A stretch of 57,955 bases of DNA, counting the filler, from Platydemus manokwari (Eukaryota): assembly GCA_037951405.1 (NCBI GenBank). It is 5 parts of 5 records of this genome, joined end to end, with 100 filler letters (N's around TTAATTAATTAA, not from the genome) between each part and the next. Parts side by side here need not be neighbours in the genome. Positions count along the whole stretch, not along the records: positions 32,314 to 44,700 come from JBBMOY010162232.1; 4 more parts are not named here. One strand, given 5' to 3'. The notes beneath the pieces are model-generated. The model was given only the letters and a program-made list of their open reading frames with translations, did no database searches and was not told where the DNA came from. Positions 1 through 57,955 of the stretch are shown here, one piece after another. Position 1 is the stretch's first letter, and each line of letters begins with the position of its first letter. The translations under genes and the position numbers were made by a program.

Positions 1-13709: not shown

Positions 13710-14080
13710 ACGTTTATCGATGGTTCTCGGAAAGTTCACTGGTGGAACAGATGTTGCATCAATTGTAATAACCTCATTATTTGGAAAATACATTCATTAA
13801 TATAGAGGAAAATTCTCAATGTTAATTTATGGATCATATACGATACGAAATAAATTAGCCCTTAAACCAATTGCAAGAGAGGCAATGGTGATAAGAATTA
13901 TGTTGAAAGTAATATAAATTAAAGAAATCGATAGTTGTCATAACAATTGACTTTTGTAGAATCGAATTGTTTGATATTTCTGATTTGAAATACTCTCACC
14001 AAAATAAAATGTGATAAAGGTTCATATTGGATGAAATAATAGCAAACGAATTAGCAAATTGTATAATATAAAGCTGGTTT
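13710..14080 (+). mobile_element. Highly degraded RNase H domain, probably from a non-LTR retrotransposon
   Basis: Motifs in the expected order across frameshifts: FIDGSRK (YTDGS), ISDLKY (SDS.Y), IKVHIG..ANELAN (VKGH.G..GNE.AD). Confidence 0.4.
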
Positions 14081-14783
14081 GTTAATGAATTTGATCGTAA
14101 TTAGAGACACATGAAAGTGATGGATGATTGAATATTTTGGATCCAAGAAATGCATTAAAAATAGATTTTATGTTGTTCATGTTTGATGTTGTGTCGAATC
14201 CTTATATTGATAAATTCTGGAGGTTTAATTTATCCACTCATGTTGTCTGATAAAGTGGGATCCTGACAATTCATTGGATCTTATATTGAACTTCCGACGA
14301 CTAATATGTTCGCCATTATCTGGTTTGATTTATGATCTGACAAAGAATTTTCATTGCCCATTTATCAAAAGGGACTATTTGATTCTGGTTAGGCAGAAAT
14401 AACGTTCTTTGTTGTTGTTATAAATCATTGGAATATTTTTGTTTTGAAATTCTTACTTAATCACATAATAATGATACGAAATTATTATAATTAATTTCAA
14501 CTTTTTAAAAATGTTTCAATAACTGATATCACCCGAATCAATATTTATTTGCTTAAATAAAAAAGTTATCAAATCTTGCTAATGGGAACTAAATTAATTT
14601 CTAGAAATAATAAACCATATTATTTAATTGTTCTTCAATGACGATGAGAGGGTAAAAGGAAATTTTCAATTATCCCACTTATAGTTTCTAAAAGTTAAAC
14701 AGTCTTCTGTTTAATTGAGAAACTTTTTTAACTTTATTATGATTTCTCATTATAATAAATGTCATTGGAATATATTGGTATAA

Positions 14784-15361
14784 AATAGAATATCACCATA
14801 AAATACCGTTATAAAATGTTGTTATAAAATATTGATACACGTTGTCACCATATAATATTGCTCTAGACTATTACTAGAAAATATTGCTTGAGAATATCAC
14901 TATAAAACATAGACATAAAATATCGTTATGGAATATTGTTATAAAATTTCGCTACAGAATATCACTATAAAATATCGCTATAAAATATAATTATAGAATA
15001 TCGCTATAGAACATCGCCTTCAATATTGATACACAATGTCACCATATAATATTACTCTAGAATATGACTATGAAATATCGCTTTAGAATATCACTATAAA
15101 ACATAGCTCTAAAATATCGTTACAAAATATTGTTATAAAATATCGCTACAGAATATTACTATAAAATATCGTTATAAAATATCACTATAAAATATCAATG
15201 TAGAATATCACTGTAGAATATCGCCATGATATATCATTATGAAGTATCACTATAAAATATCACCATAAAATATCGTTATAAAATATTGATACAGAATGTC
15301 ACCATATAATATTACTCTAGAATATTAATATGAAATATCGCTTTAGAACATTACTATAGAA
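14784..15361. repeat. 12-bp minisatellite (consensus ~AATATCRCTATA) with higher-order blocks
   Basis: Dozens of 12-nt units; the block GATACACAATGTCACCATATAATATTACTCTAGA recurs near 14834, 15028 and 15288. Confidence 0.85.
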
Positions 15362-17889
15362 CATGGATTTCCAACGTGGGCGCTGCAAGGATCTAGAGGG
15401 TCGGTGGTGAATATAAGTTCCTTCGTGGTTGATAATACTATAAGAATGTAAGAAAATGATTATTAAAAATGTTGATGTATCTCGTTTGCTCAAAAAGCTT
15501 AATTTGTCTTTAAACAATGTACTGTACGTTCTCACTAATTAATAATGAAGTCTCAATCGCGTACTGGTTGTGCGCTTTATCGGTTGCAACACCGAAGTCT
15601 GGTAGTAGAGCGGTAGTATTTCTGGGATTCCCCGTAATGATTAACTGAAATAAAACTAAAAGAAAGGTTAGTTTGTTGTGATATTACGAGAAGTTAAAAT
15701 TAAGTAACAAACAGTACAACTGGAATTGGCAAGTATTAAATATTTTGTAATAATAATAAGCCCTTTACAATTAATAATGTGAAGTTTATTGAATATATCA
15801 GAATTTTAATTTACTTTTTACAAAAATATGTCTGAAAATACCTCTATATAAATTTTATTTCTCCATAGATAATAATGGCTCGAACAAAGAAAAAATGTCG
15901 ACAATATAATAAGGAATATTTGAAATACGAATTTATCGAATCGCCTGCAAATATTAAATTACCAATGTGCCTTATTTGTCAAAAGGTTTTATCAAACGAA
16001 GCGATGAAGCCTTCGAGATTACAAGAACATTTGAATAAAATCCATGGTGATAAAGAGAATAAATATTTATCTATTTTTCAAACATTGAAAGAAAAATTTA
16101 TTAAACAACCGACATTGGCAAAACTCTTTTCAAATGTTAACAATGGACATGACGATGGCTTGCTTGCTAGCTACAACATTTCATTAATGATTGCGAAACC
16201 TTGAAAACCGCATACCATTGCCGAAGAACTAATAGTACCAACCATAAGTGAAGTAATACGTACTGTTCTGCATAAGCCAGTATTTGATATTATCAAGAAA
16301 ATTTCTTTGAGTAATAATACAGTGCAAAGAAGAATTGATGAAATGGCGGAAAATGTTGAAAACTTATTATGTGGATATCTAAAAACATCTCGTTTCTCTA
16401 TTTAACTAGAAGAGTCAACTTTGCCAGGTAATGAAGCTTTGCTTTTAGCATACGTGAAATTCATAAAGGAAGAACATAAATGTCAAGAGTTCTTATTTGC
16501 AAAATATTTGCCAATCGATACCAAAGGAACTTCAATATTTCATACAATGGACGAATTTTTTAAAGCAAAAGAAATGACTCTGAGTAATATTTTATCAGTG
16601 ACCACGGATGGTGCTCCAGCGATGATTGGACGCTTCAAAGGCTTTCTTGCATATTTGAAAAAGGAGGTACCGAATGTATTCACAGCCCACTGTGTTATTC
16701 ATCATCAGCACCTAGTTGCCAAAAATTTAAGTGCTTCCCTACATAATTCATTACAATATGTAATTAAAGCTGTCAAAACAATTCCGAGTAAATCATTGAA
16801 TGACAGATTATTTAAACAGCTTTGTATTGAAAAAGATGAAGAATTCAATCGTTTGCTGCTTTATACAGAAGTTCGGTGGTTGTCAAAAGGAATCTTTCTA
16901 GATATGTTTCACAAACTGTTTAACTCGATGCTGCAGTTCTTGGAAGATAAAGATGATGTATTACGATCCAATTTAATTCAAACCAAAAGTGTCATCGCTT
17001 ACTTGACAGACTTATTCCATAAATTTAATGAAACCAATCTTCAGTTTTAAGGTGATGAGGTGAATTTAATAAAAACAAAATCGGTTATATCTGTATTTGT
17101 TGCAAAACTACTCTTGTACAAGCAAAACCTTGAACGAGGGGAAATCAGACAGTTCCCAAATTTAGCAGGAGCAGAAAGTAAAATTGAAAACATGTTATCC
17201 TATTGTTAGCACTTGGATGCTCTACATTTAGATTTTAGTCAACGATTTGATGATATTTTGAAAATGAATGTGTCAGATTGGATTTTATATCCATTTTCAA
17301 CTGGAAATACAGCAGAATCTCCACAAATGCAAGAAGAATTGATGAAAGCAAGTACCAATGATGAGTTAATATTTAAATTCAAAAGCGGTTACCGAAAATT
17401 CTGGTTATAAAAGGAAATCTCTACAGCTTATATTGATGCATGGGCTATAGTTCAAAAGTTCCTCATTGCATTTCCTTCATCATATCTGGTAGAGCGTGGT
17501 TTCAATGCAGTACCCAATTTGTTAACCAAAAACAGAATCCGCTTGAAGATAGTCAATTGGGGTGATTTAAGGTTACTTCTGACGAAAATAGAGCCCAAAG
17601 TTACCAGATGGGTAGCAGCACACCAGGTTCATCTTTCTGATTAACATAATTTCGAGTTTTTGTATTAAAATATATTCTAAGTGCAATAAATATGTTCTTA
17701 CTTTCAAAATACATTGTTTCTACCTAATTTATATATCTTTTAATATTTAATGAAAAGATAGTAACATTAAGATTTTTTTATAAATTGTAACTTAAAGTTT
17801 AAAAAAATTGGTGTGGGTTAGTTTGTGTGGACTAAGTAATATTTATTCTGAAAAGGCGGTGGTACGCCCGAAAGGTTTTGGAATCACTG
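15362..17889 (+). mobile_element. hAT DNA transposon, Buster/Charlie group, near full length
   Basis: Right end reverse-complements to CAGTGATTCCAAAAC; degenerate left end CATGGATTTCCAAC; flanking 8-mers CTATAGAA / CTTTATAG both fit the nnnTAnnn Buster target; contains a full transposase frame. Confidence 0.85.
15875..17644 (+). pseudogene. Buster-type hAT transposase pseudogene (SCAND3/ZBED-like), 589 codons, five in-frame stops, no frameshift
   Basis: BED-type finger CLIC..MKPSRL..HL..H, FSI*LEEST, TDGAPAM, HCVIH, VRWLSKG, FPSSYLVERGF, C-terminal QVHLSD*; stops at 16202, 16403, 17048, 17207, 17408. Confidence 0.92.
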
Positions 17890-18000
17890 CTTTATAGAAA
17901 TAGTAGTTGCTTACAATTTCCATATTAATATATTAACATGATAAAAGTTTAAATCTTAAAAATACATTATTGAATAAAGATAAAGATGTGTTATATTTAC

Positions 18001-20935
18001 CAGTTTGGATTCATCCATCGGCGAGGCTGAATAAGTTGCACACATTGTTGAAGGACATCTTTCGGCAAACAATGGTGATTGGTTTTCAGGTGAAATGCTA
18101 CTAACGCTTATCACATAAATTGATGACACGTACCCATCACAACTACAAGCATCTTCATAATAACCACCATTTCCCGATGCCCAGACAAATATGCTACCTT
18201 TTCCATTTCTTCCCTGAAATAGTCTTGTATATACGAAATCATATTGTAGCTATATATATAATTAAACATTAATTAATAGAATAATTGATCGTATTCCTTT
18301 TTCCAGCATGTTATTATAACATTTCTGCTCGATATCTGTTAAGGTCACTATGTCACACTGCTTGAAGGAATCATGTAGTTCATGTAGAATCAATGCAGGA
18401 GGTAGTATACAGGATATCAATTTACGAATGATTTTATTCTAAAACAAGCAGACCCAACCAAAGTTAATGCAATTTATCCCCTCCTTAATCAGGTGTACTC
18501 AAATTTCCGGATTTATCAGAATTCGTCTATTAGACTCAAAATTGGGAAATACCGCTTTCTCACCATGTGCATTACAGAAAGAAACTACAGGAAATCACAA
18601 AGACTGATATCGATAATTATTCACTTCAGGTTACCGAGCTTAGACAACCCAATTCAACTTCAAAGGAAGATGATCGAATGAATTCTCAGCTCACTGTGAT
18701 TTCTCCTCTTATTCTTTCTATGTACGTGTGTGTACGTAAGTGAGTTATGCTTGGACTACGCAGAAAATTACTTTGTCCTATTATCTTTTCAATAACTAAT
18801 TTTAAAATATGTTATATTAGAACGAATCTACATTATTAAAATTGTTCTTAAAATTCCAAAAATAAACTGCAACAATAATTTTTTGAGATATTAAAACTAA
18901 ATTAAAAATAAAATGATCGATGAGGTTATATTGAGGTTATTTTTTGATGAATTAATGAAATATTATTTTATAAAAACGATTACAAATGAAGTTCCTCGAG
19001 CTAATGCTTCTCTAGTAAGTACACCAGGCTTCTCCATAGTTTTGCCATTATCAGTTGGTCCCCAACTAGCACTATAAATATCAATGTAGTTGTTGTTGAA
19101 TCCAATAGATTTCGCTTCAAGTAAATCGTTGACAGTACCATCAAGAATTCTAATTCCTATAATAAATGATGTTCATGGTCGATATTATTAATCAATAATA
19201 TTATATTTATATTAATTTAACCTATAATTAGAACCGGAATAATATTTTATTTCGATCATCTTTTTTGCAGATTATTATTGTTATTAATCCTTGTGAATTC
19301 TTTTCTTGTGGCTTTCTATTTTGTAGCGACTTATGTAGTTGCTGGTATGAAAATATTTTCAAAATTGCTTGTACATTATTGGAATTTTAAATATATCACG
19401 CCACACATGAAACAGTTGGAAGAAGGTTAGAGCTGGAAACAGGTATTGTTATTGAAGAAATCGAATATTATTTTTAGCAGTTCATTAATGTGAGGATCAT
19501 TGGCTATATACACAAGTTAAACACTGAACAAAAGCGTAGAGAAACTTATTAGCAAAATTAATAAGGCATCACAAAATTTAGTCTGTATTTTCACTTAGTT
19601 GAAATCGACATATGAAATGATATGACAAACAAAAACATTTATTGCTCTACGACTCAAGAGTGAATAGTCATAAATTATTTAGAATATCTGACAATTCTGA
19701 TCTAACAAAATAACATTGAAATATTTCCATTTAATTTGTGTTTCGACACACTTAAGTGATGGGGATCTGGACTATTTTTCATTAAATCAATACAGGCAGG
19801 TTAATTTTTCATCCGTTAAGTAGTTATGAAGTCGATGATCAAAGTAACCAATCAGATTCGAAAGTTTTTGGTGGTGTGTATATGAGTTGTAATTTTCTAA
19901 ATTTCGATCAAGTTGACAAAAAATTCTCGATAAGCATAACCGATGTCTTCTCTGGCAAATTAGCAAAAAACGGCTACAGCGACTCAGTCATCACTTTTAT
20001 TTAGGTATTGATTTCGAAGTGGTCATGAAAAGATTAAAATAGTTCAGTCAAATGTGTAAAACTCTGAACACTTAAGTGATACAAGAGCTATTTAATCGAC
20101 ACGACTATATTTATTGTAAATTCTTACCATATACAGGTCAACTTCAAAATTGATTTACATTGAATGTTTTGAGTTGTTTTGAAATTCATATTAATGTATT
20201 GTCTTCAAATAATTATTCAAATTCGAAAGACGATTGTTTCAAACAAATTAAATAAAGACAAAAAAACGTTGAAAATAATTTTTCATCACCTCCTATTTTT
20301 GAATTGTATGCTACTCCAACACCGCAAAAATTATTGTTGGGTTTCATTACGATTTCCGATGCGCATCGAGTTCCATGCCTGTGGAGAAATGAGAAAAATA
20401 ATGATATATCGACGATAGTCAAATTTATCTTTAAACAAGCAGGAATGTTCAGAAATTCTGGAAAATCAGGATTTATCTAATATTTTCTTTCATTTATTTT
20501 TATAATTTAGTCTTCTGTGACAATACATGCATCTCATTCATTTCATTAATTTATTTCAGAATGATGTGTATTACCTGGATGTTATGAAGCTTTCAAAAGA
20601 AATTAAAATATACCACTGAACAACAATTTTCTTTATTATTTCATTGTGGTTGCCGTTGTGCTTCATACAATATCATAATATAAATATAAATATTTAAAAC
20701 AACTCCTTCAAATATTTTCATCCTCATTGAAATATTTGTACCGTTTTAAACATTCTGGTTAAAACAACCTACTCATTACTTGTTCCAGGAGCCGTGTTAG
20801 GCGTGGGATCATCATCATTGTCGTTTAAATCTGTGCTACATAATGGGTCCTTAATTACAAAATAAAGATTAAATCACTTCATTATCATCTTACTAACATA
20901 ATTATCCTTTATATCTCTGTGATTGTGCTCCAGAC
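18001..20935 (-). CDS. Kexin/furin-family proprotein convertase (peptidase S8B), five internal exons, partial
   Basis: Exons 20935-20898 ([13 protein letters not shown]), 20849-20773 ([19 protein letters not shown]), 20378-20290 ([30 protein letters not shown]), 19156-18984 ([28 protein letters not shown]..), 18213-18001 ([35 protein letters not shown]); all GT..AG with matching phases. Catalytic His and oxyanion Asn present; catalytic Asp and Ser exons not found in this contig. Confidence 0.93.
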
Positions 20936-21039
20936 CTTAAATCGTTCTGATAAGTTATAGCAAATGATTATCAAATAATATTGAATTGACAATTATAATT
21001 TAGCAGGATGGTTTATTCGAGTTATAAGTAATCAAGTAG

Positions 21040-21300
21040 GTGAATGAAGGGAATATCTGGTAACATTTGAATTGTAGATGATTTAAAGTACACTTCTAAA
21101 GACTCATATTGTCAGTATCAACGAAAATTATTTTCCTAACGACATACCTTTAAATTAATGTGTCATTTCTGATTTCAAATACTTACGATTCATTATCTAT
21201 AACACTGACAATTGTTGCATGAGGTATTACCAGAACATAATTGGCAGGATATCCTTATTTTATTAGGTTGTCCCATATGAAATGTCCGATTTTCATGCAC
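21040..21300 (-). mobile_element. Very degraded LINE RT remnant
   Basis: IWDNLIK*GYPANYVLVI resembles LW..L...G.P...I..I, followed by VRKIIFVD resembling IRELLFADD. Confidence 0.3.
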
Positions 21301-21335
21301 ATATTTGAAGAAGCATAACTCATAAGAAAATATTT

Positions 21336-21435
21336 NNNNNNNNNNNNNNNNNNNNNNNNNNNNNNNNNNNNNNNNNNNNTTAATTAATTAANNNNNNNNN
21401 NNNNNNNNNNNNNNNNNNNNNNNNNNNNNNNNNNN
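21336..21435. other. Assembly spacer N44-TTAATTAATTAA-N44
   Basis: Same structure as 11304-11403. Confidence 0.97.
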
Positions 21436-21776
21436 ATAATTGTCTCGGTTACGCATGAGTGCATATTGATCGCAATTACCACTTTTAAGGGATTTATTGA
21501 GCTAAATATTTTAACCAAGATCTCATTCGATAATTTTTGATTATATTTTTAATTATAATAATGCCATTTATCATTATTTGGAATAATTGTCTCGGTTACG
21601 CATGAGTGCATATTGATCGCAATTACCACTTTTAAGGGATTTATTGAGCTAAATATTTTGACCAAGATCTCATTGGATAATTTTTGATTATTTTTGATTA
21701 TATTTTTATTTATAATAATGGCATTTATCATTATTTGGAATAATTGTCTTGGTCTCGCATGAGTGCATATTGATCT
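21436..21776. repeat. ~147-157-bp tandem repeat (satellite-like), 2.2 copies at contig edge
   Basis: ATAATTGTCTCGGTTACGCATGAGTGCATATTGATC starts at 21436, 21583 and (variant) 21740. Confidence 0.9.
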
Positions 21777-22889
21777 TAGTTAGATAAATGTATTTTATTA
21801 TCATTGGATAGATTATTTATGAAATTTGCGGATACTAAATGATGTCAGTACATTTAATGAGTCGTCGATGTCATTTTATAAGTTTGGAGAGTGTCACTGT
21901 TCATTAATGGAAATTTTTACTGTTCTACTTGATTTGTTATTGTTTATTGGTTTTATTTTGTGATTTATTTCTCATTACTTCATCGTGATATATAAAAGAG
22001 AAAAACTTATTTAGTTCGCATGACTGATCACTAATGATCTCAAATTATTGATTATTATTATTATTTGTTTTTGTTTTACTATAATGATTAATGTAGTATT
22101 TGTAATAATTATTCATCATTATTATTAATCTTAGATTTTTTTTAATTATTATTTTCTATTAAGAGCAAATAAAAATGTTATTATATATATACCATTATTA
22201 ATGAATTATTATTAATCTGTAATTTCTGAACTATCACTGATCTATTATTGGTGTGGGAATATGGAATAATTATCGAGATTTTGTTAATGATATTTATTGA
22301 GATCCGATTAGCATATAAGTGATGAAATTAAAATATTTATTGATTTTATAGTCCATATTTGATCCTTGAACGAGGTTGATGAGTCTAAATGATGATTTAT
22401 CAGATAATAGTGAAGTTCAATAATAATTATTAAATTGATGTAGGCCAAATTGATCATAGATTTATACTGATTATTATCAAACAACGTGCGTAATTTTCAG
22501 ATCAGAACCATTCGTATTGATTTGCGGTATGTCATTGCATCCCACATACATCTCATCATGGTTTATCTCTATTTTTTCGTGATATCCTTTGCTGAGAGTT
22601 GATTATATGAAATATTTTTCATTGCCTTGTGGATAGAATGTTCAAACAATATACAATATTGACAATTATACTTCTTCCATTGATAATAGTGGGCAACTGT
22701 ATGAAATTATCTTATCCCAAACTCTTGGTTTTTCCAATACAATTCCAATGACTTAATGTACTAAATGACCTTGATGATAATAATGATATTATATATGAGT
22801 CTCCTATATGAGCAATAGGATTGTGTTTATTCAATTTCTTTATAATATCATTATATATAATCAATTTATTTCTATACTCAACAATACAT

Positions 22890-23130
22890 TAGACCTTATT
22901 GGCATTCGACCAATTTGGAATACCTTTTTATTGACATTTGATTGGCTTTACAAGTTAACTAGGTGTAGAATGCGAATCGGTTGTCATTTCAGTATGATTG
23001 TGAGTAATGATATTAATATCATTAGTTGGTAATAATTTTTCTTTGATGGCTCCAAAAGTAAATTAGCATTTCTTTATGCTTTTAAATTGCCAGAATATCT
23101 ACCAGATTCCCGTTGATATATTAATTTTCT
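22890..23130 (-). mobile_element. Degraded LINE RT thumb remnant
   Basis: FGAIKEKLL..DI....LVKPI...GIPNWS resembles AFG.L...L...I...V.P.L.YG...W of RTE-like elements. Confidence 0.3.
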
Positions 23131-26100
23131 TTTTTTTCGACAAAATCATATAATTCTAGATGGTATTATATGTCGTATATTTTCATTCATTTTTACATTG
23201 CTAAAAGAGATCTTTTGATTTTTGTGTTTCGGATTTATAATTGTTTTGATTTTCAATTCATTTGTTAATACTAAAAATATCATTTAAGAATAACTGTTAT
23301 AAAGATTATTATTAATAATATATTTAAAAATCATTTTATAATCTTTTATATACAACTCAATTTATTCGTTGATGTTTATGAAGTACGTCAAGTTGTGGAC
23401 TTGAAAATATTTATGTTATATTTAATTTAATGATATTATTTAAATTCCTATGATATATGTATAATTATCCGTTTATCATTTAAAACCATTCATATATAGC
23501 CATCTTGTCAAAGCTAACAAATTGAATATTAGTAAAATATAATATTGCCTATCTATGCCTAATAATCTCCAAATAAATCTTATCTTTTGTCTGATACATG
23601 TAAAATCTAATAATTAAAAACAGTGCGAAATGGCAGAAAAATTCCAAGGAGTTCACAAGTTTGATAAAACTTTCGATATAGAGAACATTAAAAGAAATAA
23701 ATTCAATTTTTTTAGATATATTTGAGGGATAAATTGCTAATTTTGTGGAATACAATGTGATAGAATAAAAATGATGTTTATTGCCAGTCCCTATGTTCAG
23801 ATAGTCATATGATTTTTAAAATATCCTAATTTCAATATCCAATGATTTATTTTTGAAAACCCGACATAATAATTATAACATTAACATAGGAACATTTCTA
23901 ACTCTAATCAACTCATAATGCTTCCAAATGTATAAATCACATTACGACATACAAACATAATGGTGAATATTGTAGTGACAGTTTTAAACTTCCAGGGCTA
24001 TGAAATGTATAAGTTTTCGTCTGACGAAAAACAGTACTTCAGCTTTCCTTGGACAGGAATTTTCACCATTTCGGAAAATAGAAAAATGAATTGCAGAATT
24101 TAGATTTTCATTTCACGGAAAAATCAGGTCTTTAATGATAATTCAATGACAGTTAGGTTATAATAAAAATAATCCATAAAATAGACGATTATAATTATAT
24201 TAATAATAATATTGAATAATATTGTGAATGAATAATTATTATTATATCATAATTGATATCAAATATTAATAATAAAATTGAGATATAAATCAATAATCTA
24301 TTTAGAGATTAGAAATAATCAGCTACGTCAAACAAATGTAATCTATATTGTTATATGTTTGTAATTTCGAAATACTATTTGTAAAAACAAAGTCACTAAT
24401 AACAAATTTTGGTGTTAATTATTTGTAAAAATTGATGATAATCTATCTCTATATGGAAACATGCAGGAAAATTGTGTAGAAATATTTGCTTTGAAGTGCA
24501 TCATGCAGATTGCATCATTAGTGTGGGTGTTCGTAGAGTTTTCCTTGGCACTGCTTGAATAATTGACGATCACCAATTTGGATCACTTTAAATATTTCTC
24601 TTTTCATCTCTTTATATTCAATAAATTGTATTTATTTTATTGCTCATATCAATTATATTTTGCTTGACAATTATATTTTGGTCAACGATAATCTTAAAGG
24701 TTTTTGTTTTAGGATTTTATTTCAAATATTCCCATTATTAATAAAATATTTCACTGCAGTATTATCTGAAAATAACTCGCCGTTTTAAATAATCATATTC
24801 AATGTAATAATCATCGCAATCCAGCATCATATGTTTGTTTGATTCATCAAAGATATATTCTCATTTTTTATAAGATTAATAAATATTTATATATGTGTGT
24901 TCCCGTTAATATTTTCAAGTTTTTAATCATGTCAAACTCAAATATTTCACAAGGATCTTTGTTTGTTTTCGATTTTTTAGTTTTCTGTAAAAAATTAATT
25001 CTTTATTACAGACGGAAATATGTTTTAAATCCATTATTACCTACATTAGTTTAGATTATTCCTCGATGTAATATCAATGACTGCCTCGCTTCTAATAAAA
25101 CAATCATATGAATTTGTGACTAGTTTCGATTATTTATTTATTATATTAATTCCCTATTTATTCAAATAATTGTTTTTAAAATATTTATTTTTATGTTGTT
25201 GAAGGAAAATTTCCTTAGGTGAGTAGATAAACGAATAAGTTTCAACTAAAGAATAACAGAAACAATATAGAATTCAATGTGACTATTGCGTTACCCAATA
25301 GCAGAATCACACGTAGTGTAAAAGTTGTTGAACGATTGAGAATAATATGACCAATCCGTTAAATTTGTTTTCAGTCCAATAATAGGAAATTATTATCAAA
25401 GTTTAGCAAATATAATGGTTTATGATATTAATGGTGTTATTAATATTGATAATATCCAATTATAAATTTGGAGTCGATTTGATGGTTTATGTTCCGAAAT
25501 ATTGGTGGAATATAGAGATCCTTTTATCCACAAGAAAAATATTTATTTACGTTGTGGTTTGTTTTGAAGATTTTTCTTATAATCGTTTCGTACAATTTTC
25601 ATTTCTCTTACTCAATCATGAAATAAATATGTCATTATATTATAAATAAAATAAAATGTGTTTGTAAATCATTTTTCCAAAATTGAGATGGGGTGCTTGA
25701 GACCAACCATAAAATGAACGATCAGTAATACCATATTAATATGGTCAATTGATTCATGAAATAAGCTATTTATTTTGAGAGTAACCTTCTAATTTTTATA
25801 AAATATTTCGAATAAAATCGTAGCTTATTGAGAATCGCTAAGATGTTATAAAATAATTAATATAATGATAACAACTGTGTTGTGTTCCCATTTCGGGAGT
25901 TTCAAACGATATCGCACAGTAAAACTTTATTAGATAATGTAATTATATATACCATTAAAATAGAATTGATCGATTAGTTCAGATAATGATTTTTTAATAA
26001 TAATAATCCAATAAAATATATAATTTTGCATTGAAAATATTAAAATTTCCAGTTTTTAATAGTACCATATAAAGTTGGATAATATTTCCTTTTATTTTAA

Positions 26101-27465
26101 TAAAAACTTATATTTTCTATGTACTTGCATCTTCTCGACGCAATTGGAAAAGGAAATAAATAAATAAATTTTTGATAATAGCTTTTGAAAATCGGCATTG
26201 GCAGAGATATAGGTTGATATGGATTTATAGCAAGTGCACACATTACGGTGGTAAGTGACAATGGAGTTGAGTGAAGTGGTCATGAGTGTGAATGCACACC
26301 AGTTCAAGCTAAGTATTAAGTTGTGGATTCGACATAGATAAATCGACAAAACACCGGTTTTCATGTAAACTACCTGTAAGAACAAATCATCAAACTTTAT
26401 TTGTTTTCCTCGTTGAAAATAGTCAAGATTACGAATAATTATCTTTTCAACTCTATTTTGTTATCTTTTTGCTAATAATTATTGATTTATTTTGATGAGA
26501 TTGTATTGAATAGATGGGCCTTAACGATATATAATTTTTATGATTATTATTATAATGTTCCGAATGTGTATCACTGAAAGATATACAATTTTAGTGTTTC
26601 AAACAATAGATAATCATATAATTAGTAGCACATAATAGTTATATTTATCTAATTATTGATTTTTCAAACCATCATCATAAATCCGATTTTATGGTTTCGA
26701 ATAAATATCTTTAGTAATTCAGACTCACAATTGATAATTATTTCTGTTTCACCACCACCTTAGTGCATTTATTTATCATTGATCGTTGAAACATCTAAAA
26801 TTCGAATGATCAAACGGAATAATAGAATTGTGCGTGTGCCGCACGTTGTAATTCGAAACCTTATGTTTTTTTTATTATATGAATAACTACAGCGATTGAT
26901 ATCACTAACCCTATATATTCAATATTTTTAATTTTTATTAATCTCATCAAATTTGTACTTTGATTGCATTTTCCAGACGACTTCATATATGTATAGATTT
27001 ATAATGACAGAAATATGGTGTGGCATCACATTTCATTGGTTGTCAACATCTATCATGCATCAGTAACCATGGTGATAATAATCCATGATGATTCGTCAAT
27101 GAAACATCAAAATTTATCAGTTGACATTTTCGTATGTAGTTAATTATCGATTAAATACGAGTTGAAATTTTCAATCGATTCCAGTGATAGATTTTGTTAG
27201 CTGTCACATTTTCCCATTCGGGGTGATCATAATTATTCAATGGGATCAAATTTTCTGATTAATTTTTAATCTAATGAACATCGATATGAGGTTTTTGTTA
27301 AAATTTGAAACATATTGTAAAGTATTACCATTGCAAATGACGTTCAAAATTTTTTTTTTAATCTTTGTACTATGATTGTTTTTTATAAGTCCGATTATTT
27401 TATTATTGATCTGATATTCATTTATTGATTAGACAATACGATGACGTAAAAACTTTATCTTCTAG

Positions 27466-27892
27466 AATCGAATGCAAGAATCGCTTAAGCTATTTGATTC
27501 AATTTGTAATAACAAATGGTTCACACAGACTAGCATCATTTTGTTTCTTAACAAAAAGGACTTATTTGCCGAGAAAATCAAGCGCAGCCCGCTGACAGTC
27601 TGTTTTTCCGAATATACGGGTTTGTTTTGGCGTTCTTGATCATTTTTTCGCTCTTTTCTATATTTCAACACCCTTCATTTGTTGATATCATATCATCATT
27701 CCAGGTCGCCAGACATACGAAGAAGCAGCTGCCTACATACAGGCATCATTCGAGGCAAAGAACAATTCTCCCAACAAAGAGATCTATTGTCATCAAACTT
27801 GCGCTACCGACACCAACAATATTCAATTCGTTTTTGATGCAGTCACCGATGTCATCATTGCCAATAATTTGCGTGGATGTGGCCTCTATTAA
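27466..27892 (+). CDS. GNAO1: G protein alpha-o subunit, last two coding exons (partial)
   Basis: Exon 27466-27619 ([51 protein letters not shown]), 85-nt GT..AG intron, exon 27705-27892 ([44 protein letters not shown]); NKKD and TCAT boxes and the diagnostic G-alpha-o C-terminus. Confidence 0.96.
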
Positions 27893-29429
27893 AATTGCGC
27901 GTCTGGTTAACCGCCGTGTGCCCCACTCTGTCCCTGCCCCTGTCCCTTGTCCCCCCCCCCAACCCACTCCCTCGTTCCCTCGTTACTATCAATCTATTCA
28001 CAAATTCAATATCACACTATCACCAATCCACCTTTCTACTAAACGGATATTTGATATAAATATAAATATAAATATATTCAATGCAAATTAGTCCTCTCTG
28101 GCATAAATTTTATTGATTTTTCTAAGTTTGCTTTGATATCGATTTAATTTAAAATTATTGATTTTTCTACTGTGAAAAATAAGCTTTATTATTGTTGTTG
28201 TGTCAACCTTATATGTTTTCTCATTGATTCAAATCTGTGCAATTCTGTGGATATACATATATATAAATATATAAATATATATTGGATTCCATGTGCAATT
28301 CTATGAAAATATTGATTTGACGTTCTGCAATTCTGATGACAGAACGGCACTCACTGATATATCATAGTAATGTAGTATTGGAATAATAATCAATAATTTC
28401 GAATGTGTATGTGTGTGTGTGTGTACATTTGTCAGTGTGTATGTCTTAGAGACATTTTTAGGAATTTGAAAATTATTAATGGATTGCATTTTATATTTTT
28501 GCCTGCCTGATGTCAGTAAAATGCGAGACTTATTTGGTTTTATGTTTTATTCTCTATTACTATCATTATGATAATGATTATTATTACTATTAATATTTAT
28601 TATTGTAGCTTTGGAATGACTTACAATGTTGTTGATTGGATTGTAATAAAATGCATCGTATGGGTTTGTTGTGAAGTGCGCTTGTGTTCGTTCGTGATGT
28701 ATGTATTGTATGTGTGTGTGGACGCCTGTGTGTCGTTTATTGTGCTTTAATATTCACAGATAATTTATTATTTCAGATAATAAAATATAAATTTTGTTCA
28801 TTTTTTATTATAAAACACTGACTAAATATATTTTATTTTTAAGTCGAATATTTTTCAATAAATTTTCTCAATGAATTTATGTCAATTTTTCCACCAAATT
28901 TGGTGGTTTGATTTTTTTCTTCAATTTGATAAATTGGAATTTTGTTTTGTATCGTTTTGTTGTTAATAAGTATTACGATAATCCTTTTCATCTGGTAAAA
29001 TGCGTACTGTTGGTTTTGCAATTATATTCGTCTGCTTAAAAGATATTTCTATGTTTCTCTATTTGTTATAAGTACACTTATCTGTGATTTAAAATGCCAG
29101 TTATTCACGGTGTTTCCCTTATTTCAATCTCGGGACTCTATTTTGTAATTACTGAATAACGATTTGATTAATATATTGGTAATTTTGATTTTGATAAGTT
29201 AACAAATCTCTGTGATATTTGATTTTGTTTTACAACTCATTAGCAGTTTCGACTGAATTGATTGTATCATTTTTGTTATAATTCTGAAGAATAATCTCAA
29301 TATAATCATTATTGGTCAATATGTACTCGATTTTCGTAATGAATCAAGTTCTCGTGATGTGCTTTTAGTTTGATTATACGACATGAAGACGATACGTTTT
29401 TAACCGTCATTAGTATTTGTGAGAATATC

Positions 29430-29614
29430 AAATTGAATTTAATTTGAATTAGTATAGAATTTAAATTTATATTAAATTTGATTTTAAATTGAATTTAATT
29501 TGAATTAGTATAGAATTTAAATTTATATTGAATTTGATTTTAAATTGAATTTAATTTGAATTTGTATAGAATTTAAATTTATATTGAATTTGATTTTAAA
29601 TTGAATTTAATTTG
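29430..29614. repeat. 56-bp AT-rich tandem repeat, ~3.3 copies
   Basis: AAATTGAATTTAATTTG units start at 29430, 29486, 29542, 29598. Confidence 0.9.
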
Positions 29615-30965
29615 GTATTACATTTTATTTATTTGTTTAAATAATGGTCTTTAAATAGAATTGAATGTCGAGTCTTTTCAGTTCGTTTTCGATGCGTTTT
29701 TTTAAAAAAATAGTAGCGGCTTACAGTATTTATAAATAAAACAATAAAAATAAAGAGAAGCAAAAATTTGTTTTAATTGATTGAGTTCAATTGACCAATT
29801 AGGTTGATTAACAACATCAAATGACAAATCTTGAATCATTTCACTGGATTATTTGTTAATTGTTGATAATATAATTTTATAACCTTGTTAGTGATACACA
29901 GAACTTCAAATACATCACTCTATAATTCAACATCCGCTGTATTTGAGCCCAATAAACTTCAATTTGAATTTTTGTGATTAAAATCGATCGATACAAATTA
30001 ATGAAAATCTCATTTGCTAAAAACAACAACGAATATCTGTCGTTCACATAAAATCATTGAGTTATCGAATTGGATTAATTTCTTGTTTGATCTCAGTACA
30101 GATTTCAAGAAATTTAATGCTATCAACTGACAAATGATTTTGAAATCAATGATTTGTTTACGTGGACGTAGTTATTTACAGAAAATATCATTGAAGTATT
30201 GAATAAAAATTTTTTTATAATGTTTGGATTAAGAATCAATAATTGATATTTTATTTCAGCGCTAAGAAAATACCAAAATCACCAATCAAAGAGACTTGAT
30301 AAATAAAATAAAAACTCCGCTACTTAAGTAAATGTTAAAATTTGTGTCGGTTGATGTTAATAGATTCATCAATCGATTTTTCTAATTTTCAATGAGTAGA
30401 CCACAATTTAATTAAAATTTATTTTTAGTGCAGTAAAACAAAATAGAATGTCTGAAAACCGAATTAAATATTGAGATTAAAGGATACTTTAGCGACAAAA
30501 CACTTTATAATCACCTAATTTGATTTGATCTCATTCAGATCTCAATCATCCAAATGATTAATTAAAATCGATAAATTCAGATAAATTTCATTGGTCAATC
30601 ATTAGAGCGCATATTTTGAAACAATTACGTTTTAATTTATCGAAGCAAGAATAAATCGCTCAATCAAATATCCATGTATTTATGAAATTATTATCTGCAA
30701 ACAGCGTCGCTATATATGATAAATAAACAATCTGAACGTCAACCCAATATTAATAATCGATGAGTGACATATATTTACAGTGATACAATTGTGGTGATAT
30801 TAGTAATAATTTTATTAATAATAACAATGACAATATTGGTTCATCATGGTATGTTTTGATCAGATTAGCTACCATCAATTATGTATTTACCAAGATCTGC
30901 ATACGTTTTATTTAACCAATGGTATTAATCTGCACCGCTATCTCATTAAATGAAACCGTTCACAG

Positions 30966-32087
30966 ATGCTACTGTCTACAAATAACACAAAAACCAGGAG
31001 TTTATTTATCATCTTCTTGGAATATACGAACTGTTCCCATGGTTCCACAATTTTGTCCGACAATAATCTATCACTGACAGTTTTATTGTCCATTCAACTG
31101 GCATGTCATCTAACATCTTTTGTCCTCTCAGTAATGGCCCTAATGGTAGTCAAATATTATGGAATCGCTGGTTATAGAATGAATCGAATTCTATTATTGC
31201 TTAGCATCATTGAAGTATTCTACAATGGCAGTTCCTCGATTTATTACATCATATTGATTTTCTACAAATCCTATTCACCATTCAACATTTATCTGAGGGT
31301 TTTCCTCAATTTATTCTCCAATCGATTGTTTATTCTCGTTCGCAACTGGTGGATAGCCTTTATCGCACTGACGAGATTTATTGTCGTTCGCCATTCAGTG
31401 GAAGGCTGTAGAATTAGAGTCGCTATGAGTAATATCAGTTTCTTAATAATTGTACTAGTCGGGATTATTTATACCATTCTTTTTACTTATTGGTTCTCTA
31501 TTTTTGTGATTATCTGCAAAGATTATCACCGATTCTCGATATTCGTTTGGAATATCCATAAAGAATCGGCAATTTATAAAATAGCCGATGCTCTGACCGT
31601 GCTGTTGGAAACAATCTCTCCAATCATTATAGTGATAATTTGTTCTCTGTTAACATTTATGTTTTTAAAATCTCGTAAAACGATTATTAAAAGGACTCAA
31701 AAAAGAAAATCGAAAACTGCGAAAACTTTATTCTTTATTTCGATAATTTTCACAGTGTGCCAGTTGCCGTCGTCAATGATTATTGCGTTTTGTTTTGTGG
31801 AAAAGGAGTCCATGCTTCTGGCTTATCCAAATTTCGAGAATTTTTCCAAACAGATCAGGTCGATTGCTCTAATTTTTTCAGCCTTAAATTCCATTGGGAA
31901 TGTAGTGATCTATTTTGCAAGAAGTTCCGATTTCAAAACCGCTCTTCGTGATATTATCTATTGTCGATGGAGTTTTGTAAAATTCAGGAAATCGGTCGAC
32001 AAACGCCGAACCAAGTCTCCGTGGAATTCTTACAGACGACGGACGCATTTTTCGTCAGATTGTTTAGAAAAGGAATCACAGTTTTGA
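30966..32087 (+). CDS. Intronless class A (rhodopsin-like) orphan GPCR, Srw/peptide-receptor-like flatworm type, 373 aa
   Basis: Seven hydrophobic segments; TM3 RNWWIAFIALTRF (in place of DRY), TM5 proline, basic ICL3, TM6 FTVCQLP, TM7 NSIGNVVIY, helix 8 SSDFK. Confidence 0.9.
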   Translation: MLLSTNNTKTRSLFIIFLEYTNCSHGSTILSDNNLSLTVLLSIQLACHLTSFVLSVMALMVVKYYGIAGYRMNRILLLLSIIEVFYNGSSSIYYIILIFYKSYSPFNIYLRVFLNLFSNRLFILVRNWWIAFIALTRFIVVRHSVEGCRIRVAMSNISFLIIVLVGIIYTILFTYWFSIFVIICKDYHRFSIFVWNIHKESAIYKIADALTVLLETISPIIIVIICSLLTFMFLKSRKTIIKRTQKRKSKTAKTLFFISIIFTVCQLPSSMIIAFCFVEKESMLLAYPNFENFSKQIRSIALIFSALNSIGNVVIYFARSSDFKTALRDIIYCRWSFVKFRKSVDKRRTKSPWNSYRRRTHFSSDCLEKESQF

Positions 32088-32154
32088 TTTATCACATACT
32101 ACTTCGTACAAACTTTGAAGTATTATAAAATGTCTTTATTTGTTTTGTTGGGAA

Positions 32155-32178
32155 TATATATCTATATATCTATCTATA

Positions 32179-32213
<35 letters not shown>
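32155..32213. repeat. (TATC)n microsatellite at contig edge
   Basis: Direct reading. Confidence 0.95.
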
Positions 32214-32313
32214 NNNNNNNNNNNNNNNNNNNNNNNNNNNNNNNNNNNNNNNNNNNNTTAATTAATTAANNNNNNNNNNNNNNNNNNNNNNNNNNNNNNN
32301 NNNNNNNNNNNNN
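32214..32313. other. Assembly spacer N44-TTAATTAATTAA-N44
   Basis: Same structure as the other spacers. Confidence 0.97.
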
Positions 32314-33049
32314 AAGGTCCTACCAATCTCAATGAATCTAAGAATCTAATGTTTTTATAGTGGAAAGAAATATATTTTTCATCTGTATTTGTTATTATTT
32401 TTTTAATACTATACTGTGAATTTAGTTTCATGATATCATTTAAAAAAAGATGAAAATCATAATTACTTCCGTTATGAGTATAACATGGAATAAAGAAATT
32501 TCTAATAGATTTATGATTTAAATTACAATTATTACAAGAAGCACCTCTATATTTCCCATTATAATGATCATGATTTCTTACTTTTCCTGTTTCTTCTGTA
32601 AAATGAATATCACAATATTGACAAGTTAAAGATTCTGGAAAATTTAATTCATCTTCTTCACTCAATAGTATACTTTTTACATATATTCTTACTGATAAAG
32701 TTTTTTGCTTAAATAAATATTTAGTATTACTCTTACCTAATACTTCGCATTGATCAATGTAATTTTTAAATTTATTTTCAGAATAATATTTATTCAAACG
32801 TCTTAGGCACATAAATTGACTATGTCCATTTTTCGCAAATATGTTCATATTTATACATAGTACATAATGTTTTTCAAACAATAATACATTACAACCTCGA
32901 GGATTTTAATAAAAATAAAATAATGGGAACACATTTTGATCTTTATCAATTTCAAACACATTGAATTCTATATAATTTTGAATTTTAAATTTCTTTATCC
33001 TTTCTAAAGAAATGGGAAATTCTATTGTATTCAAATTTAATTGACCACC
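32314..33049 (-). mobile_element. Polinton/Maverick-type protein-primed DNA polymerase B fragment, truncated by contig end
   Basis: LNLNTIEFPISL..FNVF..(stop)..HYVL; EndoVII-like Zn motif CQYC..VRNHDHYNGKYRGASCNNCNL; exonuclease motif HNGSNYDFHLF; IRFLDS. Confidence 0.88.
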
Positions 33050-33189
33050 ATGCACCATTGAAACCACTGGAATATTATAAAAGAAAAATAACTTTAAGGA
33101 CTATCAACAGAGGAAAATGAGAAAGATGGATACCGAACCAGATAATCACGATTAAAGGCACAAATTTATTCAATCTGTTTGAATCGCAA

Positions 33190-34700
33190 AAACAGAAAAT
33201 TCTATGATCAAACATTGGACAAAGTCAATTAACAGCGAACATATTTTATAGTGAATAAATAACAATATCGAATTGATTAATTTCTCCTGAATACGTTAGG
33301 TGAATAATCCCAATATCGACTGTCGTAATTAAATTTTTGTGCACTGTTTAAATTTTGGCCAACGTTTATATACCCAGATTTTTGTGGGAGCAATTACTAA
33401 TTTTCGGTTAATTTCGTCGTTAATGTGGTAATTTATTTTTTTCCCGTTGTGATTATTTTTCCAAGGTGAATCAGCGCTATCAGTGCTTTCACCATAGCAA
33501 CAAACTAAATCACCATGGTTGCGTGAATTTTAGAAAATTTTAAGGATTGATGATTCATTTGTATGTTTAAAATTATTATGAATTAAACAGTGTGGGTTGA
33601 TAGGCTGTGATATACCTGGACTAATAATCCAGCAAGAATAAGTGTTTTTCTTTTTACAATTCGAACTTACGTAGCCACATTAAAATCGATATTTAATTTT
33701 TAATTTAATGTTAATTTTTGTACTAATAAATCAAATTCTAGCCACTTGTCCTTTCAGCCCGCTTTTGATTTCCAATAAAATAAGTTTTTATGCAATGGGT
33801 ATTTCCAAAAATCTTTTTATGTTCTTTTATAATTCAAGTCTTATTATTTGTTATAATTTAGATAAATACTTATCCAGTCTTATTGCACTTATCGCTCAAT
33901 TATAATTTTTAAAACCAAAATAGACCTTTGGATAATTTGTTACACATAATATAATCCTCAATACTTACTATCGAAAACTCTTAGGACACAAAGTCAGGAA
34001 CCAGAACAAATAATAAAATACATATTTAATAAATGTATTCTAGATTATTTTTTGTTGAACTTTCCTTTATATAATTTTGCTTCGACTAATTTGACTTGTA
34101 TTCAATATCCGTTGAGCTTTCTAACATTTTAATTCGTGTGTTGTCAGCTTATATAGTTGCTGACTTTAGACACTTTGTGCCCATTGATAAAATGTAATTT
34201 TAAAATTTTAATCATTTCGGTACTTTGTATTGCAATTTTAACTTAATGATTTTAACCTTTGACATTTAATAAGTTTGTAAATTGAAATTTAATAATAATA
34301 ATTTTATAGCTTTTTTTAGTTTTTCGGATATTTGGTTTACTAGGTTTATAGATTTAGTATTACTTGAATCAAAACAAATTGAAAATTATGTGAGAAATCA
34401 TGTAAGTATTCAGGCCCTGTTAATAGATAAGTTGAGCTCTGGTTTGCATTTTATTGATAATATTTGATTAGTACACTTGTCTTCAAAAGGTGTATGTATA
34501 TTATTAATTGGATGTGTAACTATTTTATAAATCTGGAATAAAATAAATAAAATTGATTTATCTAAAGTATAATTATTATTACAATGGGAACAATTTAAGC
34601 AAATGATCCGGTTTGGGTTTTTTTTATTACCAGTTTAATGTAGGTATAACTCTATTGATTTTATATAACTCTTGGTCTAATGGTGCCGTAACGACTGATA
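33190..34700 (-). mobile_element. Highly degraded LINE 5' region (possible ORF1 Cys motifs plus AP endonuclease)
   Basis: Ordered remnants resembling Y.P, GDLV (GDFN) and FDHR (SDH) motifs; upstream ICLNCSH; many stops and frameshifts. Confidence 0.3.
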
Positions 34701-35121
34701 TAATATCCTTCCATTGTTTTAAGATTTTAGTCCTTAGATATATTCTAGTTCAATTAGATTAAAGCTAGAATGTTTTAGTGATGTAGCTTTAAATTTATAC
34801 ACAATATAAATTTTAAGAAATAATTTAAACTAATAAAATTAAAATTGTAATAGTTAATTTAATTTAGTCGATACGTTTCGATACTGGAACATTTGTATGC
34901 TAAGTACAATCTTTAATTTAGAATATATTTGCATTTTAGAATAATTCTTCTGTTGTTTATAGCTCTCGTTTTAGGTTGGTGGTTTAATATTTATATTTCC
35001 TGTCACTTGTCTTGAATAATAATATTTCCGTCGTAGGATAACTAGTTGACGATAGTAATTATTATGTCAAGAGTTCAGTTACAGCCTAATGGCAATGTTT
35101 TATGATTTTGATGTTTATTTA

Positions 35122-35379
35122 TGTTGGGTTCGCTTTACGCTAGACGTAACAAAGGTTCGTAACTTTCTTTAATAATTTCCTATCTGACTCCAAAAGATAG
35201 TCGTCACTTCACTAAGTTATATTCATATCAAAATGTACAAAGCAGTTTAACACGGGCTTAACTCTTAATAAAGTTCTCACAATGCTGAGATACTGGCCGA
35301 GGAGCTACTCCTGGCCTAAATTACGTACTCGCGAACGTAGTTAAATTACGGGCGCTCTACACTAATACCTACTGTTACA
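35122..35379 (-). mobile_element. Candidate LTR (TG...CA bounded) at the 3' side of the minus-strand retroelement remnant
   Basis: TGTTGGG at 35122 and TGTTACA ending at 35379; GC-richer, non-coding, hairpin-rich; no polypurine tract or second copy seen. Confidence 0.3.
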
Positions 35380-37499
35380 ATACTGATATTCGAAGTTCAC
35401 TACCCCGAATATCCTAATACAATGATTTTCTACTTTACTCTGCGATAATAATATTCGGAATTCACTATCCACGAATATTCTAATAAATACAATGCAATAA
35501 AATATCAAACAATAACCTGATTTCTGGTTTCAATATTCCAATGATTACTTTATTCCAATAGTTTCTCGGAAATTCTCCTACTATTTCGATGTCCTCCTTG
35601 CAAAATATTCTAATATCTAATAGCTTCTTTTCAAAAAAATTCTTTGCTGACGATTTCTTTTCCTACCTTTTTGCAATTGAGTTGTTCAACGCAAGTCAGC
35701 ATTTATATGCTACAATTGTGCTTGCACCACTTGCAGCACATTTCTCTTTCCCTGAGTTGACATGTGCAGTCAACCCCTACATTTAGATTAATATCAACAG
35801 ATATTAATCGATATTTTCCTTTCTGGAAAATTGTCTGCTATTTCATTATTTTAACAACACTAAAACAAATATATAATTTTCTAAAAATAATTTTAAATTC
35901 TTTATTTATTCAAATCTTTATTTAATAATTATTTTTCTTACTAATAATTTAACATTAACATTATTTTTCTACTTTATTATTTATTTTAATAAATTTATTT
36001 TCTTTATCTTTTAATTTAACTTTGCTCATTAACTATTTACTTTCATTTTAATTTTAATACTTTTACATTATAGACTCCTTATTCGCCTTATTCAAAACGA
36101 TAAAATAAATAACAAAATACATTTATTAATTCACCATCAAAATCATAATCAAAATCACAATCAGAATTATAATTCAATGTCGTTTTGCTATCAATTCAGC
36201 CGTCATATCTTCTTCCTTTTAATACGGCGTTCCTCTCCGGTACTGTTTCAGAAATAGGCTAAATAGCCTAACCGAAATATCTGTTTCTAATCGCTATCTT
36301 TCTGAGGTCCTCACTGGATCCTTCGATTTTCACTGTTGCATATGGAATAACTATCGTTTTCCAACCCCTCTTCAACTTCAATTGCTGTGAGAACATTGTC
36401 TATCTTGACCTCTTTTTGATCTTCTATCAATCCTTTTACATTCTTCGGTTTTATCGCGCTTTCTCCTTGAGGCAATGATTGACATTCATGAAGGCTTCTA
36501 TTCGGTCATAAAAGATTCGGGGTTTAACTGTCTTCTTTACTGACATTCCTTTTCTTTTCGAAATTGCTTCTATCTGGGTTAGGGTTTTCTTGTGAATTCT
36601 AGGTAATCCTGCTACTGGTGTGGGTTTATTGCTCATTCTAAAATATAAATAATTATTAATATCGATTGATACTCTTTTTGCAAAAGAAACCAAACAATTT
36701 ACTTTATATAGTAGATACACTATGTGCTATATTTCTAACATTGAGTACCATGGGTTCTTCTTGTTCTGTTTGTATCTGGATGCTAATTTTTGGTAGCTGA
36801 CTAACATTCTTGTTGCTAACGTTAATTTTACTATCCGCATTACAATGGTTGTCATTGCAAATCCTATTATCATCGATTGTTCTACAGATCTTAAAGATCT
36901 CTTGTCCTGTTTTGATTCGTTTTGACTTCCTGGTCCGGTACCCATTCTCTTCAAATGAGTAAGGGAATCTGAAAAACCGACTCCATAATCACTTTATTCC
37001 CTATTTTCCTTTGGTTTCTTTGATAAATCATGGCTTTTATCCCTCTCCTGAATGACTGCCAGTCTCTGGTTGTCGTAGGTTTCATTGTCGCAGTCGTAGG
37101 TAATGGCGGCGGTATTTTCTGAATGGGTTTGAAGTTAAATCCCGGAATTATTATTTATACTTCTTCATATTCTTCTACCAAAAATTTTGACAACTCCTTA
37201 CTCCACCAATTATACCATATGTAAGCTTGTCTTGGCTTTGTCCAGTGTCATATCATGCCTTGTGTGCTTTTCGTCCAGCACTATCACCATTCATTCCATT
37301 TGAATTTGTGCTGTATAATTACTTTTCGGATTTCACATCCAGGTTATATTATCCTTTGTCACAAATATTCTCACCGGTGCTCGTTTACACCGTGTTTTTC
37401 ATATCTTTGTTTTGTCTTCCGCGTACGTTGATCTTTATGTGACACTTCTATTTCAAACCAGTAGACGCGTGGCAATCTTAGGCTAGTATATGTAACTTT

Positions 37500-37672
37500 T
37501 TGTTTATATCTTCCAAAATAGACTTTCGCTTTGGCAAGGTATTCAATTTCACTACGTGGAATAATTTACAGATCCCCGCAATTATATTGCTCATGAAATC
37601 CTTTCCTCTATCTGTCAACATCTTAATTGGTGCTCCATACCGGAACACTAACTCTTCCACGAATATTTAGCT
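37500..37672 (-). pseudogene. Ty3/Gypsy integrase catalytic-core fragment
   Basis: FVEELVFRYGAPIKMLTDRGKDFMSNIIAGICKLFHVVKLNT matches the rve segment around the second catalytic Asp (I..R.G.P..L.TD.G..F.S). Confidence 0.88.
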
Positions 37673-37679
37673 GAGCTTA

Positions 37680-38296
37680 TATAAGCTAAGTGACATTCCA
37701 TTGGCCGTACCTCATATACTAAAGTTGCTTGTCTGTTGAAACAGTTTGGAAATGATAACATCGCTCCTGATTCCTCATCGAAAACTTCTTTAACTTCTAT
37801 TAACTCGGTTTCATAATCATAAATAGTAACTGTGTTATTGACATAATATTTCCCTCTATTGACCGTTAGTCCAGTACATAGACCATCACCGTAAATTTCT
37901 CCTCCTTCAATTAGGATTTATGTACTTATTACACCTTTTTCTACTGTGAGAGTTGTTTTCTCATCAATTCTTAACTTCTTTGTGGTAAAGGCAAAGTTAC
38001 AAGCTGTTGGAGGAACTTCTATGGCTCTGGGTATCACTTTGGCAGAGACTATTGATGCATGACTGTGATATCCACAATACTATTCTAAATTAGCTTTCTT
38101 TACTCTGCATTCTAATTCTATAGCCAGTTTCTTTATGTAACAGGTATATCAATTTTGTCGTGTTTACCTCCAAATCCACTCTCGAATATATATTTTGTAG
38201 CTGAGGTTTGTGGCAATCAAATGCTCGTATGGTCGTGATTCCTGTCCTATTAAATAAACTCATTACCATGATTATTATTAACAATATCATAGACAT
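37680..38296 (-). pseudogene. Chuvirus/gB-type class III fusion glycoprotein (env), N-terminal part, disrupted
   Basis: Signal-like MSMILLIIIMVMSL, then RAFDC; after a frameshift near 38120: LECRVKKANLE*YCGYHSH..PPTACNFAF..GEIYGDGLCTG..NNTVTIYDYETEL..FDEESG..PNC. Confidence 0.8.
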
Positions 38297-39429
38297 CTGT
38301 GCTCTCAATTCTATGTTTGGTGCTTCTCTTATTTTAGATGGTTTGGGTTTGCCCTTTTCTTTGATCAGTCCTTGACTCGATATATTTTTCCAACAACGTG
38401 CCAATTTTTCCTAGAGTTTCTTGGTATTTCTATTGATGCTTTGTAGTTACTTCATATAGCTTTCGTATCATGACGGCTATAGCTATTTGAGGTTTCCCGC
38501 GTCCCATTATTCCTTGAGCAAAGCTTCTAATAATCACTTCGTCATCCACTTTTTCATCTGATATGATGTGTCAAATTCGAGCTTCTACACTAACCAATTT
38601 GGTCCTCAGTTTTTTTTATAACTCATTATCCAATAGATCTTGAAAATCTGTTGATGAGGTTAATTCCAGATGTAGAAATTTCAACACGTTCTCTAACATG
38701 TCCTCTGCATGGGCTCTATCAAATTTCGTGCTTCTTTCACTTAAGCTCTCGCTTTAATTTTTCCACTTGTAGTGGCACTTAGCGTATGCCTTGCAATTTG
38801 ATCTTTTCTTAGTTTCCCTGGTCCTGGATGTCTTGTCTCGATTCTTCTATCCTTCTTTGGTTAGGTGATTGGCTCAGTGAATTCCGATGGTTTTCTGACA
38901 GGTGGAATTAATTGTTCATAATCTCCTTCTCCATATGATTGGACGAATTCGTCTTGAGTTTCTTCTAATTTTGTTTCTTCTTGCATTTAAACTTCTTCTG
39001 GTTCTGTCTCTTCTTTGCTTTAAATCCTTCTTAATTTTATTCATTTTCTCTCCTTTTTCTGATACAATACAAGTTTCTCTAATTAGCTCATTTTGCTCTT
39101 CAGATAGATTATCTGGTTCATCTGATGGCTCATCTTTCCATTCACTTCGAATCATGTCAATATAACTCGTTTTGTGACATCCTATGAGAAGAATATGATA
39201 TAAGACAAAAAAAGACACAACATAAATACATTATCGCAAATGTATGGTATCACATTGAATGGAATGGTCAATGATAATAGATTATAGGTATTATAGATTA
39301 TAGACAAAATAGTAATGATAAGGTTAAATTGGTTAAAAAATCAAAATGATACAAGTGAAAAGGAAAAATTTAAAATCATAATGCAAATATCATAATCCAA
39401 ATTTCTAAGTCCAAATACAGCAACAATAG

Positions 39430-42400
39430 TTGAAAAGGCACTTCAAAATAGGGAAAATAGAAAAACGACGAAGTAAGGAAAATTATGCAATGGAAAAAAC
39501 ATTTGTTTCGTTATGTTCAAGGTTAAAAATGGAGGATAAATTAATAAATGAAGGAATGATGAAAATGAATGCCGATAGATGGGCAGCTGAAGTTCTATCA
39601 TGGATGTTCATAAATTAATATCAAGGATACCCAGCAAAGTGGGATAGCAGATATTGCTTGATAGGACAAACATACATGATAAGGAACAAATTAAGAAAAA
39701 TGCAAGTAAAAATCTATAAATTGGACAAATTAATAAAAGAAAATGAGCAAGGAAAGAACTTTGAACTATGGAAAAATGAGTCGCGCAACATACTCATGGA
39801 AAAAGAAATATTTAAGCCTGAGATAATAATGAATAAATTTGAAGAGAAAATGTGAAAATTTTAGTTTATAATATACGATAATATGGGAAAAAGAATAGTA
39901 AAGGAGGAAATATTTCCACTGGCAACATCAATTCAATTATAAAAAGAGCTAATAATATTAGATTGGTCCGAGGTATTAAATAAGAAGGGGGAAAAGATAA
40001 AATAATGAAAGGAAGTAAAAGAATGTTAGGATGGAAATGCTTAGGGGATTATTTTGATGATAAAAACAATGAACCAATAAAAATAAGGGATATGCCAAAC
40101 ATGGTAAAAACAGAAGAACAATTTGTAAAAGCATTGCATCCACAAGCAACCATAAAAGGTGGAATGACAAACATATCAAACACACCAGAATTAACCTGAA
40201 ATGATAAGATTCAGGAAAGGGAATTAAGCAATTAAACATGATAAGAAGAGATGGAAGAGAAAAGACTGTCAACTATCGATAGTAGCAACAACAATAGGAT
40301 TAGAATGGAGTAGGAAAAGAATGGCAGATGAAGAAAAAACTAAAATAGAAATTAAAATAATAGGCAAATATTGAGAAGAAATTAAAAAGTAAGTTAGGAT
40401 AAGTACAAACGCATCAATAGAGATACTAAGTAGTGAAATAAATAGAATCTGGCCATATGGCATAGATGAAAGGAAGTATAGTGAAAACAAGGCAGGAATG
40501 TTAGCAGGAAAAATACATAACAACATAGAAATAGAGACAATAGGAAAGACATTAAAATTAATGACAGATGGAGTATTCATGTATAAAGAACATCTAGGTT
40601 TCTATCTGATAGATAAGGGTAAATAGAATAGATTTACGACTATAATGAGGCCATAAGGATTTATAACAAGAAAAAGAAATAGGGGAAAATATATTAGTGA
40701 ATGGACAAGAGAACCAGTAAAACTACAAGAAAATCCAGTTTATGAGTTAGAAATAACAATAGGAAAGGAAATACATGACATGGAGAAAAAGATAAGGTAT
40801 AGAATTAGTGAGAGTACGCCAAAACAATGGTTTAGAAAAAGGGTAAGCAAACAACCACCGGATAAATATGTAGAAAGATGGAAGAAAGAAACACCCAAAG
40901 AATTGAAAATAAAATATAGCTTAAGAAGAGAAATCAAGTGAGAAAAATGGGAAATTTTGGATAACGAAATGCAATTCTAGTTATATTTATTAAGAGAAAG
41001 AGACAAAAATGAAATAGTAATAACACCATTAAAAGAGGAATTAACACACTACATGGTAAAGATAGATAGAGAACCCAATAATTGCCCCGATATGGTTAAG
41101 ACAAACGAATTAATATTCAAACATTGGACAATAAAGAAAGTAAGAGGCATTACAAGAACAATATGTAGACCAAACAGAATAGAATAATGTAAAGATAATA
41201 ATCTATCATAATCAAGAACAAATAGCGGTAAGGTTAAATTAAGGCATATATTCAAAGATGATGAAATAAAGTCAATAGAAATAAAGTTCGAGTCAGAAAA
41301 ACTTAATTACAGAACATAATCAATTCTTTGGGATCAATATGAAATAAATATGATAACTTGTGAAGGGGAATTTAAGCAATAAAATAGAATAGAAACAGAA
41401 GTTAAAATAATAGATGGGATAGGCACTAAGTTAATCGAAATAGTGAAAGTAAAAGAAACAGCAACAGTAGAATACCTAAAATATGAAATAGATATAATCT
41501 AGCAATTCAGAAGAGAGGGAACTAGGAAAATGACATATAGTATAAACGTGTGAATGTTAATAAGGAAAAAGGAAACATTACTGGGAGTAACATTAGAATT
41601 AATAACAAAGGGTATATTTATAGATAATGTCTAACTACTGGAATATTACCAAATAAGTGCGAATAAGGAAAATAAATTAATAGCAGTCATGAGAACATGG
41701 GATGAAAGAATAACGGGTATGGAAGATAAGTTACCAATTACGTTACCAATATGGTTACTGGAAGCATTGGTATATCACTTAAAAGTGAAAATAAGAGGAA
41801 GAAAAGAAGAGAAAAAAAAGGTGCAAATGCGTGAATTAAGTGGTTTTAAGAAATGGATAAGAAATCAAACAAAAATACCCTAAGAAAAATAAATAGTGAG
41901 ATGATAAAGTATACCAATAAAATAGAACATAAATATGAACATAAGGGAAAGAAAGAAGAAATCTGGAGGATACTGGATGATGATTACCAGTTTCGACATT
42001 GTCATTTATAAGAAATAGGATGGAATAATATAAAAGATAATGAAAGAAGACAATTTAAAAGATTTTTTCATGGAATATGAAATAAACAAAGTAACAATAA
42101 ATATAATATCAAATAGTCCAACTACTTTACGACCATGACTATGAAATAGAAAAGGAATTGGAAGGAGTTTGGATAATAATGGATAACGAAAAGGATCTTT
42201 GGCAATATTCATTGAATGAAGAACAACCAAATGAAATAATTATTAGTCCAATATGCGAGGAAACAAAATTCATAGTTAATTTTGAAATGGAAAAGAGCGC
42301 ATGTTCATGTAAAACAACTGAATATAAGATGATTCCAAAAGAGGCACAAGTTAAACATTTCAAAAAAATAATCATATGGCAAGCAACAAATAGAGTTGAA

Positions 42401-42520
42401 TGAGATACATCAAATATGATCATTTACCAAAATAAGAAAAGGAAAGTCGGTTGGGAAAAATTAAATGACATCTTGAAAGACGATGAAATAAATACAATAG
42501 AAGTAATAGTGATTACCAAA
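39430..42520 (+). pseudogene. Decayed polyprotein of tandem ubiquitin-like (beta-grasp) domains in three ~1.2-kb super-repeats (element B)
   Basis: Mostly one frame with scattered stops. 40747-40926 aligns without gaps to ubiquitin L15-R74; paralogous units 40342-40650 vs 41395-41694; KDDEI at 41254 and 42476; W.I.DNE..Y.L.E..NEI.I.P..EE at 40948 and 42170. Confidence 0.7.
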
Positions 42521-43451
42521 ATATTTGAAAGATATGCGGAGTCAAAAAAGATAAGAATGGTAAAATGTAGAAGAAAAACCAAAGAGAGAAAAATTGACAG
42601 ACAATGGTCAGTCGACCTGGATGAAATAGTAGATGAAGAAATAAGTGGAGATAATAAAAGTAATGATGATAAGAAAGAAACGTCAAAGAAGAAAAAGAAG
42701 AAAAAGTAGGTTAAAAACACAGAAGTCACTGAAACATCAGGAAAAGACTTCATGAAACGTATAAAGAGAATAAGCAAATAAGGAAACAACAGAATGAATT
42801 AGGGAATTGTATGGGATGTTTACAAGGACAGTATCACGATCCATTTTTCGGATGTCAAAATAACAACAAACTAAAGCACATAGAAATTAAAAAAGTAGTG
42901 TACTCATATCGAAAGGAAATAAATCTGATCACACCTGAATCACAAAATAACGAGGAAGAAGAAAAGAAGTTAGATGAAGAAATAATATATGGCGAAGAAC
43001 ATATACATCAACAACCGATTTTCCTACCTGAATACCAACCGAAAGATAATTATGGATACATACCACAAGTTCCATATGATATTTACGGAAAGGAAAAAAT
43101 TAAACAGTATCTACAAGCATTTGGTGGCGAACCCAGTGTTTTATATAAAAATGAAAAATTGCAAATAAAGACATTAGAGCATTGTATAAGTAATTATTGA
43201 GAAGAAATAAACTGAATAAGCAATAAAATACCTGATAAAAAACCGCTAAGGACGTAATTAATATAATAAATGAGAAGAAAACACTAGAATGGATAATTAC
43301 GACTTTGCAAACAACAACTATTTTAATGAATAATAAAATAATAGATAGAGAAGAAGGAGCGGCATTAATATCAAATGGATATGACAGCGAAATTAACCAA
43401 CATCAAGAATGGCCTAAATTAATTCAAACAATGTTAGAAAAATGACTGAAA

Positions 43452-44135
43452 ATGAAAAAACAAGACGAATCATTAGAGAAACACCATAAGCAAAAATCCA
43501 AATTTGCCACCATATTTCAAACGTTAATAACAATGTATCTAGTAGGAATAATAGAAGGAGGTGATGCGAGAATTAATGGATATGATTGTGGAAAAGATTC
43601 ATTACTAGACATTGATAAATGCCCAGATATTGATTTAACAAAATCAATAGCTAAGGAAATGTATGTATACTATGAATCCAAATTTCTGTTCGACAAAGCT
43701 AAAGAGTGTAAAATAATGTATCAGGAGTTAACATTTCACTGCTCATGGTCATCAGAAGCATATACAACAGTATGAGAACTGGAATGGGCACCAATGGCGG
43801 AGATACCTACAAAGGAAAAATGTAAGCAAGCATTTGAGAATGGAACATATTACTCATCACAAGGACATGCAAAAACATTAGGGAAATGTATAATAAGACA
43901 AACAATAGGACCGGAGGGATGGAGAGGTTCAGGAAGTTATTGTAAAGGTTCAGAATACCAAGTGTGGAATAAGACATTAGAAAATGTAGTAGCACTTAAA
44001 CATTACATCATAGAATTAAAGGAAAGTCAAGCTACATTTGATGCTTAGACAAAAAAAATTAAAACATGGATAAATTGTGAATACGAGAAAGAAATTTGTG
44101 GCACAGGTACTCTGTCAAACATATTCATCACTTGG
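43452..44135 (+). pseudogene. Chuvirus/gB-type class III fusion glycoprotein (env), N-terminal part, two in-frame stops, 3' truncated
   Basis: Hydrophobic leader IFQTLITMYLVGIIEG, then INGYDC..SLLDIDKCP..ECKI..FHC..KCKQAF..GSYCKG..ENVV..HYIIEL..NCEYEKEIC..ITW; Cys spacing parallels 37680-38296. Confidence 0.85.
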
Positions 44136-44139
44136 AAAT

Positions 44140-44562
44140 GTATTGATGATGATTATTTGAAAATTTCTAATCATGAGTTTTCGAGTTAATCAAAAATAGA
44201 ATCGAATAGAATAGAAAAATAGAATAGTTGTATGTTTGACACTTGAAACCCAGGAATTGCTTTCTCTTGTTGTAAGAATTACTTTTGCATTGGGATAAAT
44301 GTTCCTGAAATCTTTGTAAAATGAAACTAAAGGCTCACCTATTGGAAAACAATATCTTTGAAACAATCGATCACACGTTTCTCTATCGATAAATCCACAA
44401 TTGAAATTGTTAATCCACGTCTGACAGTGATCTAGGCAATGATCTATGTATATAACACCTCTGGCCATAGAATCCTCCCAGAGCAAGCTTAAGTGACATA
44501 TTTCCAGTTCTCATACTTCCAGTACTAATGACGAATAAATCGTTTGTTTTTTTATTATTCAT
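44140..44562 (-). pseudogene. Sulfotransferase pseudogene (Sulfotransfer_4 / schistosome SULT-OR-like family), frameshifted and 3' truncated
   Basis: ATG 44562: MNNKKTNDLFVISTGSMRTGNMSLKLALGGFYGQRCY (family motif VIGAG..RTGT.SLK.AL...CYH); frameshift near 44450; then W..DRLFQRY..P..FYKDF..YPNAKVILTTRESNSWVSSV. Confidence 0.85.
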
Positions 44563-44700
44563 TTACAGGAAGCAACGCAAATAATTGTGAATGATTTCAG
44601 GTGCACATAGACATTCTAAAATGTATAAGAGCTAACTAACTAAATGTCTCTCACTCAATTATATAAATACAACATTTCAACAGACAATTTGAAATGACAC

Positions 44701-44800
44701 NNNNNNNNNNNNNNNNNNNNNNNNNNNNNNNNNNNNNNNNNNNNTTAATTAATTAANNNNNNNNNNNNNNNNNNNNNNNNNNNNNNNNNNNNNNNNNNNN
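44701..44800. other. Assembly spacer N44-TTAATTAATTAA-N44
   Basis: Same structure as the other spacers. Confidence 0.97.
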
Positions 44801-45953
44801 TAATGATTATAATAATAATTAAATAATAATCCACAAATAAAATCATATTGATGTTTTAATTGATTATTAGAATTTTCAAATTTGTGAGCAAGAATAAAAT
44901 GTTTCTGGTCAGTTTGTATTTGATTTGGTAATATTTTCGATCAAATAAAGTAAATAATTTTTAAATAAACCTTATCTCAAGAACAATTAATAAAACAAAT
45001 ATCGATTATAAAGATTCAAAAACTGTTAAATATTTACACAAATAAAAAGCGAGAGAAATAATCAATCATCTTTCAAAATATCGATATAGTAAATCTATTC
45101 CAATAAATCGCGATGAATGACGGAATCAAGTGTATACAGAGGTTCAAATGAGAACAAATTTCAATAAAATTTGTGTGACACGATCAAGTGACATTGCATT
45201 GAATATTATTTAGATATTGTTACTTGTACACGAAAATAAATAAATGAGGCAATTCTTATTGCTATAGCCAGAGGTAAGATTAAAATCGAAGTAGGAAAAT
45301 ACACACGCAATGTAAATAAAATAAATCCCATAAAAGTTGATATTTTCTCATGCATTTTAAGTAAAAAATCACATAAATTCTTTCTGCTGATAAAACAAGG
45401 AAATTTATATATCATAAAAAGATTTATTTATGGGACTCTAATATTTTCAAAATCGTTACCATAGCAACGGCTCATAAATTTAATCCAAAACATGTTCCAG
45501 TTGATCCGACATTAATTTATAGACTCGCTTATCTCAAATCGCCTAAAATCTTCCAGAAACAATTAATTTATAGAAATCTTCCAGGACACTATTTTTCTCA
45601 ATGTTTATTGTACAATTTATTGTACTACTTATAATTGTAGTAGAATGTGTTACCTGATAGTTTTTGAGAATGAAATCATGGATTCACCATAAGAATGGAG
45701 AACAGAAACATTTTTTAAATTCAGTTTATATTTTCAGGCTCATCTTATGGAATCCAATTCGGTCACAATTATTTATAATTTCCGAAATGATCTCTATATT
45801 GATTATTTTATATGTGAAAAGATTTTCGATTATGTTTAAATAAATGGGGATTTCTCCTGGAATAATGAATCTTCTGACAGTTTTAATGATAAAAATTTTC
45901 ATTTTACCACCAATTATCTTTAATATGATATCAAGCAACAATGGAATTGATTA

Positions 45954-55051
<9,098 letters not shown>

Positions 55052-57955
55052 ATTATTGTGGAAACTAAAATCGAAACACAAATATTATTAATCGATTTGA
55101 AAAATTCTAATTCGAAATTAAACTTTATTGTAAAAATTGATTATTCATTGATAAATTAATAATTCCTCCATTAGTTGATTTTTAAAGTAAATATAGATAA
55201 ATTTCGAGAATTAAAACAATCATCATAAGGTCAACTAATTTTTTAAATATTTTTTAAAACCAAAAAAACTTTTCATTAAAAACTTATTTAAAATTTTATT
55301 TTTGCAGAAAATTTTCAAGTAAACATTTTATAGATTTTTAATAAAATTTTAAACTTAAAATTTGATGAGTTTCAAAATATTAAGTTACCAAATCTCTGTT
55401 CCACTGTGAAAGGCTACTTTATTACAATTCTAGAGCGTGATTTCAAAATTTTTAAAAAATATTTTTAATCTTGTATTTAAAGCGAAGATTTGAAACATGA
55501 AAACACGTTACTTATTAATTCAATATAATCAATATTTTATAATCTTAATTGTTAATTACTTTTCGATTTCCATTTGATGTTTATTGATTGATTTTCTGAT
55601 AAGGTAATTTTAAATCGAATAGAACAGTGAATCAAACCGTGTTACGTCATCACTCAATCCCAAATATTACCTAATTCTAAGGACCACGGCAAAATTTACA
55701 ATTGTCATATGGCTTCTTAGCTTAATTTGAACAATCTTATCTCAAAAATTTATTGACTTTTCCTAATCGATTTTAAAAAAAAATAATTACAATAAAAAAT
55801 AATTTTTAAATTATTATTATTATTATTTCATTCGAAAACAAGCGGAATAGATTTAATCAAAATATTTAACTATTTTGATACGGTGAAAGAATCCTACGAA
55901 TTTATTAAGAATCACTGTGGGAATTTGACTATATTGATTCAATAACACGAACCAATAGGATGAATTAAAATAATAAAAACCAAAAACGTAAGAATCGATT
56001 TTTTTAAAAGAGAACATAAATAATTAAAGTTTGAGATGACTAATCAAGCTTCATCATCAAGAAACAAAATCAATAGCAAAGGTTATTAAAGGCAATCTAA
56101 AACTCCCACTAACACATCGATTAATTTAAGAAACAAGTTATTTATCACAAATATGCGTGCAAGTTCACCAAAACATGAAAAGTTACTAATTATAGCTCAA
56201 CAAAGAAAATCAGAAATTAATGTGCCACGCATGAATGAAAACAATCATATAAAGTGAGTACGAAGCCGGTTAAGTGCATTTTTCACCTTATTTTGACATT
56301 ATGATTGCCAGTTGTATCATCCAATAATTCAGTGATTACATCGATAATGCTTTGACGTTTATTGCCAAATGTACAACTGATAATACTGGCGATTATAACA
56401 CATTATGTTATCATTAATTGAACATTACTATTCCAGTGTTATAGTGATTGACTCATGAAACCAAAGAGGTGATAATGAATGCTTACAATTGGCTTCAAAC
56501 TGCGAATATCGAAATTTAATTTTGGTGTATGATAAACTAATAAATTGAATTTTATCATAGATCAAATTCACAGGTGAAGATCAATACGCAGAAGCTTGCT
56601 GATTGATTATAATTCTTCTAAAACAAAGCACTAGTTTATTTGAATCGATTTTTTTTACGAAACTACGAATGTTATTGGAAGGGTCACTGATGGTACGAAC
56701 AATATTGAAATAATTAAGATCAGTAGAAATCGGAATGAACTTCGACATGATTTGCAATCCAATAACACTATTAAATATAACGAAATGGAACAAGAAAGAC
56801 CATAATCAATAATATAACGTTTATTAAACTTAGAAAAACAATTTAAAGAAAACTCAGTCAAAATCCCAACTGACATTTTGGTCCAACGAACTATTATTTA
56901 ACAAAGATGACAATTTATTGGCTTGAAGCCTACATGTGCAATTCATTCAGTTACCATTAATAAACTTGATTGGTCATATAAAGGTAGATCAAAATTATGT
57001 CATCTAATCCGATGATGGATAATATATAAGGCATTATACAATGATAATATATCTACTAGAAATGAAATTTGTAAAATGGTTATTAACGATTAACAGTTTA
57101 ATAAGAAGTTCAAAATAAATAAAATAAAAATTTTAGAAAATTCGTTCGTTGTAAGTTTTCTCCAATAAGTAAGTTGGGCAGCCAATCTATGCGTTCGACG
57201 TGAATACTGTTGAGACTCAGAGGTGTTGAATTTGAGTGAGGTAGTTAAAACTAGAAATTACATCAAAATGATAAAAATATCTTTCAATGTAGTCACATGG
57301 AGAAAGGAGAAAACAGGAAAATATCCTAAAGTAATTTAATGGAGATAAGGTGAATGGAAAGTGAAAATTTCAAAATGACAGAATTTTACTGCATTGTTTT
57401 TAGTTAAATCCTAAATTTCAGACAATTATACCAGAGATGCGATGTTGAATTTTGATGAATATCTCATTGATGATAAAATGTACCAACTCCTATTCTGAGC
57501 CACATAAAATCAATTAAGGAAAAGTAGCCAGGTCATTTCAAGCTTACTTGAGTACAAAATACAAGATGAATGCATTCTCTTGTATTAAAAGTATGATGAG
57601 GAAGCAATTTATTAAGTGATACGGTACGCAAGCACGATAGAGAAGTAAAACTTTTTAAAGATCCGAATTACCAGAATTTTAACTCAAAGAAAGTCAGTCG
57701 CAGTGGACTGAAATTAGAAAGTGTTTACAAATTTATTCTACGATAATTTAATTTAATTTTATTAAGGAAATGATAACTCAATCGATAATCATAAAAATCT
57801 ATAAGCACAATTCAAAATATAATGAGCACTTGTTGTCCTGCTGTAGCCAGCTCTTTTCATCCAGATCTCTTTTTGACCTGTGCTGAGTGGCATTAGTTGT
57901 CATCACTAGTATTGTTCGGCCGACTCTAAGTCACGATAGCTTGGAATTTATCATA

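Follow-up and report, generated by a model that had tools for sequence, protein, structure and literature searches.

A decayed, env-bearing retroelement relic of the flatworm Platydemus manokwari with a tandemly duplicated ~350-residue module in its accessory region

The closest described counterparts of the locus reported here are the Burro elements of planarians, reviewed by Arkhipova and Yushenova (2019; PMC6431247) from the work on Burro and GYPSM1 of Grohme et al. (2018) and Jurka (2007). As outlined in that review, Burro encodes one polyprotein of ~4,900-5,100 residues with N-terminal Gag, accessory domains, an in-frame env, protease, dUTPase, reverse transcriptase, RNase H and integrase; the accessory domains come in the order Ubi2/SUMO-like, then BCL2 (or BCL2-like), followed by the in-frame env with hits to mononegavirus glycoproteins, and one planarian species is described as having decaying fragments only. 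In the survey of Chary and Hayashi (eLife 2026; PMC13524379), the flatworm elements covered have gB-type env only, in GAG-ENV-POL order, and the Schmidtea errantiviruses with an HSV/gB-type ENV belong to the group Platyhelminthes_C1a; env identity among the 12 pairs shown there is 31-64%. The words "ubiquitin", "SUMO" and "Burro" are absent from the main text of the survey, where the region upstream of env is undescribed. For its six Schmidtea elements neither an LTR nor a primer site is given, and they may therefore be Burro elements. The locus reported here also suggests that the Schmidtea "errantiviruses" and Burro are the same group, an equivalence that we found stated in neither paper. 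Mosquito BEL/Pao elements have captured chuvirus-derived glycoproteins (PMC7642597), such that the same glycoprotein class occurs in an LTR element, although in insect hosts and in another LTR superfamily.

The window, that is, the whole stretch of DNA that was analysed, comprises 57,955 nucleotides of Platydemus manokwari (GenBank assembly GCA_037951405.1, five parts joined end to end, filler included). On its plus strand, at 39200..44153, it holds the relic of a retroelement polyprotein gene, which comprises an accessory region and the beginning of env and is interrupted by 34 stops and at least six frameshifts. The plus strand is purine-rich, as the earlier note on this DNA had observed, with a purine fraction of 0.56-0.75 in 200-nt windows from ~39200 to 44100, and the skew reverses at ~39150-39200; coding-like composition begins near 39200, not at 39430 where that note placed the start. 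The A+T content is ~72%. Within seven frame segments covering 39430-44186, which were picked by hand and post hoc, the 34 stops fall among 1,607 codons, against ~149 expected from base composition and 211 and 178 in the other two frames over the same segments; for the longest segment taken by itself, of 573 codons, the count is 17 stops, compared with 89 and 63 in the other frames. The relic ORF is a decayed gene with a real coding frame. The description of the stretch as read largely in one frame holds for no more than 939 of the 1,607 codons, and at least six frame changes occur along the relic.

The relic ends, at 43560..44153 on the plus strand, in a truncated fusion glycoprotein of class III (gB/chuvirus-type), of which only the N-terminal third is present and which matches PF24664 (Monjiviricetes fusion) at residues 104-301 of the last segment with 43.7 bits against a cut-off of 27 (E 1.3e-11). 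The proposed GYDC glycoprotein is thus class III/chuvirus-type above the cut-off, but it is cut short: the match covers profile positions 18-223 of 653, the complete ectodomain and C-terminal membrane anchor are missing from it, the frame ends at 44186, and a sulfotransferase fragment on the opposite strand lies directly after the env end. By hand, we compared this env with the six Schmidtea rows of supplement file 3 of PMC13524379, which contains 229 env rows. In three ungapped blocks of domain I, 45 of 111 residues were identical to Smed_errantivirus_3 (a hand count, possibly off by one or two), against 30-37 of 111 for the other five rows, so that Smed_errantivirus_3 appears to be the nearest of the six published Schmidtea GAG-ENV-POL env proteins. 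The two share the cysteine spacing and an env that is not 3'-terminal, and Smed_errantivirus_3 is the only flatworm among the seven env rows of that set containing the word WAP; the Schmidtea errantiviruses are intact, whereas the plus-strand relic is a fragment. Relatives of the env were found neither among proteins of 547-2,000 aa nor among near-length proteins, and no viral contig carrying it was found. PF24664 is named for glycoproteins of negative-strand RNA viruses, and the locus might on that account be an integrated piece of a non-retroviral RNA virus (a chuvirus-like endogenous viral element); we consider this hardly credible, given the many diverged genomic copies, the long accessory frame, the absence of nucleoprotein and polymerase matches, and an env closer to the retroelement env rows.

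Upstream of the env and on the same strand lie more than 1,300 relic codons of uniform composition, whose continuity across the frameshifts we infer, as expected for an env within a polyprotein. We find it likely that the relic is the middle part of the one long gene that encodes the polyprotein of a Burro-like giant planarian Ty3/gypsy element, in the order gag, accessory domains, env and pol; the gypsy class is a presumption, and so is the planarian host, which is suggested by the env similarity and the A+T content of ~72%. The likeness to Burro is drawn from published descriptions and not from Burro sequences: both have an in-frame env preceded by a long accessory region, and a decaying state is shared as well, reported in the review as fragments in one species. 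The earlier reading, in which the stretch is the accessory arm of a giant retroelement with an env, is supported by the similarity to the Schmidtea env and by the many diverged copies. On the plus strand, no gag, protease, reverse transcriptase, LTR or target-site duplication was found; whole-frame Pfam scans of 32401-57955, which are weak and missed the known env too, returned no gag, protease or reverse transcriptase, and no LTR pair was found. This copy is dead, lacking gag, pol, the LTRs and two thirds of env, and the suggestion that it is possibly infectious fails, since a broken fragment without pol cannot be infectious.

The missing pol also leaves room for an env-bearing LTR element of another kind, either a gypsy element of ordinary size in GAG-ENV-POL order or a BEL/Pao element with a captured chuvirus-type glycoprotein. 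Such an assignment is improbable in our judgement. It would fit the distribution of gB-type env, which the survey presents for many lineages of gypsy and for BEL/Pao elements of mosquitoes (PMC13524379), and none of the Burro accessory domains was detected in the relic, there being no Pfam or PDB match to MATH, BIR, ankyrin, BCL2 or SUMO-like domains; however, more than 1,300 non-gag accessory codons before env suit a giant element, and the env resembles the Schmidtea set. We know of no long accessory arm in the mosquito elements with chuvirus glycoproteins. Two differences from Burro as reviewed should be set beside the preferred Burro-like reading: MATH, BIR, ankyrin and BCL2 domains belong to Burro and are undetected here, and in the review HHpred relates the env of Burro to gypsy Env, whereas the relic env matches PF24664.

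The number of copies was approached through one sequencing run, possibly the source of the assembly and for that reason not independent of it. This run yielded 2,599 contigs on 32320-44700, most of them below 95% likeness (286, 445, 742 and 1,126 contigs at 99% or more, 95-99%, 90-95% and below 90%, respectively). The summed depth, which is not a copy number, was 221-3,503 over 39341-44296 against 31-157 over 33146-35210, and over 35211-44296 as a whole it was far above that of 33146-35210. These data indicate that the plus-strand relic belongs to a diverged multi-copy family. No RNA dataset with the stretch was listed. Among the contig matches listed, none joins the accessory module to the env, the window contains four N gaps, and the neighbouring minus-strand relic is a patchwork, all of which would suit a chance juxtaposition or an assembly mosaic in which module and env come from different repeats. 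This seems very unlikely to us, because both lie on the same strand with uniform composition, the relic frame can be followed from the linker into env across two frame changes, with no foreign DNA in between, and near-exact contigs cover 39553-40039, 40284-40760 and 41583-42089.

The neighbouring relic is itself env-bearing. On the minus strand, at 37660..38296, a second and different env relic (leader plus a PF24664 piece at 38112-37810, E 6.6e-11) stands head-to-head with the plus-strand relic and belongs to a neighbouring element; it is ~25% identical to the first env, and in one hand-counted block 23 of 50 residues are identical to Smed_errantivirus_4. Directly behind it lies a short and weak integrase-core-like piece (37532..37666, minus strand), for which rve was the only family listed, at E 0.27 and below the cut-off.

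A module of ~350 residues in the accessory region of the plus-strand relic was once duplicated in tandem, an old event that enlarged the region. In the alignment of the two copies, module A, with three candidate ubiquitin-like (Ubl) units, occupies 40320..41360 and module B 41360..42600, both on the plus strand, with ~180 extra bases in module B near 41880-42135. The first halves align with a score of 117 and the last halves with a score of 139, each reached by none of 1,000 shuffles; the modules are ~59% identical in DNA and have the same amino acid in 92 of 284 aligned codons (32%). The extra bases of module B include a weak partial repeat (score 45, reached by 7 of 1,000 shuffles). Excess identity between the modules is 0.34, 0.41 and 0.17 at codon positions 1, 2 and 3, values biased by an alignment made on the protein, and this pattern suggests that the copies may have diverged under protein-level constraint. 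Inside a module, no similarity between sub-units was detectable; the sole hhalign pair above shuffles, sub-unit 1 against sub-unit 2, was traced to overlapping ends and dismissed as an artefact. The module region had no match among 1.84 billion protein representatives, and no metagenome contig carrying it was found.

On either side of the modules, the relic contains further segments. The N-terminal part (39430..40199, plus strand) has no significant family match and is not significantly similar to module A or B; a unit at ~39850-40100 in it has a strand-strand-helix-like pattern, by eye only. Downstream of module B, the Lys/acidic linker noted before was found at about 42610..42720 on the plus strand, acidic and then poly-lysine, and so was the C-x2-C-x5-H-x5-C motif at 42808..42855 (plus strand), which is likely zinc-binding and occurs nowhere else in the window in any of the six frames; its chance expectation is 5e-5 for the exact spacing and ~1e-3 with 25 spacings allowed. 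We take this spacing to differ from those of both the Gag knuckle and BIR, and no BIR spacing occurs in the window. The domain immediately before env (42940..43500, plus strand) is split by a frameshift and has no family match, and a search of the ESM Atlas with the ORF at 42733-43197 gave no usable match. It sits where Burro has its BCL2-like domain, with no BCL2 match here; a BCL2-like reading of the domain preceding each of the two env relics, made by eye and from the Burro order, found no support in family searches, the two pre-env regions are dissimilar, and a pattern scan for reference BCL2 genes gave none. Between this domain and env, a hydrophobic leader (43503..43559, plus strand) with a basic stretch before it is likely an internal signal or anchor; its presence agrees with the earlier description, and its hydrophobicity is moderate (19-residue Kyte-Doolittle mean of 1.47).

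The earlier note had described the modules as an array of repeated ubiquitin-fold units. What is measurable is one two-copy duplication, the sub-units of which resemble neither each other nor ubiquitin. Nevertheless, the chance is somewhat less than even that six or seven divergent domains of ubiquitin fold do form an array in the relic, derived from a duplicated three-domain module inside a Burro-like element. This reading concerns the fold only and is compatible with the Burro-like explanation of the element. The units at ~40336, 40738, 41038, 41380, 41767 and 42260 have a ubiquitin-like length and, by eye, a strand-strand-helix pattern. For the 41380 unit, which ranked 6 among 4,614 windows with a ubiquitin HMM, a two-sequence AlphaFold model (pLDDT 37.4) has strands at 7-13 and 16-23, followed by a helix at 30-39; this order and spacing are those of the first half of the beta-grasp fold. 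The review of Burro, moreover, places a SUMO-like domain at the corresponding position (PMC6431247). The family and profile searches point the other way. Pfam searches of 13 pieces, with E up to 10, gave no ubiquitin-clan family and PDB profile searches no ubiquitin-like match; with an HMM built from 96 viral ubiquitins, the best window of the region had E 8.4 and ranked below five non-coding windows; none of nine unit sets exceeded shuffles in hhalign, the best being reached by 5 of 60; and in a boundary-free semi-global scan the sum of the top six equals the shuffle mean, 76 of 150 shuffles reaching the observed value. Such tests have little power where domains are very divergent, and the reference in our scripts was ubiquitin itself rather than SUMO or other Ubl families. 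Structural modelling was uninformative, with pLDDT 27.8 from the single sequence and 37.4 for the two-sequence 41380 unit, and gave no fold match; at such pLDDT values, neither the lack of a Foldseek match at E 0.001 nor the best VIA hit, Z 3.1 to an adenovirus capsid chain, carries any meaning. Weak PDB matches to SbcD and calsequestrin were dismissed as an effect of composition.

Gly-Gly is absent from the 573-residue core and occurs twice in 1,388 residues, neither time at a unit end. A polyubiquitin-type precursor was excluded, as the units are not alike and lack terminal Gly-Gly; the "poly-ubiquitin-like" processing or conjugation implied before is disfavoured for the lack of Gly-Gly. Should the units be ubiquitin-like, they would act without terminal Gly-Gly as built-in binding or decoy domains, not as conjugated tags. 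A bolder proposal, which we hold to be doubtful, is that, in one lineage of giant endogenous retroviruses of planarians, duplication of a three-domain module turned a single SUMO-like domain into six or seven arrayed beta-grasp domains, none of them conjugatable; together with a variant zinc knuckle, the array would lie upstream of a gB-type env and serve as a decoy that soaks up the ubiquitin/SUMO machinery of the host.

In an active ancestor, to judge from the published Burro layout, the element protease would have cut the polyprotein; by analogy with the family, the hydrophobic leader would route env into the secretory pathway, and the gB-type env trimer would let particles fuse with other cells. 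The accessory region underwent its one tandem duplication and then, as the codon positions suggest, diverged under constraint on the protein, whichever role the module may have had. Most likely, the stretch is a dead fragment of a Burro-like giant Ty3/gypsy element, a type that has been described before. The pairing of Ubl and env is not new, as a Ubi2/SUMO-like domain upstream of a mononegavirus-like env is already described for Burro (PMC6431247); what the review mentions is one SUMO-like motif, and neither an array nor a duplication of a ~350-aa module. This duplicated module is the sole new feature of the element. No multi-unit Ubl array or duplicated module in such an element was found in the literature, in a search with most subscription journals and Repbase outside its scope, and either may already be present in the original Burro paper, the supplement of the review or Repbase.

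With this stretch, the giant retroelements of flatworms that bear an env gain a further, diverged family, and it indicates that their accessory arm can enlarge by copying whole multi-domain modules. If the module is a Ubl array, it would offer a concrete handle on how such elements interfere with host ubiquitin pathways.

The second env-bearing relic, which lies head-to-head with the plus-strand relic 39200..44153, is a patchwork of mixed coding-like pieces on the minus strand (35200-39230). It contains an env leader, a piece of PF24664 (the Pfam Monjiviricetes fusion glycoprotein family) and an integrase-like piece, together with additional coding-like pieces and a helical region at 38331-38720 (minus strand). 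In contigs of sequencing run X1 that aligned to 32320-44700, this second relic was multi-copy too.

The cut end of the first env, that of the plus-strand relic, is directly adjoined by a sulfotransferase fragment in the minus strand (44190-44507; PF17784, E 4.1e-13). A protein kinase gene, matched by PF00069, has its exons dispersed over about 46000-53700 in the minus strand, and their motifs resemble those of a MAP4K/Misshapen-type kinase. The retroelement relics may be located in or behind this gene. The four assembly gaps of the window (11304, 21336, 32214 and 44701) share one form, namely 44 N, a 12-base palindromic spacer and 44 N; the pieces that flank them need not follow one another in this order.

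Elsewhere, two DNA transposon remnants were found in the plus strand: one, Tc1/mariner-like (11721-12179), with inverted repeats of 67 nt each (11560-11626 and 12083-12149), and another with zinc-finger and transposase pieces (15869-17050), the latter hAT-like. Tandem arrays have units of 13 nt (14759-15403) and 56 nt (29430-29614). An intronless Srw-type GPCR of 373 aa (30966-32084, plus strand) has one relative, at 66%, and a minus-strand ORF with endonuclease VII (32314-32905), truncated at an assembly gap, is presumably a piece of a Polinton-type DNA polymerase.

In the survey PMC13524379, which used a 14-kb limit, none of the six Schmidtea errantivirus (GAG-ENV-POL) rows of supplement file 2 carries LTR or primer-site entries, and Burro, the giant Ty3/gypsy elements of planarians, goes unmentioned in its main text. 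The missing entries are as expected if the Schmidtea errantiviruses are Burro elements, since the LTRs of such >25-kb elements would fall outside that limit.

What the first reader, a model, noticed from the sequence alone, without database searches (positions are those of the whole stretch)
39820..42520. Hidden ~1.2-kb (~400-codon) protein-level super-repeat made of distinct Ubl subtypes
Seen only in translation, not obvious as a DNA repeat. KRMLGWKCLGDYFDD (40017), SGKVKLRHIFKDDEIKSIE (41224) and KRKVGWEKLNDILKDDEINTIE (42437) are spaced ~1200 and 1222 nt. WEILDNE..YLL..NEIVITPLKEE (40948) and WIIMDNEKDLWQYSL..NEIIISPICEE (42170) are 1222 nt apart. EIKII..ASIEIL..EI..GKTLKL.T.G.F..L.FY.I..N..MR (40342-40650) matches EVKII..ATVEYL..EI..GVTLEL.T.G.F..LEYYQI..N..MR (41395-41694), both with a ~25-aa insertion after the helix. 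40747-40926 aligns ungapped to ubiquitin L15-R74 (L,E,I,K,I,Q,L,L,R identical). Inference: roughly 8-10 Ubl domains arose by ancient block duplication and diverged under coding constraint. Most lack a C-terminal GG, so they are probably not conjugated.
Basis: partly seen in the sequence, partly recalled or inferred. Interest (0 to 1): 0.8.

Follow-up and report, generated by a model that had tools for sequence, protein, structure and literature searches.

The report
Duplicated block in dead virus-like gene
A block of about 1.1 kb really is duplicated, visibly only in translation, inside a stop-riddled orphan reading frame next to a viral-glycoprotein-like fragment; nothing I could test shows that its units are ubiquitin-like, so it is a fairly ordinary decayed mobile or viral remnant.

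Summary
The repeat is real but smaller than claimed. Two segment pairs are significantly similar at protein level. B1 40936-41298 matches B2 42158-42520 at offset 1222 (34% identity, blastp E 8e-9, z 18). C1 40339-40662 matches C2 41392-41706 at offset 1050 (z 13). They are colinear, giving a C-D-B block present twice. A third copy of the C-terminal motif (40002-40085) and a partial extra B start (41952-42032) are only marginal.

The Ubl reading found no support. None of 20 stop-free pieces hits a ubiquitin-clan Pfam family, and PDB sequence searches find no Ubl. B, C and D profiles are unrelated to each other. The piece said to align to ubiquitin is modelled, at low confidence, as a hairpin plus four helices. 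Complete units could not be folded because every one is broken by stops.

The B profile has no relative among 1.84 billion proteins.

The reading path carries 22 in-frame stops and at least 6 frame changes in 1560 codons. Downstream lie a 129-codon ORF and the N-terminal ~245 codons of a glycoprotein weakly matching Pfam Monjiviricetes_fusion. A second, diverged copy of that glycoprotein lies on the other strand.

Best reading: a dead virus-like or mobile-element gene cluster in an AT-rich eukaryote, with an old duplication inside an orphan gene.

The parts
39430..40002 (+). Leading part of the decayed orphan reading frame (frame 1); 4 in-frame stops
   Evidence: No Pfam family above threshold.
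39984..40196 (+). Frame-0 stretch holding motif A0 (40002-40085), a possible tail of an earlier B unit
   Evidence: SW against B2 p about 7e-4, no similarity to B1; B-HMM i-E 0.79 at colinear model positions. Marginal.
40339..40662 (+). Unit C1 (frame 1), about 105 codons, 4 stops
   Evidence: C1 against C2: SW 95, z 13, Gumbel p 3e-8; window scan score 90.
40657..40938 (+). Unit D1, 94 stop-free codons; contains the stretch said to align to ubiquitin
   Evidence: No Pfam hit. Best PDB hit SbcD, E 0.01, no Ubl. AlphaFold: hairpin plus four helices, pLDDT 69, pTM 0.26. D1 against D2 p 0.03.
40936..41298 (+). Unit B1 (frame 1), about 115 codons, 4 stops; ends with motif A1
   Evidence: blastp E 7.9e-9 against B2; SW 134, z 18.
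41392..41706 (+). Unit C2 (frame 1), 3 stops
41695..42157 (+). Unit D2 with a frame change; includes a partial extra B start at 41952-42032 (frame 0)
   Evidence: p 0.003-0.0045 against both B starts; i-E 0.077. Explains the offsets 1050 and 1222.
42158..42520 (+). Unit B2 (frame 2), 1 stop at 42401 aligned with the B1 stop at 41185; ends with motif A2
   Evidence: The B profile has 0 relatives in 1.84 billion proteins.
42521..42709 (+). Lysine-rich tail of the orphan frame, ending at TAG 42707
42811..43200 (+). Stop-free 129-codon ORF whose product begins Met-Gly-Cys; no known family
   Evidence: Not significantly similar to C units.
43452..44186 (+). N-terminal ~245 codons of a viral-fusion-glycoprotein-like gene (G+): hydrophobic leader, conserved cysteines, 2 stops; cut at an (AATAG)n microsatellite
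   Evidence: Pfam PF24664 Monjiviricetes_fusion, E 2.7e-4, 19.5 bits, below the 27-bit cut-off. Colinear with the minus-strand copy, z 9.4. Microsatellite.
37651..38410 (-). Second, diverged glycoprotein-like fragment (G-), head to head with the plus-strand cluster
   Evidence: Pfam PF24664, E 5.5e-6, 25.1 bits, just below cut-off; alignment with G+.

Best explanation
Window 39430-44186 (+) is a dead remnant of a virus-like or mobile-element gene cluster in an AT-rich eukaryotic genome. It has three parts: a long orphan reading frame (about 39430-42706), a 129-codon ORF (42811-43200), and the N-terminal third of a viral fusion-glycoprotein-like gene (43452-44186). While the orphan gene was still coding, a block of about 350-400 codons was duplicated in tandem. 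The block has three unrelated segments: C (about 105 aa), D (about 95-150 aa) and B (about 115 aa). Whether this made an internal repeat of one protein or two adjacent paralogous genes cannot be decided. The copies then diverged under protein-level constraint to about 34% identity. Later the whole cluster was inactivated and picked up nonsense mutations, several of them from tryptophan codons, and frame shifts. Shown: the repeat, the decay, and the codon-position asymmetry. Inferred: the viral or mobile origin, the order of events, and the original function of the C-D-B protein, which is unknown. The locus makes no protein today, and the ubiquitin-like label is not supported.
For: Repeat. Decay: 22 in-frame stops of all three kinds and at least 6 frame changes over 1560 codons of the best path. 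Within 40228-41880 there are 13 stops in 551 codons, against 62-85 in the off frames. Stops align to TGG twice, to another stop once, and otherwise to unrelated sense codons, so they carry no consistent coding meaning. Constraint after duplication: identity by codon position 0.58, 0.61, 0.49, with 34-35% amino-acid identity at about 56% nucleotide identity. Context: two independent weak hits to the same part of Pfam Monjiviricetes_fusion, on fragments that align colinearly with each other. An Endonuclease_7-domain ORF above the Pfam cut-off lies at 32315-32905 (-), and a Sulfotransfer_4 exon at 44193-44510 (-). The plus strand is 44-49% A, and the skew flips at about 39300. Precedents: Jingchuvirales glycoprotein fragments are common in arthropod genomes and have been captured by retrotransposons (PMC7642597, PMC10084718). 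Nematode Mavericks carry a class III fusogen (bioRxiv 10.1101/2022.07.12.499685).
Against: Both glycoprotein hits are below Pfam's gathering score. No reverse transcriptase, capsid, LTR pair or terminal repeat was found in the piece, so the class of element is not established. No relative of any part of the orphan frame was found anywhere, so viral or mobile origin rests on neighbourhood and base composition only. Across 1653 nt (40228-41880) there are 13 stops but no frame shift. That is fewer shifts than I would expect from neutral decay (my rough estimate is 4 or more).
Confidence: 0.7

Rival explanations
1. One reading: the region encodes, or once encoded, an array of 8-10 ubiquitin-like (beta-grasp) domains of several subtypes, built by block duplication.
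For: The block duplication is real. By eye, C units and the last ~78 residues of B show alternating hydrophobic strands, an amphipathic helix and a terminal pattern reminiscent of ubiquitin's last two strands. This is my reading, not a test.
Against: No ubiquitin-clan Pfam hit on 20 pieces. No Ubl in PDB with three single pieces or with a profile of the A motif. B, C and D are unrelated by hhalign and by Smith-Waterman. D1 is modelled as mostly helical. The B2 N-terminal piece model is uninformative, pLDDT 44. Only two unit types are repeated, twice each.
Confidence: 0.15
2. The repeat is two adjacent paralogous genes, each C-D-B and about 350-400 codons, rather than a repeat within one protein.
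For: A Met codon lies just upstream of C1 (about 40321) and another about 45 nt upstream of C2 (about 41350). Two stops lie in the 93-nt spacer between B1 and C2 (41317, 41380). B2 is followed by a lysine-rich tail and a stop.
Against: B1, the spacer and C2 are all in the same frame. The spacer stops may be decay like the others. No repeated gene-junction signal was seen.
Confidence: 0.3
3. The gene is alive in an organism whose genetic code reads all three stop codons as sense.
For: The frame is kept over 1653 nt despite 13 stops. In-frame stops are 5-6 times rarer than in the off frames.
Against: Stops align to W, G, I, A, H, E, N and to another stop in the paralogue, so there is no consistent meaning. 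There are at least 6 frame changes along the path. The neighbouring Sulfotransfer_4 exon (106 codons) and Endonuclease_7 ORF (197 codons) contain no stops.
Confidence: 0.03
4. The similarity is a composition artefact of K/E/I/N-rich, A-rich sequence.
For: Composition is extreme, 49% A, and many low-complexity chance matches appear in tblastx.
Against: Composition-preserving shuffles never reach the observed scores (0 of 1000; z 13 and 18). Among 14,877 window pairs only these two stand out. blastp with composition-based statistics gives E 7.9e-9.
Confidence: 0.01

Closest known systems
Endogenous glycoprotein fragments of Jingchuvirales/Monjiviricetes in invertebrate genomes, some captured by LTR retrotransposons (PMC7642597, PMC10084718)
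   Same: Decayed glycoprotein-like fragments with weak matches to Pfam Monjiviricetes_fusion. They are embedded among other mobile-element debris, and more than one diverged copy lies in the same neighbourhood.
   Different: Both hits are below the gathering score. No flanking reverse transcriptase or LTR was found. The upstream C-D-B frame has no counterpart in those descriptions as far as I could check.
Nematode Mavericks carrying the class III fusogen MFUS-1 (bioRxiv 10.1101/2022.07.12.499685)
   Same: A virus-like DNA transposon context is conceivable. An Endonuclease_7-domain ORF lies on the minus strand, together with a stretch that looks integrase-like by eye, and there are fusogen-like genes with an N-terminal leader.
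   Different: No capsid, ATPase, protease or terminal inverted repeat was found. The integrase-like stretch has no statistical support. The host is unknown.
Tandem ubiquitin-like proteins (polyubiquitin, ISG15, FAT10)
   Same: Several small domains in a row. By eye, C and the end of B have a strand/helix rhythm compatible with a beta-grasp.
   Different: No sequence match to any ubiquitin-clan model. No terminal GG. The unit types are unrelated to each other. The repeat unit is a ~350-400-codon composite block, not a 76-residue domain.

Membership tests
Ubiquitin-like (Pfam ubiquitin clan, beta-grasp) | Significant match of a unit to a ubiquitin-clan profile or to a solved Ubl sequence | tested here: not met
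   20 stop-free pieces against Pfam at E up to 1 or 10: no clan member. PDB phmmer/hmmsearch at E up to 10: none. Power was limited because only fragments could be submitted.
Ubiquitin-like (Pfam ubiquitin clan, beta-grasp) | Beta-grasp fold (mixed sheet wrapped round one helix) | tested here: inconclusive
   D1 model: hairpin plus four helices, pLDDT 69, pTM 0.26. B2 N-terminal piece: pLDDT 44. Complete C and B units could not be folded because stops split them.
Ubiquitin-like (Pfam ubiquitin clan, beta-grasp) | C-terminal Gly-Gly for conjugation | tested here: not met
   Read directly: the aligned unit ends carry no GG.
Internal protein repeat / tandem block duplication | Significant colinear off-diagonal similarity after composition correction | tested here: met
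   (E 7.9e-9; z 18 and 13); colinear order C-D-B twice.
Monjiviricetes-type viral fusion glycoprotein (Pfam PF24664) | Profile match at or above the gathering score (27 bits) | tested here: not met
   19.5 bits, E 2.7e-4 and 25.1 bits, E 5.5e-6. These are two independent sub-threshold hits to overlapping profile positions 85-186.
Monjiviricetes-type viral fusion glycoprotein (Pfam PF24664) | Signal peptide, large ectodomain with conserved cysteines, C-terminal membrane anchor | tested here: inconclusive
   A hydrophobic leader and aligned cysteines are seen in both copies. Both copies stop after about 245-250 residues, so most of the ectodomain and the anchor are missing.
LTR retrotransposon / endogenous retrovirus | LTR pair, reverse transcriptase, integrase | tested here: not met
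   No long direct repeats in the 12.4-kb piece. No RT or rve hit. The integrase-like stretch 37481-37666 (-) has no significant hit. The piece may be too short to hold both LTRs.

The most novel reading that the evidence does not exclude
The C-D-B frame may be the fossil of an undescribed virus-like element protein, built from several mutually divergent beta-grasp-type domains and encoded upstream of a small Met-Gly-initiated protein and a class III-like fusogen. The family would be new, since the B profile has no relative among 1.84 billion proteins.
Probability: 0.1. Interest if true: 0.5.

Novelty: new member of a known kind. Interest (0 to 1): 0.2.

Why it matters
It matters mainly as a calibration case. 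A repeat invisible to DNA repeat finders was correctly spotted by reading translations, but the domain label attached to it does not hold up. Biologically it adds one more decayed virus-like or mobile remnant. It does have an orphan gene with no detectable relatives and two diverged fusogen-like fragments head to head. If less decayed copies exist in the source genome, they could reveal what the C-D-B protein was.

Tried and rejected
**Searches for relatives that returned nothing**
- Word-index protein searches with B2, the 155-codon piece and C1.
- Full HMMER search of 1.84 billion representatives with the B1/B2 profile: 0 hits.
- Two viral-contig scans and two metagenome scans.
- Exact look-up of the 129-aa ORF.

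**Other tests that gave nothing**
- Rfam and tRNA scans.
- tblastx of the plus-strand cluster against the rest of the piece: only low-complexity noise.
- A third C-type unit at 42881 in the 129-codon ORF, which I suspected by eye, is not significant.
- RIP-type hypermutation: the indices are not RIP-like.
- MAFFT alignment of C2 fragments to C1 (A2) was misaligned, so I did not use it.

- A direct alignment to ubiquitin, because I had no tool-given reference for its sequence.
- Submitting stop-spanning translations with X to the remote tools, because they take no read-through by reference and I did not type long strings.
- Foldseek on the two models, because their confidence is too low for meaningful matches.

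The sequence is not human-like.

Full report
**What the piece is**

The usable piece is 32314-44700. It is AT-rich (GC 23-38%). From about 39300 to 44100 the plus strand is extremely purine-rich: A 44-49%, T 22-25%, G 18-20%, C 9-13%. The skew has the opposite sign to the left of 39300.

No reading frame is open for long. Three-frame translation shows one path with far fewer stops than the other frames. It runs frame 1 39430-40002, frame 0 39984-40196, frame 1 40228-41880, frame 0 41850-42077, frame 2 42107-42706, frame 1 42733-43197, frame 0 43239-44186.

That path has 22 in-frame stops (10 TAA, 7 TGA, 5 TAG) in 1560 codons and at least six frame changes. In 40228-41880 there are 13 stops in 551 codons, against 62 and 85 in the two off frames. 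This is a once-coding, now broken region.

**Checking the observation**

- A three-frame blastp self-comparison, with X at stops and composition-based statistics, gives one strong off-diagonal. 40948-41283 (frame 1) matches 42170-42505 (frame 2) at offset 1222, 34% identity over 114 residues, E 7.9e-9.
- Smith-Waterman with composition-preserving shuffles gives B1/B2 a score of 134 against 30.9 +/- 5.7 (z 18).
- The same test rescues a pair that BLAST lost because of the X's. C1 40339-40662 matches C2 41392-41706 at offset 1050, score 95 against 28.9 +/- 5.1 (z 13).
- Among 14,877 pairs of 100-residue windows across all three frames these two are the only outliers, with scores 102 and 90 against a 99.9th percentile of 65.
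- At DNA level the best direct repeat in the whole piece is a 59-nt, 76% match at spacing 1222. Otherwise the repeat is indeed invisible as DNA.

The two pairs are colinear, so the structure is C1-D1-B1-C2-D2-B2.

- D1 and D2 are only weakly alike (p 0.03).
- D2 is longer because it holds a partial extra copy of the start of B, at 41952-42032 in frame 0 (p 0.003-0.0045 against both B starts; B-HMM i-E 0.077). This explains the two offsets, 1050 and 1222.
- The third copy of the C-terminal motif, at 40002-40085, is marginal. It gives p about 7e-4 against B2, no similarity to B1, and HMM i-E 0.79.
- HMMs built from B1/B2 and C1/C2 find nothing else in six frames of the piece.

**Coding constraint**

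In the aligned codons of both pairs, nucleotide identity is 0.58, 0.61 and 0.49 at positions 1, 2 and 3. Chance expectation is about 0.30-0.37. Amino-acid identity is 34-35%.

This is more than independent nucleotide matches at those rates would give. By my estimate that would be about 23%. The alignment was guided by the protein, which biases this test somewhat.

Only one of the stops inside the aligned units is at a shared position (41185 TAA and 42401 TGA). Two others face TGG in the paralogue, and the rest face unrelated sense codons. So the duplication happened in a working gene and the decay came later. The stops carry no consistent meaning, which argues against a reassigned genetic code.

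**The ubiquitin-like interpretation**

- Twenty pieces covering 39430-42706 were scanned against Pfam at E up to 1 or 10. None hits a ubiquitin-clan family, and nothing reaches a gathering score.
- phmmer against all PDB chains with D1, the B2 piece and the C1 piece finds no Ubl at E up to 10. The same holds for a profile of the three A-motif copies.
- hhalign between the B, C and D alignments and the downstream ORF gives probabilities of 0.9% or less. B's C-terminal part against C is at chance. The supposed subtypes therefore show no sign of common ancestry.
- AlphaFold on D1 models a hairpin followed by four helices. This is the one complete, unbroken piece, and it contains the stretch said to align to ubiquitin L15-R74 (residues 31-90 of the piece). 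The model has pLDDT 69 and pTM 0.26, and the other four models have pLDDT 41-49.
- The B2 N-terminal piece, with B1 as its only alignment partner, gives pLDDT 44 and is uninformative.

By eye, C units and the last ~78 residues of B do have a strand-strand-helix-strand-strand rhythm compatible with a beta-grasp. That is a lead and not a test. Both are split by stops, so I could not fold them whole.

I did not align to ubiquitin directly because I had no tool-given reference for its sequence.

**Relatives**

None were found. The B1/B2 profile has no hit at E up to 0.001 among 1.84 billion representative proteins. Word-index searches with B2, the 155-codon piece and C1 are blank. So are the viral-contig and metagenome scans. 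The 129-residue ORF is not on record.

**Surroundings**

- Downstream of the lysine-rich end of the orphan frame (stop at 42707) lies a stop-free 129-codon ORF, 42811-43200. Its product begins Met-Gly-Cys and matches no family.
- From an ATG at 43452 comes a frame with a hydrophobic leader and many cysteines. Its piece 43776-44045 hits Pfam Monjiviricetes_fusion (viral fusion glycoprotein) at E 2.7e-4, 19.5 bits, profile positions 107-186.
- On the minus strand, 37921-38079 hits the same family at E 5.5e-6, 25.1 bits, positions 85-131.
- The two glycoprotein-like frames align colinearly over about 200 residues with matching cysteines (z 9.4).
- Both hits are below the 27-bit cut-off. Both copies end after about 245-250 residues. 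The plus-strand one ends at an (AATAG)n microsatellite.
- Further out are an ORF with an Endonuclease_7 domain above cut-off (32315-32905, minus strand, cut by the piece's edge) and a Sulfotransfer_4 exon (44193-44510, minus strand, E 4e-13).
- A stretch at 37481-37666 (minus strand) looks integrase-like to me but has no statistical support.
- No LTR pair, tRNA or Rfam family was found.

Published precedents fit such a neighbourhood. Glycoprotein fragments of Jingchuvirales are widespread in arthropod genomes and have been captured by retrotransposons (PMC7642597, PMC10084718). Nematode Mavericks carry a class III fusogen (bioRxiv 10.1101/2022.07.12.499685). I could not determine the host or the class of element. 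The sequence is not human-like.

**Verdict**

The inference of an old duplication under coding constraint is supported.

The ubiquitin-like label and the count of 8-10 domains are not supported by any test available here. A beta-grasp fold for some units cannot be excluded, because only fragments could be tested.

The most likely account is a dead virus-like or mobile-element gene cluster whose orphan upstream gene carried a tandem duplication.

One oddity remains. There are thirteen stops but no frame shift across 1653 nt, fewer shifts than I would expect from neutral decay. A strong mutational drift towards A, and easy loss of TGG, may explain it.

**Handling of the broken genes**

In scripts I read the broken frames only with X at the stops.

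Noticed in passing
window 37651-38410 (-) and 43452-44186 (+): Two diverged fusion-glycoprotein-like fragments lie head to head about 5 kb apart. Each has a hydrophobic leader and a sub-threshold hit to Pfam PF24664, and both end after about 245-250 residues at nearly the same aligned position.
   Followed up: partly
window 32315-32905 (-): A stop-free 197-codon frame, cut by the piece's edge, has an Endonuclease_7 (H-N-H type) domain above the Pfam cut-off (27.6 bits against 23.6). From memory, its C-terminal part resembles the start of protein-primed DNA polymerases of Maverick/Polinton-type elements. That resemblance was not tested.
   Followed up: partly
window 44193-44510 (-): A stop-free 106-codon stretch matches Sulfotransfer_4 (E 4.3e-13). 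It is probably an exon of a host gene, and it abuts the truncated end of the plus-strand cluster.
   Followed up: no
window 37481-37666 (-): A 62-codon stretch looks by eye like the catalytic-core end of a retroviral-type integrase. Pfam finds nothing, and the best related PDB hit is TnsB at E 1.8.
   Followed up: partly
window 40228-41880 (+): There are thirteen in-frame stops but no frame shift over 1653 nt. Two stops face TGG in the paralogous unit, and the stop at 41185 (TAA) faces the stop at 42401 (TGA).
   Followed up: partly
window 39300 (boundary): AT and GC skews change sign sharply at about 39300, as if two A-rich coding units diverge from this point. Short tandem repeats (7, 14 and 16 nt units) sit at 39273-39417.
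   Followed up: no
window 42811-43200 (+): This is the only sizeable ATG-initiated ORF without stops in the cluster (129 codons). Its product starts Met-Gly-Cys, and it has an acidic run and a Tyr/Pro-rich stretch. It has no relatives and no family.
   Followed up: partly
window 35917-36059: A 68-nt unit is repeated 2.2 times (76% matches) in a very AT-rich stretch between the mobile-element fragments.
   Followed up: no
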